From an uncultured Candidatus Saccharibacteria bacterium (GTDB taxonomy: Bacteria > Patescibacteriota > Minisyncoccia > Phycocordibacterales > CAIZLB01), in assembly GCA_964450605.1 (NCBI GenBank), contig CAYVEK010000002.1:199805-263804 (forward strand): a stretch of 64,000 nt of DNA. Reading direction: 5' to 3'. This document shows, piece by piece, positions 1 to 64,000 of this stretch. The notes below the pieces were generated by a model. It was not told the DNA's origin. It worked only from the letters and a program-made list of their open reading frames with translations, and searched no databases. Position numbers and translations under genes: made by a program. How positions within the stretch are numbered: position 1 is the first letter of the stretch; each line of letters starts with the position of its first letter.

Positions 1-3000
1 CTGAAGCCCAGATGGCTGCCGCAATAGTTGATGTAGAATAATCAGACAATGTTCTAGTTGCAGAACTCCACACATCAGCAGCTGTTAGTGTACTTCGAGA
101 TGATACTTGCGCATCCAAGTTGTCAGCAATCTTCTTTCCAATACTTCCTGTTGTTGTCAGTGCAGATGCAGCAACATCCCAGATCGCTTGTTTTGAGGCA
201 GTTGAGAGATCGACTGTTGAGTTAAGTGATCGCGCGCCATATGCCCAAACATCGGCAGCTGAGACGTTATTAAGCGCTTGTATCAATGCTCTGTTTGTCT
301 GTATTTCAGATATAACCGTTGAGATTGAACCATTTATATTATCTTTCAAAAGTTTTCCAACTGAGCCTGTTGTGTTTATAGATGATGTCAAAACATTCCA
401 CACATCAGCCGCAGTTATATCATTTCCATAACTTGTTAGAGTTCTTGAACCGTTTGCCCAGATAGCTGCAGTTATACTTGATGTCGCGTAGTCACTAAGT
501 GTTCGCGTTGCTGCATTCCAAACATCGGCTGCTGTAAGATTACTTGTTCCCCGTGTTGAGACTTGTGCATCTAAGTTGTCAGCAATCTTCTTTCCAATAC
601 TTCCTGCAGTTGTTAATCCTGAAGCCGCCACATCCCAGATAGCTTGCTTTGATGTGTTTGAGATATCTACGGTTGAGTTAAGTGATCGTGCACCATAAGT
701 CCAAACATCTGCAGCGCTTATGTTATTCAAAGATTGGATGAGAGTTCGGTTTGTCTGTATTTCAGTTATTACATTTGAAATAGAGTTGTTCAAGTTGTCT
801 TTAACTTGTTTTCCGATAGATCCAACCGTCGTGATAGATGAAGTTAGTACATTCCAAACATCAGCGGCAGTTATATCATTTCCATAGTTAGTTAGAGTTC
901 GACCAGCATTTGACCAAACAGCACTTGCAATAGAAGAAGTTCCGTAATCAGACAATGTTCTGCTTGCGGCACTCCACACATCTGCCGCAGTTAAGTTACT
1001 GATACCCCGAGAAGATATCTGTGCGTCTATATTATCAGCAATACGCTTACCTACAGATCCCGCAGTTGTAAGACTTGATGCAGCAACATCCCAGATAGCT
1101 TGTTTTGAAGCAGTAGACAGATCAACGTTTGAGTTTAGAGATCGAGTTCCATACGCCCAAACATCAGCGGCTGAAATGTTGTTTAGCGCTTGTATTAACG
1201 CTCTATTTGTTTGTATTTCTGTAACTACAGTTGAGATTGATCCATCAACATTGTCTTTTAATTGTTTACCTATAGTTCCAGGAGTTGTAAGTGTTGAAGA
1301 CAACACATTCCACACATCAGCGGCTGTGATGTTGTTTCCGTAGTTTGTAAGGGTTCGCGCCGCGTTTGACCACACTGCTGCAGTTATACTTGATGTCGCA
1401 TAATCTGTAAGTGTTCGAGTTGCAGCATTCCAAACATCTGCAGCAGTTAAGTTACTGATACCTCGAGAAGATATCTGCGCATCTAGTTTTTCTGCAATTT
1501 GTTTTCCAATACTTCCTGTTGTTGTAAGACCAGAGGCAGCAACATCCCAGATCGCCTGTTTTGATGCTGTAGAGATATTTACATCACCTGTTAAACTTCG
1601 AGCACCGTATGACCAAACATCGGCAGCTGAGACATTATTAAGTGCTTGAATTAAGGTTCTGTTTGTTTGTATTTCAGATATTACGTTTGTTACAGAATCA
1701 TTAACATTATCTTTTAATTGTTTACCTATACTTCCTGTTGTTGTAAGTGATGAAGATAAAACATTCCAAACATCAGCGGCAGTAATATCATTTCCATAGT
1801 TAGTTAGAGTTCTTGATCCGTTTGACCAGATCGCTGCTGTAAGTGTTGATGTGGCATAATCACTAAGGGTTCGAGTAGCAGAATTCCATACATCGGCTGC
1901 TGTTAAGTTACTTGTTCCTCGTGATGATACTTGAGCATCAAGGTTATCAACTATACGTTTACCGATAGAACCTGTAGTAGTTAATCCTGAAGCTGCCACA
2001 TCCCAAATCTCTTGTTTTGAAGCGGTAGAAAGATTCACATTTCCTGTGATTGTTCGTGCTCCATATGCCCAAACATCGGCGGCAGAGATGTTGTTAAGGG
2101 CTTGAATAAGTGTTCGGTTTGTCTGAACTTCTGCTATAACATTAGTTATAGTGTCATTTACATTGTCTTTTAACTGTTTACCGATTGAACCAGAAACATT
2201 TAAACTTGAGGACAGAACATTCCAAACATCAGCAGCGGTGATATCATTTCCATAGTTAGTTAGAGTTCGTGATCCACTAGACCACACTGCTGTTGTAATA
2301 GAAGAAGTTGCATAATCAGACAGTGTTCTTGTTGCTGCATTCCAGACGTCCGCAGCTGTTAGATTACTTGTTCCTCGTGTAGATATCTGTGCGTCGAGGT
2401 TATCTGCAATTCTTTTTCCTATTGAGCCTGAAGTTGTGAGCGCAGATGCAGCAACATCCCATATCGCCTGCTTAGACGCGGTAGACAGATCAACGTTTGT
2501 ATTTAGAGACCGAGCTCCGTATGCCCAAACATCAGCAGCTGAGATGTTATTCAATGCCTGAATCAAAGTTCTATTTGTAAGTATCTCCGATACTATGGCA
2601 TTTGTTGATGAAGAAACAAATGTTTCTGTTGCAAGAGATCCACCACCAGAAAGCACTTTATCTGTTAAACGTCGAACTGAAGCATATGAATCGTTCCAAA
2701 CATCAGCAGCTGCTGATCCAAGAGAGGTTATAGTTCTCACACTGTTTCCCCAAACAGAGCTTGCAATAGATGCGTTTGTTACATCAGGTGTTTTTACTAT
2801 AAATGTTTTTTCAGATTTTATGAGATTTCCTGCCGCAGTAGATCCACAAATAATAAAAGAGGGGTACGTACCGTTTGTACCCGGTGCTGTTAAGTTGTAG
2901 TACTGCCAACCAGCTGAACCGAGCGTAGTTGATGCATGAGCAAACACAGTTCCGTTTGGATTATAAACCAAAACCGAACAGACATCTGATGTCGGTGTAA

Positions 3001-3151
3001 GATCATCATCGAATACAAACTCACCTACAGTAACAGCATCACCCGGTGCATAGACATTTGAAGTAGCAAACAATAAGCATGGTGCAATTAAAAACGTAAG
3101 TAGTACGTAACGGAAAAATTTTGTTTTGTATGCTTTTTTCAAGTAGACCAT
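1..3151 (-). CDS. Giant secreted repeat protein, 5' part only; the gene runs off the left edge of the window. It has an N-terminal Sec-type signal (MVYLKKAYKTKFFRYVLLTFLIAPCLLFATSNVYA) followed by a globular region. After that come tandem units of about 150 aa (about 450 bp), each made of three roughly 50-aa sub-repeats carrying the motif (I/L)(T/S)AADVW(N/A).
   Basis: Hand translation of the reverse complement from the ATG at 3151 gives a continuous open frame to position 1. The track lists no ORF here because no stop codon falls inside the window. The AADVW motif recurs about every 150 bp, for example at 246, 392, 518, 700, 853, 978 and 1160 through 2700. Confidence 0.7.
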   Translation of the reverse strand, partial: MVYLKKAYKTKFFRYVLLTFLIAPCLLFATSNVYAPGDAVTVGEFVFDDDLTPTSDVCSVLVYNPNGTVFAHASTTLGSAGWQYYNLTAPGTNGTYPSFIICGSTAAGNLIKSEKTFIVKTPDVTNASIASSVWGNSVRTITSLGSAAADVWNDSYASVRRLTDKVLSGGGSLATETFVSSSTNAIVSEILTNRTLIQALNNISAADVWAYGARSLNTNVDLSTASKQAIWDVAASALTTSGSIGKRIADNLDAQISTRGTSNLTAADVWNAATRTLSDYATSSITTAVWSSGSRTLTNYGNDITAADVWNVLSSSLNVSGSIGKQLKDNVNDTITNVIAEVQTNRTLIQALNNISAADVWAYGARTITGNVNLSTASKQEIWDVAASGLTTTGSIGKRIVDNLDAQVSSRGTSNLTAADVWNSATRTLSDYATSTLTAAIWSNGSRTLTNYGNDITAADVWNVLSSSLTTTGSIGKQLKDNVNDSVTNVISEIQTNRTLIQALNNVSAADVWSYGARSLTGDVNISTASKQAIWDVAASGLTTTGSIGKQIAEKLDAQISSRGISNLTAADVWNAATRTLTDYATSSITAAVWSNAARTLTNYGNNITAADVWNVLSSTLTTPGTIGKQLKDNVDGSISTVVTEIQTNRALIQALNNISAADVWAYGTRSLNSNVDLSTASKQAIWDVAASSLTTAGSVGKRIADNIDAQISSRGISNLTAADVWSAASRTLSDYGTSSIASAVWSNAGRTLTNYGNDITAADVWNVLTSSITTVGSIGKQVKDNLNNSISNVITEIQTNRTLIQSLNNISAADVWTYGARSLNSTVDISNTSKQAIWDVAASGLTTAGSIGKKIADNLDAQVSTRGTSNLTAADVWNAATRTLSDYATSSITAAIWANGSRTLTSYGNDITAADVWNVLTSSINTTGSVGKLLKDNINGSISTVISEIQTNRALIQALNNVSAADVWAYGARSLNSTVDLSTASKQAIWDVAASALTTTGSIGKKIADNLDAQVSSRSTLTAADVWSSATRTLSDYSTSTIAAAIWAS

Positions 3152-3176
3152 GACTTATTTTTTATTTTCAATATAA

Positions 3177-3335
3177 CTATTTTTTCTTCGAGTCATCAAC
3201 AGACTTGAATGCTCCAAGTATGTGTCGTATTGCGTCGGCTACACTTTTTGTTAGTTCCGGTATTTTTTTCGGACCAAACAATAGTACAGCCAAAATTGCA
3301 ATTATTATTATTTCTTTTGTTCCTAGTCCAAACAT
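3177..3335 (-). CDS. tatA: Twin-arginine translocase subunit TatA/E, 52 aa.
   Basis: Hand translation gives MFGLGTKEIIIIAILAVLLFGPKKIPELTKSVADAIRHILGAFKSVDDSKKK. This has the TatA-like N-terminal transmembrane helix and the LLFG-KK-P hinge motif. It falls below the 60-aa cutoff of the ORF track. Confidence 0.75.
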   Translation of the reverse strand: MFGLGTKEIIIIAILAVLLFGPKKIPELTKSVADAIRHILGAFKSVDDSKKK

Positions 3336-3349
3336 ATTTTTTTAAAAAA

Positions 3350-3514
3350 TTATTTTTTATTTTTACCCTCATCAGAACCACCTTTAAACGCTCCTGTGAT
3401 GTGCTTTACAGCCTCAACAAGACTTTTGGCAAGTTCTGGTATTCTCTTTGATCCAAATAGCAATATAGCTATAACCAAGATGATTATTAATTCTTTTGTT
3501 CCTAGTCCGAGCAT
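3350..3514 (-). CDS. tatA: Second TatA/TatB-like paralog, 54 aa.
   Basis: Hand translation gives MLGLGTKELIIILVIAILLFGSKRIPELAKSLVEAVKHITGAFKGGSDEGKNKK. It is a paralog of the adjacent tatA with the same hinge motif. Confidence 0.75.
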   Translation of the reverse strand: MLGLGTKELIIILVIAILLFGSKRIPELAKSLVEAVKHITGAFKGGSDEGKNKK

Positions 3515-3531
3515 ATATTATATAAAAAGTT

Positions 3532-4263
3532 TTATGATATTAATTTGGGCTTACGTCCTTTGTTTCGGTTGACTAAAATAGTTAACTCGTAAATAAGTAA
3601 CATAGGCAGCGCCATCAGTATTAATGATAACCCGTCGGTAGGTGGAAGTAAAGAAACAAAGATAAAAATAAGAAAATATGCGAGGCGTCTATGTTTTCTA
3701 AGTGTTGCTGGATTTATAACTCCGATGTTTGACAAAAAAGTGATAATGATTGGAAATTGAAATATCAATCCAAGAAGAGACGCGGTAACTACAATATCAG
3801 ATATAAACTTCCCTATATCCCAGTAGTTTACAACCCCCAGACTCACATTTATCTGAGCTATCATATTTATACCTACATAGAGAACTAAAAAACCATATAT
3901 AAAACCAACGAAAAATAACAACAATGCGACTGGTATTAATAAAATAAACAACTTCTTTTCCTTTGAGCGTAGACCTGGACTTAAAAATGCATATATATGG
4001 TATATAGTTACAGGAGTAATAAATACGCTGGCAATAAAAAAACCTGTACTCATGGCAATATCCACCATCTGAAACGGTGAGCTAATCACTATAGACACAT
4101 TTTCAAAGTTCAAAAGACGTATTGCAGTTTTGACAATAAAACCTGTACCCAAAAAACTTACAATAAAGACAGCGACAAAAAGCTTAACCAGTATGATTAT
4201 TCGCCTTTTTAAATCCTCGAGAAAAATTCCGTATTCTGCTATATAGGCGTCTAATTTGCTCAT
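3532..4263 (-). CDS. tatC: Twin-arginine translocase subunit TatC, 243 aa and six transmembrane helices.
   Basis: The size, six hydrophobic segments and the N-terminal FLEDLKRRI motif (compare TatC HLxELRxR) fit TatC. It lies immediately upstream of two tatA genes. Confidence 0.75.
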   Translation of the reverse strand: MSKLDAYIAEYGIFLEDLKRRIIILVKLFVAVFIVSFLGTGFIVKTAIRLLNFENVSIVISSPFQMVDIAMSTGFFIASVFITPVTIYHIYAFLSPGLRSKEKKLFILLIPVALLLFFVGFIYGFLVLYVGINMIAQINVSLGVVNYWDIGKFISDIVVTASLLGLIFQFPIIITFLSNIGVINPATLRKHRRLAYFLIFIFVSLLPPTDGLSLILMALPMLLIYELTILVNRNKGRKPKLIS

Positions 4264-4266
4264 GTT

Positions 4267-4446
4267 TTATTCGGACATAATAAATATATTTCCTCCTCCG
4301 CCTGTAAGAACAAGCTCCATGACCAGATATTGTTCGCTTGATGGTTCAAACAAAATATCAACAGGACTAAAAAGTGTTCCAGTAGGTATTTCCACAATAA
4401 AATCCTGCCCTTCCCCTGTTTGAAAATTAATGTCAGTCAGAGCCAT
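4267..4446 (-). CDS. Small hypothetical protein, 59 aa (MALTDINFQTGEGQDFIVEIPTGTLFSPVDILFEPSSEQYLVMELVLTGGGGNIFIMSE).
   Basis: Open frame found by hand. It sits between the 4454..5089 gene and tatC with 3-7 nt gaps, in operon context. Confidence 0.4.
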   Translation of the reverse strand: MALTDINFQTGEGQDFIVEIPTGTLFSPVDILFEPSSEQYLVMELVLTGGGGNIFIMSE

Positions 4447-4453
4447 ATATAGA

Positions 4454-5089
4454 TTATACTATTATTTTTCTAATACGACGATTATTTATACTAACAACCG
4501 GCTCTGCTGGTGCAGGAGTTTCAATTGGTGCTGGAGTCGGCTCAGCGGCTGGAGTCTGTGGTATTGGATCCACAACAGGTTCCACGACCTGAGAAGATAC
4601 AGGGTCTCCTGCTGGTGGTACAACCACAGGCTCAACAGGAGGTGTACTTGATGCATTTGTATTATTTTCTACAGGCGTAGCTGGTGCAACAGGTTCAGAT
4701 GGAACAAGAGGTTGTTCTGTTGGAGCGGTAGGTGTCGGTGTTTGTATGACCTCATTCTGAACAGGTGCTTGAGCAGGAGTTTGTTGCTGAGGTACTTCAG
4801 GAGTAGGTTGTGCAACAACCTCTTGCTGTACAGGTGTACCAACGGCATCATTTATAGTTGTGTTTGGATCGAACTTTAATATCTCTTTTTCAAGTTCTTT
4901 TTCATCGTTTATTGTATACACAAGACCACCATACTCTATATACTGAGCCTCAAGCCAGCAAAAAGGCTCATCAGGAGTTTCAACTTTTGCACAAATAACC
5001 ATATCAGAATCATTTCTCTCCCCTGTTTGTTCATATACAACAAGGTCTGGTCTATCTTTTACTTTTTGTCCTTTTTCAAGATAAATCAT
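4454..5089 (-). CDS. Hypothetical protein with a roughly 75-aa N-terminal domain and a long Pro/Thr/Glu/Val-rich linker tail.
   Basis: ORF track. Low-complexity PT-rich C-terminus. One nucleotide separates its start from the stop of the 5091..7241 gene. Confidence 0.55.
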   Translation of the reverse strand: MIYLEKGQKVKDRPDLVVYEQTGERNDSDMVICAKVETPDEPFCWLEAQYIEYGGLVYTINDEKELEKEILKFDPNTTINDAVGTPVQQEVVAQPTPEVPQQQTPAQAPVQNEVIQTPTPTAPTEQPLVPSEPVAPATPVENNTNASSTPPVEPVVVPPAGDPVSSQVVEPVVDPIPQTPAAEPTPAPIETPAPAEPVVSINNRRIRKIIV

Positions 5090-5090
5090 A

Positions 5091-7241
5091 TTAGTTTTGT
5101 GTTAGTAATGCTCTTACTTTGATGTTATCACCTAGAGATGCAGGTGTATATCTGATATATGTTGTTTCGTTTGCCTTATCTGTAGTGTTATATGCCCCCC
5201 AAGTACTTCCGCCGTCTGTAGATTTTTCCCAAGTACCTGTTGGAGATGCTGAGTTATCGTCGACTAATGATCCACCTGTTACAGCATCATACAAACGAAC
5301 ACGAAGTGTTGGGACTGTTCCACCAAACGCTGTAGCAAATCTCCATGCAAATCTTTTATCAGTAGTTGAAGATTGCGCGACTGACGGCTGATAATGTGAG
5401 TCTGTTGTATTGTCCTCGTACAAAACAGCCAGTGATAAAAGTCTGGCTGGTATACCATGAACGTTTCCAATTGTTTGAAATTCAAATTTAAATTGAATAG
5501 ATGTTGTACCGGTAACAGAAGATAGATCTCCTGATTGATCGATGAGAGTCCAAGAACCACTATTATCTGAAATACCAGATGTTCTGTAATAGGATCTATA
5601 CATCATGAGAGGTGTAACAAAAACACCAGAACCCAAACTTGTAACACATTCTGTTAAAAATCTTTTAAACTTAGAGTTATTTGGTGTTGATATTTCAGGA
5701 GAAATTGCCACATTGTTTGTAACAGAAGTTAGATTCCAGTCGGCAACTATAGCAAGAGCATGCAGACCTGTTGTACCTGTAGTAGCCGAACCAACACGGA
5801 GTACGTGCGCGATACCATTACTCGTTTCGATATACAAGGCGGCGTTTCTTGTGTCATACGGCAGAGGTACAGAATCAGAATCAGCGGCCGCGTTATCAAG
5901 CTGTACAAATGCATTTCCAAATATGAACTCGAACTCATCTCCTGATGTTGTTGGATATATAGTTAGATAATTTCGTGCACCTGTTGCACCTGTTGTTGTT
6001 ATATAAAACCTATCCGCTGCAGGTGAATAGTTGATAAAAGTCATAACACTCGACGCAGCTTGAACCGTAGCTCCTCCTGGTGGCATTTCAATACGGTTAT
6101 CTGATTGCCAAGTCAAGTTACCTGCTGTTATGTTTGTTTCTGCCGCTCGATACACACGAGTTGTGGTTACAAAATATATAGACTTCACACCACTACCAGC
6201 ACCATGCGATGCGGTACATATGATACCGTTGTTTGTTTGTGATGCAGTACCTGTTACAGACTGCGCTCCGGTTACAACTATGTTTGCACCAGCAAGAGTC
6301 ATTTTACCCGCAGTTATGGAGTCGTTTGCTCGTAAGTTGTATTTAAATATTTTGCACGAAGTCGTACCGTCAAGCACATATGCAAAATGAGAAGTTGAAG
6401 TAAAGTTTGTTTTTACATTTCCATCAACAGTAACTCCACATGCAACAGTGTTAGTTACCGTAGCAGCATCTGCCAACCAATATGTTAGTTTTAAGTTATC
6501 AACAGTAGAAGCTGATGCTGCTATAGTTGTACCTGTTGTTGTAAAATCATCCCATGTTATACCCTTTCCTACAAACAATCCTCCGTTAGTCGTTGTTGTG
6601 TTTGTAAGAGTGATTACTGGACGAAGCTCTTCTATAACATAAGCCGTACCTGCTGAAATGGTTCCAGCTGTAAGTGTAAGTGTTATAGATGTATCGCTAC
6701 CTATAGCTGATATGTAGTACCAAGTTGTAACTTGCGTTGGATCTGTTGTTCCAAAACCGATACGCGCACCGACCGCTATACGCTGTGTGGAAAACTGCGT
6801 ACTTGTTCCTGTAACAGCTGTTCCTGATACTGCAACAGTTCCTGTTATGTGCGTATAGTAACACATACGAAAACCTCTTTGTACGTTAGTGGCGTTAGTT
6901 ACAGAAAAAGTTATAAAACCTTTCCAGGCGTATGTTGAAGTCGCTCGGTTATATGTATATGCAGTTATTCTTTTTGCCGTAGTTGTTACGGCTTCGATAC
7001 CAAAAACCCAATCAATAGTAGAAGACCATTGTACTGAGTCTATATATACCGGAGGTATAGATGTGGACTCATCAACAGGTCGTGCAAGGTTTGGCTTAAC
7101 TGGACCGATGAATTTATCAGTTACAAGAGCTCCTGTATATTGTTTTATCTGTGGTCCAAGATTCCAATTAGCCGCATTATAAGAACCCGGATAATCGGTG
7201 GTAGTACCTGTAGCTAATTGTTCAACAACTCGTAATGCCAT
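5091..7241 (-). CDS. Large (716 aa) Thr/Ser/Gly-rich protein of unknown function that looks mostly beta. It has no N-terminal signal peptide.
   Basis: ORF track. No hydrophobic N-terminus. It sits in the same operon as the Tat genes. Confidence 0.55.
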   Translation of the reverse strand: MALRVVEQLATGTTTDYPGSYNAANWNLGPQIKQYTGALVTDKFIGPVKPNLARPVDESTSIPPVYIDSVQWSSTIDWVFGIEAVTTTAKRITAYTYNRATSTYAWKGFITFSVTNATNVQRGFRMCYYTHITGTVAVSGTAVTGTSTQFSTQRIAVGARIGFGTTDPTQVTTWYYISAIGSDTSITLTLTAGTISAGTAYVIEELRPVITLTNTTTTNGGLFVGKGITWDDFTTTGTTIAASASTVDNLKLTYWLADAATVTNTVACGVTVDGNVKTNFTSTSHFAYVLDGTTSCKIFKYNLRANDSITAGKMTLAGANIVVTGAQSVTGTASQTNNGIICTASHGAGSGVKSIYFVTTTRVYRAAETNITAGNLTWQSDNRIEMPPGGATVQAASSVMTFINYSPAADRFYITTTGATGARNYLTIYPTTSGDEFEFIFGNAFVQLDNAAADSDSVPLPYDTRNAALYIETSNGIAHVLRVGSATTGTTGLHALAIVADWNLTSVTNNVAISPEISTPNNSKFKRFLTECVTSLGSGVFVTPLMMYRSYYRTSGISDNSGSWTLIDQSGDLSSVTGTTSIQFKFEFQTIGNVHGIPARLLSLAVLYEDNTTDSHYQPSVAQSSTTDKRFAWRFATAFGGTVPTLRVRLYDAVTGGSLVDDNSASPTGTWEKSTDGGSTWGAYNTTDKANETTYIRYTPASLGDNIKVRALLTQN

Positions 7242-7291
7242 ATTTTATATAAATCTTTAAATTAATTTCTCTAATTATAACCTACCCTTCA

Positions 7292-8065
7292 TCAGACTTC
7301 CAAATAATCAACATTGATCTGGACTGTCGCACCTGCACTTAAGACGCAGTAGACTTCTTGGTTTACACCACCTTCAACAAAGTTAGGGTGATTATTCGCA
7401 CCATACAACCCTCCAGCCTTAGGCGACACGTATTTTTCATAATCAGTACCACCTGATGTAAATCTAAAAGAAACAGAACCCAGATCAGATGTTAATGAAA
7501 AACGTGTACTGTAAACCCGTATTTTCTTTCCACTTGAAGGCGTTATAACTGTTCCAGAGTTTGTTAGGGTTACGGTCTGCTTTAAAACACTTTGTCCCGA
7601 GATAATAGTTTGAAGAGTCTCTTCTGTTGCAGGATTTACTCTTGTATTTGAAGCATTTTTTACACCAACCACACTTGAAGTTGGAGTTGCTCCCATAACG
7701 TATGCCTCAGCCTTTTTAGGAATCATCGATATTGCAACCGCCCCAAGACCTGCCATACTCGCAAGTTTCAAAAATGATCTTTTTTTAGGGTCTACGCCTT
7801 CAATTTCATGAACAACCTGCTCTGGCACCACCTTATCAACTATCACGTTTTTATCTTCTCGAGCTTCGATAACTGTTTCAGAAACAACTTTTCGTTGTGT
7901 TCTTTTTTCTACATATACAGGCTTTAATATCCCGTCAATACTTCCTACTACTGGGAATCTTTGCGGCTTTGAAAAACTTTGAGAGTCATCAGAAACAGTC
8001 ACAGCATCATGCCGCATCATTTTTTGTGATAGAAATTTAAAAGGATATCTGCTGCTCGACAACAT
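7292..8065 (-). CDS. Hypothetical bitopic or secreted protein, 257 aa. It has a 95-aa charged N-terminal region, then KKRSFLK-LASMAGLGAVAISMI-PKKAEA, which resembles a signal or anchor segment, then a roughly 140-aa C-terminal beta domain.
   Basis: ORF track. A KR variant of the Tat S/T-R-R-x-F-L-K motif is followed by a hydrophobic core and an AxA site. An in-frame TTG at about 7783 would instead give MKLASMAGLGAVAISMIPKKAEA, a classical N-terminal signal. Confidence 0.5.
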   Translation of the reverse strand: MLSSSRYPFKFLSQKMMRHDAVTVSDDSQSFSKPQRFPVVGSIDGILKPVYVEKRTQRKVVSETVIEAREDKNVIVDKVVPEQVVHEIEGVDPKKRSFLKLASMAGLGAVAISMIPKKAEAYVMGATPTSSVVGVKNASNTRVNPATEETLQTIISGQSVLKQTVTLTNSGTVITPSSGKKIRVYSTRFSLTSDLGSVSFRFTSGGTDYEKYVSPKAGGLYGANNHPNFVEGGVNQEVYCVLSAGATVQINVDYLEV

Positions 8066-8160
8066 ACTTGATTATTATATCACCATATTTTGTAAAAATA
8101 CAAAAACAAAAAACCTTTACGTGTGGGTAAAAGTTTTTTGTTTAGATTTTATTTTCTTTG

Positions 8161-8234
8161 CGCAGTCGACCGGATTTGAACCGGCGACCTTCCGCGTGAC
8201 AGGCGGACGTTCTAACCAGCTGAACTACGACTGC
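8161..8234 (-). tRNA. tRNA-Asp (GTC) with no encoded CCA.
   Basis: Reverse complement GCAGTCGTAGTTCAGCTGGTTAGAACGTCCGCCTGTCACGCGGAAGGTCGCCGGTTCAAATCCGGTCGACTGCG. It has a 7-bp acceptor stem, a CTGTCAC anticodon loop and a TTCAAAT T-loop. Confidence 0.85.
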
Positions 8235-8326
8235 ATGCTATGTATTATACACATATCTTTTTCTATTCAAAATATTTTTTTAAAAAATTTAGAGAAACAA
8301 CTCTTTATCTCTTAAAGTATATATTT

Positions 8327-8403
8327 TGGTGTCAGTGGGAGGAATCGAACCTCCGACCTTGGGCTTATGAGTCCCACGCTCTAACCGACTGAGCTACACT
8401 GAC
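8327..8403 (-). tRNA. Elongator-type tRNA with CAT anticodon (Met, or Ile2 if lysidinylated). CCA is encoded.
   Basis: Reverse complement GTCAGTGTAGCTCAGTCGGTTAGAGCGTGGGACTCATAAGCCCAAGGTCGGAGGTTCGATTCCTCCCACTGACACCA. Positions 1 and 72 are paired, and the anticodon loop is CTCATAA. Confidence 0.8.
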
Positions 8404-8411
8404 TCTTCTTG

Positions 8412-8482
8412 TTGCGAGGCTTGGATTTGCACCAAGGCTTTCAGGTTATGAGCCTGACGAGCTACTGTTACTCCACCCCGCT
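8412..8482 (-). tRNA. Putative initiator-like tRNA (CAT) with non-canonical features.
   Basis: Reverse complement AGCGGGGTGGAGTAACAGTAGCTCGTCAGGCTCATAACCTGAAAGCCTTGGTGCAAATCCAAGCCTCGCAA. It closely resembles E. coli tRNA-fMet: unpaired positions 1/72 and the same D-stem and acceptor stem. However, the D-loop has no GG, the T-loop reads TGCAAAT, the variable loop is 4 nt, the anticodon stem has two G-C pairs instead of three, and there is no CCA. Confidence 0.5.
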
Positions 8483-8560
8483 ATGCTTTTATTAAACTGA
8501 TACCCCCTCCACTACGAGGTAAAATTAAAATAGGTACTCAGACAGTATAATATATATTTA

Positions 8561-9433
8561 CTAAAAATGCAAACAGAACAGGCATTTAGCCGTGAAATAT
8601 ACTACATATAATCCCACTATCATAAATGGACCAAACGGTATCTCCGTTCTAAGTCCCAGACTTGGAAATTTTCTTTTTAGATACGCCCCTAGACGACCTT
8701 TAAATATCTGTATGCCCAGTGCATTATTTTTAGATGAAAACGCTGTTATAGCCTCACCAAACAACATACAAGCAACTATAACAACAGTACCTATCCAAAA
8801 TGAGTATACAATTGCAGTAAAGCCGTAAGCCATACCTAACATCCATCCTATAGGTAGTGCAAGCTTTGCGTCACCTAACCCCATCCATCTTCCACCAGAT
8901 ACAAACCATAATAAGGCAAAAGGTAGAGCCATCAGTGGACCTGCTATGAGTGCAGATTGTATAGTTGGACTTGCCATGATTGTTTGATGCGTAGAGAAAG
9001 CTAAAATGATTCTAAGTACAGCTAGACCTCCTGCTGTATATACCAAGCCATCTGGTATTATCTTATGTCTAAAATCATACACAGCTATGCATATAAGCAG
9101 TGCTGCGATGATCCAATCTATACCAATGAGCCAGAATGGTGAAAGTAAATTATGTGTATATATTGCAGTAAACAAAAAAGCTGTGACTATTTCTACTAAA
9201 GGATATTGTACAGATATGCGTGCTTTACACGTACGACACTTACCTTTATACCAAAGATAACTAAAGACAGGCACAAGATCTTTTGCAGACAACTCCCTTC
9301 CGCAGGAGAAACATTTTGATCTACCGCGTGATATAGATAGGCCAGTGTTATATCTATATATAACTACGTTAAGAAAACTTCCTATAAGTAAACCGAAGAT
9401 AAAGATAAATGGAATGTAAAAATTAAAAAACAT
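8561..9433 (-). CDS. pilD: Prepilin (type IV leader) peptidase and N-methyltransferase, A24 family.
   Basis: An N-terminal GSFLNVVIYR segment is followed by two CxxC pairs (CFSCG...CRTCK). There are eight transmembrane helices and a GLGDAKL catalytic motif. Confidence 0.8.
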   Translation of the reverse strand: MFFNFYIPFIFIFGLLIGSFLNVVIYRYNTGLSISRGRSKCFSCGRELSAKDLVPVFSYLWYKGKCRTCKARISVQYPLVEIVTAFLFTAIYTHNLLSPFWLIGIDWIIAALLICIAVYDFRHKIIPDGLVYTAGGLAVLRIILAFSTHQTIMASPTIQSALIAGPLMALPFALLWFVSGGRWMGLGDAKLALPIGWMLGMAYGFTAIVYSFWIGTVVIVACMLFGEAITAFSSKNNALGIQIFKGRLGAYLKRKFPSLGLRTEIPFGPFMIVGLYVVYFTAKCLFCLHF

Positions 9434-9596
9434 ATATTTAGTTATATTGTATCACAACAAATCTTTAACTAGTTATTAGACCAATTAATAACATTACAAT
9501 TATAATGATCGTGAGAAAGCTTGTAATAAATTTTATAGCAGTTGCATCAAGCATGTATAAAGATTATATACGATAGTTTAAAAACCAGCAAAAACA

Positions 9597-9625
9597 AAAG
9601 CCACCCTTTCGGGTGACTTTTGCGA
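9597..9625 (-). terminator. Rho-independent terminator downstream of the 9659..11461 gene.
   Basis: On the minus strand the hairpin GTCACCC-GAAA-GGGTGGC is followed by TTTTGTTTTT. Confidence 0.6.
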
Positions 9626-9658
9626 TTTGATAGCAACCTTCGTTACTATACCAGTCCA

Positions 9659-11461
9659 TTATGGAAGGTATGTAAGTGTTGTTGTATCAAGAGCTTCGAA
9701 TCCTGCGAACTGTGTTTGTGCAGATCCGCCTGTAGGTGTCCACTGGATACCTCGAACTCGAGCCTTGTAAGTAGCTCCTGAAGTTAGAAGAGCTGCTGGG
9801 AATGCTGCTGTAATCTCGAAGTTCTTAACAGCGCCTTTAGCAACTGTTGTAAGACCACTTTCTGCGAATACTGCTGCTGTTGTTGTTCCAACAACTGCTC
9901 CTGAAGCAACGTTTACTAGGTCAATTGTTGATGAAGCTGAAGCGTTGATGTTTCCACCTAGTGCTGTCAGACTTAGAACGAATTTAGCCTGGAATCCTGT
10001 TACTACAGAGTTTGTTCCTGTCTGTCGCTCAAGTGATGAAGAAACTTTTCCGAATCGTGGTACAGCTGGAGCAAAGTATGCCCATACAGTTGTTCCTGGG
10101 ATTAGAGATGACTGTGAGGCGATACCTGTTGAGCCATTTGGTTTCTCATACATAACTTGTGCAACTCGTGTAGATACAACTGTTCCTGAAGTTGTGTTTG
10201 CAGGAAGGTCAGCCTTGATTGAGAATGTTTTGATTGTATCTACTGGAACTGTAACATTGTAGTTTGTAAGATCGAATGTTACTGAACCTGAAGCTGTTGT
10301 TGAAGCTACAACTGATCGAGCGTCGATCATTGTTGATCCATCGTATAGGTATACGTTTGAAGGAAGTGTTCCACCTGTTCCGTTTGCTCCGGCTGCAGAT
10401 AGAAGTCCTGTGTTAACGGCTACTGTTACAGATGTAAGTTTTGATACTCCTGTCTTTGACTCAACTGCGAATGTAGAAGTAAGAACTTTTTCAGCTCCGT
10501 TTCCTGTTGTATTAACATCGTAGTTTGTAGAGTAAAGAGTTGTAGCATCATCCTGTGCTGTCATAGTAGATGTACCTGGTTTCTTGAATGTGTGTGTTCG
10601 AGAGTCAGATAGTGCGTTGTAACTACTGATTCCTCGTCCATCAACTGTTCGGATACCTGATGTACCATAAACATTGAATCGTACGTATCGGTCTGAGTCA
10701 ATTGAGTTTGAGTTTACAGAAACTGTCAATGTCTTGATAGTATCTTTAGCAACTTTAACTCCTAGACCAGAGATCTGTACGTAATACTTGTTAGGTGTAA
10801 CTGAAGTATCTCGTGAGAATGTTGATGAATTAACTGGGATTGTAGCTAGAACTGTTGATCCATCTTTAACTGTTACAGTATTGATCAAAGTTGAAGGGTT
10901 CTCCTGTGATGTAAATGTGTTTGATGTATCTACAGCAACTTCAAGGTTAACTCGCTCTACCATGATGTCTGACTGCTTAGCTTTGAACTCAACAGCGTAA
11001 ACATTAACATCTGAGTTAGATGTAACGTTTGGATTGTTAACAACTACTGGTGATACTCGAACCTCAGCAAATCCCTCTGAACCTACTAGAACATTATTAT
11101 TGTTCTGGTTATTGTTCTGGTTATTATTTCCTTGGTTATTGTTCTGGTTGTTGTTTCCCTGGTTATCATCAGCAGGACCTGCGTTTAGAACTTCTCGAGT
11201 CATAGGACCAACAAATCCTGTTCCTGGAAGATCATTAGCAAGCTGGAAGGCTACAACAGCTTTCTTTGTGATTGAACCAAAGTAACCTGTAGCGTTTCCA
11301 TTAAAGAATCCAGCGTCAGCTAGGTATTCTTGTAGAGCCTTAACATCGGCATTTTTCATACCCATCTTAAGGTTTTTGTTAAACATATAACCTTCTGCTA
11401 CTACACTTACTGAAAAAGCAAGTGCTAGAGCGAAGATTGATGTTGCAAGTAATTTTTTCAT
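9659..11461 (-). CDS. Secreted 600-aa surface protein. It has a signal peptide, an N-terminal peptidoglycan-binding (PG_binding_1-like) domain, an NNQGNN repeat, and a long Thr/Ser/Val-rich beta region.
   Basis: Signal MKKLLATSIFALALAFSVSVVA. Domain signature VKALQEYLADAGFF...GYFGSITKKAVVAFQ...LPGTGFVGPMT. An 18-bp tandem coding repeat lies at 11090-11180. Confidence 0.75.
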   Translation of the reverse strand: MKKLLATSIFALALAFSVSVVAEGYMFNKNLKMGMKNADVKALQEYLADAGFFNGNATGYFGSITKKAVVAFQLANDLPGTGFVGPMTREVLNAGPADDNQGNNNQNNNQGNNNQNNNQNNNNVLVGSEGFAEVRVSPVVVNNPNVTSNSDVNVYAVEFKAKQSDIMVERVNLEVAVDTSNTFTSQENPSTLINTVTVKDGSTVLATIPVNSSTFSRDTSVTPNKYYVQISGLGVKVAKDTIKTLTVSVNSNSIDSDRYVRFNVYGTSGIRTVDGRGISSYNALSDSRTHTFKKPGTSTMTAQDDATTLYSTNYDVNTTGNGAEKVLTSTFAVESKTGVSKLTSVTVAVNTGLLSAAGANGTGGTLPSNVYLYDGSTMIDARSVVASTTASGSVTFDLTNYNVTVPVDTIKTFSIKADLPANTTSGTVVSTRVAQVMYEKPNGSTGIASQSSLIPGTTVWAYFAPAVPRFGKVSSSLERQTGTNSVVTGFQAKFVLSLTALGGNINASASSTIDLVNVASGAVVGTTTAAVFAESGLTTVAKGAVKNFEITAAFPAALLTSGATYKARVRGIQWTPTGGSAQTQFAGFEALDTTTLTYLP

Positions 11462-11716
11462 AATTTGATTTAAAATATAAGAACTGTGTTTTTTGTGTCT
11501 GAGTTATTAATAATTAAGTTTATAAGTCCAGACCACAATTCTCGGGCTAAATCTTTGCGAACCCGTCTTGAATATCGGAGTCTACCTCAAGGCTGACCTA
11601 ATATACAAAACGGACTCGAAAGGCGTAACCTGTACCCATCTAAACGGGTACATAAAGGCTATATTACACTATTTCGGTCCGAATTACCAGTCCTTAAGAC
11701 TAGATCAAGCGGAAAT

Positions 11717-11749
11717 ACACAAAAACCCCTTTTTTAGGGGTTTTTGTGT
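11717..11749 (-). terminator. Rho-independent, probably bidirectional terminator downstream of the 11777..12481 gene.
   Basis: Perfect inverted repeat ACACAAAAACCCC / GGGGTTTTTGTGT flanked by T-runs. Confidence 0.6.
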
Positions 11750-11776
11750 ATTTAAACGATATGTCCTTTAAATAGA

Positions 11777-12481
11777 CTACTTTAGCGAGTATTTACTCCA
11801 CCGTCTTTCGCCTGACTTTTTAAGTGTCCCAGAAAGTACCAGAGATGTGAGCTCTCTTTGTATGGTTTTTGAACTACAACCTTGTATTTCATCAATAAAT
11901 TCGTTTATGGTGACCTGTCCTTTAACCTTAACTATCTCCAAAATACGCTTTCTTCGTGAACCTATATCGGAACCCAGATTCTGAGACCCTGTTTCGACCG
12001 TAGTCACTTTTTTACCAACTACCGGTGTTACATTTTTTTTGTAAAGGACGGGTGTGTGGGTATTTTCTTTTATTTGAGATCTACCAAAATCCTTTTCTGG
12101 AACATAAGAGACACCGGCTGGTTCATCTTTCACCTCAGCAAGGTTTTCTAAGACATTGGCAACTATCGATTTTTTATCTGTATCATTTTTAGGAATATTT
12201 GTGATAAGTGCTTTGAGCAGTAAATCTGCATTCATTTCAGAAACAGCATTTGTTTCTTTGGCTATTTTTATAAGACTTGTGAGTTGTCTTATTTTAAGAT
12301 CTTTGTGTCCATTATCTTCAGATAGAATTAATTCAATTGAAAGTGTTCTGAGAGACTGTCTGATAGGGTCATTTTTATCGATAAGATCAGTAACCAGATA
12401 CAAGGCCTTCGAGATTGCCTCAAGAGGCACCTGTCTTTGAATCTGAAGTTCTTGTTTTTTTGTTTCCAGTAGTGTGTCCAT
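11777..12481 (-). CDS. Transcriptional regulator with a C-terminal winged helix-turn-helix, DeoR/HrcA-like.
   Basis: C-terminal sequence RRKRILEIVKVKGQVTINEFIDEIQGCSSKTIQRELTSLVLSGTLKK. The start was moved to the internal ATG at 12481 (MDTLLETKK...). The track start at 12571 would overlap ftsK by 66 bp. Confidence 0.55.
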   Translation of the reverse strand: MDTLLETKKQELQIQRQVPLEAISKALYLVTDLIDKNDPIRQSLRTLSIELILSEDNGHKDLKIRQLTSLIKIAKETNAVSEMNADLLLKALITNIPKNDTDKKSIVANVLENLAEVKDEPAGVSYVPEKDFGRSQIKENTHTPVLYKKNVTPVVGKKVTTVETGSQNLGSDIGSRRKRILEIVKVKGQVTINEFIDEIQGCSSKTIQRELTSLVLSGTLKKSGERRWSKYSLK

Positions 12482-12505
12482 TAACTGACAGTATATATAA
12501 GACAA

Positions 12506-14938
12506 GTGAAAAAGCAAGATGAAAAAAGCTCCTATGATAAAATAAGACATATGTCCAAAAAGAATGTACAACCCAAGAAAAAAAATTCCAAAAAAGAGAC
12601 TGTCTCTGATGAACCTAAAAGCCTTTCTATATCTAGATATATACGAGGCATGACTCCAAATGTCTTACCTCAAGACCGCTATGTAAAGAACACTGTTCTG
12701 ACACTTGTCTTTTTCGTACTTTGTTTGTTCTTTATATTAGCCTCACTTCGATTGGGTGGTAACTTAGGTAATACTATATATACATGGTTCCATGGGCTAT
12801 TAGGATATGGCTATTTTGTTCTACCCTTTCTGTTTGCTATACAGGCCTACTTCTATAGTATCCACAAAGAAACGAGTTCTCTAGCTAAGACAAAGATCTT
12901 CTTCTCATTAACCCTTTTGTTATCTGTTCTTGGAACACTTGAGATAACAAGCGCTGAGGCAGGAGGAAAACTGGGCCAGTGGGTATCAGTACCACTACTA
13001 AGTCTATTTGATAAAACTTTGAGTTATATAGTACTTGTTGCAGTGCTTCTAATATCGCTGGTTGTACTATTCGAATTCTCAATAGGAAAGAAGAAGAATT
13101 CTTCAGAGGAGTCTACGGAAGAAGCTGGTTCAGAATTAGAGGTGTTGAAACCGAACAAAAAGATGCGAATCGAAGGTGTCATATCTGACGATGAAGAGGA
13201 TGTAAAAGACACAAAAAACAAATCAAAGACATATTCCGAGGATGCTGTTGATGTAAAAGACACTATAAAGGACACAGATAAAAACCTTATAAATAAAGCT
13301 CAAAATAAAAATAGCTCTTCTGAGTCTGAAAAAGATGAGAGTGAGGATTTGCTACAGGTTAGTCGAAAATCTCTACTTATCGGCAAACCCTACGTTCCGC
13401 CTGCTCTATCACTTCTTGAAAGAGATAAAGGTAAACCTGAGGTTGGAGATATTAAAGCTAACGCGAATATTATAAAACGAACACTGCAGAACTTTGGAGT
13501 TCAGGTTGAGATGGATGAAATATCAGTAGGTCCATCAGTTACAAGGTACGCTATGAAGCCTGCCGAAGGTGTAAAATTGTCAAAAATCTTAGGTCTTCAA
13601 AACAACCTATCTCTCGCCCTTGCAGCGCATCCAATACGAATAGAGGCACCTATTCCAGGCAAATCTCTTGTTGGTATAGAAGTTCCAAATACCACAAAAA
13701 CAGTGGTTGGACTTGGAACACTTCTAGGCTCAGACGAATTCCAAAAATCTCCTGACCCACTACTTATAGCGCTCGGTAAAGGAGTATCTGGAAAGTTGTA
13801 TTATGAAAACCTAGCAAAGATGCCTCACTTACTCATAGCCGGTACAACTGGTTCTGGAAAATCTGTAATGATACACAACCTTATCACTTCCCTTTTGTAC
13901 AAAAATTCACCAGACAATCTTCGATTTATTTTCATTGACCCTAAGCGTGTTGAGCTTACTTTGTACAACAAAATTCCTCACCTACTTACACCGGTTATTA
14001 CAGATCCAAAGAAGGCCATACTTTCACTAAAGTGGGCGGCTAAAGAAATGACACGTCGATACGACATTCTTGAAAAACATTCTGTTCGAGATATAGATTC
14101 ATATCATAAAAATGTATTAATGCCCGCACTTGAAGCGGCACGAAAAGACAGTGGTAAAAAACCAGAAGAAGCTGATGAGTTAAGTGAGACGTTGCCAGAC
14201 ACAATGCCATATATAGTAGTAGTTATCGATGAGCTTGCAGATATCATGCAAACATATCCACGAGAACTTGAGGCGGGTATTGTAAAGCTTGCACAGATGA
14301 GTCGAGCTGTCGGTATACACCTAGTACTTTCAACACAACGACCTTCCGTAAATGTGATTACAGGTCTTATTAAAGCAAACATCCCTTCACGAATGGCTCT
14401 TCAAGTAGCATCTCAGATTGATTCACGTACAATACTTGATACAAGAGGTGCTGAAGAATTGCTTGGACGTGGAGATATGTTGTATATGACAGGAAGAATG
14501 CCGAATCCACAACGTGTTCAGTCTCCAAACATAACAGAAACGGAAACAAAAAAGATAGTAAAACACCTTATAGACAATATGGAGTATATTCCCGACACAA
14601 TCGCCCTTACCCCTCAAGATCAAGAGCAGGCTGGTACACATGCCATATTCTCATCAAACATGGGAGACAGTATGGATGATGAAGCAGATGATGATCTGTA
14701 TGAAGATGCAAAAATGGCCGTTATAGAGGCCAAGAAGGCTTCTACCTCCTATCTACAAAGAAAGTTACGTGTAGGTTATTCTCGAGCAGCTCGACTTATA
14801 GACATACTAGAATCTAAGGGCATTATTGGACCAGCAGATGGATCAAAGCCTCGTGAAGTTTTGGTTGGCCGAGATGGTGGCCCTGCCGGAGAGCAGTCTA
14901 CAGATGAAAACGATGACTCAGCAGAACGTGTGGTGTAG
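12506..14938 (+). CDS. ftsK: DNA translocase FtsK/SpoIIIE.
   Basis: N-terminal transmembrane segments and a PT/K/E-rich linker. Walker A motif LLIAGTTGSGKSVMIHNLI and Walker B VVVIDELADI. C-terminal gamma wHTH domain (YLQRKLRVGYSRAARLIDILE). An alternative ATG start lies at 12551. Confidence 0.9.
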   Translation: MKKQDEKSSYDKIRHMSKKNVQPKKKNSKKETVSDEPKSLSISRYIRGMTPNVLPQDRYVKNTVLTLVFFVLCLFFILASLRLGGNLGNTIYTWFHGLLGYGYFVLPFLFAIQAYFYSIHKETSSLAKTKIFFSLTLLLSVLGTLEITSAEAGGKLGQWVSVPLLSLFDKTLSYIVLVAVLLISLVVLFEFSIGKKKNSSEESTEEAGSELEVLKPNKKMRIEGVISDDEEDVKDTKNKSKTYSEDAVDVKDTIKDTDKNLINKAQNKNSSSESEKDESEDLLQVSRKSLLIGKPYVPPALSLLERDKGKPEVGDIKANANIIKRTLQNFGVQVEMDEISVGPSVTRYAMKPAEGVKLSKILGLQNNLSLALAAHPIRIEAPIPGKSLVGIEVPNTTKTVVGLGTLLGSDEFQKSPDPLLIALGKGVSGKLYYENLAKMPHLLIAGTTGSGKSVMIHNLITSLLYKNSPDNLRFIFIDPKRVELTLYNKIPHLLTPVITDPKKAILSLKWAAKEMTRRYDILEKHSVRDIDSYHKNVLMPALEAARKDSGKKPEEADELSETLPDTMPYIVVVIDELADIMQTYPRELEAGIVKLAQMSRAVGIHLVLSTQRPSVNVITGLIKANIPSRMALQVASQIDSRTILDTRGAEELLGRGDMLYMTGRMPNPQRVQSPNITETETKKIVKHLIDNMEYIPDTIALTPQDQEQAGTHAIFSSNMGDSMDDEADDDLYEDAKMAVIEAKKASTSYLQRKLRVGYSRAARLIDILESKGIIGPADGSKPREVLVGRDGGPAGEQSTDENDDSAERVV

Positions 14939-14991
14939 TTCAGTAAAACTTTATCAAAACTTAAGAAAATCTTTAATAACAAAAGTATATT

Positions 14992-15360
14992 ATGACACTG
15001 GGATACACAGATGGAAAAACTAAGCTTAAAATCATTTTTTTCACATTATGTGCGTTTTGTATAGTATCCCTTACTGCATACGAATTCAGGAAAGTTTGGA
15101 AAGGACCTGATATTTCACTAAGTTGTGGTAGCTGTGTGGGGCTAATAAGTGAATCTGGTTCTTACAAAATCTCAGGCAAAACCCAAAATATCGCAGAAAT
15201 CTTCCTTGGTAGCAAAAAGATATATGTCAATTCTAATGGGGATTTCGAACAGTCAGTACTTCTCTACCCTGGTGAGAACCTCATATCTCTTCATGCTAAA
15301 GATAGATTTGGCAAAGAAGTCAAGAAAGATATCGCGGTATACTATAAACATAATAAATAA
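14992..15360 (+). CDS. Small membrane-anchored hypothetical protein, 122 aa.
   Basis: ORF track. N-terminal hydrophobic anchor IIFFTLCAFCIVSLTAY. Confidence 0.5.
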   Translation: MTLGYTDGKTKLKIIFFTLCAFCIVSLTAYEFRKVWKGPDISLSCGSCVGLISESGSYKISGKTQNIAEIFLGSKKIYVNSNGDFEQSVLLYPGENLISLHAKDRFGKEVKKDIAVYYKHNK

Positions 15361-15378
15361 ACTTAAAAACATCACAGT

Positions 15379-16494
15379 ATGATAAAGAAAAAACCAGCAA
15401 AATCAAAAAAAGATGAACTTGACGAAGAGCTTAACGAGGTTGAAGAAAATGAATCTCTTGAGGATGAAGAATCTTCTCTCGGTTCTAAAAAAGGTAAAGG
15501 ATCTAAGAAAGATGATATAACAAGTAATATAAGTGACACTATTGCTGAGATTAAAAGTCGATTCGGAGATGAATCTATAATGAAACTTGGTGAAAAACCT
15601 AAAGTTGACGTAGACGTCATTCCTACCGGATCTATAGGTTTGGATGCAGCACTTGGAGTTGGAGGAGTTCCTCGTGGACGTATTATCGAGATATTTGGAC
15701 CAGAATCTTCTGGTAAAACCACTCTCGCACTTCATATCATTGCTGAAGCTCAAAAGAAAAATGGTGTATGTGCGTATATAGATGCTGAGCACGCTATGGA
15801 TCCTGATTATGCACGACGACTCGGAGTGAATATAAACAACCTTCTTATTTCACAACCAGACGCTGGTGAGCAAGCTCTTGAGATCACAGAGAGTCTTGTG
15901 CGAAGTGGAAAAATAGATGTCATAGTTGTTGACTCTGTTGCAGCACTTACCCCAAAAGACGAGATCGAGGGAGATATGGGAGCCCAGCATGTTGGAAAGC
16001 AGGCTCGACTTATGTCTCAAGCGCTCCGAAAGCTTACTGCCATAGTCGCCAAGAGTAAAACAGTTGTTATATTTATTAACCAGATTCGTATGCAGATAGG
16101 AGTAATGTTTGGAAACCCAGAAACAACTCCAGGAGGAAAAGCTCTAAAGTTTTACACATCTATACGACTCGATATACGACGTATCGCCCAAATAAAAAAA
16201 GGAGAAGAGGTTATGGGCGGACGTGTGCGAGTAAAAGTTGTTAAAAACAAAGTTGCTGCACCTTTCAAACAGACAGAGTTTGATCTTATGTATAACGAAG
16301 GTATTTCTCTTGAAGGTGAGATGCTCGCGCTCGGAGAACGTATGGATATCATAAGTAAAACAGGTTCTTCATATTCATATGGAGACGTTAAGCTGGGACG
16401 AGGATACGACGCAACACGACAGTTTTTAAAAGAAAATAAAGATCTCAAAAATGAGATCCTAAAGCAGATACGATCAAAGTTAAAGGAAGCTTAG
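15379..16494 (+). CDS. recA: Recombinase RecA with an unusual roughly 45-aa K/E/D-rich N-terminal extension.
   Basis: Walker A motif [12 protein letters not shown]. Conserved motifs [16 protein letters not shown] and FINQIR. Identity is unambiguous. Confidence 0.95.
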
Positions 16495-16504
16495 TTACTA
16501 CCAC

Positions 16505-16540
16505 AAAACAAAAACACCTCACATGAGGTGTTTTTGTTTT
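16505..16540. terminator. Bidirectional rho-independent terminator between recA (+) and rpsR (-).
   Basis: AAAACACCTCA-CAT-GAGGTGTTTTTGTTTT. Confidence 0.65.
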
Positions 16541-16557
16541 ACATACTACTGTATTCC

Positions 16558-16764
16558 CTAGTTGTTATTTATATAAGGAAGCAAAGCCATGAATCGCGCC
16601 CGCTTGATAGCAAGACCAAGATTTCGCTGATGTTTTGCAGTTACACCAGATCGTTTTCGTGAAATAATTCGTCCGTATTTATTGATGAACTTTTTCAAGA
16701 TCTGAGTATCTTTGTAGTCAATATGTTTTATATTGTTTTCAGTGAAATAACACTTTTTTGACAT
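16558..16764 (-). CDS. rpsR: 30S ribosomal protein S18.
   Basis: 68 aa. Conserved core KFINKYGRIISRKRSGVTAKHQRNLGLAIKRARFMALLPY. Confidence 0.9.
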   Translation of the reverse strand: MSKKCYFTENNIKHIDYKDTQILKKFINKYGRIISRKRSGVTAKHQRNLGLAIKRARFMALLPYINNN

Positions 16765-16799
16765 ACGGTTTTTAAAAATTAATGAATAATATGTACAAA

Positions 16800-17261
16800 T
16801 TAGAACGGTATATCCTCAGGATTTATATCCTCGTCTGGGTATTTAACCTCACCAGAATCTCGTGACTCCCCTGGCATAGGACTTGCATCCTGTGAGCCTG
16901 GAATATCTCGCGCTTCTGTTGAAGAACCTGCCCCGCCTCTTGGTCCGAACTGGAAGTTTTCAAGAACAATCTCTGTTCTATACTGTTTCTTACCATCTTG
17001 TCCGTCCCATGATCGAGTTTGAATTCGTCCTTCTAGATATATAGGGTTACCTTTCTTTAGATACTGGTTTATAACCTCAGCCTGCTTTCCAAAAGCAACT
17101 ACATTGTGATATTCAGGTACATCTTTTTTTGCCCCTGAAGCATCTTTTGTAGATCTGTTTGTCGCAACACTGAACGAACTTACATGCATACCTGATGGTA
17201 GTGATTTAAGTTCAGGATCTTTAGTAAGATTTCCGTATAACGTTACTTTGTTTATGTACAT
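16800..17261 (-). CDS. ssb: Single-stranded DNA-binding protein.
   Basis: OB-fold core followed by a Gly/acidic tail ending DEDINPEDIPF. Confidence 0.9.
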   Translation of the reverse strand: MYINKVTLYGNLTKDPELKSLPSGMHVSSFSVATNRSTKDASGAKKDVPEYHNVVAFGKQAEVINQYLKKGNPIYLEGRIQTRSWDGQDGKKQYRTEIVLENFQFGPRGGAGSSTEARDIPGSQDASPMPGESRDSGEVKYPDEDINPEDIPF

Positions 17262-17347
17262 AATGTGTTTTTGTTTAGCTTAATAATGGTATGTCTTAAC
17301 CTTACAAAAGGCGCACAACATACACGCGGAAACTAAAACATGTAGAA

Positions 17348-17821
17348 CTATTCTGCGTCTACAACCTCTTCAGTATCAACTACTACAGGGGCTATATCAG
17401 CTTTTGGCGCATCTTCACCTTCTTCGCTTTCATTGGCAAGGAGATCTTTAGAAACCATAGTATCTTCTGCAACTGTTTTAACGAAGATATATCGAAGAGT
17501 TGAATCCAACTCTTTCACATATTTCTCAACAGAGGCAAGAGCACTTGCTTCTAACTGAAACTTAACCCAGCCAAAGTACGCGGTTTCATACCACTTCTTC
17601 TGAGCCTTGATAGTCTTTGGAATCTCATACGCAAGTGTAAAGAGTCGAGGAGCAGATTCTCCGATGAATTCACCGTTTGCTTTCTCTATCTGTGACTTGA
17701 TTTTTGAAAATTCTATCTGGACATCGGCCTCAGAAAGGGTTGGAAGGAGATGAATACCTAATTCATACACCTTGAAGCCTTCCTTTGTGCTTTCATTTAT
17801 TATTTCGGTCATGGAGAACAC
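17348..17821 (-). CDS. rpsF: 30S ribosomal protein S6 with an acidic C-terminal tail.
   Basis: S6-like core. It forms the conserved rpsF-ssb-rpsR gene order. Confidence 0.8.
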   Translation of the reverse strand: MFSMTEIINESTKEGFKVYELGIHLLPTLSEADVQIEFSKIKSQIEKANGEFIGESAPRLFTLAYEIPKTIKAQKKWYETAYFGWVKFQLEASALASVEKYVKELDSTLRYIFVKTVAEDTMVSKDLLANESEEGEDAPKADIAPVVVDTEEVVDAE

Positions 17822-17861
17822 TTTAGCACAAAGTCCAAAAAAACGCCAGTTTTAAGGCTTT

Positions 17862-18710
17862 TTATGACTTTAGCCAGTACTTACGAGCATTTTCAGCAAA
17901 AGTGTTTACAACCTCCTCCAAAGGTACGTTTTTGATCTCTGCTATCTTTTTATATATTTCTATAACAAATAAGGGATTATTTCGATTTCCTCGATGCGGT
18001 GTCGGTGCCACATAAGGACTGTCAGTCTCTGCAAACATACGATCAAGTGGAACAAAATCCACAAGCTCTCTGTATTGTTCTGCAAATGTAATAACTCCTG
18101 TAAAAGATACACTAAAACCGAGATCTAGAAATGCCTGAGCCTCTTCTTTTGTTCCTGCGAAAAAGTGGGCATTTCCCCTGTATTGTAACGGTTGATTGTT
18201 AAATTTTTCCTGAAGAATCGATAAAGTTTTACCATAGGAAGCTCGAACATGAAGCATGAGCGGTTTATTGTACTTTATAGATAAATCTATTTGATGCCTG
18301 AAAATTCGTTCTTGTACAGCTAAATCTTCTTCTGTAAGTTTCTCTTCCCCTCTCTCAAAATAATCGAGTCCGCATTCACCAATGCCGACAATAAAACTCT
18401 GATGATCGACTAAAAAATCTGCTGTGAAAAAATTTTCTAGCTTTTCTGAATCGTCTTCTGTTGCATGAAGTGGATGGGTACCTACAGTAGCCCACAAAGA
18501 TCCTGGATGTTGTTGTGCTAGTTGTATAGCCTGTTCAGAAGTTTCAACTGTTGTCCCCACGTTTATAGCAACCACATTCTGCTCTTTCATCTGGGCAATA
18601 ATCTCATCTCGATCTTCATCGAAGTCTTTGAAGTTTAGATGTGCATGTAGATCGATGTAGGGGTTGTTCATATATTTAGAATACTTCATTATGATGAAGT
18701 AATTTTGCAA
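17862..18710 (-). CDS. tatD: TatD-family metal-dependent hydrolase/DNase.
   Basis: IDLHAHL motif and the TatD amidohydrolase signature. The track start overlaps metG by 35 bp, so the true start is probably an internal Met. Confidence 0.8.
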   Translation of the reverse strand: MQNYFIIMKYSKYMNNPYIDLHAHLNFKDFDEDRDEIIAQMKEQNVVAINVGTTVETSEQAIQLAQQHPGSLWATVGTHPLHATEDDSEKLENFFTADFLVDHQSFIVGIGECGLDYFERGEEKLTEEDLAVQERIFRHQIDLSIKYNKPLMLHVRASYGKTLSILQEKFNNQPLQYRGNAHFFAGTKEEAQAFLDLGFSVSFTGVITFAEQYRELVDFVPLDRMFAETDSPYVAPTPHRGNRNNPLFVIEIYKKIAEIKNVPLEEVVNTFAENARKYWLKS

Positions 18711-20148
18711 ACATTGGAGTATCTGGCATCTTTCGCTCTTCTATACAATCAATAATCTTTGGCACACTATGTGGTAATACCGGTTCTGCAAAAGTTGTAA
18801 GAATGTAAAACTTTTCCATCATAGCAGAAACAAGCTCTCGTGCTTTTTCCGGATCAACCTTAAATAACTTAAATGGCTCTGTTTCTTGAATCCAAGTATC
18901 TATAGAAGCAAACTCCTTCCATATACATGAAGTATATCCGGTAAGATCTGTGTTATTTAAAAAACTGTCGGCTTTTTGTTCAACTTCAGACCAGTACGCG
19001 CTCTCTCTAACCTGGATAGGATCAAATCGCGCATCATAACTAATCATCATTTTCAAAAGTCTATTGCACAAATTACCAATACCATTTGCAAGATGCGCAT
19101 TGTATGAAGCAACAATCAAATCTTTTGACACCTCTCCATCATCAAGCAAAGGAACATCGTGAGTGAAATAAAATCGCAAACCTTCTGCCCCAACAAGATC
19201 CATCATCTCGATCGGATCAATAATATTTCCAAGAGTTTTTGACATCTTCTTTCCCCCAGATTGCATAAGGCCTGTAACAAGTATCTTTTTGGGTAAAGAT
19301 AATCCTGCAGACATGAGCATACCTGGCCATATCGCAGCATGAAAACGTAATATATCTTTCCCTATCACATGTATTGCTTCTGGCCAAAAACGCTTCATAA
19401 GACTATCATCTGAACCCCCAAAGCCTAAGGCTGATATGTAGTTTGTCAGCGCATCTCCCCACACATATATAGCTTGAGTATCATCACCTGGTACTAAAAT
19501 AGCATTAGGTTGTCCGTGATATGGTCGAGAAAAACTTATATCATCAAGCCCATCCCGAAGTACTGTGAGTATTTCATTTTTTCGAGCATCGGGTGCTATA
19601 TATAACTCACCACTTTCGATGGCTCCTATAATCTTATTTGTGTATTTAGATAATTTGAAAAAATAATTTTTTTCTTTAACTTTTTCTGGTTCAGTATCAT
19701 GAAGTGGACATTTGCCTTCGACTAAATCTTTTTCTGTTTTAAAACTTTCACAACCAACACAATAAAGACCTTCGTACACACCTTCGTATATATCTCCAGC
19801 TTTTTCTAAACGCTTCCACATCTCCTGAACCCCAGGATGGTGATGAATGTTGTCGGTAGTTCTTATGTATCTATCGTATGATATGTGTAATCTATCAAAC
19901 AATACCTTTGTCTCCTCTGCCTGAGCATCAAGAAAACTCATAACCTCAAGACCTTTTTCCTTGGCAGCTTTTTCAATCTTAAGACTGTTCTCATCGGCAC
20001 CAGTTAAGAAAAAAGTAGGTCGACCAAGTAGGCGTGCCAAACGAGAAAATACATCACAGACAACTGTTGGGTAGGTATTACCAATATGTAGTTTTCCGTT
20101 AGGGTAAAATATAGGGGTCGTTATATAGAAAGGTGTTTTGTCTGACAT
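18676..20148 (-). CDS. metG: Methionyl-tRNA synthetase.
   Basis: HIGN (HIGH-like) motif, KMSKT motif, and the CxxC...CPLH zinc knuckle. Confidence 0.9.
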   Translation of the reverse strand: MSDKTPFYITTPIFYPNGKLHIGNTYPTVVCDVFSRLARLLGRPTFFLTGADENSLKIEKAAKEKGLEVMSFLDAQAEETKVLFDRLHISYDRYIRTTDNIHHHPGVQEMWKRLEKAGDIYEGVYEGLYCVGCESFKTEKDLVEGKCPLHDTEPEKVKEKNYFFKLSKYTNKIIGAIESGELYIAPDARKNEILTVLRDGLDDISFSRPYHGQPNAILVPGDDTQAIYVWGDALTNYISALGFGGSDDSLMKRFWPEAIHVIGKDILRFHAAIWPGMLMSAGLSLPKKILVTGLMQSGGKKMSKTLGNIIDPIEMMDLVGAEGLRFYFTHDVPLLDDGEVSKDLIVASYNAHLANGIGNLCNRLLKMMISYDARFDPIQVRESAYWSEVEQKADSFLNNTDLTGYTSCIWKEFASIDTWIQETEPFKLFKVDPEKARELVSAMMEKFYILTTFAEPVLPHSVPKIIDCIEERKMPDTPMFAKLLHHNEVF

Positions 20149-20201
20149 ACCCCCATACTAGCAGAGCTAAAGCCTTTTCTCCAGCTCTATAATGTGCTGT
20201 T

Positions 20202-21263
20202 TTATTCTTCAGCAATCATCCTCTTCCGCCGGTTATGATCATCAAGATATTCAACTATAAGCACAGCTATAGGAATAGATAGAAGTACTCCGACAAAACC
20301 AGCAAGTTCGACACCGGCAACGAGTGATATGATAACAAGAAGTGGTGGAACACCTGTAACCTTTTTCATAACTATAGGATACAAAACATGGGATTCTATC
20401 TGATGAATCACGGTAAACAAAATAACAACTATAAGAGCAACACCCATACCTCCTTTTATCAAGGTAAACAAAAATGCTAATATCGTTGCGATAAATATTC
20501 CAATGATAGGAATAAATTCAAGAAGTCCAGCAATAAGTGCAAGCAAGAACACGTGCTGTATTTGATTTCCTAAAAATATCTTACAAATACCTAAGCCGAT
20601 AGCCATAAGTACAAACACTGTACCCATAAGCATAAATTGTCCTTGTATCCACTTACCTATCTTGTCCTGCACCCTGTCCCACAAGCTTATAACATATCCT
20701 TCGTATTGACGCGGAGTCACCATCCCTAAAAACCGTGCAACACCTCTCTCTTCGACCGATAGATATATAGACAAAACCAGTACAAGTATGAGACTAACAA
20801 TACCTCCAAAGAACCGCGTTACAGTGTCAAAAATACCTCCAACAAAATCAGAAAATGATGCTGTGATGAGGCCGACCAAATCTTCCATAGAAATACTCTG
20901 AGGAACTTCAGGGAAAACTTTTTTAACAGATGTATATAAACTCTTTTGTATTGGGTTTAATATATCAGCGGTTTTAATAGTTCCCGGAAGAGAGTTTATG
21001 GCACTAAATGTCTCTTTAATAAGCGGAGGAAGAGCAATAAATATAAACGAAGCGAACGCAAGAACTACAATACTATAGCTAAAAAATACAGCAGTGCCTC
21101 TTTTACTACCTCTCCGAGTAAAGAAACGTATCATCGGCTCCATGAAGGACGCTATAACTACCGCCACAAGCACCGACAAGATCAAGCCTTGCAACTTGCC
21201 CAAGGCTAAAAATACCAGTATTCCCCCTATAATCTTCGCAATAGAACCTCCTGTTATATTCAT
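20202..21263 (-). CDS. AI-2E family transporter (UPF0118/PerM-like), multi-pass membrane protein.
   Basis: About eight transmembrane helices. Size and topology are typical of the family. Confidence 0.7.
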   Translation of the reverse strand: MNITGGSIAKIIGGILVFLALGKLQGLILSVLVAVVIASFMEPMIRFFTRRGSKRGTAVFFSYSIVVLAFASFIFIALPPLIKETFSAINSLPGTIKTADILNPIQKSLYTSVKKVFPEVPQSISMEDLVGLITASFSDFVGGIFDTVTRFFGGIVSLILVLVLSIYLSVEERGVARFLGMVTPRQYEGYVISLWDRVQDKIGKWIQGQFMLMGTVFVLMAIGLGICKIFLGNQIQHVFLLALIAGLLEFIPIIGIFIATILAFLFTLIKGGMGVALIVVILFTVIHQIESHVLYPIVMKKVTGVPPLLVIISLVAGVELAGFVGVLLSIPIAVLIVEYLDDHNRRKRMIAEE

Positions 21264-21297
21264 ATGCCTATGGTAGCATATTTTTTATCGAAAAAGA

Positions 21298-21876
21298 CTA
21301 TTTTTTTGCTTTTGGGTTTACGTCCGGAACTACTGCATTTAGAAAATCATCCTCACTCATCTGACGATATGCATAACATGCATTTGATCCTTTATATCTC
21401 TTCATGTTAGCAGGTGATACAAAAGCATGCATGATCGGAGAAAATTCAGTAGTACCATCCTGATTACCCGCTTCATCATAATGCACTATTTTAGCTTTTA
21501 TAAGAAGAGCTTCTGTACATTTGTTTCGGACACTACATACCATATTTTTTTTAATCTCTGGGAAGATATATGCCTCTGTTCTTGGTGTTGTTACTTTTTT
21601 TGTATTATCTACAAACCATGCAAATATACACTGATCACCTTGCTTTTTTGCCTCTGGGTTATAGTCACAAGCATTAACATGCATACAACCAACACCTCGT
21701 TGTCCCATATATTCAGCATCACTGGGATCAATATAGTGCCCATCGCCTGTTGATGCTTTTTTAATATCTACAGCAGCCGCTGTGTTATTTTTATTTTGAA
21801 TAACTGTTTTAACGTTAAAAACTATAGTGGTTACTATAACCGCCGCTAAGACAACAAGTGTTAGTACTTTTTTCAT
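21298..21876 (-). CDS. Secreted Cys-rich hypothetical protein, 192 aa with eight cysteines.
   Basis: ORF track. N-terminal anchor or signal MKKVLTLVVLAAVIVTTIVF. Confidence 0.5.
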   Translation of the reverse strand: MKKVLTLVVLAAVIVTTIVFNVKTVIQNKNNTAAAVDIKKASTGDGHYIDPSDAEYMGQRGVGCMHVNACDYNPEAKKQGDQCIFAWFVDNTKKVTTPRTEAYIFPEIKKNMVCSVRNKCTEALLIKAKIVHYDEAGNQDGTTEFSPIMHAFVSPANMKRYKGSNACYAYRQMSEDDFLNAVVPDVNPKAKK

Positions 21877-21908
21877 ATACTATATATTGTATCTTCACCT
21901 GCAGAGAA

Positions 21909-23456
21909 CTACAATAACGTATCTATATTTTCAATGTTGACAACTTTTTGCTCTCCACTATCTCTATCTCGAACAGTTACAGTACCTTTTTCAAGAGAAT
22001 CAAAATCAACAGTTACACACAAAGGTGTACCTATCTCATCCTGTCTTCGATATCTCTTACCAATAGAACCTGTCTCATCGTACACTATCTTTGAGGCTGG
22101 TATACCGTTTTTCTGAGCAAGCTCTCGTAGTTTCTGCCAAACCTCTTTTGCTTTTGCAATAAGTTCTGGTTTGTTTTTCAACAGAGGAAATACAGCAACT
22201 CGATATGGTGCAACTGCTGGTGAAAGTTTTAGAAACGCTCGTTCTTCCCCACCCAGATTGTCTACACTGTATGCCGTGGCAAGAACAGCAAGAACAGTTC
22301 TATCGAGTCCAAATGACGGCTCAATACAATGTGGTGTAAACCTCTCTTTTGCCTCTTCATCAAAATATGAAAGATCAACTTTTGATCCATCAGTATGTGC
22401 TTTTAAGTCAAAGTCTGTTCTGTATGCTAAACCGTATAACTCTTTTTTTCCAAACGGAAAATCGTACTCGAAATCTATAGTTCGAGCTGAATAGTGTGCT
22501 CTGTCTTCAGGAGCAATCTCAAGTTCATGGAGCTTTGCTTTGTCAAGACCGATGTCAAGGATAAAGTTCCAAACCTCTTTTCTGAATTCTTCAAATGAAG
22601 TTTCCCAGTTTTTAGGATCAACAAAATATTCTATCTCCATCTGCTCAAACTCTCGAACTCGAAAAACAAAATCTCGCGGAGCGATTTCATTTCGAAAGGC
22701 TTTACCGATCTGTCCCATACCAAATGGAAGCCGTGGATGAAATGTATCAAGAATATTTTTAAAGTTTACAAACATACCTTGTGCAGTTTCTGGGCGAAGA
22801 TAGACAACATTTTCATCTGACTCGATAGCACCGATGTTTGTTTTGAACATCATGTTGAACTGACGAGGTTCGTTCCATCTTTTTTTCTTACTACAGTTTG
22901 GACATTCTACATGCTGATTTAAAAAATCCTGAGCAATAATTCCTATATATTTGCTAGCATCTATCATTTGTTTACGAAAAGAATCTTCCAGTTCAGCAAT
23001 ACTCATATTCTGATGAAAACTATCACCGGAATCTTTTTGTTCTTTGAATTGTTGAACTATTAGTTTCTGATCCATTCTGGTCTTTGCCATAAATTCAGCA
23101 TAAGGCCCCTCATCCACAATCTGATCAACTCTAAATCTCTTCTTACAATCCAAACACTCAACCAACGGATCAGCGAAACCGCCAACATGACCTGAAGAAA
23201 CCCAAGTCTTTTGATTCATAAGAATGGCAGCGTCCATACCATACATATCAGTTCTGTCATCAACAAAACGCTTCCACCAAAGACGCTTGATAGCATCCTT
23301 AAGCATCACACCGAGTGGACCATAATCCCATGTACCAGCGAGTCCTCCATATATCTCAGAGCCTTGATAGATAAAACCCCGTCTTTTACACAGAGAAATC
23401 AAGTCCTCCATACTTACTTTCTTATTGTCTGCCATAATACACCCACTATAGCACAA
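21909..23456 (-). CDS. glyQS: Glycyl-tRNA synthetase, alpha2-dimer (GlyQS) type.
   Basis: RRGFIYQGSEIYGGLAGTWDYGPLG motif and a class II core with an anticodon-binding domain. The probable start is the ATG at 23436 (MADNKK). Confidence 0.9.
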   Translation of the reverse strand: MCYSGCIMADNKKVSMEDLISLCKRRGFIYQGSEIYGGLAGTWDYGPLGVMLKDAIKRLWWKRFVDDRTDMYGMDAAILMNQKTWVSSGHVGGFADPLVECLDCKKRFRVDQIVDEGPYAEFMAKTRMDQKLIVQQFKEQKDSGDSFHQNMSIAELEDSFRKQMIDASKYIGIIAQDFLNQHVECPNCSKKKRWNEPRQFNMMFKTNIGAIESDENVVYLRPETAQGMFVNFKNILDTFHPRLPFGMGQIGKAFRNEIAPRDFVFRVREFEQMEIEYFVDPKNWETSFEEFRKEVWNFILDIGLDKAKLHELEIAPEDRAHYSARTIDFEYDFPFGKKELYGLAYRTDFDLKAHTDGSKVDLSYFDEEAKERFTPHCIEPSFGLDRTVLAVLATAYSVDNLGGEERAFLKLSPAVAPYRVAVFPLLKNKPELIAKAKEVWQKLRELAQKNGIPASKIVYDETGSIGKRYRRQDEIGTPLCVTVDFDSLEKGTVTVRDRDSGEQKVVNIENIDTLL

Positions 23457-23462
23457 AATGGG

Positions 23463-26400
23463 CTATATTCCATTGATAGCTTTTCGTGTAGCTGGACCAA
23501 GTCTGCCGTTTGCTGGCTTTATATTATTGGCTTTTTGAAACTTAATCAATGCATTTTTTGTCGCCGGACCAAACGCACCATTTTCTTTACCAGGAGAACC
23601 TGGACCCTTTTTTGCTATAACAAAGCCTTTTTTGTTTAAGAACTTTTGCAACTCCTTTACATCATTATTCTGATCACCAACTTGCAGATTTTTTTTAAAT
23701 ACAAAGCCTCCATTTTTATTTTCTACAGGCTTTTTAACCTGTAACTCCTCTGGCACAGGCAATGGAACGTTTCCACCCTGCGGACCAATGATTCTATTTC
23801 CTTCTACAGAAAACCGTATGACGTAGTCTGTTGTATTTTCATTTGCATTTGTATCAACACATCTGACGTAATATACATAGGCAGTTCCCTCTGTCACATC
23901 CACACTTTTTACATGTTGTGTTCCTCCGGTTGTAGAAAATGTATTTGCAATACTTGCATATACAGTATTTGGCGCAATACCATATCGACATGTTGCTGGT
24001 TCATTTGTATCCACCGATATATTAACACTACGTGTTCCGAGTGGAAGTATGGCACTTGGTTGACCATTTGTAATGATTGCAGGAGTTGAATCTGGGACAG
24101 CCGCTGTTGTAAATATATAATCACTACTTACTGCCACGTTATTTGATGGATCTGTAGCTGTGATACGGAAATGATATGGAGTAGAACCTGTAAGTCCTGT
24201 CAAAGAAACAGAATGGTTTGTTGCACCGAGTGATGTTGATGCTGTGCCGTATGATACAGTTGTTCCAAAGTCTATATAGGAAGTAGCAGTTTCATTTGTT
24301 GTCCAAGAAATAGTTGCTGTTGTTATATTCGTTGAAGAAGAGATTGCTGAAATAACAGGAGCGGTCACATCTGCTTGTGTTGTAAATATGAGATCAGAAG
24401 ATGTGGCTAAGTTGCCTGACGCGTCCCATGATGATATTCGGTAGTGGTATGCAGTATTTAAAGTTAGTCCTGATAATACGAAACGATGACTTGTTGTTGA
24501 TACATTTGATGATGACGCTGTGCCATATGAAGTAGTAAGTCCAAAATCGATAGTTGATGTAGCAACTTCGTTAGTGTTCCATGTTATGGTTGCTGTTGTA
24601 AATGTAGTTGACGATGCGATATTTGATAGAACTGGTGGTACATTATCTATAGTATTAAATGTAGCATCGCTCGTTGTTGATGTATTTCCAGCAGCATCAG
24701 TTGCGACTATTATGTAATGATATGTGGTTGCAGATGTAAGCCCTGTCAGAGACACAGAGTGGTTTGTTGTGCCAAGTGATGTTGAAGCTGTGCCGTATGA
24801 AGTAGTTGGACCTATATAGAGTACTGATGTTGCAGGCTCATCCGTTGTCCAAGATATGCTTGCCGTAGTTATGCCCGGAGTAACATTAACACCAGACGTG
24901 ACAGGTGGAGTAACATCAAAACCCCAGTTAGTGTTGTTACCGGCATTTACCATTGTTCCATTTATACTTACAGGTGTAACGTTTGTGTTATTACTGTCTT
25001 TAACATTTGTATACGAAACACTTCGAGTGCCTTGTGGATTTACATTCCACTGAACACCGTTTGAGGTTGACCTTAGCGAGAGTAGGTTTCCAGATACACC
25101 ATTTACGATCCAGTTGTTTGTAATAGTTTGCGTCTGCCCCGCTCCAAATGTAAGAGTATCGGCAGAAGATACGGTTTTAACAAAATTATAAAATGTTGTT
25201 GTTCCTGTTATGGTTTGGTTTGTACCTGTAAATGTTGTCGTTCCATTTCTTGCATTAAATGTTCCTATGTTTGACCAGTTACCACCTACATTTAATCCAT
25301 AATTAGAAGCAGTGACATCTAAAGTACCTGAATTTATCTGTAGATTTTGAGAGACAGTTAAGGCAGCCGGTAGACTGAGTGTTGTCGTTGACCCACCTTG
25401 TATCACCAGATTTTGATAGGCAATATTTTTAAGAGTGTATGAAGCACCTGTACCCTCATAAAGAGCAGTCGACCCTGATGAAAATGTTGTAGTAGATATT
25501 GTTTCGCTTCCGTGAAGTTTAAGTGTACCGCTCGCACCTATAGTAGTTGTTGCAAATGTGTATGAGAAGTTATTTAGACGTAACGTTCCAGTTGCAACGT
25601 TCATCGTTCCACTAAACAACGTTGTCCACGCAGATCCTAGTCCCACTTCACCTGAAGTTTTATTGACCGTCCAATCACTAGCAGCGTTTATAATTCCAAA
25701 TGTTTTATTCATTGTTTGAACTCCGGCACCATTAAATACAATATCTCCCAGCAAGGTTACGCTTCCATCCAACATCTGTATATCACCACCAACATATGTT
25801 GTTAGAGGAAAAGTCGAACCTCCACCAAAACTGAGAGAACCTCCGACGGTTGTTGATGCGAATATAAGAGAACCTCCTACATTTAGATTTCTATTTGTGT
25901 TACTAATGTTTGATACGACTGAATACGATCCTCCGCCTGAGTTTGTATTTTGTATTGTTAGATTGCCCAAGATATTTATATCTGAAGCAATGTTTGCTGA
26001 AGCCGAGCTTCCTGAAGAACCCCCGTACTCAAATGACATGTGGTTAAATGTCATAGTACCGAAGTTTAATACTGGATTTATACCTGAACTCAATATGACA
26101 CTTGTTGTGCCATTGTTGTGATTAAACGTTCCACTATAGTATGTAAACGGACCAGCGATAGTCAACAGTCCATTCGGTGTTGCTTCTATATTTCCTCCAT
26201 TCATCGTTGTTGATGCAAATACTGTTGAACTGGCAGCTTGTATTGTTCCAGTACTATGAAATAGTGATGTGATGGTATACGTTGCCGGCCCTGTAGGGTT
26301 AAATGTGGTGCCAGGTGCAACAATCACACCTCCTGTAGTAAATGTAAATGCTGTTGATGAAAATTGAAAATCGCTCGCAGAGTCTGGTTGTAAAATCTGT

Positions 26401-28841
26401 GATCCAGAAAAGTTTGCAGACAGTGCCAAGTTGCCTGATCCAGTGTCATACCAGTCACTAAAAGAAGATATTGTTCCTGCAGTTTTTGTTAAGGTCTGGG
26501 TGCTACTGCTTGCAAATGTCACGTCAGCATTTAAAGTAACACTACTATCATTCATTATAAAATCTCCACTTACAACAAAGTTTATTGGGTATGTGGATGC
26601 TCCGTTGCCCACATTCAAAGTTGCTGCACTTGAAGTAGTAGGCATCATCAGCTTTCCCCCGACTGTTATAGTTCGAGTTGTTCCTGATAGGTTTGATAAA
26701 AATGTGAAGCTACCTCCTCCACTGTTAGTGTTCTGTACAAAGAAATCTCCAGTAACCGTCATATCTGATGCGAGGCTTAAAATTCCCGCTACTCCAGACG
26801 CGTTAGCATAATCAACAACAACATTGTTAAACACCGCACTGTTTGGAGTGATAGTAGCGTTCAAAGCAGGAGGCATTAAGAAGCTCGATGTACCGTTGTT
26901 GTGATTAAATGTTCCACTTATAAACCAAAAAGCTCCTGTAAATGTCGTTGTACTATTTGAGGCAGCATTAAATATACCACCGTTTATAGTTGTGGAAGCA
27001 AACACTGTTGAACTTGATGCCACAATCGTTCCTACATTGTGTATCAGGTTAGCGATCGTATAAGTAGACGGGCCTAGTGGTGTAAATGTGGTGCTTGTTG
27101 CGACAATCACAGAGCCGGTTGTAAATGTAAATGAAGTTGTTACAAAGTTAAAGTCCGTTGGATCATTTGGAAACAAAATCTGTGATCCAGAAAAGTTTGC
27201 AGACAGTGCCAAGTTGCCTGATCCAGTGTCATACCATCGACTTGTGTTACTTATCGTTCCGGCAGTTTTGGTTAAAGTTTGAGTGCTACTACTTGCAAAT
27301 GTTACATCTCCGAAAAAAGTTATCCCTGAGTCTGCCATATCGAAGTTACCAGACAAAATAATATTTACCGTGTTAGTACTACCCGGAGCAACACTGATTC
27401 CACCTGTGGCAGAGGTACTTGGCATAGACAGGTTTCCGCCTACTGTTATGTTTCGCGTTGTTGTTGATAGGTTTGATTGTATGGTTAACGTCTGACCACT
27501 TGCATCAGTGTTTAACAATATAAGGTTTCCACTTATAGTCATGTCTGAGGCCAAGTTTGCAGTAAAACCACCAGCACCTCCCGATCTATCAAATATCACA
27601 TTATTGAATACAACCGCACCTGGAGTTATTGTATAGGTTGATAAAAATTTAAATAATATATTTCCTGTTCCAGCATTAAATGTTCCACTTGTATACGTAA
27701 AGTTTCCCGTCATTGTGGTGGTACCGGATCCAGCATTAAATGTTCCACCTGTTTGGTTAAATCCAAATATAGTTGTACTTCCATTTGAGTTAAATGTACC
27801 AGTTGAAAGGTTAAAAGCATTGAATGAATATGAAGATGCGCCTGCGGGGCTGAAGGTTGTTCCTGTTGATATAGATATATCTCCAGCAGTAAACGTAAAT
27901 GGAGTTGCGACAAAGTTGAAATCGTCATCACTATCAGTATTAAGTTTTTGGTTACCTGAGAAGTTGGCGGTAAGTATGAAATTACCTGTTCCTGTATCAT
28001 ACCAATCACTTAAGTTATTTATACTTGCAGAACTGTTTTTATTTATAGTTTGATTGCTTGAACTCGCAAAAAAAGTATCAGAGTTGTATACAACGTTTGC
28101 ATCCGTTATATCAAAGTTTCCATAGACAGTTGTATTGAAGTTGAAGGTGGCACCTCCACCAAAAGAAACGTTTCCTGACCCTGACGTACTTGGAAACACC
28201 AGATTTCCGAGTATGGTTATATTTTTTGATGCAGAAACACTAGATTGCAATGTTACCCCAGAACTACTACTTGCATTTAGTAAGTACATGTTTCCATTAA
28301 CCGTCATGTCTGAACCAAGATTTACAGTTATGTTTGAGGCGGGACCGGTACGACCAAACGCTACATTGTAAAATGTATTTCCATTTGGAGTAACTGTCGC
28401 GTTGGCAGAACTCAAAAACTCCATCATTCCATTGTTATGATTAAAAATTCCAGCGTTGATTATAAAACTATTATTAACGGTAGTTGTTGCCGCAGAGGCG
28501 GTGAAAGTTCCATCTGATTGAGTGAAGCTTGCTAAAGCAATAGTTTGCGCAGAGCTGGCTGGAGCAATAGTTCCTGTATATCCACTATTTATGGTTAAAC
28601 CAAATATTACAATAGATGTGTCTATTGTTGCATTTTTTGTGGAAACTGAAGAAAAGATAACAGAGTCTGCTGAGGTTGGGCAAATATCAGAAGACCAGTT
28701 TGCACATGTTGACCAGTTGTTATCAGCTCCTCCACCATCCCATGTATAAGTAGCAGCTCGAGTCAGTGAAGGAAACGTAAGCAAGAAAAAAGAGCATATA
28801 AAAACTACTACCGATGCTTTTTTTTCAAAAAAACGTTTCAT
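23463..28841 (-). CDS. Giant (1792 aa) secreted surface protein with a signal peptide, roughly 250-aa tandem repeats, an FN3-like domain array (3-4 copies) and a C-terminal peptidoglycan-binding domain.
   Basis: Signal MKRFFEKKASVVVFICSFFLLTFPSLTRA. Repeated SANFSGSQIL...FTFTTG blocks. Repeated TDEPATS...YGTASTS...TGLT..TTYHY FN3-like units. C-terminal VKELQKFLNKKGF...FGPATKNALIKFQ PG_binding_1-like module. Confidence 0.8.
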   Translation of the reverse strand: MKRFFEKKASVVVFICSFFLLTFPSLTRAATYTWDGGGADNNWSTCANWSSDICPTSADSVIFSSVSTKNATIDTSIVIFGLTINSGYTGTIAPASSAQTIALASFTQSDGTFTASAATTTVNNSFIINAGIFNHNNGMMEFLSSANATVTPNGNTFYNVAFGRTGPASNITVNLGSDMTVNGNMYLLNASSSSGVTLQSSVSASKNITILGNLVFPSTSGSGNVSFGGGATFNFNTTVYGNFDITDANVVYNSDTFFASSSNQTINKNSSASINNLSDWYDTGTGNFILTANFSGNQKLNTDSDDDFNFVATPFTFTAGDISISTGTTFSPAGASSYSFNAFNLSTGTFNSNGSTTIFGFNQTGGTFNAGSGTTTMTGNFTYTSGTFNAGTGNILFKFLSTYTITPGAVVFNNVIFDRSGGAGGFTANLASDMTISGNLILLNTDASGQTLTIQSNLSTTTRNITVGGNLSMPSTSATGGISVAPGSTNTVNIILSGNFDMADSGITFFGDVTFASSSTQTLTKTAGTISNTSRWYDTGSGNLALSANFSGSQILFPNDPTDFNFVTTSFTFTTGSVIVATSTTFTPLGPSTYTIANLIHNVGTIVASSSTVFASTTINGGIFNAASNSTTTFTGAFWFISGTFNHNNGTSSFLMPPALNATITPNSAVFNNVVVDYANASGVAGILSLASDMTVTGDFFVQNTNSGGGSFTFLSNLSGTTRTITVGGKLMMPTTSSAATLNVGNGASTYPINFVVSGDFIMNDSSVTLNADVTFASSSTQTLTKTAGTISSFSDWYDTGSGNLALSANFSGSQILQPDSASDFQFSSTAFTFTTGGVIVAPGTTFNPTGPATYTITSLFHSTGTIQAASSTVFASTTMNGGNIEATPNGLLTIAGPFTYYSGTFNHNNGTTSVILSSGINPVLNFGTMTFNHMSFEYGGSSGSSASANIASDINILGNLTIQNTNSGGGSYSVVSNISNTNRNLNVGGSLIFASTTVGGSLSFGGGSTFPLTTYVGGDIQMLDGSVTLLGDIVFNGAGVQTMNKTFGIINAASDWTVNKTSGEVGLGSAWTTLFSGTMNVATGTLRLNNFSYTFATTTIGASGTLKLHGSETISTTTFSSGSTALYEGTGASYTLKNIAYQNLVIQGGSTTTLSLPAALTVSQNLQINSGTLDVTASNYGLNVGGNWSNIGTFNARNGTTTFTGTNQTITGTTTFYNFVKTVSSADTLTFGAGQTQTITNNWIVNGVSGNLLSLRSTSNGVQWNVNPQGTRSVSYTNVKDSNNTNVTPVSINGTMVNAGNNTNWGFDVTPPVTSGVNVTPGITTASISWTTDEPATSVLYIGPTTSYGTASTSLGTTNHSVSLTGLTSATTYHYIIVATDAAGNTSTTSDATFNTIDNVPPVLSNIASSTTFTTATITWNTNEVATSTIDFGLTTSYGTASSSNVSTTSHRFVLSGLTLNTAYHYRISSWDASGNLATSSDLIFTTQADVTAPVISAISSSTNITTATISWTTNETATSYIDFGTTVSYGTASTSLGATNHSVSLTGLTGSTPYHFRITATDPSNNVAVSSDYIFTTAAVPDSTPAIITNGQPSAILPLGTRSVNISVDTNEPATCRYGIAPNTVYASIANTFSTTGGTQHVKSVDVTEGTAYVYYVRCVDTNANENTTDYVIRFSVEGNRIIGPQGGNVPLPVPEELQVKKPVENKNGGFVFKKNLQVGDQNNDVKELQKFLNKKGFVIAKKGPGSPGKENGAFGPATKNALIKFQKANNIKPANGRLGPATRKAINGI

Positions 28842-28893
28842 CTCTTATGTCTTATATTATATCGCCAATTCACCTATATATACAGTTGTATTT

Positions 28894-31281
28894 TTACTCA
28901 ACCACCTGCCCTCCTCCCTGTCCAGCTGTTGTAATACCGTCAACACCTCCACTTATCGTGGTTTGGGTAAACGAATCAGTAGCATCTATACGTGGACCTA
29001 TTAACACCACCGGTTCTGATTCTTTTTGCACAAGACTTGGAGTAAATCCAAACTCAAAATAAAACTCAACGGGTTTTTGTTCTGAACCAGTGCCTGCAGG
29101 TATTTCACCCATTTGTATAGTTATTTCTCTTTTTGCAGTATTGAAGTAAATACTCTTTGCATTTATATTGCTACTATATTTATTTTTCCAAGTTGCATTT
29201 GGAGGGAGCTTAGCAGTAAAAACAGTTCCTTTAACAGCATTTGCAGTATTTGTAATACGCCCAACATACCTAAATGTGGTTTCCGTGTTTACTTTGGTTG
29301 GAACTGGACCAGACACATGTTCTATATAAGATTCGAGTGCCAGATCTGTCATGAGACGCAACTCTCTTGATGTGTCATATGTTATTTCTTCAGGTACATT
29401 GTTTTCATTTAGACGTTTTGCCTTTACTGTTATTACAAAACTTGAACCAGCTCTTCGCATTATATTTACAAGATCATCTCTTGACTTAATAACGTCAACA
29501 TTAAATGAAAGGTCTCTTCTTTGTCCGGGTTCAATTACAGCAAGTTCTGTTTTTTGAGACTGATCCCAAAATACAATATCATCAGATGAGCGGTAAAATC
29601 CTCCGTCAGGAGCAACTTTTGTTCTATCAATCAAAGTTCCTGCCAAACGCATTTCAACAACAACATCTGTAAGAGTATTCTTTAGATTATTTACAATAAC
29701 AATATTTCCTCGCAAACCATCTCCATACTTTACAGCCAATGGACCAGATACAGTACCATCGAGATCCAATGTTGTAAGTACAAAAGGGTCTTTTATTGAA
29801 ACCTTTTGGTCTTGCGTTGCAATAACTGTACTCATCTGACCTGTTTTAGGATCAGACACTCCAAGTGTAAATCTAAAGTTTTTATCAAGATTTGAAGTTC
29901 CAATCAAAACACCTTTTAGTTTTATAGTCCTTGCCCCGAGTGCCTCTATATCACCTATATTCCAGATATTATTATCACCCACAGGTTTTATATTTGATTC
30001 AGTAAGCTTATATCCAAACGGATATTCAACCTTTAGTTGAACATTTTTTATAGGCTCACTAGAGTTAGAAACAACTTCTACATCAAAAACAAGCTCTTTA
30101 TTATTTGTGATTTCCTTAACATTTGTAATCTTGGTCGTAAGAGGAGATCCTGCAATAGTGATACCTACTTTCTTATCTTTACTGAAAATATTTGTGGAAT
30201 CAGCAATATTAAATTCAAAAGAATACATTATATTCTTTTTCAGATTTTGTTCACCAAAAAATACAGCACTCAATTTTCTTCGAACAGTTTGACCTGCAGG
30301 AACTTCTCCGATGTCTATTCTTTGATTATTTAGATTCAAAGTTCTATCTTCCGGATTTTTGGTGCCATCAGGATATTGAACTACAAGATCTGCTTGTATA
30401 AGTTCAGCAGAGTTGTTGTTTGTGATATCAACCAAAAACTCACTAACCTCACCTGAAACTACAGATACTGGACCAGTAACCTTGATATCTATCTTATCTG
30501 GAGATATAACATTTGTACCTCGTTCAAAGTGAATATACGCATAGCCCAGAGCTCCAACAAAAAACAGTAATACAAACGTAAACAAGACAGAACCGAAGGT
30601 CAGACGTTTAACTTTTTCAACCTTTTGTGCACGCACGAGTTCTTGTTGTGTTTTGGTCAGAGGTTTCTGTTCCGCAGCGTGAGGTTTAAAATCTTTATTT
30701 AAAGTTTCCAGACTTCTATCTCCCACTCTATATATATGTATCTCAGGCTTTGGCTCAGTCTCTTTTTCTTCAACCCCTGCTGATTCGATAGGAACAGGAT
30801 TTTCTTTTTTACCAAGGTTTGGATATATACTACTCTCAGCTTGTGCTGCTGCATACTTCAAAGTAACATCTTGGGCAGCTAGTCTCTTTTTTGTATTTTC
30901 AGCTCTGTCTTGTGAGAACTTTTCACTTAGAAATTGACCTATCGATTGCTTTTTTTCTACTGAGCCCGACTGTACAGATGTACTTATAGGTTTTTTATCA
31001 GCATTTGTTTGTTCAGCCTGACTATAATGCCCGTATATCCCCTTGCCCATACCCGTATCATACAGAGACCCCGCACCAGATGCCGACTCTTCTTCTTGTT
31101 TTATTTTTTTATCTTTCTCCTTTTCTTCCTTTATTTTCTGATCAACATCATCCCAGTTTGTACTTATATTCTCTTTATGTGCATGCAAATTATTATCACG
31201 CACAGCAGATGTGTGTATATTTTTTGAATATAACTTCTTTTTTAATTCTTCTATACGTAATAATTCTTCTTCACTTGCCAT
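28894..31281 (-). CDS. Bitopic membrane protein, 795 aa. It has a cytoplasmic charged or coiled-coil N-terminus, one transmembrane helix, and a large extracytoplasmic beta-rich region.
   Basis: ORF track. Transmembrane helix LTFGSVLFTFVLLFFVGALGYAYI at about residue 235. It lies directly upstream of the giant surface protein. Confidence 0.6.
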   Translation of the reverse strand: MASEEELLRIEELKKKLYSKNIHTSAVRDNNLHAHKENISTNWDDVDQKIKEEKEKDKKIKQEEESASGAGSLYDTGMGKGIYGHYSQAEQTNADKKPISTSVQSGSVEKKQSIGQFLSEKFSQDRAENTKKRLAAQDVTLKYAAAQAESSIYPNLGKKENPVPIESAGVEEKETEPKPEIHIYRVGDRSLETLNKDFKPHAAEQKPLTKTQQELVRAQKVEKVKRLTFGSVLFTFVLLFFVGALGYAYIHFERGTNVISPDKIDIKVTGPVSVVSGEVSEFLVDITNNNSAELIQADLVVQYPDGTKNPEDRTLNLNNQRIDIGEVPAGQTVRRKLSAVFFGEQNLKKNIMYSFEFNIADSTNIFSKDKKVGITIAGSPLTTKITNVKEITNNKELVFDVEVVSNSSEPIKNVQLKVEYPFGYKLTESNIKPVGDNNIWNIGDIEALGARTIKLKGVLIGTSNLDKNFRFTLGVSDPKTGQMSTVIATQDQKVSIKDPFVLTTLDLDGTVSGPLAVKYGDGLRGNIVIVNNLKNTLTDVVVEMRLAGTLIDRTKVAPDGGFYRSSDDIVFWDQSQKTELAVIEPGQRRDLSFNVDVIKSRDDLVNIMRRAGSSFVITVKAKRLNENNVPEEITYDTSRELRLMTDLALESYIEHVSGPVPTKVNTETTFRYVGRITNTANAVKGTVFTAKLPPNATWKNKYSSNINAKSIYFNTAKREITIQMGEIPAGTGSEQKPVEFYFEFGFTPSLVQKESEPVVLIGPRIDATDSFTQTTISGGVDGITTAGQGGGQVVE

Positions 31282-31330
31282 ATATATGTATATTGTAAAT
31301 GGAAAAACAATTATTCGCTAATAGTATGTA

Positions 31331-33130
31331 CTAATAAATAGTCACATATCCAACTGAGTCACCTCCAAGTCTTCGAGCAGCAGTAGTTCCTGAAGGACAA
31401 TATCCTTCACAATATGATCTATCATATATATCTAAGAACAAAGTATACTGTCCTGGCTGTAGCACATTTGCGATATCTCCTGAATATAGAGTATCGAGTC
31501 TAACATCAATGATTCCATTTGATGGAACCTGTACCTGTTTCAATGTTCCGGTTGTACCGTTTACAGATGTAAGTCTTACAACAGCATATGCACCAGAAGG
31601 AATATTTGCTGAAGAGAAACGTATAGACTGATTACTATTTCTATACCATACTTCTCCACCGATAGGATTTGTTAGATCAACCCAAACAGTTGTTCCGGCT
31701 GTTGTTACATTGAAATAGCTACTGTAACCTATACGTTGACCGTATGTAGATCCTTGATCTATAACTGCAATTCTATATGAGCCTGGTGACACATCAGCTG
31801 GAATAAGTATAGATGAATCGCCTGCTCCATATGCAACTAAATATTTTGAATATATAACCCTTCCTTGATTGTCATACAGATAGGCATACAACGGACCAGT
31901 GTTGGCGTTTGGATTCCAACTAAACGCGATAGAATCTCCTGGTTTAAAGACAGAGTTTGATGATTGTATAGAAACAGTTATACCAGTTGAATTTGAATTA
32001 CTTCCTGTTCCAAGACGGAAATATGCATCACTTTCATCTTTAATCGCCTCATACCAGTTTGAATATCCTGTGTATGTTATAGGTTTATTTGAAATAAATA
32101 CTTTATAGTAACCAGTGTTTAACCTTATTGTATTTCCAAGTGCAGTTTGGTTGAGACATGGTTGATTTTGTACGGGACGAAATGAAAATACTTGAGATAA
32201 CATCGGCGCTGAGCCTAGATAACAAAGCGGACCATTGCTGTCCTGTAAGGCAACATATGCAGTATCATTACTTCCAAAACCTGTTGATGTCCAACGAAGA
32301 GTATAATCATTTCCAAAAATTAATTCTTCCGATCCAGAATTTGGATATGTGACTTGTATAGACTGATAACTTGTGTTTGGCACATTTGCAGTATTTATAG
32401 AAATCCAATCATCACTCATATCAGAATACTGACCTGTAGCACTTCTTATAGATACTTTGTATCGACCTGTCTGTAATCCATATTGATTTGGATTAAGTGT
32501 TAGCGAGTAGATACCATTTACAAGTGGAACACTTGCTATAAAGATAGGTGCCGGCATTTCCATAGTACAGTAATATCCTGATGGACAGACTTTTTCTCTT
32601 TCAAGATATATATTTACTGTCTCGTTTGTTACATACACCTGTGGAACAACCCATCGTATATCATATGTTCGACCGATCTCCCAGTTCTCTCTACCGTTTG
32701 GAGATATAAGCTGAAAAGCTTGAGGATTATTTGGATTTGGATAACCTGTATTTGCACAACTGATATTTGCAATGGCGTTTCTGGTTGCAAGGTTTACAAC
32801 ACCGTTTGGCACTAAACCTTGATTACGTTGAAACTGCTGAACAGCTTTACGTGTAGAAACTCCGAAATATCCTGAAGGTGCCGTCTGTAGATAGCCACTA
32901 GAGTTTAAGAATGACTGAAGCTGTGATATGGGGCCTGGCGCAAATGTATATGTCCTATCTCGCATACCAAAACGTAGGGTTTGGTTGAGCTGTACACAGC
33001 TTACAGGATAATAATACCCTCCTTGATATGAAGTAGTGTATGGATATGTATATGACGTTTGAGCTTGGACTACTGATACTTGTAGAACAAAGGCTATAAC
33101 CGCTATGAATGTAAAAATATACTTTTTCAT
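31331..33130 (-). CDS. Secreted protein with an N-terminal peptidoglycan-binding-like domain and a Tyr/Ser/Thr-rich beta region.
   Basis: The start was moved to the ATG at 33130, giving the signal MKKYIFTFIAVIAFVLQVSVVQA. PG-binding signature ISQLQSFLNSSGYLQ...GYFGVSTRKAVQQFQRNQGLVPNGVVNLATRNAI. Confidence 0.65.
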   Translation of the reverse strand: MKKYIFTFIAVIAFVLQVSVVQAQTSYTYPYTTSYQGGYYYPVSCVQLNQTLRFGMRDRTYTFAPGPISQLQSFLNSSGYLQTAPSGYFGVSTRKAVQQFQRNQGLVPNGVVNLATRNAIANISCANTGYPNPNNPQAFQLISPNGRENWEIGRTYDIRWVVPQVYVTNETVNIYLEREKVCPSGYYCTMEMPAPIFIASVPLVNGIYSLTLNPNQYGLQTGRYKVSIRSATGQYSDMSDDWISINTANVPNTSYQSIQVTYPNSGSEELIFGNDYTLRWTSTGFGSNDTAYVALQDSNGPLCYLGSAPMLSQVFSFRPVQNQPCLNQTALGNTIRLNTGYYKVFISNKPITYTGYSNWYEAIKDESDAYFRLGTGSNSNSTGITVSIQSSNSVFKPGDSIAFSWNPNANTGPLYAYLYDNQGRVIYSKYLVAYGAGDSSILIPADVSPGSYRIAVIDQGSTYGQRIGYSSYFNVTTAGTTVWVDLTNPIGGEVWYRNSNQSIRFSSANIPSGAYAVVRLTSVNGTTGTLKQVQVPSNGIIDVRLDTLYSGDIANVLQPGQYTLFLDIYDRSYCEGYCPSGTTAARRLGGDSVGYVTIY

Positions 33131-33179
33131 ATGGGTATTATAGCACGGGTGTCGAGGGGGTGTTGAAGAGATTTTCTTT

Positions 33180-33668
33180 TCACTGAATTGACGTTTCAGA
33201 AATAAGGATATGTATAGCCTCAAAAACATCTTTGAACTGAGAATCATATTTTTGTTCCAAATCTCTTATTTTTTGATTAAGGTCGCTATAGTTTAACGAC
33301 ATCTTTCTCATTAAAACAAAAGCTCTCATTATCTGAATATTTACCTGTACAGCTCTCTTACTTGACAATACGCTTGACAGCATAGCAATACCCTGTTCAG
33401 TGAAAACAAAAGAATTTGTTCGTCTTTTTGCGTTTTTATTTTGTAATTTTGCGGTCACAAATTGTGACCGCAAAATATTTTCTGTGGATAATCTGTTTAT
33501 AACGAACATAAAATCAATAGGAAACCTATCTATATTTCTTTTAACGGCTTGGTTTAGAGCTTTTGTAGTTACTCCATATAATTCGGCTAAATCATAGTCA
33601 AACATAACCCTCTGATCATTATATTCAAATATCTTTGAATGGATTTTTTCTAAATCGTTATTTTTCAT
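33180..33668 (-). CDS. ORF6N-domain (KilA-N/antirepressor-like) DNA-binding protein.
   Basis: N-terminal MFDYDLAELYGVTTKALNQAVKRNIDRFPIDFMF matches the ORF6N signature. The C-terminus is coiled-coil. Confidence 0.6.
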   Translation of the reverse strand: MKNNDLEKIHSKIFEYNDQRVMFDYDLAELYGVTTKALNQAVKRNIDRFPIDFMFVINRLSTENILRSQFVTAKLQNKNAKRRTNSFVFTEQGIAMLSSVLSSKRAVQVNIQIMRAFVLMRKMSLNYSDLNQKIRDLEQKYDSQFKDVFEAIHILISETSIQ

Positions 33669-33809
33669 TCATATATTTATATATCAACATAGATAAAATA
33701 ATTCCGAAGAAATGATAAATTAAATATGAGCAGACTTCTTGAAGTCACAATCTGTGACTTCAAGATTTAGTTTTTGAACCATTAGAAACTCTACCATACA
33801 CCTCTCCTT

Positions 33810-34163
33810 CTATTTATTACATATTTCCTTCATCCTTACCTTGAGTAATTTAACTATGATACTTTTCGGAACCTCCTTGTCATACGGAACACGAACACAT
33901 CCTTTTGATGTAGAAAAATCTTTGAGCAATTCTTTACATGTTTCTATAGGGCCTGATGTTGGATATAAACCAAGATGTCCTTTCATTGAAGCAAAGTAAA
34001 AAAGCGGTTGCCCGTTCCATTTGTAGGCAGGTATACCGTAAGCGATCTCTTCTTTTGCGTCAGGCACGGTTTCTTTAACAATCTTTCGAACAGTTTTAAG
34101 ATGCGGTTGGTGCAGTTTATTTGCTGATGAGATATATGAGGAGATGGTTTTGTGTGGAGTCAT
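33810..34163 (-). CDS. DUF1801 (YdhG-like) domain protein.
   Basis: Sequence pattern EEIAYGIPAYKWNGQPLFYFASMKGHLGLYP. Confidence 0.55.
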   Translation of the reverse strand: MTPHKTISSYISSANKLHQPHLKTVRKIVKETVPDAKEEIAYGIPAYKWNGQPLFYFASMKGHLGLYPTSGPIETCKELLKDFSTSKGCVRVPYDKEVPKSIIVKLLKVRMKEICNK

Positions 34164-34176
34164 ATATAAAATTGTA

Positions 34177-34210
34177 ACAAAAAAGTGAGGGGCTGGTGAG
34201 CCCCTCCCTC
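34177..34210 (-). terminator. Rho-independent terminator on the minus strand.
   Basis: On the minus strand, GAGGGGCTCACCAGCCCCTC is followed by ACTTTTTT. Confidence 0.55.
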
Positions 34211-34220
34211 GAGGAAACGA

Positions 34221-34409
34221 TCATCTGCGGTGTGCAAACCAACCTGGCCATAGAAGCATGAATCTTATTTTCTTTATGGTTTCCCATAACAACTGAATGC
34301 TGGGCGGCCTTTTGAAGTTTTCAATCGGAATATTGACAAACCTCCACACCACGACAAGATTTCCAATTATCAGGTAAAGAAGAGTAACTGTTAGTAAAAG
34401 GTCTTTCAT
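34221..34409 (-). CDS. Possible small membrane protein of about 62 aa.
   Basis: C-terminal half of track ORF 34221..34565. It has one transmembrane helix and ends just before the terminator. The longer track ORF overlaps the 34469..34894 gene. Confidence 0.25.
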   Translation of the reverse strand: MKDLLLTVTLLYLIIGNLVVVWRFVNIPIENFKRPPSIQLLWETIKKIRFMLLWPGWFAHRR

Positions 34410-34468
34410 AGGGGTATCGGATTTATCTAAACTATAACCCAATTTAAGATAAATACAACCTGAAAAAT

Positions 34469-34894
34469 TTAGATTTTTTCCTTTTCCTTTCTTGTCAGGA
34501 AGACAATTCCCAAAACAACACAAATGAAAAATGTTAGAGTCATTAAAAAATTTACAAAAAACCACAGGGATAAAGGACTTGCTGTAGTTGGATTTTTTGG
34601 ATCAAAATATATAGTTACATTTGATCCTATTGGATATATATCCTGGTACCTTGATATATGTGTATAGAAATAGCTATTTCCTTGATTATCAAAATACTGA
34701 ATTTTGACCATAGGTTTTCTATATGTACATGTAGGTCGACACATAGGATCAACTACTATTCCCTGTGTTTTGTCTCCCGCCACAAAAACATACATCTCTT
34801 TACCATACTGAAATAGACCGATGAGACAAAGTAGTGCTAAAAAGCTTAGAAGTAGCGTGTTGTACCAGCTCGAGTGTCGATATGATTTTGCCAT
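34469..34894 (-). CDS. Hypothetical membrane protein with two transmembrane helices.
   Basis: The start was moved to the ATG at 34894 (MAKSYRHSSWYNTLLLSFLALLCLIGLF...), which avoids overlapping grpB. Confidence 0.5.
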   Translation of the reverse strand: MAKSYRHSSWYNTLLLSFLALLCLIGLFQYGKEMYVFVAGDKTQGIVVDPMCRPTCTYRKPMVKIQYFDNQGNSYFYTHISRYQDIYPIGSNVTIYFDPKNPTTASPLSLWFFVNFLMTLTFFICVVLGIVFLTRKEKEKI

Positions 34895-34901
34895 GTGTAT
34901 A

Positions 34902-35456
34902 TTATATATTGGTTTTACTCTCAAACCATCCATATGCCTCCTTTTCTATTTCATCTAAAAATGGCTTTTTTGCAGCCCTGTATGCAGGATAATCATCGGG
35001 ATATTTCTGAAAATTTAACTCCTTGAGATCTGCATACTGTTTTGCTTTTTCTGGAAAAGCTCTAAAAAAATCTCTCATTATTAAAAATTGCTTAACTTTT
35101 GGAGCATTTGCTTCACAGACATGAATATTTTCTAATTTTTCCCCATCTGGACCACACTTAAAAAATATAATTGTATTTGGAGCGATATAGTTCTCTCCCC
35201 AATCATAGCCAACATCAACCATCTTGTCGATTTGCTCTGATATGTTTTTTATATCTTTAACGATTATCAAAACATCTATTATAGGTTTTGCTCTCATGCC
35301 AGGTATCGAGGTACTTCCAATATGCTCGATCTGAATAGCTTTTTCTCCAAAGATTTCAGATATATTTTTTTTAATTATTTCAAACTTTGTAATCCAGTTT
35401 GGGTCGTATGAGGAAAATAAGTATTTTCTTTTTATAGTTTTGTCTAGTTCTTTCAT
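34902..35456 (-). CDS. grpB: GrpB/UPF0157 family protein, nucleotidyltransferase-like.
   Basis: HIGSTSIPG and KPIIDVLI motifs. The start was moved to the ATG at 35456 (MKELDK...). The track N-terminal extension overlaps the next gene. Confidence 0.6.
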   Translation of the reverse strand: MKELDKTIKRKYLFSSYDPNWITKFEIIKKNISEIFGEKAIQIEHIGSTSIPGMRAKPIIDVLIIVKDIKNISEQIDKMVDVGYDWGENYIAPNTIIFFKCGPDGEKLENIHVCEANAPKVKQFLIMRDFFRAFPEKAKQYADLKELNFQKYPDDYPAYRAAKKPFLDEIEKEAYGWFESKTNI

Positions 35457-35532
35457 TGGTTTGATTATAATTAGAGTCACAAAACGACTTCGGTCCGACT
35501 CTGTGTCTAAAAAATACAGAGGTAACAAGGAG

Positions 35533-35562
35533 TTCAAGGAAGCAATTCCTTGAACTTTTTTG
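35533..35562. terminator. Hairpin terminator between grpB and the EEP-family gene.
   Basis: GTTCAAGGAA-GCAA-TTCCTTGAAC followed by TTTTTT. Confidence 0.5.
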
Positions 35563-35565
35563 TAA

Positions 35566-36300
35566 CTATATTTCCACAAACAACGCAGCATGATCGGAAA
35601 CCTCATCAGGCAAAACTTTAAAATCTTTAACCTCAAGATCTGGAGAAACAAAAACATAATCCGCAAACTTTTCTTCCTTTGTATAAAAACTTGTTCTTGT
35701 AGAAGAAACACCATACTCCGCTATGAGGTTTTTTAGATTTAATTCTTTTTCAATCATCTGTAGACTTTCTGTATCAGGCCTTAGATTAAAATCACCTGCC
35801 AACACAACGTTGTGAGAAATCTGTTTAATAAAATTAACAATTCTTTTTGACTGATTTATACGATCTTCTGTATCTGTCTTACCTTGCCCATTCCACAACC
35901 CGTGGAAATTTAAAACAGTAAGATCCTGTTCTTTATGCTTAATTTTTATATATTGAAGATTTTTACCTGATGTGGCACCATCTTTTCCAACCAAAGAATT
36001 TTTCTCACGATGCACGAAGATGTCACCCATCTCTTCAATATCAATATCTTTTTTTATAAAAACTGCTAGCCCCCACTCATCAGCTTCTGCCGGTGCAAAA
36101 TATCCAACATGATCAGGTAGAGTATCAATGATCTCTGAGAATATTTCCGTCCTGTCTTTTTCTGACCAAGCTGTAATATGTGTTCCCTGGTGAAAAACTT
36201 CTTGTAGTAGGAAGATGTCTGTATCTGAATACCTGTGGAAAAAATCAAGTAAACTATCTCCTACTTGCCCTCCCCAGATGTTTAAGGAAATGATTTTCAT
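35566..36300 (-). CDS. Endonuclease/exonuclease/phosphatase (EEP) family protein.
   Basis: N-terminal MKIISLNIWGG, NFHG, and a C-terminal SDHAAL motif. Confidence 0.65.
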   Translation of the reverse strand: MKIISLNIWGGQVGDSLLDFFHRYSDTDIFLLQEVFHQGTHITAWSEKDRTEIFSEIIDTLPDHVGYFAPAEADEWGLAVFIKKDIDIEEMGDIFVHREKNSLVGKDGATSGKNLQYIKIKHKEQDLTVLNFHGLWNGQGKTDTEDRINQSKRIVNFIKQISHNVVLAGDFNLRPDTESLQMIEKELNLKNLIAEYGVSSTRTSFYTKEEKFADYVFVSPDLEVKDFKVLPDEVSDHAALFVEI

Positions 36301-36317
36301 GGGGGTATTATAGCATT

Positions 36318-36947
36318 TTAATCAAGTGTTTCGATCGACCAAACCCGACTCCATCGTTTCCATCTTTTTTGAATAATAACCTTGGGCAGTCTCATGTAAA
36401 ATCTATTATCTGGGGTTAGTTTTTCGTATTCAAGCATCGACAATTGATGAGTATCAAAAACATATAGATTTTCTTCATCATATCCATATACAAACATCAC
36501 ATGATCTAGTAGACCTCCAAACTTTAATGCGATATCAACTCCAGATACCTTACCAGTATCTACCCTACTCTCAATCATTTTGATACCATCTTCATACTTC
36601 ATTCGAGAAAATAATAAAACGTACACCAACTTAAAAAAGTTATTTACTTTTAATTTATTTACCTCCAAACGGAAACCTAAAGATTTTAGAAACATGGGTA
36701 ATTTAAAAAACTGAATCTGTGTCCAGGCAAATAATGCCGAATATACCCCTTTAAAGTTGACGCCAAACAATTTTTTAGAATCTATCTGTTCTGGATTATT
36801 AATATTTTGATTAAACTGTTGTGGTGCATAATAATGTAAAGCATAGTATAGAAAATCTCTACCACACTTATTACGAACAGATATGCCTTTATTTTTTTCA
36901 CGTTGTACAAAACCAAAAGTATCTAAATTAATTGGAAGATGGATCAT
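36318..36947 (-). CDS. Putative C39-like (Peptidase_C39_2/BtrH-like) cysteine peptidase domain protein.
   Basis: KCGRDFLYYALHYY contains the candidate catalytic Cys. HVMFVYGYDEENLYVFDTH contains the candidate His/Asp. Confidence 0.4.
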   Translation of the reverse strand: MIHLPINLDTFGFVQREKNKGISVRNKCGRDFLYYALHYYAPQQFNQNINNPEQIDSKKLFGVNFKGVYSALFAWTQIQFFKLPMFLKSLGFRLEVNKLKVNNFFKLVYVLLFSRMKYEDGIKMIESRVDTGKVSGVDIALKFGGLLDHVMFVYGYDEENLYVFDTHQLSMLEYEKLTPDNRFYMRLPKVIIQKRWKRWSRVWSIETLD

Positions 36948-37012
36948 GTGTAGATATTAACATATTAACAAACTAAACCATTCTGGTTATACTCAACACT
37001 TTATTTCCCTAG

Positions 37013-37099
37013 CGGAGGAAGTGGGATTCGAACCCACGGGGCAATTTCTCACCCGACAGTTTAGTAAACTGTTGATTTAAACCACTCATCCATTCCTCC
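37013..37099 (-). tRNA. Type II (long variable arm) tRNA-Ser-like gene with anticodon ACT and no encoded CCA.
   Basis: Reverse complement GGAGGAATGGATGAGTGGTTTAAATCAACAGTTTACTAAACTGTCGGGTGAGAAATTGCCCCGTGGGTTCGAATCCCACTTCCTCCG. It has a perfect 7-bp acceptor stem, a 3-bp D-stem and G73, all Ser identity features. The anticodon stem ACAGT/ACTGT closes the loop TTACTAA. Confidence 0.55.
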
Positions 37100-37225
37100 A
37101 AACGATGTGGACACTATAGCATAAGACTCCTATAAAATCACCTTGTTGACAGGAGATTAATTATCAATATAATAATAAGTATCAATGGGTTATCCCACAC
37201 GCTGGAACAGCAAAACTGTTCCGGC

Positions 37226-37618
37226 CTAATTTTTTAATAAGTTCATAATCATTAATCTTATTAACTCTAAATCTTTTTTAGAAATGTAGCCAACAAACTC
37301 ATCTAATCTTTTACTGTCCAAAACTCTTAACTGAGATATTAGAGCTGATTGTTTAACATTCTGTAATGTTACAATCACATAATATTTATTGTCTTTTATC
37401 ACAGTGCTCATGGGAACTCCCCAAAAAAGATTATTGTTGAACTTTTTAACAATCAAAACAGGTCTTCTAAAATATACACCTTTTCCGTTTTGTTCATATC
37501 CTATATTCTCACCCAAAGAACACCAAAATACCTGCCCTTCTGCTATGTATTTTACATTTCTATGTTGTTCATTTATATTTATCTTTTTGTAAATCCATTC
37601 TAAAAATCTTGCTACCAT
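37226..37618 (-). CDS. PemK/MazF-like toxin (endoribonuclease fold). It appears to be an orphan.
   Basis: The pattern GQVFWCSLGENIGYEQNGKGVYFRRPVLIVKK...YYVIVTLQNV...ISQLRVLDSKRL matches the MazF/PemK consensus. No antitoxin-sized ORF lies in the 60-bp gap upstream. Confidence 0.45.
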   Translation of the reverse strand: MVARFLEWIYKKININEQHRNVKYIAEGQVFWCSLGENIGYEQNGKGVYFRRPVLIVKKFNNNLFWGVPMSTVIKDNKYYVIVTLQNVKQSALISQLRVLDSKRLDEFVGYISKKDLELIRLMIMNLLKN

Positions 37619-37678
37619 CTGACAATGGTAACAAAAGTTCCATAAAGTTTTGATAAATAAAATATAAAGAAAAGATAA

Positions 37679-38200
37679 TTATCCAAACCAATGCTCTATC
37701 TCCCTCTCCGCCTCTTCCACACTCGCTGAGGCATGTATAAGGTTTCGTATAGACCTATCCTCCTCTTTAGCGATCTGATACGAATCAATCACAAAATCTC
37801 CTCGTATAGTTCCAACATCAGACATTAGAGGTTCTGTTCCACCTATGAGTTTTCGAACCATACGAACCGCATGCGGACCTTCCCATATCATAGGGATAAC
37901 AGGGCCCATAGTCATGTATCTTGTTAATCGACGAAGAACATCATTCGCTATCTCTATAGGATCAGAGCTTGGTGGAGTTAATCCTTTCTCTATATATCCA
38001 GCAATAGTCTTTTCGCCAACAGCCAGTTTCCACCCAGCATCGAGTGTGTAGTGTTGCTCTATATGCTCACCTGTTGGATTGACCAGCCTCATATCTATAA
38101 GCTTAAGACCTACTCGTTCAAAGCGAGATATGATCTCACCGATAAGTCCTCGCTCAACGGCATCTGGTTTTATGATGACAAGCGTTCGTTCAGAAAACAT
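37679..38200 (-). CDS. ndk: Nucleoside diphosphate kinase.
   Basis: N-terminal ERTLVIIKPDAVERGLIGEIISRFE. The start is the ATG at 38200, which avoids overlap with the nrdA stop. Confidence 0.85.
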   Translation of the reverse strand: MFSERTLVIIKPDAVERGLIGEIISRFERVGLKLIDMRLVNPTGEHIEQHYTLDAGWKLAVGEKTIAGYIEKGLTPPSSDPIEIANDVLRRLTRYMTMGPVIPMIWEGPHAVRMVRKLIGGTEPLMSDVGTIRGDFVIDSYQIAKEEDRSIRNLIHASASVEEAEREIEHWFG

Positions 38201-38204
38201 GAGG

Positions 38205-39884
38205 TTAGGCTTCACAGCTCACACATGCTTCTTTTTTCTTTCGAGCCAGAACCTGTGCAGCGTTCATACTATGCTGATAATACAAAGTCTTCACACCACT
38301 CTTCCAAGCTTCTATGTATAGTGCGTTTATATCTTTTGCTGTAGTTGTCTTTGGATTAATCATCAAGTTAAGTGACTGACCTTGATCGATATATAACTGT
38401 CGAGCGGCTGCCTGATCAATGATCGCATACTGATCAATCTCGGCAAATGTTTTAAATACACTCTTCTCTGTTTCATTTAGAAAATCAAGATGCTGTACTG
38501 AGCCATCATGATCTTTGATGCTGTCCCAGATCTCTTTAGTATTTTTACCTTTTTCTTCGAGAAGTTTTTCTAGATACTGGTTGTTAATAGTAACTTTTAT
38601 CTTCGCTACATCTTTAACATATGAGTTTGACCAGATAGGCTCTATACTCTGAGATACCTGTCCTAGGATAAATGCTGAAGATGTTGTTGGGGCAACGGCA
38701 CATAGAGTTGTATTTCTTCGTCCTTTTCCTTTGAGTACTTCTGGCTCGCCGTATTTTACTGCCATCTCTTTTGAAGCTGAATACGCTTTGTCTTGTATTG
38801 CTTTAAACAGTTGTACGTTTAGAACATCTGCTTCCTGACTCTCAAAAGGAATCATCTTACTCTGTAGATATGAGTGCCATCCAAGAACTCCAAGCCCTAG
38901 AGCCCGGTTCTCAAGAGCAAAACGATATGCTTTCTCCATAAACACAAACTCCTGTCGTCGCTCTTTATCTTCTGAATCTCTATACCCTTCAAGTTTTTGA
39001 ATAAAATCAGACATAACAGCATCAAGGAAATATGTCATGGTCTCAACAGCGTCTGTATCTTTCCATTCATCAAAATACAAAGCGTTCATGGATGACAAAC
39101 AACATACAAAAGACCATTTATCATTTGATGGAAGTGCGATCTCACTACATAGGTTACTTGCATGTATTCTGTACCCTCCCTCTTTGTACACATCAACTGT
39201 ATTATTGTTTACAGTATCTGAGAACATGATATATGGATACCCGATCTCTGTTCGTCGTTTTATAACTTTAGCCCAAATAGCTCTCTTTTCCTCATCTCCA
39301 CCGATCATATCTTCCATCCATTTATCACCAACAGTTACAGCATGAGTCATACCCTGTATAGGATGTCCCTCTGTTCCAACATCAAGAAACTCTGCGATAT
39401 CCGGATGTTCAACTGGCATATACGCAGCCATAAAACCTCTTCGTGTCGAACCCTGACTTACCACATTTGTTACACTGTCAAACAACTGCATAAAATGAAC
39501 CGGCCCTGATGAAGTACCGTTGTTTGTAATAGCGGCACCTCGTGGTCGTAGCGCTCCAAAATATGCAGATGTTCCACCTCCTTTTTTACTCATCATACCG
39601 ATCTCTGCAGTAGTATAGAGTATATCCCCCATAGTATCTCCAACATATGAACCGAAACAACTTATAGGAAGCCCTTTTGCAAGACCGAAGTTAACCCAGA
39701 CAGGTGTTGAAAGCGAATAGTAACCTTTTTCAACGTATCCATAAAACTTATCAGCGAAACCTGCGACACCAAGTATCTTTTCTGCATGTTCTGCAATAAA
39801 ACGAATACGCTCTTCTGGTGTCATACCTTTTGGTAAATAATCTTTTTCAAGGAACTTTCTACTGTTTTCGTTGAGCCATTTCAT
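38205..39884 (-). CDS. nrdA: Ribonucleoside-diphosphate reductase alpha subunit (class I catalytic subunit), short form with no ATP-cone.
   Basis: Motifs NLCSEI and YIEAWKSGVKTLYY, and the C-terminal Cys pair CVSCEA. There is no N-terminal ATP-cone. Confidence 0.85.
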   Translation of the reverse strand: MKWLNENSRKFLEKDYLPKGMTPEERIRFIAEHAEKILGVAGFADKFYGYVEKGYYSLSTPVWVNFGLAKGLPISCFGSYVGDTMGDILYTTAEIGMMSKKGGGTSAYFGALRPRGAAITNNGTSSGPVHFMQLFDSVTNVVSQGSTRRGFMAAYMPVEHPDIAEFLDVGTEGHPIQGMTHAVTVGDKWMEDMIGGDEEKRAIWAKVIKRRTEIGYPYIMFSDTVNNNTVDVYKEGGYRIHASNLCSEIALPSNDKWSFVCCLSSMNALYFDEWKDTDAVETMTYFLDAVMSDFIQKLEGYRDSEDKERRQEFVFMEKAYRFALENRALGLGVLGWHSYLQSKMIPFESQEADVLNVQLFKAIQDKAYSASKEMAVKYGEPEVLKGKGRRNTTLCAVAPTTSSAFILGQVSQSIEPIWSNSYVKDVAKIKVTINNQYLEKLLEEKGKNTKEIWDSIKDHDGSVQHLDFLNETEKSVFKTFAEIDQYAIIDQAAARQLYIDQGQSLNLMINPKTTTAKDINALYIEAWKSGVKTLYYQHSMNAAQVLARKKKEACVSCEA

Positions 39885-39926
39885 ATGTTTGCGGTTTTTA
39901 TTTAATGTTTAAGGTTTATTAATAAT

Positions 39927-41216
39927 CTAGAACAAGTCGGCACTGGTGATACTTCCTGCTCTTTTGTTGTAGTTAACTGATCGTTTAACAAAGAAGTCGC
40001 CATGTTTTGTTGTTTTTATCTCATCGTCGAACCATTCTGTCTTTGCAAGTTTTGCTTCATCTATCGGGAATAGTTTGTTATAGCCAAGTGATACAAGAGA
40101 TCTGTTGAATCGGTTTTTAACAAACTCCTTGACCTGATCCTTTGGCATAAAGTCGAGTTCCCCTTTTTCAAATATCCAATCAATGATGGACTCTTCTGCC
40201 TCATATGCTTTTTGACAGAGATTGATAATAGAATCTTCATACTCCTTATCAAACCAGTCTGGGTTTTCTTCTTTTATGATCTTAAGCAGATCGATACCAA
40301 ACTCTCCGTGTATATTTTCCTCTTTTGATGTAGCTTCGATAACGTTTGACATACCTTTGAACAAAGTCTTGTGCTTGTTGAAAGACATGATAATCAGGAA
40401 CTGAGAAAACAAAGAGACGTGCTCTATGAATAGAGAGAATAACATCAACGTTTTTGAATAATCTCTTTGTGTTTCTGTACCTGCATATGAAAGAGCTTTC
40501 TCAACATAATTTACTCGGTTCATAATAGCTGGTATAGTCTTAACTTTTTCAAACTCTTCATTCAAACCAAGTATCTCGAGTAGGTGTGCGTACGCGTTAG
40601 CGTGTCGAACCTCACTCTCAGCAAAGGTTGCACCTACTGCACCTACTTCTGGCTTAGGTATCTTGTTGTATACATTGCTCCAAAAAGTCTTAACTGATAC
40701 TTCGACCTGAGCGATCGCAAGCATGGCGTTTTTTATAGCACTTCTCTCAACCTCAGTCACACTGGCTTTATAGTCATGTATATCTCCGGTGAAGTTGAAC
40801 TCTGTGTGAAGCCAGTATGAGTGTTGTATACCCTCAACATAATCCATAAGCTCTGGGTACTCATATGGTTTTAGGGCAAGACGCTTCTTGAAAATGTCTC
40901 GCTTTCGGAGCTCGGCTCGCTTTTCTCGATAGAGGATATAAGCCTTTGCTGTTGTAAACAGACCAGAACGCATAAGCATAATCTCTACGGTATCTTGAAT
41001 AGTCTCTACTGACGGAACAAAAGATCCGTCTATGTTTTTAGACTCAAGATGACTCATAACTTTTTCTGCAACATCCTCAGCTATACCTGGTTTATACTCA
41101 CCTGTTTCCTTAAGAGCTTTCTCTACAGCTACGACAACCTTATCACTAGTAAAATCAACAATAGATTTATCTCTTTTTAGAACAAAACTTATTTTTTGAT
41201 TTTTATTTTTTGTCAT
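39927..41216 (-). CDS. nrdB: Ribonucleotide reductase beta subunit (NrdB, ferritin-like di-iron) with an N-terminal ATP-cone domain.
   Basis: Residues about 8-100 form the ATP-cone (ISFVLKRDKSIVDFTSDKVVVAVEKAL...IQDTVEIMLMR...AKAYILYREKR). The core carries the metal ligands EVRHANAY and EENIHGEF. Confidence 0.8.
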   Translation of the reverse strand: MTKNKNQKISFVLKRDKSIVDFTSDKVVVAVEKALKETGEYKPGIAEDVAEKVMSHLESKNIDGSFVPSVETIQDTVEIMLMRSGLFTTAKAYILYREKRAELRKRDIFKKRLALKPYEYPELMDYVEGIQHSYWLHTEFNFTGDIHDYKASVTEVERSAIKNAMLAIAQVEVSVKTFWSNVYNKIPKPEVGAVGATFAESEVRHANAYAHLLEILGLNEEFEKVKTIPAIMNRVNYVEKALSYAGTETQRDYSKTLMLFSLFIEHVSLFSQFLIIMSFNKHKTLFKGMSNVIEATSKEENIHGEFGIDLLKIIKEENPDWFDKEYEDSIINLCQKAYEAEESIIDWIFEKGELDFMPKDQVKEFVKNRFNRSLVSLGYNKLFPIDEAKLAKTEWFDDEIKTTKHGDFFVKRSVNYNKRAGSITSADLF

Positions 41217-41489
41217 ATGTATCTATTATGATACCACTAATTTATAATGAACGAACTTGTAAAAACTGTTTTTAGAGCAAAAATACATTTTTTGAAACGG
41301 AGCATCATATAACGCAACACCTTCATCAAAATAAGCATATTATTCGATACCTCTAAATAATCAGTCCTTAGTCAACTTGACCCCTAACGCTACATGTGAT
41401 CAAACATCAGAATCCACTATAATTTTTGGGATAATTCTAACGCCTAAGCAACCCTCGCAACCAACCTCACGTCGACCTTAATGAGGATT

Positions 41490-42056
41490 TTAATATTTTC
41501 TAATAATTCCTTTTACAACTGCACCTATTTGAAATGATTCTTCTGGGTATATGAGATTATATTTTTTGTTGGCAGGCTCTAGATATACTTGATTACCCTT
41601 CTTTCTAAAATACTTCATAGTCCAACCTCCATCTACTTCAGCTATAACTATATCTCCTGGTTTTGCATCACTTCTTTTTTCAGCTATAACATAATCACCC
41701 TCACGAATGGACGCCTCTATCATAGAGTCGCCTTTAACTTCCAAAATATATGTATTATCTTTATGTGGAATTAGATAGTCTTCTATACTGATAGTATCCA
41801 GCAGTGACTCTTCAGCAACAGAAGGCATACCCGCTTCCACCAAACCCAAGAAAGGCACTTCATCATACAAAGACAAAGGAGTAAGCTTACCTCTTGAATC
41901 TTTCGACAATATCCTCGCTTCAACCAGCTTATTGATCAGTTTATATACAGCATTTTTTGATTTAAAACCTGTCATATCCATGATCTCGGCATATCCTGGC
42001 ATGCGACGATATTTTTGATAGAAAGATAATATTTTGTTTTTATATTCTTGAAACAT
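41490..42056 (-). CDS. lexA: LexA repressor (S24 peptidase with N-terminal wHTH).
   Basis: GDSM catalytic Ser motif, conserved Lys, and an N-terminal HTH. Confidence 0.85.
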   Translation of the reverse strand: MFQEYKNKILSFYQKYRRMPGYAEIMDMTGFKSKNAVYKLINKLVEARILSKDSRGKLTPLSLYDEVPFLGLVEAGMPSVAEESLLDTISIEDYLIPHKDNTYILEVKGDSMIEASIREGDYVIAEKRSDAKPGDIVIAEVDGGWTMKYFRKKGNQVYLEPANKKYNLIYPEESFQIGAVVKGIIRKY

Positions 42057-42067
42057 GTTTGGCTTTA

Positions 42068-42277
42068 TTATAATAGAAATGAAGTCATCATGTGTGCCGT
42101 TTTCTGGAACCAGTTTGTTCTATCTTTTCGTATAGCCTGAGTTAGATGTCGAAGCAGGAACTTATGTCGTCTTGCCTCTCGAACATATGACTGCCCTTTG
42201 ATAATCTTAAGATCGATAACCTCGTTTAGTCTGTCGATCTCGGCGTGGATGGTATTAATTAATTTATTGTTACTCAT
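42068..42277 (-). CDS. Small coiled-coil protein, possibly DUF465/YdcH-like, co-transcribed with lexA.
   Basis: ORF track. 69 aa. Confidence 0.35.
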   Translation of the reverse strand: MSNNKLINTIHAEIDRLNEVIDLKIIKGQSYVREARRHKFLLRHLTQAIRKDRTNWFQKTAHMMTSFLL

Positions 42278-42323
42278 ATATTTTAATTAATGTTTGATTA
42301 ATGTTGATATATAGTAAGTATAG

Positions 42324-42339
42324 TGAACTACGGTTCACC
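42324..42339. promoter_or_regulatory. LexA (SOS) operator of the Cheo-box type (GAAC-N4-GTTC), upstream of the DUF465-lexA operon.
   Basis: Palindrome GTGAACTACGGTTCAC, 47 bp upstream of the 42277 start. Confidence 0.6.
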
Positions 42340-42421
42340 TGTCAAAATATTTTTTGTATTGCGATTGTGGATAGCGTCTTTGTCAACTAAACACGATAGA
42401 TAAACTATCTAGTTGCAAAAT

Positions 42422-44167
42422 TTACATCTCTTCCACTACTCTTATTCCAAGAATATACAACCCTTTTTCGAGTATATCTTTTGTTGATTCACATAACGCT
42501 ACCACTTTTTTATTAACAACAAATACACCATCATCCCCCTGATTTAATATCTTTGTATGTGCATAAAATGCGTTAAACTTTGATGCAACATCTATCAAGT
42601 ATTGTGCAATGTGTTGTGGAGCCATCTCATCTATAGCCTGAAGACACACATGGTCAAAACGAGCCAGTGTTCTTTGTAGCAACAAAGCTTCACCACTTAG
42701 CTTTTCTTCCGTTTCTTTTTTGTTTGTCTCAGCTGTAACTTTTCTCAATAATGAATGTATACGTACGACTGCATATTGTATATATGGACCACTATCCCCT
42801 TCAAGAGCCAAGGCTTTTTCTTTATCAAAGATAATATCTTTTCTAAAGTTTTGTTTAAGAATAGTAAACTTAATAGCAGCAACTGCAATGGCTTCAGCTA
42901 TACCCCTCTTCTTAGACTCATCTATAGGTCTATCTTTCATCTTCAAAAGAGAAGCCTCTGTCATCTCCTCAACCAACTCATCTCCAGCAACTATTTTACC
43001 TGTTCGAGAACTCATCTTTTGTCCAACAAGTTTCATCATGCCATGACCGATGTGGTATGACCTCTCACCTGCCTCTTTCATAATCTGTGATATCGCAGTT
43101 TTTGTAACTTTAAAAACTTCGTCCTGCTCATTTGCAGTAACAACATAACTTCTATCATAATTCCATGTATCCCATTTCATCTTTACCAAGCCAACCTCTT
43201 TACCTTCATATGTTGGAAGTCCTTGTTTGTTTATAAATACACGAGTATGTAGTCCAAAATCTTCGCCTTTAAATATACGTGCCCCACCATCACCCTCAAC
43301 AAAAACTTCGGAATGTTGTTTTACAATCTCTGCACCTATAGGACCACTTTGACTCTCAAAGAAATATTGATCGAACTCAGTTCCAAGTATTTTGTATAAT
43401 TCTTCAAACTTTTCTAACGACCACTCTCTTCCCTGATCATATACTGTGTTTATCTCAGCATCACTTCGATCGTACACTTGTTTGTTTATAGATTCTATTT
43501 CAGATATAGCATTTTTATATGTCTCACTTTCAACACCCTCTGTTTCTTCGACGGCTTTAAGTTTCTGATTGCCGGCAACATAGGCACAACCTAGATGTTT
43601 TACTTTGTCAGTCAGAGATATCTTTTCATCATCAGGCCAAGCCTCTGAGAGGAACTGTAACCCCCATATAGTAACAGCGATATGTCTACCAACATCACCT
43701 TGATATGAGCATCGTTTAACATCGGCACCAGTAAGTTCTGTGATACGTGCAAACGCTTCACCTATGGTGTTAGACATGAGGTGTCCGATATGGAACTCTT
43801 TCATTGGATTTGGATCTGTGTAATCAAAGATGATCTTCTTACCTGAAAATGTTGGATGTTCTATGGTCTGTGGAATCTCTACTGGTACATCTAGTGTAAT
43901 CCAAAAATTTACATATCCTCCCGCAACCTCTATTTTATTGAAAATATTTTTATCTAACTTTTCTTCTAAATATCTTTGTAACTCTATGGCTATGGCTATA
44001 GGATTTTTATCGAGTACTTTAGTTGAGGCAAAAGGAAGGTTTGTATACAGATCTCCTTTTGTAATATCTTTAGTTAAAGCAACTTCAAAAGAAACAGTTT
44101 GGTCTATACCCTGTTCTTTTAAAAAGCTTTTGCATGCATCCTCGATAAGGAGAGCGGTAGATAACAT
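42422..44167 (-). CDS. argS: Arginyl-tRNA synthetase.
   Basis: HIGH motif FHIGHLMS. Class I core and DALR-type C-terminal domain. Confidence 0.9.
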   Translation of the reverse strand: MLSTALLIEDACKSFLKEQGIDQTVSFEVALTKDITKGDLYTNLPFASTKVLDKNPIAIAIELQRYLEEKLDKNIFNKIEVAGGYVNFWITLDVPVEIPQTIEHPTFSGKKIIFDYTDPNPMKEFHIGHLMSNTIGEAFARITELTGADVKRCSYQGDVGRHIAVTIWGLQFLSEAWPDDEKISLTDKVKHLGCAYVAGNQKLKAVEETEGVESETYKNAISEIESINKQVYDRSDAEINTVYDQGREWSLEKFEELYKILGTEFDQYFFESQSGPIGAEIVKQHSEVFVEGDGGARIFKGEDFGLHTRVFINKQGLPTYEGKEVGLVKMKWDTWNYDRSYVVTANEQDEVFKVTKTAISQIMKEAGERSYHIGHGMMKLVGQKMSSRTGKIVAGDELVEEMTEASLLKMKDRPIDESKKRGIAEAIAVAAIKFTILKQNFRKDIIFDKEKALALEGDSGPYIQYAVVRIHSLLRKVTAETNKKETEEKLSGEALLLQRTLARFDHVCLQAIDEMAPQHIAQYLIDVASKFNAFYAHTKILNQGDDGVFVVNKKVVALCESTKDILEKGLYILGIRVVEEM

Positions 44168-44188
44168 GCTTTGAATATATAGTATTTT

Positions 44189-45937
44189 CTAATATTTTAC
44201 CAGCTCACACGCAGCAGTATTCAGAGCGTCCCGAGTCGGTTTAAATACATTTCCCGTAGCAGGAATCTTTGGCGCACGCTTCTTCTGAAAATCAGCTACG
44301 GCCTTTTTAGTTTTTTTACCATACACACCATCCTCTTTAAGTTTTGCTTGTATCGTTCTATTTAAAATATCTTGCAGTTTTTTAACTTCTTCTTTGTTGT
44401 TTTTGCCTCCAGTGTAAATATTTTTGCTTAGAATAGGTTGACACACTCCGCCCGCTCTTATTGTGTTTGGCTTATTATCAGTGTTCTTGATTCTTGTAGT
44501 GTCAGAAACATTATAAATACCCCCAGTTGAAATATAATCACCTCCCGAAGAAGATCCTCCGACTGCAGAATAATTACTTGGAAGAACTGTTACCTGCTGA
44601 CTTACACGTACTTCTTGTGGCGGTTTATATATTATAGTTAAACCATTAACTGTAAGAGTTGTTCCTGCATCTTGGGCTATATATACACGGGTGTATGTTC
44701 CTGGGATAAGTGGATCAAAAGTTCCTGAAACAGCCGGAACAAGTACTCCGTCCTTGCCATCTATAACCGTTACGGTTGGATCTGTATATGCACTACCAGC
44801 TGTCATTGTTAGATTGTTTTGTCCTGCAAATATCAGTACAGGTGGAGTATCCGTGACTGATATCGTAGGATTTCTATCACTTCCTGCGGTATTACAAAAA
44901 TCAGATGTAAATGGAACCGCAGGATCTCCAACACCAGAACCAGACTGTCCAACCGTTCCGTTTGTTCCACATGGAGGCCAATATGCGTTTATAATTCCAG
45001 AAATTATTTTTGAGTTTACTATCGTAACAGATCCCGGGTTTGTCCCATTGGCAGGTGCAGCACCTGCTTCACCTGGAGAACCTTTCTCACCCAAAGTCCC
45101 TGTTCCATTACCACCATTTCCTCCATTACCACCATTGCCTGGGTAACCTGAAGTTGCCTCAACATAGCCCACGACTGTTGAAGTAGATATCGTCACATTT
45201 CCTCCAAATGAAGCAGCGCCTCCTTGTCCTCCAGCGCCTCCTTGTCCTCCATTACCATCAGTATTTCCTCCATTACCCCCAACACCTCCATTTCCGCCAT
45301 TTCCTCCATTACCACCTTTTGATGATACGTATCCTGTTACATAGACACTTTGAAGTTGGATAGATGCACCATTTGCACCATCACACCCAGCCTGGCCCGC
45401 ACCACCAGAACCTCCCTGGCCCGCTAAGTTATTTCCAAATCCTGGATCACCTTGCCAACCATCGGACCCTGCAGTACACAATCCACCGTTTGATCCACCA
45501 GTACCAGCAGCGCCACCATCACCTGATCCACCATTATCTATCGATGCATTTCCTGTTCCTCCAGCCGTACCATTACCACCATTTGCACCATCAAGACCTC
45601 GAGCAGTCACATTTCCTTCGACACGACCATTTTTGATAATAAAGTTTCGCGCATTTCTAAAACCAAGTGTTGATGAACCATTTCCAGATACATTTCCAAA
45701 AACAGTTTTTGAGTTTAGGTCGATAGTAATACCTGGAGCTGTAACATAAAGACATGTATTTGTAGAACCACTTGTTCCAAGATCATTTGATACAAGATAT
45801 GTCTCCGATGATGTGTTTAAAACACCACAGTTTGATATAACAGTTAAAGCCGAAGTTTTTTGAGGCAAAATAAAACACAATAGCGCAACAAACGACAGAG
45901 ATGATAGAAACCTTTTCATACTTTGATTATACACCAT
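44189..45937 (-). CDS. Secreted glycine-rich (GGNGGNGG repeats) protein with a C-terminal peptidoglycan-binding domain.
   Basis: Signal MKRFLSSLSFVALLCFILP. Gly-rich low-complexity core. C-terminal VKKLQDILNRTIQAKLKEDGVYGKKTKKAVADFQKK PG_binding_1-like module. Confidence 0.7.
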   Translation of the reverse strand: MVYNQSMKRFLSSLSFVALLCFILPQKTSALTVISNCGVLNTSSETYLVSNDLGTSGSTNTCLYVTAPGITIDLNSKTVFGNVSGNGSSTLGFRNARNFIIKNGRVEGNVTARGLDGANGGNGTAGGTGNASIDNGGSGDGGAAGTGGSNGGLCTAGSDGWQGDPGFGNNLAGQGGSGGAGQAGCDGANGASIQLQSVYVTGYVSSKGGNGGNGGNGGVGGNGGNTDGNGGQGGAGGQGGAASFGGNVTISTSTVVGYVEATSGYPGNGGNGGNGGNGTGTLGEKGSPGEAGAAPANGTNPGSVTIVNSKIISGIINAYWPPCGTNGTVGQSGSGVGDPAVPFTSDFCNTAGSDRNPTISVTDTPPVLIFAGQNNLTMTAGSAYTDPTVTVIDGKDGVLVPAVSGTFDPLIPGTYTRVYIAQDAGTTLTVNGLTIIYKPPQEVRVSQQVTVLPSNYSAVGGSSSGGDYISTGGIYNVSDTTRIKNTDNKPNTIRAGGVCQPILSKNIYTGGKNNKEEVKKLQDILNRTIQAKLKEDGVYGKKTKKAVADFQKKRAPKIPATGNVFKPTRDALNTAACELVKY

Positions 45938-45987
45938 AAAAACAAAAAACGCCGTGGAGCGTTTTTTGTTTGGTTTTTATATAAAAC

Positions 45988-46413
45988 TTATGCAACCACT
46001 TCTACTCCAAGAGATTTACATGTTCCTTCGATCATTTTGATAGCACCTGCAAGATCAACTGCATTCATGTCTACCATTTTCTTTGCAGCGATTTCCTCAA
46101 CTTGCTTTCGAGTAATCTTACCAACCTTCTTTGAGTTTGGAGTTCCTGAACCTGTCTCTAGTCCAATAGCCTTCTTTACCATCTCGGCTGCTGGAGGCAT
46201 CTTCATGATGAAGTCGAAAGATCGATCTTCATACACTGAGATAACTACAGGAATAGTGTTTCCAGCCATCTGAGCTGTAGCATCGTTGAACTTTTTAACA
46301 AAGTCAGCAATGTTAACACCTGCAGGACCTAGGGCTGTACCAATAGGTGGTGCTGGAGTCGCTTTTGCAGCCGCGATCTGGAGCTTTATGATTTTTGTTA
46401 CTTTTTTAGCCAT
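45988..46413 (-). CDS. rplK: 50S ribosomal protein L11.
   Basis: N-terminal [26 protein letters not shown]. Confidence 0.95.
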
Positions 46414-46440
46414 AGTGTTTAATTACTTCGTGATAATAAC

Positions 46441-46983
46441 TTATTTTTTCTTAACTTGCAAGAAGTCTAGCTCGACCGGTGTTTCTCGACCAAACATAGA
46501 AACAAGGACTCGTAGCTTACCTTTTTCTTGATCAATCTCCGCAACTTTCCCATCCAAATCCTTGAAAGGACCGTCGACAATATTAATATAATCACCTACC
46601 GCGACATCAAGAGTATGAATAACATGCTGACCTTTCATTCGAGAGAAAATCTCTTCAAGCTCTGCCTCTGAAACCGGTACTGGGATAGTTCCCGCTCCCA
46701 CAAAACCTGTAACTCGAGGAGTGTTTCGGATAGCATACCAAGTCTCTTCTGTCACTATCATATCTACAAGCACGTATCCAGGATATATCTTTACATCTTC
46801 CTCAACTCGCTTACCATTTTTTATCTTTATAACTTTTTCAGTTGGAACCATTACATTGAAGATCTTATCTTCCAATCCCAATGACTCTATTCTTTGCTTA
46901 AGGTTTCGAACAACGGCATTTTCGTATCCAGAATATGTTTGGATAGTATACCAGTTTCGGCCTCGTAATTCTTGTTTAGCCAT
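46441..46983 (-). CDS. nusG: Transcription termination/antitermination factor NusG.
   Basis: N-terminal WYTIQTYSGYE and a C-terminal KOW domain. Confidence 0.9.
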   Translation of the reverse strand: MAKQELRGRNWYTIQTYSGYENAVVRNLKQRIESLGLEDKIFNVMVPTEKVIKIKNGKRVEEDVKIYPGYVLVDMIVTEETWYAIRNTPRVTGFVGAGTIPVPVSEAELEEIFSRMKGQHVIHTLDVAVGDYINIVDGPFKDLDGKVAEIDQEKGKLRVLVSMFGRETPVELDFLQVKKK

Positions 46984-47001
46984 AATTTATATTTTTAATA
47001 A

Positions 47002-47181
47002 TTAACTAATAAGCCAAGCTAGGATTTTACTAAAGAGAACATCAAGACCTCCTAGGTATATACCTACAGCGATAGATAGAACAACTATCGCGATAGTATA
47101 TTTTATAGTTTGTTTCTTTGATGGCCACTTTATAAAAGCAACTTCTCCTTTTGCCTCTTTGATGTGGGATATGAATGACAT
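47002..47181 (-). CDS. secE: Preprotein translocase subunit SecE, 59 aa.
   Basis: Hand translation gives MSFISHIKEAKGEVAFIKWPSKKQTIKYTIAIVVLSIAVGIYLGGLDVLFSKILAWLIS. It is in the conserved secE-nusG-rplK arrangement. Confidence 0.8.
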   Translation of the reverse strand: MSFISHIKEAKGEVAFIKWPSKKQTIKYTIAIVVLSIAVGIYLGGLDVLFSKILAWLIS

Positions 47182-47274
47182 AGTTATATGGTAGTGTTAT
47201 TTTTTAAACTTTTCAAATTTAAAACACTCCGGAAAGAGTGTTTTAAACAGTGTCCTTACTATACACTAAACCGA

Positions 47275-48177
47275 CTATTTTATCAAGTATGAGATACTTA
47301 CATCACTTGTAACCTTCTGCTCACCTACTGGAAGCTGGGCAGATGGCCCACTTGCAGCTTTTTCCATAACCGCATCCATTCGGGCTGATAGATACGGATT
47401 ATATCCAGCGTTATCAGAGAATGCTTGTATTTGACCCAGACTCACACCTAGACTTTTAGCCAACACTTTTGCATCAGCCTTAGCTTTTTTTATTGCCTCC
47501 GCTCGCACCCGTGCTTTTACCGGCTCTATATCATACACAGTAAATGTGATCTGACCTGTCTTAAGTCCAGCAGCCCCAAGATCTGCTATAAGCTTATCTC
47601 GTTTTGAACCATCGGCATCCTTGTCTATATTAGGAACTTTGATCTCCAAAGTTTGAGAAACATTTGCACCTGTTACACTTGATGAAGTGTTAACACATGG
47701 CGGTACTACAGGAGCAATCTGAGGTGTCATGACAGCTGTATTTACCATCATCTTAGAACTCACGGCCGGAGTAGCACATACTTCTGTCTTTGTTCCATAT
47801 ACATCTGTAACATCTCGGGCTATTGTTTTAATATTTTTTTCCTCTACCCCATTTGCTTTCAAAACCTCCATGGCTTTTGCTATCTTTGTGTCTACTTTTT
47901 TAGAAGCAGAAACAACATCTTTCCCCTCTTCATTTACAGTTATAGTAAATGTAAGAGTGTCAGGTTTAATAAATTCTTCAGCTTTTCCTGATACAGATAT
48001 AGTCTGAGGATAGTTATCACTTAATCCAAATCTGTTAACCTGCTTATAGAGCAACACTGTCTTTGTAATAAGAGCAAGTGCTACAAAAACTAGTATAAGT
48101 GTGGCTACGTTTTTTCTAAATGGACTAGCCTCGATCCACTGTGTAAATGATGTATTCATGCCCACAGTATACACCAA
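47275..48177 (-). CDS. SIMPL/DUF541 domain protein with an N-terminal membrane anchor.
   Basis: Size, a single N-terminal transmembrane helix, and SIMPL-like C-terminal repeats. Confidence 0.55.
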   Translation of the reverse strand: MVYTVGMNTSFTQWIEASPFRKNVATLILVFVALALITKTVLLYKQVNRFGLSDNYPQTISVSGKAEEFIKPDTLTFTITVNEEGKDVVSASKKVDTKIAKAMEVLKANGVEEKNIKTIARDVTDVYGTKTEVCATPAVSSKMMVNTAVMTPQIAPVVPPCVNTSSSVTGANVSQTLEIKVPNIDKDADGSKRDKLIADLGAAGLKTGQITFTVYDIEPVKARVRAEAIKKAKADAKVLAKSLGVSLGQIQAFSDNAGYNPYLSARMDAVMEKAASGPSAQLPVGEQKVTSDVSISYLIK

Positions 48178-48179
48178 AA

Positions 48180-48932
48180 CTACTTCAAGTTAAACGTTGC
48201 TCGGGCAGTTACCATCACTTCTTTGTTTACACTACTTGTATCGACAGTACCATAATCAGATACTTCAACTGACTGAGGTGTTAGTATCTGCACCACTCCT
48301 GTGGCAGCTGTTTTTATCTTACCAACCTTTCTTCCACTTGTTGATGCTATGGCTTCAGCTCTTACTTTTGCATCTTTTATGGCTTCAGCAAAAAGTTCAC
48401 CTCTTATATCTGCCAACTTTGTGTACATATACTCTACTGGTCGAACTTCAATGATCAAACCTGGGATAGTTACACTGGTAATACTTCGAGACAAAGCCTC
48501 AACTTTTTTAATATCAGAAGATCGAACATCTACATACTCTCTTATATCAAACTGTCGCTCTTCTGGTGGTCGACTAATGTTTTCATATATCTGATCCGCA
48601 GATGGCGGTGTTATAGATATATCACTTTCTGCAAATCCAGCTTTTAAGATAAAAGCTTTCACTTGATCTGTATTTGCATACATTTCTTTGTATCCAGAAG
48701 AAAGAGAGTTGAATGAAGAAACTCTTCGTAGGGTTATAGACAGCTTTGTAGTATCAGCAACAACAGCTCTTCGAGCAGAACCTGTAACACTTATAGTGTT
48801 ATCCAAATTCTTGGCTGTGAAAAAAGCAGATACTCCGAGTATTGTGATAATAATGGCCGCAACAGACGCAACGAAAGCACCTCTCACAGCTGAATCTTTA
48901 AACCATTCTTGTAGTGTAGTTTTCATATACAC
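48180..48932 (-). CDS. SIMPL/DUF541 domain protein. It is a tandem paralog of the upstream gene.
   Basis: Paralogous to 47275..48177, separated by a 2-nt gap. Confidence 0.55.
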   Translation of the reverse strand: MYMKTTLQEWFKDSAVRGAFVASVAAIIITILGVSAFFTAKNLDNTISVTGSARRAVVADTTKLSITLRRVSSFNSLSSGYKEMYANTDQVKAFILKAGFAESDISITPPSADQIYENISRPPEERQFDIREYVDVRSSDIKKVEALSRSITSVTIPGLIIEVRPVEYMYTKLADIRGELFAEAIKDAKVRAEAIASTSGRKVGKIKTAATGVVQILTPQSVEVSDYGTVDTSSVNKEVMVTARATFNLK

Positions 48933-48946
48933 CTAGTATACACCTC

Positions 48947-49336
48947 TTATTTTGTTTGTGTAGCTTCCTCAATATCTTCGATATTTTCTCCGATTTCCTC
49001 AATATCTTCTTGAATATCTTCGATCTCTTCCCCGATATCTTCCACCTCGTGTTGAATCTCATCAATATCTTGTTGAATCTCGCCGATATCCTCCTCAACA
49101 TCTTCAAGAGACTGGGTTGTGCGATTTACAGACATTTGTATAAGAATAGATAAGTATATAGCCTCAAGAGAAACGATAGTTGTTAAAACGAGTAATGATT
49201 TATCTACTGGCGCACCAAGAAGTATGGCCACAAACACACCAACAAACAATACAGTATGAACCACAAGTGAAGATACTGATCCTATCCAGGAAGTCAGTTT
49301 CTCATCCCAAGTTTTTGTTTTGCGTGGTCGAATCAT
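48947..49336 (-). CDS. DUF1003-like membrane protein with two transmembrane helices and an acidic coiled-coil tail.
   Basis: EDIxEIQxDIxEI repeats at the C-terminus. Confidence 0.5.
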   Translation of the reverse strand: MIRPRKTKTWDEKLTSWIGSVSSLVVHTVLFVGVFVAILLGAPVDKSLLVLTTIVSLEAIYLSILIQMSVNRTTQSLEDVEEDIGEIQQDIDEIQHEVEDIGEEIEDIQEDIEEIGENIEDIEEATQTK

Positions 49337-49871
49337 GGCTTAATACTTTATATATATAGAACATAATACCAACAGAAAGCAAGCCTACGATTATCCCAAC
49401 AAATATATCGATAGGTTTATGTACTCGTAAAATCAATCTTGAGACACAAACACCGACCCAACATACTAAAGCAATTGTGGTTATTAAATACTTAAATGAC
49501 CTGTTCCATGTCTTATATATATAGTTTGTAGATAAAATAATTGCAAAGAGTAGTGCTGTCGAGACTGTTGCATGCCCACTCGGAAAACGGAAACCGTCTT
49601 CTATAACAAGCATGCCTTCTGGACGAGGCACGGCGAACACATGTTTGAGTATTTGAACTAATACAATTGCAATAACAGTCGATCCGATCATTAACACAGA
49701 TGATTGTATACCTCTCGAAACATGTTGTTTAAAAACATCTTTTGGTTTTATCTTTCGCAATAACATTAATGCGATCACTATAGCGATCAGGAATGCACAA
49801 AATAACGTTATAAGTTCTGGAGAAAATATCGCCGAGAAATATATAGATAATACAACGAGTGGTGAATGCAT
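49302..49871 (-). CDS. PAP2 family phosphatase, undecaprenyl-diphosphatase-like.
   Basis: PAP2 motifs KxxxxxxRP, PSGH and SRxxxxxHxxxD. Confidence 0.75.
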   Translation of the reverse strand: MHSPLVVLSIYFSAIFSPELITLFCAFLIAIVIALMLLRKIKPKDVFKQHVSRGIQSSVLMIGSTVIAIVLVQILKHVFAVPRPEGMLVIEDGFRFPSGHATVSTALLFAIILSTNYIYKTWNRSFKYLITTIALVCWVGVCVSRLILRVHKPIDIFVGIIVGLLSVGIMFYIYKVLSHDSTTQNKNLG

Positions 49872-49877
49872 ATATTA

Positions 49878-50450
49878 TTAATCTATCATATTTCCTTTAG
49901 TAACCAAAAAATGCGAAAGCTCTTTTGCAATCTTTTTATCCATAAGAGGAATAAGATGTTGGTGATCGTTTTTCTTTTTACCTTTATCATTTTCAGATTC
50001 AAATGTATCAACTCTGGCAGTTGTTATATTTAAACGAACAACTCCAAATAATCGATAATGATACGGCTGTTCAAGATCTACATTTTGTATATGCCGATAT
50101 GGTATCAGTTTTTCCTTAACCATGAGAATACCTCGCCGAATATGAAACGAGTGATTGTCTAACATGAACTTATGCTGGGCGTGGTGCTCATACATAATGA
50201 CAGCAATAAATATTATCACAGCACCGATAATAAGAAGTAGCCACTGCGTGAGCATGGTAGTTGTTATGATTCCATCAAAATGCGAAGCAAGAAAGTTTTC
50301 AACAAACACCGCACTCTCCCCTACATGAATAAAATAAATAGCGGTTATAAGAGCGGCAACAACCAGTGTTGCTATTTTTCCATTTTTCAAAAACAAAAAC
50401 CAAAATGTCCTTTTTCCAAATGTATATTTTTTGTTTAACTCTAAAGCCAT
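49878..50450 (-). CDS. Bacterial PH-domain (YdbS/YdbT-like, bPH_2) membrane protein.
   Basis: Two transmembrane helices followed by a PH-like domain (YRLFGVVRLNITTA). Confidence 0.5.
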   Translation of the reverse strand: MALELNKKYTFGKRTFWFLFLKNGKIATLVVAALITAIYFIHVGESAVFVENFLASHFDGIITTTMLTQWLLLIIGAVIIFIAVIMYEHHAQHKFMLDNHSFHIRRGILMVKEKLIPYRHIQNVDLEQPYHYRLFGVVRLNITTARVDTFESENDKGKKKNDHQHLIPLMDKKIAKELSHFLVTKGNMID

Positions 50451-50687
50451 TTGCTTAGATTATAGCAAACAAAACTGAAATGAGTGAGGATTGCATTTGC
50501 AGGAGCCAAAGGCTCCGAAACCGCAATCCGAGGGAATTGAAGTATGTGCGCAGAAGAGGATTTGCCAACTACGTTGGCAGGTACTTTTCGACTTCGTCTC
50601 CGTATACTCCGACGAAGTAACGAAAAGTCTTTCAAATCCTCACGCAAGCCGAACTATCGGCTTGCTTTCTAGCCATGCTAACACATG

Positions 50688-50770
50688 TGCGCAGAAGAGG
50701 ATTTGAACCTCCACACCCTTACGGGCGCTACCACCTCAAGGTAGTGCGTCTACCGTTTCGCCACCTGCGC
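50688..50770 (-). tRNA. tRNA-Leu (GAG), type II.
   Basis: Reverse complement GCGCAGGTGGCGAAACGGTAGACGCACTACCTTGAGGTGGTAGCGCCCGTAAGGGTGTGGAGGTTCAAATCCTCTTCTGCGCA. It has a long variable arm and A73. Confidence 0.8.
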
Positions 50771-50795
50771 ATGCCCATAGAGTACTACAAGCAAA

Positions 50796-52193
50796 TTAAT
50801 CAATCAAGAAAAGTTTTGATGCTGTTGGATCGGTGTAACCAAAATTTATATTATCTTGCAACTGTTTGTCATACGGATAGAAGATATCATCCTTAGACAA
50901 ACCTGTACTTGTGGTAATAAGCTGTAGAATATTGTCTGTATCACACATCTCACAAGAACCTCCACTTGATACACCTTTGAGTGTGTTCAAGAGATTTGGA
51001 ATAGTATCTTTATTTTTTAGATGTAAGTTGTAGAACACCAGACCAGCATGCTTATATGTAGTTGATACATCTTGTTTACTGTTACTTATTATCACACCGG
51101 TATCAAAATAATTTCTAAATTCCTGTACAGCCTCTTCAGGTGTCATCTTTTGGTAACCAAAAGAATCTTTCCATATCTTTTTTGCTGACATTCCTTTGTG
51201 TAGATAGTTATCACTTATATACTGCTCCAAAAAAGTAGCTAACCCTTCATCAAACCATCTAGCATAGTACGGTTCTTTTCTAAAAAGTTCGGCGTTACCC
51301 ATAGCCACGTGTGCAAGCTCATGAATCAAAACCTTTTTTCTAAAAAGATCTGTCATATTTTTATCAAACATACCTGTATCAAGAAGCACTATATTGTTTG
51401 AGAGCTGTAGCGCTTCGACCTCATATTGATTTGCTTTATATTTTACTGGAGTAACAACGATGGCGACTCTTTTAGGTAGAGGTGTGCCGAGTAGTTGTTT
51501 ATATTTTGGGGCATATGTCTGTACGTCTTTTATGAGTTTTGTTGCTACGACAGAATTTTTTGATGATGATGTTAGAGTAAAGTTATCTCCCACTTTCTTG
51601 GTTGTATATGCTCCGCTCTTTTTATGCACCATAACAAACATATCATATTCATAAAAGTCCGATATTCTTTCGGGTGCGGAAACTTTAGTACTCACCTTAC
51701 CAGCCGGGATACCTGAAGAATGCTGTGAGTTTGGATATGCAAGTAGTGTAAATGAATTTGGATACTCAACTGTTATGTTTGCATCTCGAGAATATCCTCC
51801 ACTCAAAAACAAGGGAAATCTAAAGAGACTTATATTATTACTTTGTAAACCATTGTCGAGTCTATATGTAACTTTAATAGCTGTGTCTGTTGGTTTTGTA
51901 TAGACAATCGCATCAGAGTTTCCGTCCTGATAATCATTAAACTCTCGAGTCTCCCCTTTAGAGTTTTTCGCCGAGATGAGATCAAATGTACTGTATATAC
52001 CAGTAGGATCAGTCTTTCTAGAAGGAAGTACCGAAAACGTGGATTCTTGAAAAGGTGTCGGATATGTAAGTGTAACATCTGCCGCACTTGGACTAATAAT
52101 CTTTATGTTAACTTCTATAGGAACATTGTTTGCTGATGCCTGAATCGATACAAAACATAGAGCCCATAGGGTTGTGTATATAAGTCTTTTCAT
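50796..52193 (-). CDS. Secreted zinc metallopeptidase with an HExxH motif.
   Basis: HELAHV motif. The signal peptide MKRLIYTTLWALCFVSIQASA is obtained from the ATG start at 52193. Confidence 0.65.
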   Translation of the reverse strand: MKRLIYTTLWALCFVSIQASANNVPIEVNIKIISPSAADVTLTYPTPFQESTFSVLPSRKTDPTGIYSTFDLISAKNSKGETREFNDYQDGNSDAIVYTKPTDTAIKVTYRLDNGLQSNNISLFRFPLFLSGGYSRDANITVEYPNSFTLLAYPNSQHSSGIPAGKVSTKVSAPERISDFYEYDMFVMVHKKSGAYTTKKVGDNFTLTSSSKNSVVATKLIKDVQTYAPKYKQLLGTPLPKRVAIVVTPVKYKANQYEVEALQLSNNIVLLDTGMFDKNMTDLFRKKVLIHELAHVAMGNAELFRKEPYYARWFDEGLATFLEQYISDNYLHKGMSAKKIWKDSFGYQKMTPEEAVQEFRNYFDTGVIISNSKQDVSTTYKHAGLVFYNLHLKNKDTIPNLLNTLKGVSSGGSCEMCDTDNILQLITTSTGLSKDDIFYPYDKQLQDNINFGYTDPTASKLFLID

Positions 52194-52235
52194 GTCTTGA
52201 TATTTTATCATGCCCATGATATGTTTACTACGTAA

Positions 52236-52308
52236 GGGCGATTAGCTCAGTTGGTAGAGCAACTCATTTACACTGAGAAGGTCGGGGGTTCAAGTCCCTC
52301 ATCGCCCA
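52236..52308 (+). tRNA. tRNA-Val (TAC).
   Basis: GGGCGATTAGCTCAGTTGGTAGAGCAACTCATTTACACTGAGAAGGTCGGGGGTTCAAGTCCCTCATCGCCCA. It is close to E. coli tRNA-Val(UAC) and is followed by a terminator hairpin at 52312-52350. Confidence 0.85.
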
Positions 52309-52415
52309 CAAAAAACAAAACACACTGTTGCAAACGCAAGGTGTGTTTTTGTTTTAATTGACACTTTAGAGGTTCGGAGTATGATGAGTTTAAATTCCAA
52401 CCACACACGAACTAT

Positions 52416-53147
52416 ATGAATAAAAATAAACTTGTTGAAGCATTCGGAACATCGAAAGTACTTCTCCCGGTTATACATGTATCCAGCAGAATACATGTAC
52501 CAGATCAGATCACCTTAGCCCTCCGCGGAGGGGCCCACGGAGTGTGGCTCATCTGCCACGGGCCTGGTGATAAAACCCGACAACTCATCGAAGCCTACAA
52601 GGTGGCTCGTGACAGTACGCTCGACTGGATTGGGCTCAACTTTTTGGGTGAAACAGACCCTGTCAGTATCATCCAAGAAGAACTCCCTCCGATAGACTAC
52701 CCAGGAGGACTGTGGATAGACCAAGGTGTTGAGGAGAGCTCCTCCAGTTTCAACACCGACAAGCTTCGTGGATTTTACAATCGTTATCGCGTCGCCTGCC
52801 CGAAAAGTCTCCTCTTCCGAGGTGTTGCCTTTAAAGGACAGCAGCCTTCTTACCCTTCAGGAATCCTTGCTGCTGTGGAGGTTGCAAAGTCTGGAATGGA
52901 CATACTCACCACAAGCGGACCAGGAACCGGACATGCTCCTGATATTGGGAAGATTCGAGAAATCCACACAGCTGCGAATGGAGCACCTGTCGCTGTTGCT
53001 AGTGGGCTAACCCCTGAAAACATCAAAAGGTTTATTCCTTATATCGACTGTGCGATGGTTAGTACCGGTGTTTGCAAACCTAACACCGACGAGTTCGATC
53101 CAAAAAAACTCACAGCCTTCGCAAAGGCTATGGGTCTCGAACCTTAA
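52416..53147 (+). CDS. BtpA/SgcQ-family TIM-barrel protein. The gene is GC-rich, about 52-55% against roughly 36% for the surroundings.
   Basis: C-terminal signature TTSGPGTGHAPDIGKIREIH...VAVASGLTPENIKRFIPYIDCAMVSTGV. Composition shifts abruptly at about 52490. Confidence 0.5.
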   Translation: MNKNKLVEAFGTSKVLLPVIHVSSRIHVPDQITLALRGGAHGVWLICHGPGDKTRQLIEAYKVARDSTLDWIGLNFLGETDPVSIIQEELPPIDYPGGLWIDQGVEESSSSFNTDKLRGFYNRYRVACPKSLLFRGVAFKGQQPSYPSGILAAVEVAKSGMDILTTSGPGTGHAPDIGKIREIHTAANGAPVAVASGLTPENIKRFIPYIDCAMVSTGVCKPNTDEFDPKKLTAFAKAMGLEP

Positions 53148-53159
53148 CTACCCCACCCC

Positions 53160-53196
53160 GCGCGCGGACCCCGTCCCGCACGGGGTTCGTTTTTTA
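53160..53196 (+). terminator. GC-rich rho-independent terminator of the BtpA-like gene.
   Basis: CGGACCCCGTC-CCGC-ACGGGGTTCG followed by TTTTTTAT. Confidence 0.65.
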
Positions 53197-53221
53197 TATA
53201 CAAATACTGTATACTCACCTC

Positions 53222-54619
53222 ATGATAAATCTCCAAGAAAAAATAGAAAAAACACTTCTAGATGATCCGTATGATTTTACAAAAGATTTAGTTGATGGAG
53301 TTCCTCTTTTTTACAAAAACTTCCCCTCTGCTCCGTGTATACATATACGCATAGCTTTTCGTTTTGGTGCAAAACATGATCCTATAGGCAAAGAAGGTGT
53401 TGCACATCTTTTAGAGCATATGATATTTAAAGGCACAGACATCTACGAGACCGAAAAAGATATTGAATATTTTAGAAAAAATATAACTCTTGGAACATTG
53501 AATGCGTATACTGGAATGTTTGAAATGGTTGTTAAAGCAAAATGCCTTCCTTATAACTTTGAAAAATGTCTTAAAGGTATGATGAGTATAGTTGTTATGC
53601 CTAAATTAAGAGATGAAGATTTTGCTGTTGAAAAAAAGATTGTGATGGATGAAGCTTGGAGACATTTTAAAAATGAAAAACAGATAGCCTACACAAAAAA
53701 AATAAGAAATACTCATCTTTCAGATCTGCCCGACAGGCTTCGTATTGTTTCAGCACTTGGCTGGCCAGATACTATAAAAAAGATAGAAAATACAGATGTT
53801 AAAGCTACCCACAAAAAATATATAATTAAGGAAAATGTAGTCTTTTTTATCGCAGGAAACTTAGACACTGTTGGAGGATTGGATAATATCAAAAGTATTT
53901 TAAATACACATATATTAAAATTGTCGCACGGGAACCCTGCTGATTTTCCATACATTCCTGGAGAGCTTACCCTACCAACAACACCTATCTTTGATACCAC
54001 ATACACAGATGCTGGAATGACGGACAAAAAACAATCTTCAATAAATCTGTCCTACAACTTTCCTCGAGAGAAAAAAGAAAACGGGGCATTAACTTCAATA
54101 AACGAGGAGCAAACTATTGCCAAGCTGTCCCTTGCAACAAGACTTATTGATGATGTTGTGTATGAAAAGCTTCGTATGGATAAAGGTTGGTGTTACAGTG
54201 CTGGGTCAAGTTACACTGTGGAACCTGAATTTCTCAGACTAAGCCTTGGTGCAGACCTCAATCCAGAACACACCGAAGAAGCTGTTGATATATGCAAAGA
54301 TATTATAGAGAACCTAAAACAAGGACACTACAAAGATAAGTTTGATCAGGTAAAAACCTTGGCAATAGAATCAAATCTATCATCAGAACGACTGACAGGT
54401 GATATCATATCTGGTGCAGTTGATGATTTCTTGAGCGAAAACCAAACAATAACTATGAAAAAAGCTTTATTGCTCGGAAATGCAGTTACATTCGAAAACG
54501 TTGTTGAATTTGTAAACACATACATCACCCCAGACCGTCTGTTCATAGAAATCCTCAGACCAGATCCAGAGAAAAAATCTGCATTCGCGAAGATAAAGTC
54601 TCTCTTATTCAGAAAATAA
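53222..54619 (+). CDS. M16-family (pitrilysin/insulinase-like) zinc peptidase.
   Basis: Inverted zinc motif HLLEH (HxxEH) near the N-terminus. 465 aa. Confidence 0.75.
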   Translation: MINLQEKIEKTLLDDPYDFTKDLVDGVPLFYKNFPSAPCIHIRIAFRFGAKHDPIGKEGVAHLLEHMIFKGTDIYETEKDIEYFRKNITLGTLNAYTGMFEMVVKAKCLPYNFEKCLKGMMSIVVMPKLRDEDFAVEKKIVMDEAWRHFKNEKQIAYTKKIRNTHLSDLPDRLRIVSALGWPDTIKKIENTDVKATHKKYIIKENVVFFIAGNLDTVGGLDNIKSILNTHILKLSHGNPADFPYIPGELTLPTTPIFDTTYTDAGMTDKKQSSINLSYNFPREKKENGALTSINEEQTIAKLSLATRLIDDVVYEKLRMDKGWCYSAGSSYTVEPEFLRLSLGADLNPEHTEEAVDICKDIIENLKQGHYKDKFDQVKTLAIESNLSSERLTGDIISGAVDDFLSENQTITMKKALLLGNAVTFENVVEFVNTYITPDRLFIEILRPDPEKKSAFAKIKSLLFRK

Positions 54620-55369
54620 TTTATTTAAAAACTGTTCAGGGTTATCCAAAAAACCTTTAGTTATTTTGTAATGCTCCGTATCTTTATACTCGACTGTTTG
54701 AATATTTCCACCATCAAAACTCCATATCTCAGCACCAGGGTACGCGAGCAATATAGGCGAATGCGTAGCAATAATAAACTGTGTCTCTTTATTTTTGCAC
54801 AACTCTTTTAACAAAAGCAGTAGCGCCAGTTGTTTTTGTGGTGAAAGCGCTGCTTCCGGCTCATCAAATAGATAGAAACCTCCACTCCCTATTCTGTTTT
54901 TAAAAAGTGTCATAAAACTTTCTCCGTGTGATTTATTATGGAGCGAGGATCCTCCGTATGATGCATAAACAGACTCTTTAGAAACAAAAGGTATGTCAAC
55001 CATACTATCGATTTCATTTGCTAGATTAAAAAAACTTTCTGCTCTAAAAAAATAACCATCCCTTACCTTTTTGCGCCAAGAAAAAGTCATACATTCTGAA
55101 AGAGATGTAACATCGCCATCAACCATCTTTTTGTGAGTTGTTGAAAAAGATATGTTTTTACTTCCACCTTCTTTACCAAAACCAGCTTTGGTTGCAATAG
55201 CTTCAAGGACTGTAGACTTACCTGTTCCGTTTTCTCCAACCAGAAAAGTAACTTGGCTTTTAAATACAAGGTCCTGCAGATTTTTTACGATCTTGAGAGA
55301 AAAAGGGTATCCTTTTTTATTCGGAATTTGTATACGTATTTTGTCCAAAATAGGCCCAGAACTCAACAT
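54605..55369 (-). CDS. AAA-family ATPase (COG3910-like predicted ATPase).
   Basis: Walker A GENGTGKST, Walker B LFDEPEAALSP, and an ATHSP motif. Confidence 0.65.
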   Translation of the reverse strand: MLSSGPILDKIRIQIPNKKGYPFSLKIVKNLQDLVFKSQVTFLVGENGTGKSTVLEAIATKAGFGKEGGSKNISFSTTHKKMVDGDVTSLSECMTFSWRKKVRDGYFFRAESFFNLANEIDSMVDIPFVSKESVYASYGGSSLHNKSHGESFMTLFKNRIGSGGFYLFDEPEAALSPQKQLALLLLLKELCKNKETQFIIATHSPILLAYPGAEIWSFDGGNIQTVEYKDTEHYKITKGFLDNPEQFLNKLFSE

Positions 55370-55370
55370 G

Positions 55371-55442
55371 TGCTCTCGCTAGGAATCGAACCTAGATTAA
55401 CGGCTTAGAAGTCCGCAGTTCTATCCATTGAACTACGAGAGC
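55371..55442 (-). tRNA. tRNA-Arg (TCT).
   Basis: Reverse complement GCTCTCGTAGTTCAATGGATAGAACTGCGGACTTCTAAGCCGTTAATCTAGGTTCGATTCCTAGCGAGAGC. The CTTCTAA anticodon loop matches E. coli tRNA-Arg(UCU). Positions 31 and 39 are A and G. Confidence 0.75.
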
Positions 55443-55456
55443 GTACCTCATATATA

Positions 55457-55828
55457 TCACCGAACTGTTGATGAGGCAACTGACGAAGTAGCAGTTGAAG
55501 AGGCTGTTGTTTTTATCTCTACAACCGGAGCTTTCTTGGCAAGAGTATCTATTGCTGAGACATATATCTTCTCTTTTTCTCTATATCCAGCAATAACACT
55601 TTCCATATTTATAATCTTCTGAATAGATTGTTCTTCATTGGCTTTAGAAGCGTCTGCATTCAACGTTGCCGTCATCGAATCGATACGTTTGTTTAACGTA
55701 ACATACAGATATGAAAAGTAAGTACTAACTCCAACAAGCAATATCAAGAAAAACATGAGCATCAAATCCCAGTGAAGCTCTGGAGAAAAACCTAACAATT
55801 TCTTTTTTGAGAAGATTTTTTCTTTCAT
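55457..55828 (-). CDS. Hypothetical bitopic membrane protein, possibly a pilus-assembly accessory (PilP-like).
   Basis: ORF track. One transmembrane helix. It lies downstream of the PilM/N/O-like genes. Confidence 0.35.
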   Translation of the reverse strand: MKEKIFSKKKLLGFSPELHWDLMLMFFLILLVGVSTYFSYLYVTLNKRIDSMTATLNADASKANEEQSIQKIINMESVIAGYREKEKIYVSAIDTLAKKAPVVEIKTTASSTATSSVASSTVR

Positions 55829-55833
55829 ATATT

Positions 55834-56439
55834 TTATTCAGACTTTTTATTATTTGCCAATGTTTCAATAACAATCAAGTAAATCCGTGCCTTAACCATG
55901 GGACCTTCAGAAGAAACTGTAGTTTGTACTTTTTCCAAAAAAGTTATATTTACTTTTTCGGTATAAGAAACGTATGGTAAAAAGTTTAATGATTTTATAT
56001 ACTCATTAACTCTTTGATATGTACCCTCTGCTTCAAGTTCAATAATAATCTCTCGCGCGTTTTGTGATGCGAGTTTTGCATCCTCACGCGGAGTTACTGA
56101 CATAAGTCCTCCCCGCTCTTTTGTAGAAAGACCTGCTTTTTGCATATCAGACTCAATACGAGATATGGCCCCAAATGACGTATTTGAACTTAACACATAT
56201 TTTTTAATCTCGTCTTGCTCTGCAGAACCTTTAACTAAAATCTTTTTATACAGCTCGAAAGACTCTTTGTTTTTTTCCAAAAACTGCACAAATTGTTTTT
56301 TCTCTGAAGTTTTTTGTACGTAAATATCAAATTCTTTTTTCGCAAACCATACACCGATAATAAATACAGCAACTGTACATACTACCCACCATATTGCAAT
56401 GATTTTTTTAGTTGTTTTCATATGATAGTTTTTGCGCAA
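55834..56439 (-). CDS. PilO-like type IV pilus assembly protein (bitopic).
   Basis: Single transmembrane helix after a short N-terminus, and a periplasmic coiled-coil domain. Position in the pilM cluster. Confidence 0.4.
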   Translation of the reverse strand: MRKNYHMKTTKKIIAIWWVVCTVAVFIIGVWFAKKEFDIYVQKTSEKKQFVQFLEKNKESFELYKKILVKGSAEQDEIKKYVLSSNTSFGAISRIESDMQKAGLSTKERGGLMSVTPREDAKLASQNAREIIIELEAEGTYQRVNEYIKSLNFLPYVSYTEKVNITFLEKVQTTVSSEGPMVKARIYLIVIETLANNKKSE

Positions 56440-56941
56440 AGGTAAATGAACCTTTATTACTTAATACTCCGTATGAAAGTGATGCTCCATCATACTTTTC
56501 ATCTTCAAATCTTTTTACAAGATTTTGTGCAACATTTTTATCTTTTACATATAGCTCTGTCTGTATTGTCTTTGATATTGTGTCGACTGTTATAGACTGT
56601 ACCTTAACTCCAGGAACAGACTCTACAACTTCTATAAATCTTGTATATATTTTTGATATATCTCCGCGCGCAGGCATGTTAAGTATATCCACGTCGGCAA
56701 GTATTTTATTTACACCCTCTTTAGCAACCGCGAGTTTTGAATCTGAAATCTCTCTTTGAAGAGGTTCTACGACTGCGTTAAGGGTTGAGAGCTCTGTATA
56801 CATACGTATAACAGTAGGAGCAGCCAGACAAACAGAAGACAGTATGATGATAAACATCGAAACAGAGAAAAGGTTTGCAACCTTAACCCAGTATTCTGTT
56901 TTTATTTTTTCTTTTTGTTGTTTTGAAAGTAAATAAAACAT
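56408..56941 (-). CDS. PilN-like type IV pilus assembly protein (bitopic).
   Basis: Topology and position directly after pilM. Confidence 0.4.
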   Translation of the reverse strand: MFYLLSKQQKEKIKTEYWVKVANLFSVSMFIIILSSVCLAAPTVIRMYTELSTLNAVVEPLQREISDSKLAVAKEGVNKILADVDILNMPARGDISKIYTRFIEVVESVPGVKVQSITVDTISKTIQTELYVKDKNVAQNLVKRFEDEKYDGASLSYGVLSNKGSFTFAQKLSYENN

Positions 56942-56953
56942 GCTTTTTTTATA

Positions 56954-57964
56954 TTATACTCGAGGCATAGCTAGTCCGATAGCGACCGCATATTGATATG
57001 AATCATTTTTGTGTATAGGAGGTATTGTTGAGTTTACATCAACGACATTTTTCCACACATCACCTATGATTGTAGGTATAGAGAGTTGAGCACTTATCTT
57101 ATTTGCAAAATCAGATTTTAATATATCAAGGTGAGTTGATGTTAGTACGATAGACTCAATTTTCTGAAAGTTATACTTTTTGTTTTTATCTACATATGAA
57201 AGCCAGAATGTCATGATCTTGTTAATATCAGCAACTACATCACTTAGAAGTTCCGGTGTCTCAAGAACGAGCTGACCCTTCTCTTCCTTAAACACAGATC
57301 TGTTTATAGTAGATGTGTATATAACAATACCGAATGAAACAATAGATACTACAACTGAATGTTTCTCTACCGCAACAATACAATATGAAGACACGTCACC
57401 TTCTCGAACAAATGTTTTGGTAAGAGCTTGGTTTTGAATTAGAAAAGAAACGATTTCCATATTAGCAGAAGAAAAAAGGTCAATGTAATCTTCGATATCT
57501 TTTTTTGCAGCAACAGTGACTGAATACAAACTTTTATTTGTATTTGCGATACCTGTTACCCGTGTATAGTCAAATACTGCATCATCGATCATGATAGGTA
57601 CATTTTCCTCTATCTTTGATTCTATCTGATTGTAGACTGAGTCATCTGGACCATCATCAATCTCAGACATATATAGATATATTTTTTCTTCCGGCAAAGA
57701 AACCTCTACGTATTTTAGCTTATGCTCTTTTTGAATTTTTTTTAAAGTGAGCAGAATATCTGGCTGGGATGTGAGAGGTTTTCCTTGATTAACCGTAGAA
57801 GCAAGAGTCTCGGTTCCAAAATCAATCACATCAAGGTCAGTTCCTCGTCTTTTCATTTTTAAAAAACGAATATGATCAACTCCTATATCAACTCCGGTAT
57901 GTTCAAAAGATATCATCTTAGGAACAGGAATATATCTTTTTATAAAACGTGTAAGGATATTCAT
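56954..57964 (-). CDS. pilM: Type IV pilus assembly protein PilM (actin-like ATPase fold).
   Basis: 336 aa. N-terminal GVDIGVDHIRF (GxDIG) and an actin-like fold pattern. Confidence 0.6.
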   Translation of the reverse strand: MNILTRFIKRYIPVPKMISFEHTGVDIGVDHIRFLKMKRRGTDLDVIDFGTETLASTVNQGKPLTSQPDILLTLKKIQKEHKLKYVEVSLPEEKIYLYMSEIDDGPDDSVYNQIESKIEENVPIMIDDAVFDYTRVTGIANTNKSLYSVTVAAKKDIEDYIDLFSSANMEIVSFLIQNQALTKTFVREGDVSSYCIVAVEKHSVVVSIVSFGIVIYTSTINRSVFKEEKGQLVLETPELLSDVVADINKIMTFWLSYVDKNKKYNFQKIESIVLTSTHLDILKSDFANKISAQLSIPTIIGDVWKNVVDVNSTIPPIHKNDSYQYAVAIGLAMPRV

Positions 57965-57967
57965 ATA

Positions 57968-58291
57968 TTATGAAAGCAAAGTTCCAGGTAGAACATCTCG
58001 AGACATGGTTGCGATAGCAAGACCTTCAGCATCTTTACCTGCAAGTATCATGGCTTGTGATGGTATACCCATAATCTCTCGTGATTCTAGGTTTGTTACA
58101 AATATTTTTTGACTCCCAACAAAAGAATCAATACTTACATATTGTGCAATACCAGAAACTACCGTTCGAGGTTGTTCTTCTCCAAAATCAACTGATAATT
58201 TTAATAATTTTTCTGATCCTTCAACTGGTACAGCTTCCAGAATCTTTCCTACTCGGAGTTCAACTTTTTTGAAATCATCAAATGTAATCAT
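57968..58291 (-). CDS. tRNA-binding domain protein (CsaA/Trbp111-like OB fold).
   Basis: FKKVELRVGKILEAVPVEGSEKLLKLSVDFG... Confidence 0.7.
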   Translation of the reverse strand: MITFDDFKKVELRVGKILEAVPVEGSEKLLKLSVDFGEEQPRTVVSGIAQYVSIDSFVGSQKIFVTNLESREIMGIPSQAMILAGKDAEGLAIATMSRDVLPGTLLS

Positions 58292-58303
58292 GATACAAGT
58301 ATA

Positions 58304-58756
58304 CTATACTCCTCGCTTCATATCGAGAAATCCTTGAAGCATGTACGCTGCAGTTTGTGCGTCATCGTCTTTTGTGTGTTCACGTATAGCTTTAGCATTT
58401 GAGGCTGTATGTTTACTATTTGTACTTTGTACAAAAGTAGAACGCAACATCGCCTGACTTCCAGAAGTGGTAAAACGCTCATCAAAGCGATGTACGACCA
58501 GTCCAGGTTTTATGTCCATAAGCTCTGCTATATATAGAACAGTTTCGTCCTCTATCTTGTTGTCACGACCACTCAGGTCGAGAGACTTGCCTATAACTAC
58601 CTCTCCGATACCCTCTTTTTCCAATATATCTATAGTTTCTCGAGCCCTTTCTGGTGAGTTTTTAAGTATTTGAAATGGAAAGGCGAAAGTGGCCGAGTCA
58701 TCACTCTTTGCCAAACCTATCTTTTTACTACCGAAGTCTACCCCTAGATATTTCAT
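58304..58756 (-). CDS. ruvX: Holliday-junction resolvase-like YqgF/RuvX.
   Basis: MKYLGVDFGSKKIGLAKSD. The start was moved to the ATG at 58756. The track's longer ORF overlaps tRNA-Ser. Confidence 0.8.
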   Translation of the reverse strand: MKYLGVDFGSKKIGLAKSDDSATFAFPFQILKNSPERARETIDILEKEGIGEVVIGKSLDLSGRDNKIEDETVLYIAELMDIKPGLVVHRFDERFTTSGSQAMLRSTFVQSTNSKHTASNAKAIREHTKDDDAQTAAYMLQGFLDMKRGV

Positions 58757-58803
58757 AGATAATCTGATAGTATCATAAAAGTCAGTCGACAGGCAGACTC
58801 TAA

Positions 58804-58889
58804 GGAGGAGTGGCAGAGAGGTCGATTGCACCTGTCTTGAAAACAGGAGGGCTGTCATGGTCCCGTGAGTTCGAATCTCACCTCCTCCG
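58804..58889 (+). tRNA. tRNA-Ser (TGA), type II.
   Basis: GGAGGAGTGGCAGAGAGGTCGATTGCACCTGTCTTGAAAACAGGAGGGCTGTCATGGTCCCGTGAGTTCGAATCTCACCTCCTCCG. G73. A terminator hairpin follows at 58950-58985. Confidence 0.85.
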
Positions 58890-59008
58890 CATTAAGAACC
58901 TGGGAGTAACATTGACCCATGTACCCATGAAAGCAGGGCGACCCAGGTGCTAACAAAAACCAGCAAATATAATGCTGGTTTTTGTTTTGTGTCTGAACAC
59001 ATAATTAA

Positions 59009-59764
59009 ATGCTAAAATGCTATTTAATGACAGAGGAAACACAAAACAGTGAGACTACTCCCGATCAAACAACAGCAGAAGGTACATCTGTTTTCAATGA
59101 TAGACGGGTAAAAATTATTAATTGGATGGAACCAAAAAGTTCTGTTTTGTGTAATCTATATAAAAGCGCTGTCATTAATCTGTATAGCGAACCACCAAAG
59201 TATGGCTGGTCCATATTGGTAGCTTATGCAATTCGAGAAATTACAAACCAATTACCTAATCATGTTGCTGATTTAGAAATATCCGACAGAGGCCTGAATC
59301 GTGACGGAGAAATACAAAAAATTGGAAATATCTGGACCGAACAACAATTAAGCTCTCTGATACCAACCGAGAACACGGATACGCCATCTTCGACTGATGA
59401 CCAGACAATAATTCCAATTCCTAGAGATCTCTTTATGATTTTAGCAGATCTAGTTGAAGATAATACTAAAATTGAAGATAGAAAATACCGTAAAGCCTAC
59501 AGGCTTTTTAAAGCGATGATCCCTGAAGGTGAATTTAAAGAGAAAGATCCTATAATCAATGAGTGGGTAGGTGTCACAGGCTGGTTTTCAAAGGATGGAA
59601 AGTTCCATGTAAACAAGAATAAGACGGAGGTCGGTGATGTTGATGAATATAAGAGAAACTTTGAAATGGTCGAAAATATACTAGTAGGAGCTATTCAAAG
59701 TAGAGAAAACTTTGGACAAACACTGACAGAACTAAATACAATATTAAATCATGCCAACAGATAA
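59009..59764 (+). CDS. Hypothetical protein, 251 aa. First gene of a coupled three-gene operon.
   Basis: ORF track. It overlaps the next gene by 14 nt. An alternative start is the ATG at 59027. Confidence 0.55.
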   Translation: MLKCYLMTEETQNSETTPDQTTAEGTSVFNDRRVKIINWMEPKSSVLCNLYKSAVINLYSEPPKYGWSILVAYAIREITNQLPNHVADLEISDRGLNRDGEIQKIGNIWTEQQLSSLIPTENTDTPSSTDDQTIIPIPRDLFMILADLVEDNTKIEDRKYRKAYRLFKAMIPEGEFKEKDPIINEWVGVTGWFSKDGKFHVNKNKTEVGDVDEYKRNFEMVENILVGAIQSRENFGQTLTELNTILNHANR

Positions 59765-62579
59765 CGAAATAAATCAGGTTATAGCACTCTTAATTGAGCC
59801 AGCTCAAAGAAGTTATTTCTTTGAGAATTTAAAAAATCCTTCTTGGGTAGCCCCGCTTTACGCTAAAGGTTTTTTTAAGCATGCTCCTAATATATTGCGT
59901 AATGAAAAGGAAGGCACTGTACAGTTTCCTATTTGGCCAGAATCTAAATTCCTAGCAAAAGTTGCAGCGCAGGCCGACCCTGTAATCCTATTAAAGATTA
60001 TCAAAGAAATTGAAACAGACAATATTAGAGTGAAGGAAGATGTTTTGGAGATAATTGCGAAGCTTCCTATTGATTCTGTAATTTTAATGTCCACTAAGGT
60101 TGTTAAATACCTTGAAGATCCGTATCTACATTTTGGCAATATTCCAGAGAAAATTGGAGATATTATTGAACGGCTGGCTTCGGAGAATAAAATCGAACAG
60201 GCACTTAAGATTGCTCAGGACTTACTCCGACCAATTGCTGAGGTTCAGACTGAGGAGGCAAAAAAAATAGGCCTTCATGCAAATCCAAAATCAAAATTTG
60301 AAATTTGGGATTATGAGCAAATTCTAAAAAATAAACTAACCACTTTAAATAAAACCGAACCCTTTCTTCTACTAGACTTGTTGGTAAATCTGCTATTTAC
60401 TGCTATTAAAGTTTCCAGAGGTGAAAATAGTGACGATTCAGACACTGAAGATTATTTGTATATCAGTAGAAGAAATGTGCGAGACGAACCAAGATCTCAT
60501 AACCACGAACTAGAGGGCTTACTTATCTCAAAGATAGTCTCTGTTGCTAATTTTGCTATTCAATCAGATTCTAAAAACTTTGAACCCGTATTAAAACTAC
60601 TTGAATCAAAAAAATATAATTTTTTCAATAAGATAATTCTTTACTTACTAGCTGAATATCCTAATTTAGATCAAGCTCGAGTCACATCGTATATAAAAGA
60701 AAAAAAGTTTTTTGACGCCAATTGGATTTCACCAGAATATGAATACTTACTTAGCAATGAATTTAAAAATCTCACTCCAGAAGATCAAAAGAACATAATT
60801 GATTGGATCGAAGCAGGACCAGATCTTGAAGTATTTAAAAGGTCTGAGAAATCTTGGACAGGTAATGAACCGACAAATGAAAAGATTTCAAAATACAAAG
60901 AGGCTTGGCAACTTCGTCACCTTCACGTGCTTAAGGATTCGCTTACAGGAAATTTAATGGATAGATATATTGAACTTGTAGCAAAGTACCCAAATTTTGA
61001 CGATAAGATTCAAGAAGGTGTATTTTACGCAGCGAACGAAAGCCCTAAAACAAAAGAAGAACTTCAAAAAATGTCAGTTGATCAGGTTATTAGCCTAATC
61101 AGAGATTGGAAACAAACTGGAGATGGATATGATGGTAAACCTACCAAAGATGGGCTGAGCATTCTCCTGCGAGAAATCATCAAAGAAAAACCTGTTGATT
61201 TTTCTGATAAATTAGATGAACTTAAAGGTATTGATTCGAACTATATCTTCTCTATTCTAATGGGTATAGAGAATGGTCTTGCTGTAAATAAAAATATTCA
61301 CTGGAGTAAAGTTTTATCTTTCTTACTTGAAATATTTTCTACTTGGAAAAAAGAAAAAAAAACTGCTGTGGATACAGAGTCGTTCGATAATGCATCTAGA
61401 AGACAAGGAATAAGTTTGCTGAATGCTGGTTTGAGATCAGGTTCTTTTGAACTTAAAGATAGAAAGGAAATCTGGAGTATTATCCAAATTGCATTAGCGG
61501 ATCCTGATCCAACAATTGAACAAGATGAAAAATTTGAAGATGAAATCACTCTTGCGATAAACTCAATTAGAGGCGAAGCAATGCATAGTGTGATCGAGTA
61601 CGCTCTTTGGCTAAAACGGCACTTCGAAAAGTTACCCGATGCGGCTACACTTATCTCAAGAGGTTTTGATGAAATGCCCGAAGTTTCAGAGACCCTAAAC
61701 AATTATCTGAAATTAGAAGTTGAACCAACCAAGGCCATTAGAAGTGTTTACGGAAGATATTTTCCTTGGATACACTTGCTTGATCCAAAGTGGGCTGTAT
61801 CTAATATTAATAATATTTTTTCTCACACTGAGGAATTACATGGTGATGGTGCATGGGATGCGTTTGTGACCTTAACTTCTCCATACGATAATCTTTTAGA
61901 ACCACTAAAAGTAGAATATAAATTCAGATTAGCTAACGCAAAATTTCCAGAAAAAGATAAGAAACAACCCCTCCGAGAACCAAACGAAAGATTAGTTGAA
62001 CATGTAGTTGCTTATTACTGGAGGAGCAAGCTCAGTCTAGAGGATGATTTGATTAGAGAACTCGTAATAACTGCTGATATAAGACTTCTTTCTCATGCTA
62101 TATCTTTTATGGGAAGAGTTATATACGGCGAAAAAGATACACCTACTGATATCTTAAAAAGATTTACTGAATTTTGGGGTTACGTTTTCACTTCAGTTTC
62201 TACAGATCCATCCAGAGTAGAAGCTCTGAGAGACTTCACTTGGTGGTTTGCTTCAAATAAGTTTGAGCCAAAATGGCTTCTAGACAATTTAGAGGCAGTC
62301 ATTGATGCTTCTGCTGGTATCGATAGCGAAGATTTTGCAATAGATAACCTCGTCTTACTTTCTAAAGACACTCCCGAAAGAGTAATTATTATCCTTGAAA
62401 AAATACTGAATACGGCAAGCAAGCCGTGGGTTGCACACAGTTCAGAAAAAGAAATTATAGAGATACTTAAGAATGCTCAATACTCTGATAGTGTAATAGC
62501 AAAAGATACCGCAAAGCGTTTGGTAGATGCACTGACTAGAAAACATATGTTTAAGTTTCTTGATGTATTAAGTAAATAA
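59751..62579 (+). CDS. Large (942 aa) predicted all-alpha cytoplasmic protein of unknown function.
   Basis: ORF track. No transmembrane helix or signal peptide, and no recognisable catalytic motif. It contains an R-x4-H stretch (SIRGEAMHSV). Confidence 0.6.
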   Translation: MPTDNEINQVIALLIEPAQRSYFFENLKNPSWVAPLYAKGFFKHAPNILRNEKEGTVQFPIWPESKFLAKVAAQADPVILLKIIKEIETDNIRVKEDVLEIIAKLPIDSVILMSTKVVKYLEDPYLHFGNIPEKIGDIIERLASENKIEQALKIAQDLLRPIAEVQTEEAKKIGLHANPKSKFEIWDYEQILKNKLTTLNKTEPFLLLDLLVNLLFTAIKVSRGENSDDSDTEDYLYISRRNVRDEPRSHNHELEGLLISKIVSVANFAIQSDSKNFEPVLKLLESKKYNFFNKIILYLLAEYPNLDQARVTSYIKEKKFFDANWISPEYEYLLSNEFKNLTPEDQKNIIDWIEAGPDLEVFKRSEKSWTGNEPTNEKISKYKEAWQLRHLHVLKDSLTGNLMDRYIELVAKYPNFDDKIQEGVFYAANESPKTKEELQKMSVDQVISLIRDWKQTGDGYDGKPTKDGLSILLREIIKEKPVDFSDKLDELKGIDSNYIFSILMGIENGLAVNKNIHWSKVLSFLLEIFSTWKKEKKTAVDTESFDNASRRQGISLLNAGLRSGSFELKDRKEIWSIIQIALADPDPTIEQDEKFEDEITLAINSIRGEAMHSVIEYALWLKRHFEKLPDAATLISRGFDEMPEVSETLNNYLKLEVEPTKAIRSVYGRYFPWIHLLDPKWAVSNINNIFSHTEELHGDGAWDAFVTLTSPYDNLLEPLKVEYKFRLANAKFPEKDKKQPLREPNERLVEHVVAYYWRSKLSLEDDLIRELVITADIRLLSHAISFMGRVIYGEKDTPTDILKRFTEFWGYVFTSVSTDPSRVEALRDFTWWFASNKFEPKWLLDNLEAVIDASAGIDSEDFAIDNLVLLSKDTPERVIIILEKILNTASKPWVAHSSEKEIIEILKNAQYSDSVIAKDTAKRLVDALTRKHMFKFLDVLSK

Positions 62580-62580
62580 T

Positions 62581-63111
62581 ATGAAGAGAAATCTAAACGA
62601 TTATGAGTACGAGATAGTAAATCAAATTCATATCAGTGAACTTTGTTTTACTATCTGTAAAACAACACCAATATTACAAGGACCGGGCAACCACTTGTTT
62701 CCGTACTTCTTTAACTTAAATATGTCTAAAGGAGTATTAATACTTCACAGCTTGCTTGATCCAACAGGTAAAGAAATTTCTCTTAAGAATTATATCCGAG
62801 AGAATAAAGCCATTCTTTCATCGAGAAAAGATTTCGATATATTTCTAAGTCACATATCAAAAATAACTGCAGAATTTGAAAAAATTACGCCGTGGCCATT
62901 ACGTCATAAAGTAATCGCTCATTTAGATTCAGGTTTTAAACACTCAGACTTTACATGTGCATACTTAACATCCGACAAACTTGATAACTTTATAAAAATA
63001 TCTACTGAGCTTAAAGACACCTTCTTTACTTTTTGTAATTATTCAAAAAATGATGAGCCATTTATGAAAATCAAAGAGCAAGTAGCATTTGCTCTTAGCG
63101 GTGTGAAATAG
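62581..63111 (+). CDS. Hypothetical 176-aa protein, possibly HEPN/Abi-like.
   Basis: It starts 1 nt after the stop of the 942-aa gene. An R-x5-H stretch (LRHKVIAHLD) is weak evidence for HEPN. Confidence 0.55.
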   Translation: MKRNLNDYEYEIVNQIHISELCFTICKTTPILQGPGNHLFPYFFNLNMSKGVLILHSLLDPTGKEISLKNYIRENKAILSSRKDFDIFLSHISKITAEFEKITPWPLRHKVIAHLDSGFKHSDFTCAYLTSDKLDNFIKISTELKDTFFTFCNYSKNDEPFMKIKEQVAFALSGVK

Positions 63112-63116
63112 CACTT

Positions 63117-64000
63117 CTATTCCTTCAGAAGAGTAATCTTCTTATCTTTCAACGTTAACCTACTTCTCAAATGTCCCATCAGCTCACGCTTCTCTAGAGG
63201 GGTTCCTTCTCGCAGTACGTACTTGGCGTATTCTCTCGTATTCACATCATCCTCGTTGATGCTGTATTTTGGCGTGCCTTTGGTCGCTAGCCTCTGAAGC
63301 CTGTTGAATCGTTTGATTTCTTCTTCGAGCTTCATCCTCATGCCAAGCTCGTTGATACTTACCTTGTCGATGACCTTAAATAGTTCCTCAATTAGTTCTT
63401 CCTCTCGGATGTATTTGTTCTTGCAATTTCTGTCTTTAGATTTCGAGCATGAATAGTAGATGTACTTTGCGTTAGTGCCGTCCTTGAGTAGCTTGTACTT
63501 CTCCTGTGCGGTTATGCCTGACTCGCACATACCGCAGGTGAATAGCTTTGTGAATGCGAACTCTCGATTCTCTCGCACTATCTTGTCGCGCTTCAGTTGC
63601 TCTTGTGCTTTTCTGAATAATTCTTCAGTGATAATCGGAGTATGCTTTCCCTGATACCAGTTGCCTGAATCCTTAGGATACTCGAATGGCCCGTAGTAGA
63701 TCGGATTTTCGAATGTTCGGTACACTCCAGAGAGCGTTAGTGGCTTGTTGCCTCGAGTATGGAAATTCAGATCAAACCTTAGCCAGTTGTATACCCTTCT
63801 TCCGCTCCATCCTTCGAGTGCAACTTTTTCGAACATCTTCTTCACTATGGGTGCTCTATCTGGATCAATTGCTATCTGGCACTTCCTGTCCATGAGTTTC
63901 TGATTGAGATACCCGAGAGGTGCCATGCCTGGCCACAGTCCCATTTCCACTCTCGTCCGCAATCCTCGCTTCACGTTGATTCCTCTATTATCGTTTTCAA
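63117..64000 (-). mobile_element. Large serine recombinase (integrase). Only the 3' part of the gene is in the window, encoding the recombinase domain and zinc ribbon; the N-terminal catalytic domain lies beyond the window edge. The gene is GC-richer than its neighbours.
   Basis: Recombinase-domain pattern GLWPGMAPLGY...IDPDRAPIVKKMF. Zinc ribbon CGMCES...YYSCSKSKDRNC followed by a coiled coil. The ORF is open to the window edge. The track start is a GTG, and my coordinate count differs from the track by 1 nt near the end of the window. Confidence 0.7.

Follow-up and report, generated by a model that had tools for sequence, protein, structure and literature searches.

Dsr1, or defense-associated sirtuin 1, is said to go back to Gao et al. 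2020. Its sensor is common to Avs7 and other effector fusions, and the trigger of SeAvs7 as well as of EcDsr1 is the major capsid protein (Nature 2026;657:735, PMC13581612). According to the same study, exchangeable N-terminal effectors and split proteins of the Avs7/Dsr1 sensor exist, and a Streptomyces protein labeled a 'HEPN-like RNase' is among those that share the Avs7 sensor (Nature 2026, Extended Data Fig. 2). When the N-terminal effector domains are disrupted, both toxicity and defense are lost (preprint, PMC12803255). Avs7 also uses host EF-Tu as a scaffold, a role that has been demonstrated for Avs7 only (PMC12803255).

We analyzed a locus near the end of a 64,000-nt window (the whole stretch of DNA under study), where three genes, here called A, B and C, lie between a tRNA-Ser and the gene of a large serine recombinase (LSR). 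We conclude that A and B probably form a two-gene abortive-infection-type system, in which a Dsr1-like sensor is paired with a separate helical effector, and that the pair is carried as cargo of an LSR element beside the tRNA-Ser.

Layout of the locus

The features of the locus are collected in Table 1. The island borders on the chromosome at the tRNA-Ser(TGA), whose 3′ end points toward the cargo and the recombinase. The alternative ATG of gene A is the start chosen in the gene call on an overlapping contig, and direct reading places a single T between the stop codon of B and the ATG of C. The GC content is 0.36 in A, 0.35 in B and 0.32 in C, compared to 0.45–0.46 in the recombinase, 0.355 in the surroundings and 0.38 across the whole window. 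An earlier sequence-only reading of this DNA had already described the tRNA, the terminator, the sizes of the three genes, the 14-nt overlap, the 1-nt gap and a GC-richer LSR on the minus strand, and we arrive at the same arrangement.

Table 1. Features of the tRNA-Ser locus, in window coordinates
Feature	Position	Strand	Basis or remark
tRNA-Ser(TGA)	58804-58890	+	ARAGORN and Rfam
Terminator-like hairpin, downstream of the tRNA and upstream of gene A	58952-58986	+	14-bp stem, then a T run
Gene A, 251 aa, all-alpha, inferred effector subunit	59009-59764	+	alternative start at 59027
A/B overlap, 14 nt, cATGCCAACAGATAA / ATGCCAACAGATAA	59751-59764	+	direct sequence reading
Gene B, 942 aa, predicted Dsr1/Avs7-type sensor	59751-62579	+	PADLOC Dsr1 model match
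Gene C, 176 aa, stand-alone HEPN candidate (AbiU2-like)	62581-63111	+	conserved R-x5-H
Large serine recombinase, truncated at the end of the window	63117-64000	-	Pfam Recombinase and Zn_ribbon_recom

Gene B matches the sensor part of Dsr1

The sequence-only reading could assign no function to any of the three genes, and for B this view has to be revised. A PADLOC search, which that reading had proposed, gave a significant match for B alone among the three proteins: residues 5–937 align to positions 307–1217 of the 1227-position Dsr1 model (PDLC04166) with E 3.2e-48. The match begins past the SIR2 portion of the model and covers its non-SIR2 part only. Neither A nor B has a SIR2 match in Pfam or PADLOC, and neither has an AAA, NACHT or NB-ARC match in the Pfam, PADLOC and NCBIfam scans, hence no STAND NTPase is seen. 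From this homology, B is a predicted sensor of the Avs7/Dsr1 type, without a SIR2 domain and without a STAND ATPase.

The tblastn matches of B include genes annotated 'SIR2 family protein' on plasmids of the Bacillus cereus group, haloarchaeal 'AAA family ATPase' genes of the Avs7 type, and a fusion protein on a Streptomyces plasmid. Homologs with 20–71% identity occur across many phyla, and an AAA_16 domain was found in only one of them, the distant homolog P0014. B itself has no Pfam match and no relevant PDB match with either the single sequence or the family profile, and the NCBIfam and PHROGs scans of it gave nothing significant. The RGEAMH stretch of B, which had been suggested to be a HEPN-type R-x4-H motif, sits within the sensor repeats; R607 is invariant, and H612 is not conserved, being replaced by S, D, E or N in 5 of 10 aligned homologs, the distant ones.

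The sensor gene is coupled or fused to a partner gene

In 57 of 64 genome loci, spread over at least eight phyla, B is immediately preceded by an A-family open reading frame, and in two the genes are fused. Every metagenomic relative (L002–L011) likewise has the two side by side, down to 21% B identity, and A pairs with a Dsr1/Avs7 sensor in all but a few of the cases sampled. The A-B fusions are about 1180 aa long and carry A at the N-terminus, followed by the match to the Dsr1 model from about residue 217; one fused form has the composition LexA-HTH+A+B. The plasmid-encoded fusion protein of Streptomyces sp. NBC_00212 has a short A-like N-terminal domain ahead of its sensor.

In the window, A and B are two open reading frames in different frames, and the same pair exists as a single chain in relatives. 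The 14-nt overlap is a translational-coupling junction. A Shine-Dalgarno sequence and the start codon of B are conserved within A. The B start codon of most relatives lies another 15 nt upstream (ATGAAATCTTGGAAGAAGCCAAC..TGA), so that the two genes overlap by 29 nt, and TAAGGAG falls within A. Where the genes are fused, both junction peptide motifs are present in tandem. The conserved junction and the position of B in the +1 frame led us to consider a +1 frameshift that would join A and B, and we rejected it: there is no slippery site, and the conservation of the junction is explained by dual coding of the C-terminal helix of A and the N-terminus of B, together with the internal Shine-Dalgarno sequence and ATG.

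Gene A belongs to a large unannotated helical family

The A family comprises 254 representative clusters (50% identity) at E<=1e-3, which are unannotated and all-helical. A has no match in Pfam, NCBIfam, PADLOC, PHROG or the PDB sequences; a PDB search with the family profile returned nothing relevant, a Foldseek comparison of the A model to the PDB gave no match below E 0.5, a PADLOC search with the family consensus and members found nothing, and no relation to SIR2 appears by sequence or fold. A scan with the consensus produced a weak match to pP_pnuc_1, a pPIWI-associated nuclease (E 0.05, over the region of the REI motif; 4 of 93 members reach E>=0.001), which we judged too weak to rely on. 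A was also compared to C by aligning the two families with hhalign, and the probability of 0.2% indicates that they are unrelated.

Within the family, H73, R76, E77, N80, W186, H200, E222 and N250 are conserved, and the near-invariance of polar residues is suggestive of an active site. We infer that A is the effector, since it stands upstream of B, or is fused to it, where Dsr1 carries SIR2. As for its chemistry, the best guess is HEPN-like at most: an R-x5-H is present upstream of the REI motif in 50 of 93 members, there is no R-x4-6-H throughout the family, no sequence-profile link to HEPN was found, and A has about eight helices, compared to fewer in a minimal HEPN domain.

The copy of A in the window departs from this pattern at several positions. 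It lacks the R-x5-H (W67, Y73) and has Tyr in place of the 95%-conserved His73 and Asn in place of the 80%-conserved His152. With these three residues changed, the activity of this copy could be altered or lost. One may therefore ask whether A-B is a decaying or inactive remnant, in which a sensor and a catalytically dead effector are passively carried, the more so as decayed forms occur elsewhere: B is retained without A in L040, L053 and L059, and the frame is broken in the B of L024 and in the A of L032. We consider this unlikely. Both open reading frames in the window are intact and still coupled, a contig fragment carries an A that is 94% identical to that of the window, which shows that the gene is maintained, and the window copy retains R76, E77, N80, W186, H200, E222 and N250. 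Furthermore, Tyr is the commonest substitute at position 73 (three other members), and L002 and L004, which are intact and closely related, likewise lack H152.

It is more improbable still that A serves as an inhibitor or chaperone subunit, with the output coming from B itself or from a host factor recruited by B. In favor of this, no enzymatic fold can be assigned to A, and Avs7 is scaffolded by host EF-Tu (PMC12803255). However, A sits in the fusions exactly where Dsr1 has its effector, B matches the sensor part of the model only and has no catalytic domain match, the N-terminal domain is needed for toxicity in characterized relatives (PMC12803255), and the invariant polar residues of A are typical of an active site.

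Gene C is a HEPN candidate outside the A-B module

The LRHKVIAHLD stretch of C had been proposed, as an R-x5-H, to be a HEPN-type RNase motif, and conservation bears this out: R108 shows at least 90% conservation across 14 homologs, in which H109, K110, H114, D116 and H121–F124 are invariant. C combines a four-helix up-down bundle with this conserved R-x4-6-H, and 8 of the 14 homologs match Pfam HEPN_AbiU2, all below the gathering threshold. Apart from these weak AbiU2 matches, the Pfam, NCBIfam and PHROGs scans of C gave nothing significant, and PADLOC gave no significant match. A 179-aa protein at the L084 locus was considered as a relative of C and set aside, as the motif alone aligns (probability 18%).

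C homologs are found without A-B in L014, where the gene lies beside a tRNA-Ser(gct) and the same recombinase, and in L015 and L016, and they are absent from the other A-B loci, both metagenomic (L002–L013) and in the 64 genome loci. We therefore regard C as an AbiU2-like HEPN candidate that stands outside the conserved A-B module. Of the 'three-gene operon' in the sequence-only reading, the co-conserved A-B part stands, and C, which no other A-B locus examined carries, does not belong to it.

The same distribution bears on whether all three genes make up a single three-component system, with B as the sensor, C as the HEPN RNase effector and A as an adaptor or regulator. The three genes share a strand and are closely spaced, by the 14-nt overlap and the 1-nt gap; C has a convincing conserved R-x5-H, and A is without a recognizable catalytic fold. 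Even so, such a system is hardly probable, given that C is missing from the other A-B loci, that its homologs stand alone elsewhere, even beside the same recombinase without A-B, and that A-B pairs and fusions are self-sufficient in many phyla.

The recombinase defines a variable slot next to tRNA genes

On the overlapping contig the LSR gene is complete, encoding 443 aa over 63117–64448 in window coordinates, and the protein contains the Resolvase domain in addition to the Recombinase and zinc-ribbon domains. It matches the phrog_95 integrase (E 8e-36) and, in the PDB, SPbeta YokA/SprA (E 2e-12). The LSR is the integrase of the element. Its relatives with 66–78% amino acid identity, in L014, L024, L083 and L084, lie 1–5 kb from a tRNA-Ser, and the PilM protein found there is 24–25% identical to that of the window. 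Their cargo differs from one relative to the next and includes PD-T7-4, CBASS, type I and type III restriction-modification (R-M), an OLD-type ATPase and HEPN-motif genes. This varied defense cargo at tRNA-Ser supports the earlier suggestion of a defense island on an integrative element.

The recombinase family is also present at 36 IMG/VR loci with 45–86% identity. Its closer members (66–86% amino acid identity) stand beside tRNA-Ser, on IMG/VR contigs as well, and the distant ones beside other tRNAs. A convergent tRNA at the contig end recurs in 13 of the 36 IMG/VR contigs, which supports integration. The slot between integrase and tRNA has a minimal gap of 124–151 nt and measures 0.8–4.7 kb when filled, and it carries several unannotated genes, some with R-N-x3-4-H motifs. 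In the element beside the window's tRNA-Ser(TGA), DpnII-type methyltransferases lie beyond the integrase, on the side away from the cargo. An HMM search of the IMG/VR recombinase loci recovered three B-family genes, and a pattern scan of viral contigs based on the B alignment returned nothing.

A search for an att repeat matching the tRNA 3′ end gave none within 7–8 kb, and neither att sites nor the far boundary of the element came to light in the sequence, which reaches 2.1 kb beyond the window. The sequence-only reading had looked to such a repeat as a test of the element; serine integrases need no att homology, and the test is therefore not diagnostic here. In a metagenome scan with PilM, the close relatives L081 and L082 were short contigs that end at the tRNA, and no empty site was seen.

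That A, B and C are merely housekeeping genes of the lineage that happen to adjoin tRNA-Ser, as their host-like GC content might suggest and as conservation in all relatives would have indicated, can be dismissed almost entirely: L083 and L084 keep the host synteny of the window around tRNA-Ser (ruvX, a csaA-like gene, PilM and tRNA-Arg/Val/Leu) and have entirely different genes at the A-B-C position, the A-B pair is patchily distributed over unrelated phyla, B-family genes are also plasmid-borne, and the pair sits among R-M and other defense genes.

Discussion

In the two-gene system that we favor, an A-family helical domain would have replaced the N-terminal SIR2 NADase of Dsr1, and in the lineage of the window this domain would have its own gene, coupled to B in translation. 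B would act as the sensor by binding a conserved late phage structural protein, most likely the major capsid protein, a trigger extrapolated from proteins at about 20–25% identity. Binding to B would activate the associated A subunit, and activated A would then damage the infected cell or the phage, perhaps by RNA cleavage at a HEPN-like site made up of the conserved H/R-E-x-x-N/H/E residues. C would be an AbiU2-like HEPN gene in its own right, simply co-transcribed, and all three genes would be cargo in the variable slot that separates the integrase from the attachment end of the LSR element, which would be integrated beside tRNA-Ser(TGA) in a genome that is probably of the Patescibacteria (CPR). 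A further-reaching proposal, which we put forward tentatively and think rather doubtful, is that the A family represents a novel immune effector class whose chemistry is unlike NADase, nuclease or protease, and that the slot is a previously unrecognized defense hotspot in CPR bacteria.

The locus has practical consequences for annotation. A homology-based defense finder could mislabel B, which has a strong 'Dsr1' match and no sirtuin, and the resulting prediction of NAD+ depletion would be wrong. The A family constitutes a sizeable set of unannotated effector candidates, with a sensor partner at nearly every locus examined. Its occurrence as a separate subunit in most genomes makes it attractive for testing the in-trans activation of effectors by Avs7/Dsr1-type sensors; if our reading is true, A-B is a natural two-chain sensor/effector pair, suited to dissecting the activation relay. 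CPR bacteria are thought to be poor in defense systems, and the locus would add a non-R-M, pattern-recognition-type defense to Patescibacteria-like genomes. The serine integrase-tRNA slot is recurrent and can be mined for further defense genes.

Comparison with known systems

Dsr1 is among the known systems nearest to the pair. Over its full length B aligns with the C-terminal ~900 residues, a helical-repeat sensor, in the PADLOC Dsr1 model; the A+B fusions share with Dsr1 the order of N-terminal effector and sensor at ~1200 aa, and the setting is a defense island. Unlike Dsr1, A and B are without SIR2, and the putative effector comes from an unrelated all-helical family, encoded by a separate overlapping gene. 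NAD+ depletion is thus not expected for A-B, which has no SIR2 domain in either protein. With Avs7 the pair shares the sensor family of B, whose fold in Avs7 and Dsr1 is TPR-like and bilobed, and which in the fusions is likewise joined to an exchangeable N-terminal effector; the difference is that A-B has no STAND NTPase. The NBC_00212 fusion protein, judged by its sequence, may be of the same kind as the HEPN-like example of the Nature paper, and the A family may correspond to the 'HEPN-like' or the 'Unk' class of that study (Nature 2026).

Compared to the HEPN-containing Abi proteins (AbiU2, AbiA-HEPN, RnlA/LsoA and HEPN-MNT), C differs in Pfam scores that stay below the gathering threshold, and A differs in its helix number, in the R-x4-6-H that is not family-wide, and in having no profile link to them.

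Finally, the island can be set beside the P2/P4-type defense hotspots, which, as reportedly described by Rousset et al. 2022, lie beside the integrase of prophages and satellites. Here an LSR takes the place of the tyrosine integrase, and the hosts are apparently CPR bacteria. The architecture is nonetheless alike, with a conserved integrase and a variable anti-phage slot toward the tRNA attachment end.

Organization of the locus

The sequence-only reading had described a tRNA-Ser, three ORFs, a large serine recombinase (LSR) and a contrast in GC content, and every one of these features is present in the sequence (see the table of coordinates). Read directly, genes A and B overlap by 14 nt at cATGCCAACAGATAA, with B in the +1 frame, and a single T separates the TAA of B from the ATG of C. 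Genes A to C have a GC content of 0.32–0.36, versus 0.45–0.46 for the LSR. On L001, a public contig that overlaps the window (its position 1 is window position 58865), the LSR is complete, with 443 aa and a Resolvase domain; beyond it lie two methyltransferases facing each other, first an N6/N4 and then a D12-class Dam-like enzyme.

Coordinates of the features discussed (window positions unless a contig is named)
Feature	Position	Strand	Remarks
tRNA-Ser, anticodon ACT	37012-37099	-	loop TTACTAA
tRNA-Val(tac)	52236-52309
243-aa ORF	52416-53147	+	GC 0.47-0.53 vs ~0.35 background
tRNA-Ser(TGA)	58804-58890
Hairpin and T-run	58952-58986		after tRNA-Ser(TGA)
Gene A	59009-59764	+	251 aa
Conserved A/B junction	59736-59764
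Gene B	59751-62579	+	942 aa
Gene C	62581-63111	+	176 aa
LSR	63117 to window end	-	Pfam Recombinase and Zn_ribbon_recom; phrog_95 match
Two methyltransferases	64585-66094		L001 5721-7230; beyond window end
Short-A fusion, L024	6597-10078		Parcubacteria MAG; directly after the window's LSR family; frame break inside sensor
Short-A fusion, L121	3395-6667		Streptomyces sp. NBC_00212 plasmid NZ_CP108116.1; WP_331721222.1
Orphan-like B, L040, L053, L059	~9900-10010		Poribacteria
Orthologous-site cargo, L083	1-8300
Orthologous-site cargo, L084	3500-8200

Gene B resembles a shared phage sensor

Gene B has no sequence match in Pfam, NCBIfam, PHROG or PDB. Its residues 5–937 match the PADLOC model of defence-associated sirtuin 1 (Dsr1; PDLC04166, E = 3.2e-48), covering only model positions 307–1217 of 1227, all of them after the SIR2 domain. 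An independent tblastn search of plasmids with B recovered genes annotated ‘SIR2 family protein’ from the Bacillus cereus group (Dsr1-type), haloarchaeal genes annotated ‘AAA family ATPase’ (STAND/Avs7-type) and one Streptomyces protein. A single helical-repeat sensor is common to Avs7, Dsr1 and other defence proteins with differing N-terminal effectors, some of these proteins are split across adjacent genes, and the phage major capsid protein triggers the SeAvs7 and EcDsr1 sensors (Nature 2026;657:735, PMC13581612); toxicity and defence require the N-terminal effector (preprint PMC12803255). Because the model match beyond SIR2 and the spread of tblastn matches reproduce this published pattern, we assign gene B by homology as a predicted Dsr1/Avs7-type sensor without an effector of its own. 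The proposal that the RGEAMH stretch of B is a HEPN motif fails on alignment: R607 is invariant, and H612 is replaced by S, D, E or N in half of the aligned homologues.

Gene A is the predicted effector

A word-indexed search with gene A returned only one close homologue. Searching 1.8 billion cluster representatives exhaustively with HMMER yielded an A family of 254 representatives (E ≤ 1e-3). Most of them are stand-alone proteins of 220–250 aa, and in several of about 1180 aa the A domain is N-terminal. Two of these proteins (P0024 and P0074) match the Dsr1 model from residue 217–219 onwards, directly after the A domain. A metagenomic protein of 1261 aa (P0113) joins a LexA-type winged-helix DNA-binding domain (HTH), an A domain and a Dsr1-type sensor in one chain, an architecture suggesting that some variants are autoregulated or tethered to DNA.

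An A-family gene lies directly upstream of B in every metagenomic homologue with readable context. Across the species-representative genomes scanned, an A-family ORF abuts B in 57 of 64 loci and is fused to it in two; the remaining five comprise two loci at contig ends and three Poribacteria copies with A deleted. In these three, B is intact, unrelated sequence stands in the place of A, and just the final ~30 nt of A, at the junction, are left, so that their B genes look like orphaned sensors. The hosts of A-B include Poribacteria, Acidobacteriota, Planctomycetota, Bacillota, Chloroflexota, Actinomycetota, Myxococcota and Parcubacteria, and the pair also occurs on an Acidobacteria plasmid. In L024 and on the Streptomyces sp. 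NBC_00212 plasmid, a shorter A-like sub-type with the motif [AS]HL[LF]RE[IL]ESSLR is fused N-terminal to a B-type sensor. A ‘HEPN-like RNase’–sensor fusion has been illustrated for Streptomyces sp. NBC_00271 (Nature 2026;657:735, PMC13581612), and we suspect that it is the same kind of protein as the NBC_00212 and L024 fusions. Judged by its position and its linkage to B in nearly all loci examined, A is the predicted effector subunit.

Gene A has no match in Pfam, NCBIfam, PADLOC, PHROGs or PDB, whether the query was the single sequence, the 93 members, a profile or the consensus. AlphaFold2, run on the alignment of 93 sequences, gave a confident model (pLDDT 84.5) that consists entirely of helices, 8–9 in number. 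The near-invariant polar residues of the family are H73, R76, E77 and N80 (motif HAVREIxNRLP), W186, H200, E222 and N250. An R-x5-H motif with H73 as its histidine is present in 50 of the 93 members; in the window’s A, W67 and Y73 replace its R and H, and N152 is found where H152 is 80% conserved. Two close, intact relatives (L002 and L004) keep H73 and, like the window’s A, lack H152. A HEPN-like nuclease, weakly supported and putative in its chemistry, is our leading guess for A.

The A/B junction (L017–L080) is conserved in nucleotide sequence across phyla because the C-terminus of A and the N-terminus of B share coding bases. In most genomes, the ATG of B lies 15 nt upstream of the window’s B start (ATGAAATCTTGGAAGAAGCCAAC...TGA), with TAAGGAG inside A; consequently, the same bases encode the end of A (..DEILEEANx) and the start of B (MKSWKKPT..). 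The window’s lineage has lost this ATG and starts 15 nt later, at ATG-CCA-ACA (MPT). Fused A-B genes carry both junction peptide motifs in tandem. From its sequence, we interpret the junction as ordinary translational coupling in a fissioned gene. We found no reason to invoke frameshifting.

Gene C is a separate candidate

The R-x5-H stretch noticed earlier in gene C proved to be a genuine conserved motif: conservation across 14 homologues (47–59% identity) is at least 90% for R108 and complete for H109, K110, H114, D116 and H121-S-D-F. Sub-threshold Pfam HEPN_AbiU2 matches were obtained in 8 of the 14. C homologues were found at none of the other A-B loci compared and occur on their own elsewhere, without A-B; therefore, C is independent and not a third A-B component. 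On L014, a C homologue directly follows a tRNA-Ser(GCT) and adjoins a recombinase 78% identical to the window’s LSR. We classify C as an independent, AbiU2-like HEPN candidate.

The locus probably fills a recombinase cargo slot

When metagenomes were scanned with PilM, a gene close to the locus, two contigs from distant host relatives were found (L083 and L084; PilM 24–25% identical). Both retain the window’s order of tRNA-Leu, tRNA-Val, tRNA-Arg, PilM, a csaA-like gene, ruvX and tRNA-Ser(TGA). Past this tRNA, their recombinases share 70–75% protein and 70–76% DNA identity with the window’s LSR, and their cargo is wholly unlike the window’s. On L083, the stretch between tRNA and integrase encodes a 337-aa protein that contains an RNKIEH motif; past the integrase are found a type I R-M system, PD-T7-4 (E = 4.5e-80) and, accompanied by a TM protein, a CBASS cyclase (E = 3.6e-88). 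The L084 cargo includes an OLD/GajA-like ATPase-Toprim protein; RN(x3-4)H motifs occur in three more of its proteins, all small or medium in size. The RN(x3-4)H proteins at this site (337, 403, 129 and 179 aa) have no Pfam or PADLOC match except a marginal AbiU2 match of the 179-aa protein (E = 0.048); they may represent additional HEPN-type defence genes yet to be characterised. Elsewhere, the window-type recombinase of L024 (66%) is flanked by a type III R-M system and the fused A-B, and the A-B locus of L004 (B 69% identical) has as neighbours a DpnII-type R-M system with two methylases and a serine recombinase of 38% identity.

The LSR family was found on 36 IMG/VR contigs (L085–L120) at 45–86% identity, three of which also carry B-family genes. 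In 13 of the 36, the integrase stop is followed at a distance of 0.12–4.7 kb by an opposite-strand tRNA, which usually sits at the predicted provirus end, and members of the family on L014, L024, L083 and L084 are likewise convergent to a tRNA gene; the gap is minimally 124–151 nt and otherwise holds 0.8–4.7 kb of variable genes. The partner is tRNA-Ser (TGA or GCT) for closer relatives (down to 52% identity) and tRNA-Gln, Glu, Asp or Asn for others (48–63%), so tRNA target choice may track recombinase divergence. The locus runs from tRNA-Ser(+) through 4.2 kb of cargo (A, B and C) and integrase(-) to DpnII-type methyltransferases, and we interpret it as the occupied cargo slot that an LSR element has between integrase and att. 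No att repeat copying the tRNA-Ser 3′ end was found in the sequence searched, which reaches 2.1 kb past the window; serine integrases do not need att homology. The island methyltransferase clusters at ≥90% identity with proteins of Candidatus Doudnabacteria and Paceibacterota MAGs, which points to a Patescibacteria (CPR) host range. We found no prior description of a serine-integrase/tRNA cargo slot in CPR-type genomes.

Two other tRNA-linked features were observed. The window encodes a tRNA-Ser with anticodon ACT; A34 is unusual in bacterial tRNA-Ser, where GCU is normal, and one IMG/VR contig (L094) has both tRNA-Ser(act) and tRNA-Ser(gct), next to each other. The GC-rich 243-aa ORF directly after tRNA-Val(tac) matched no PDB sequence; it may mark a second insertion of foreign DNA adjoining a tRNA.

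Proposed mechanism and comparison with known systems

A and B are linked in nearly every locus examined and translationally coupled; A holds the effector position of fusions with B, a Dsr1/Avs7 sensor homologue, and the locus is accessory, within a recombinase-associated defence island. By analogy with characterised relatives, B would bind a phage structural protein that is conserved (the major capsid protein being the likeliest candidate), trigger-bound B would activate A, and the outcome would be abortive infection. More tentatively, A might act on nucleic acid through a HEPN-like site.

The window’s A-B would, by this analogy, work like Dsr1, from which it differs in that the defining SIR2 domain was tested for and is absent, and in that the protein is split in two. 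A-B belongs to the Avs7/Dsr1 shared-sensor group described in 2026, which already includes exchangeable effectors and split genes. Absent from the libraries searched (Pfam, NCBIfam, PADLOC, PHROGs and PDB) are the predicted A effector family and its near-constant pairing with the sensor. Relative to these known systems, the A-B locus offers no new principle, but it gives a good and testable starting point for work on an uncharacterised effector.
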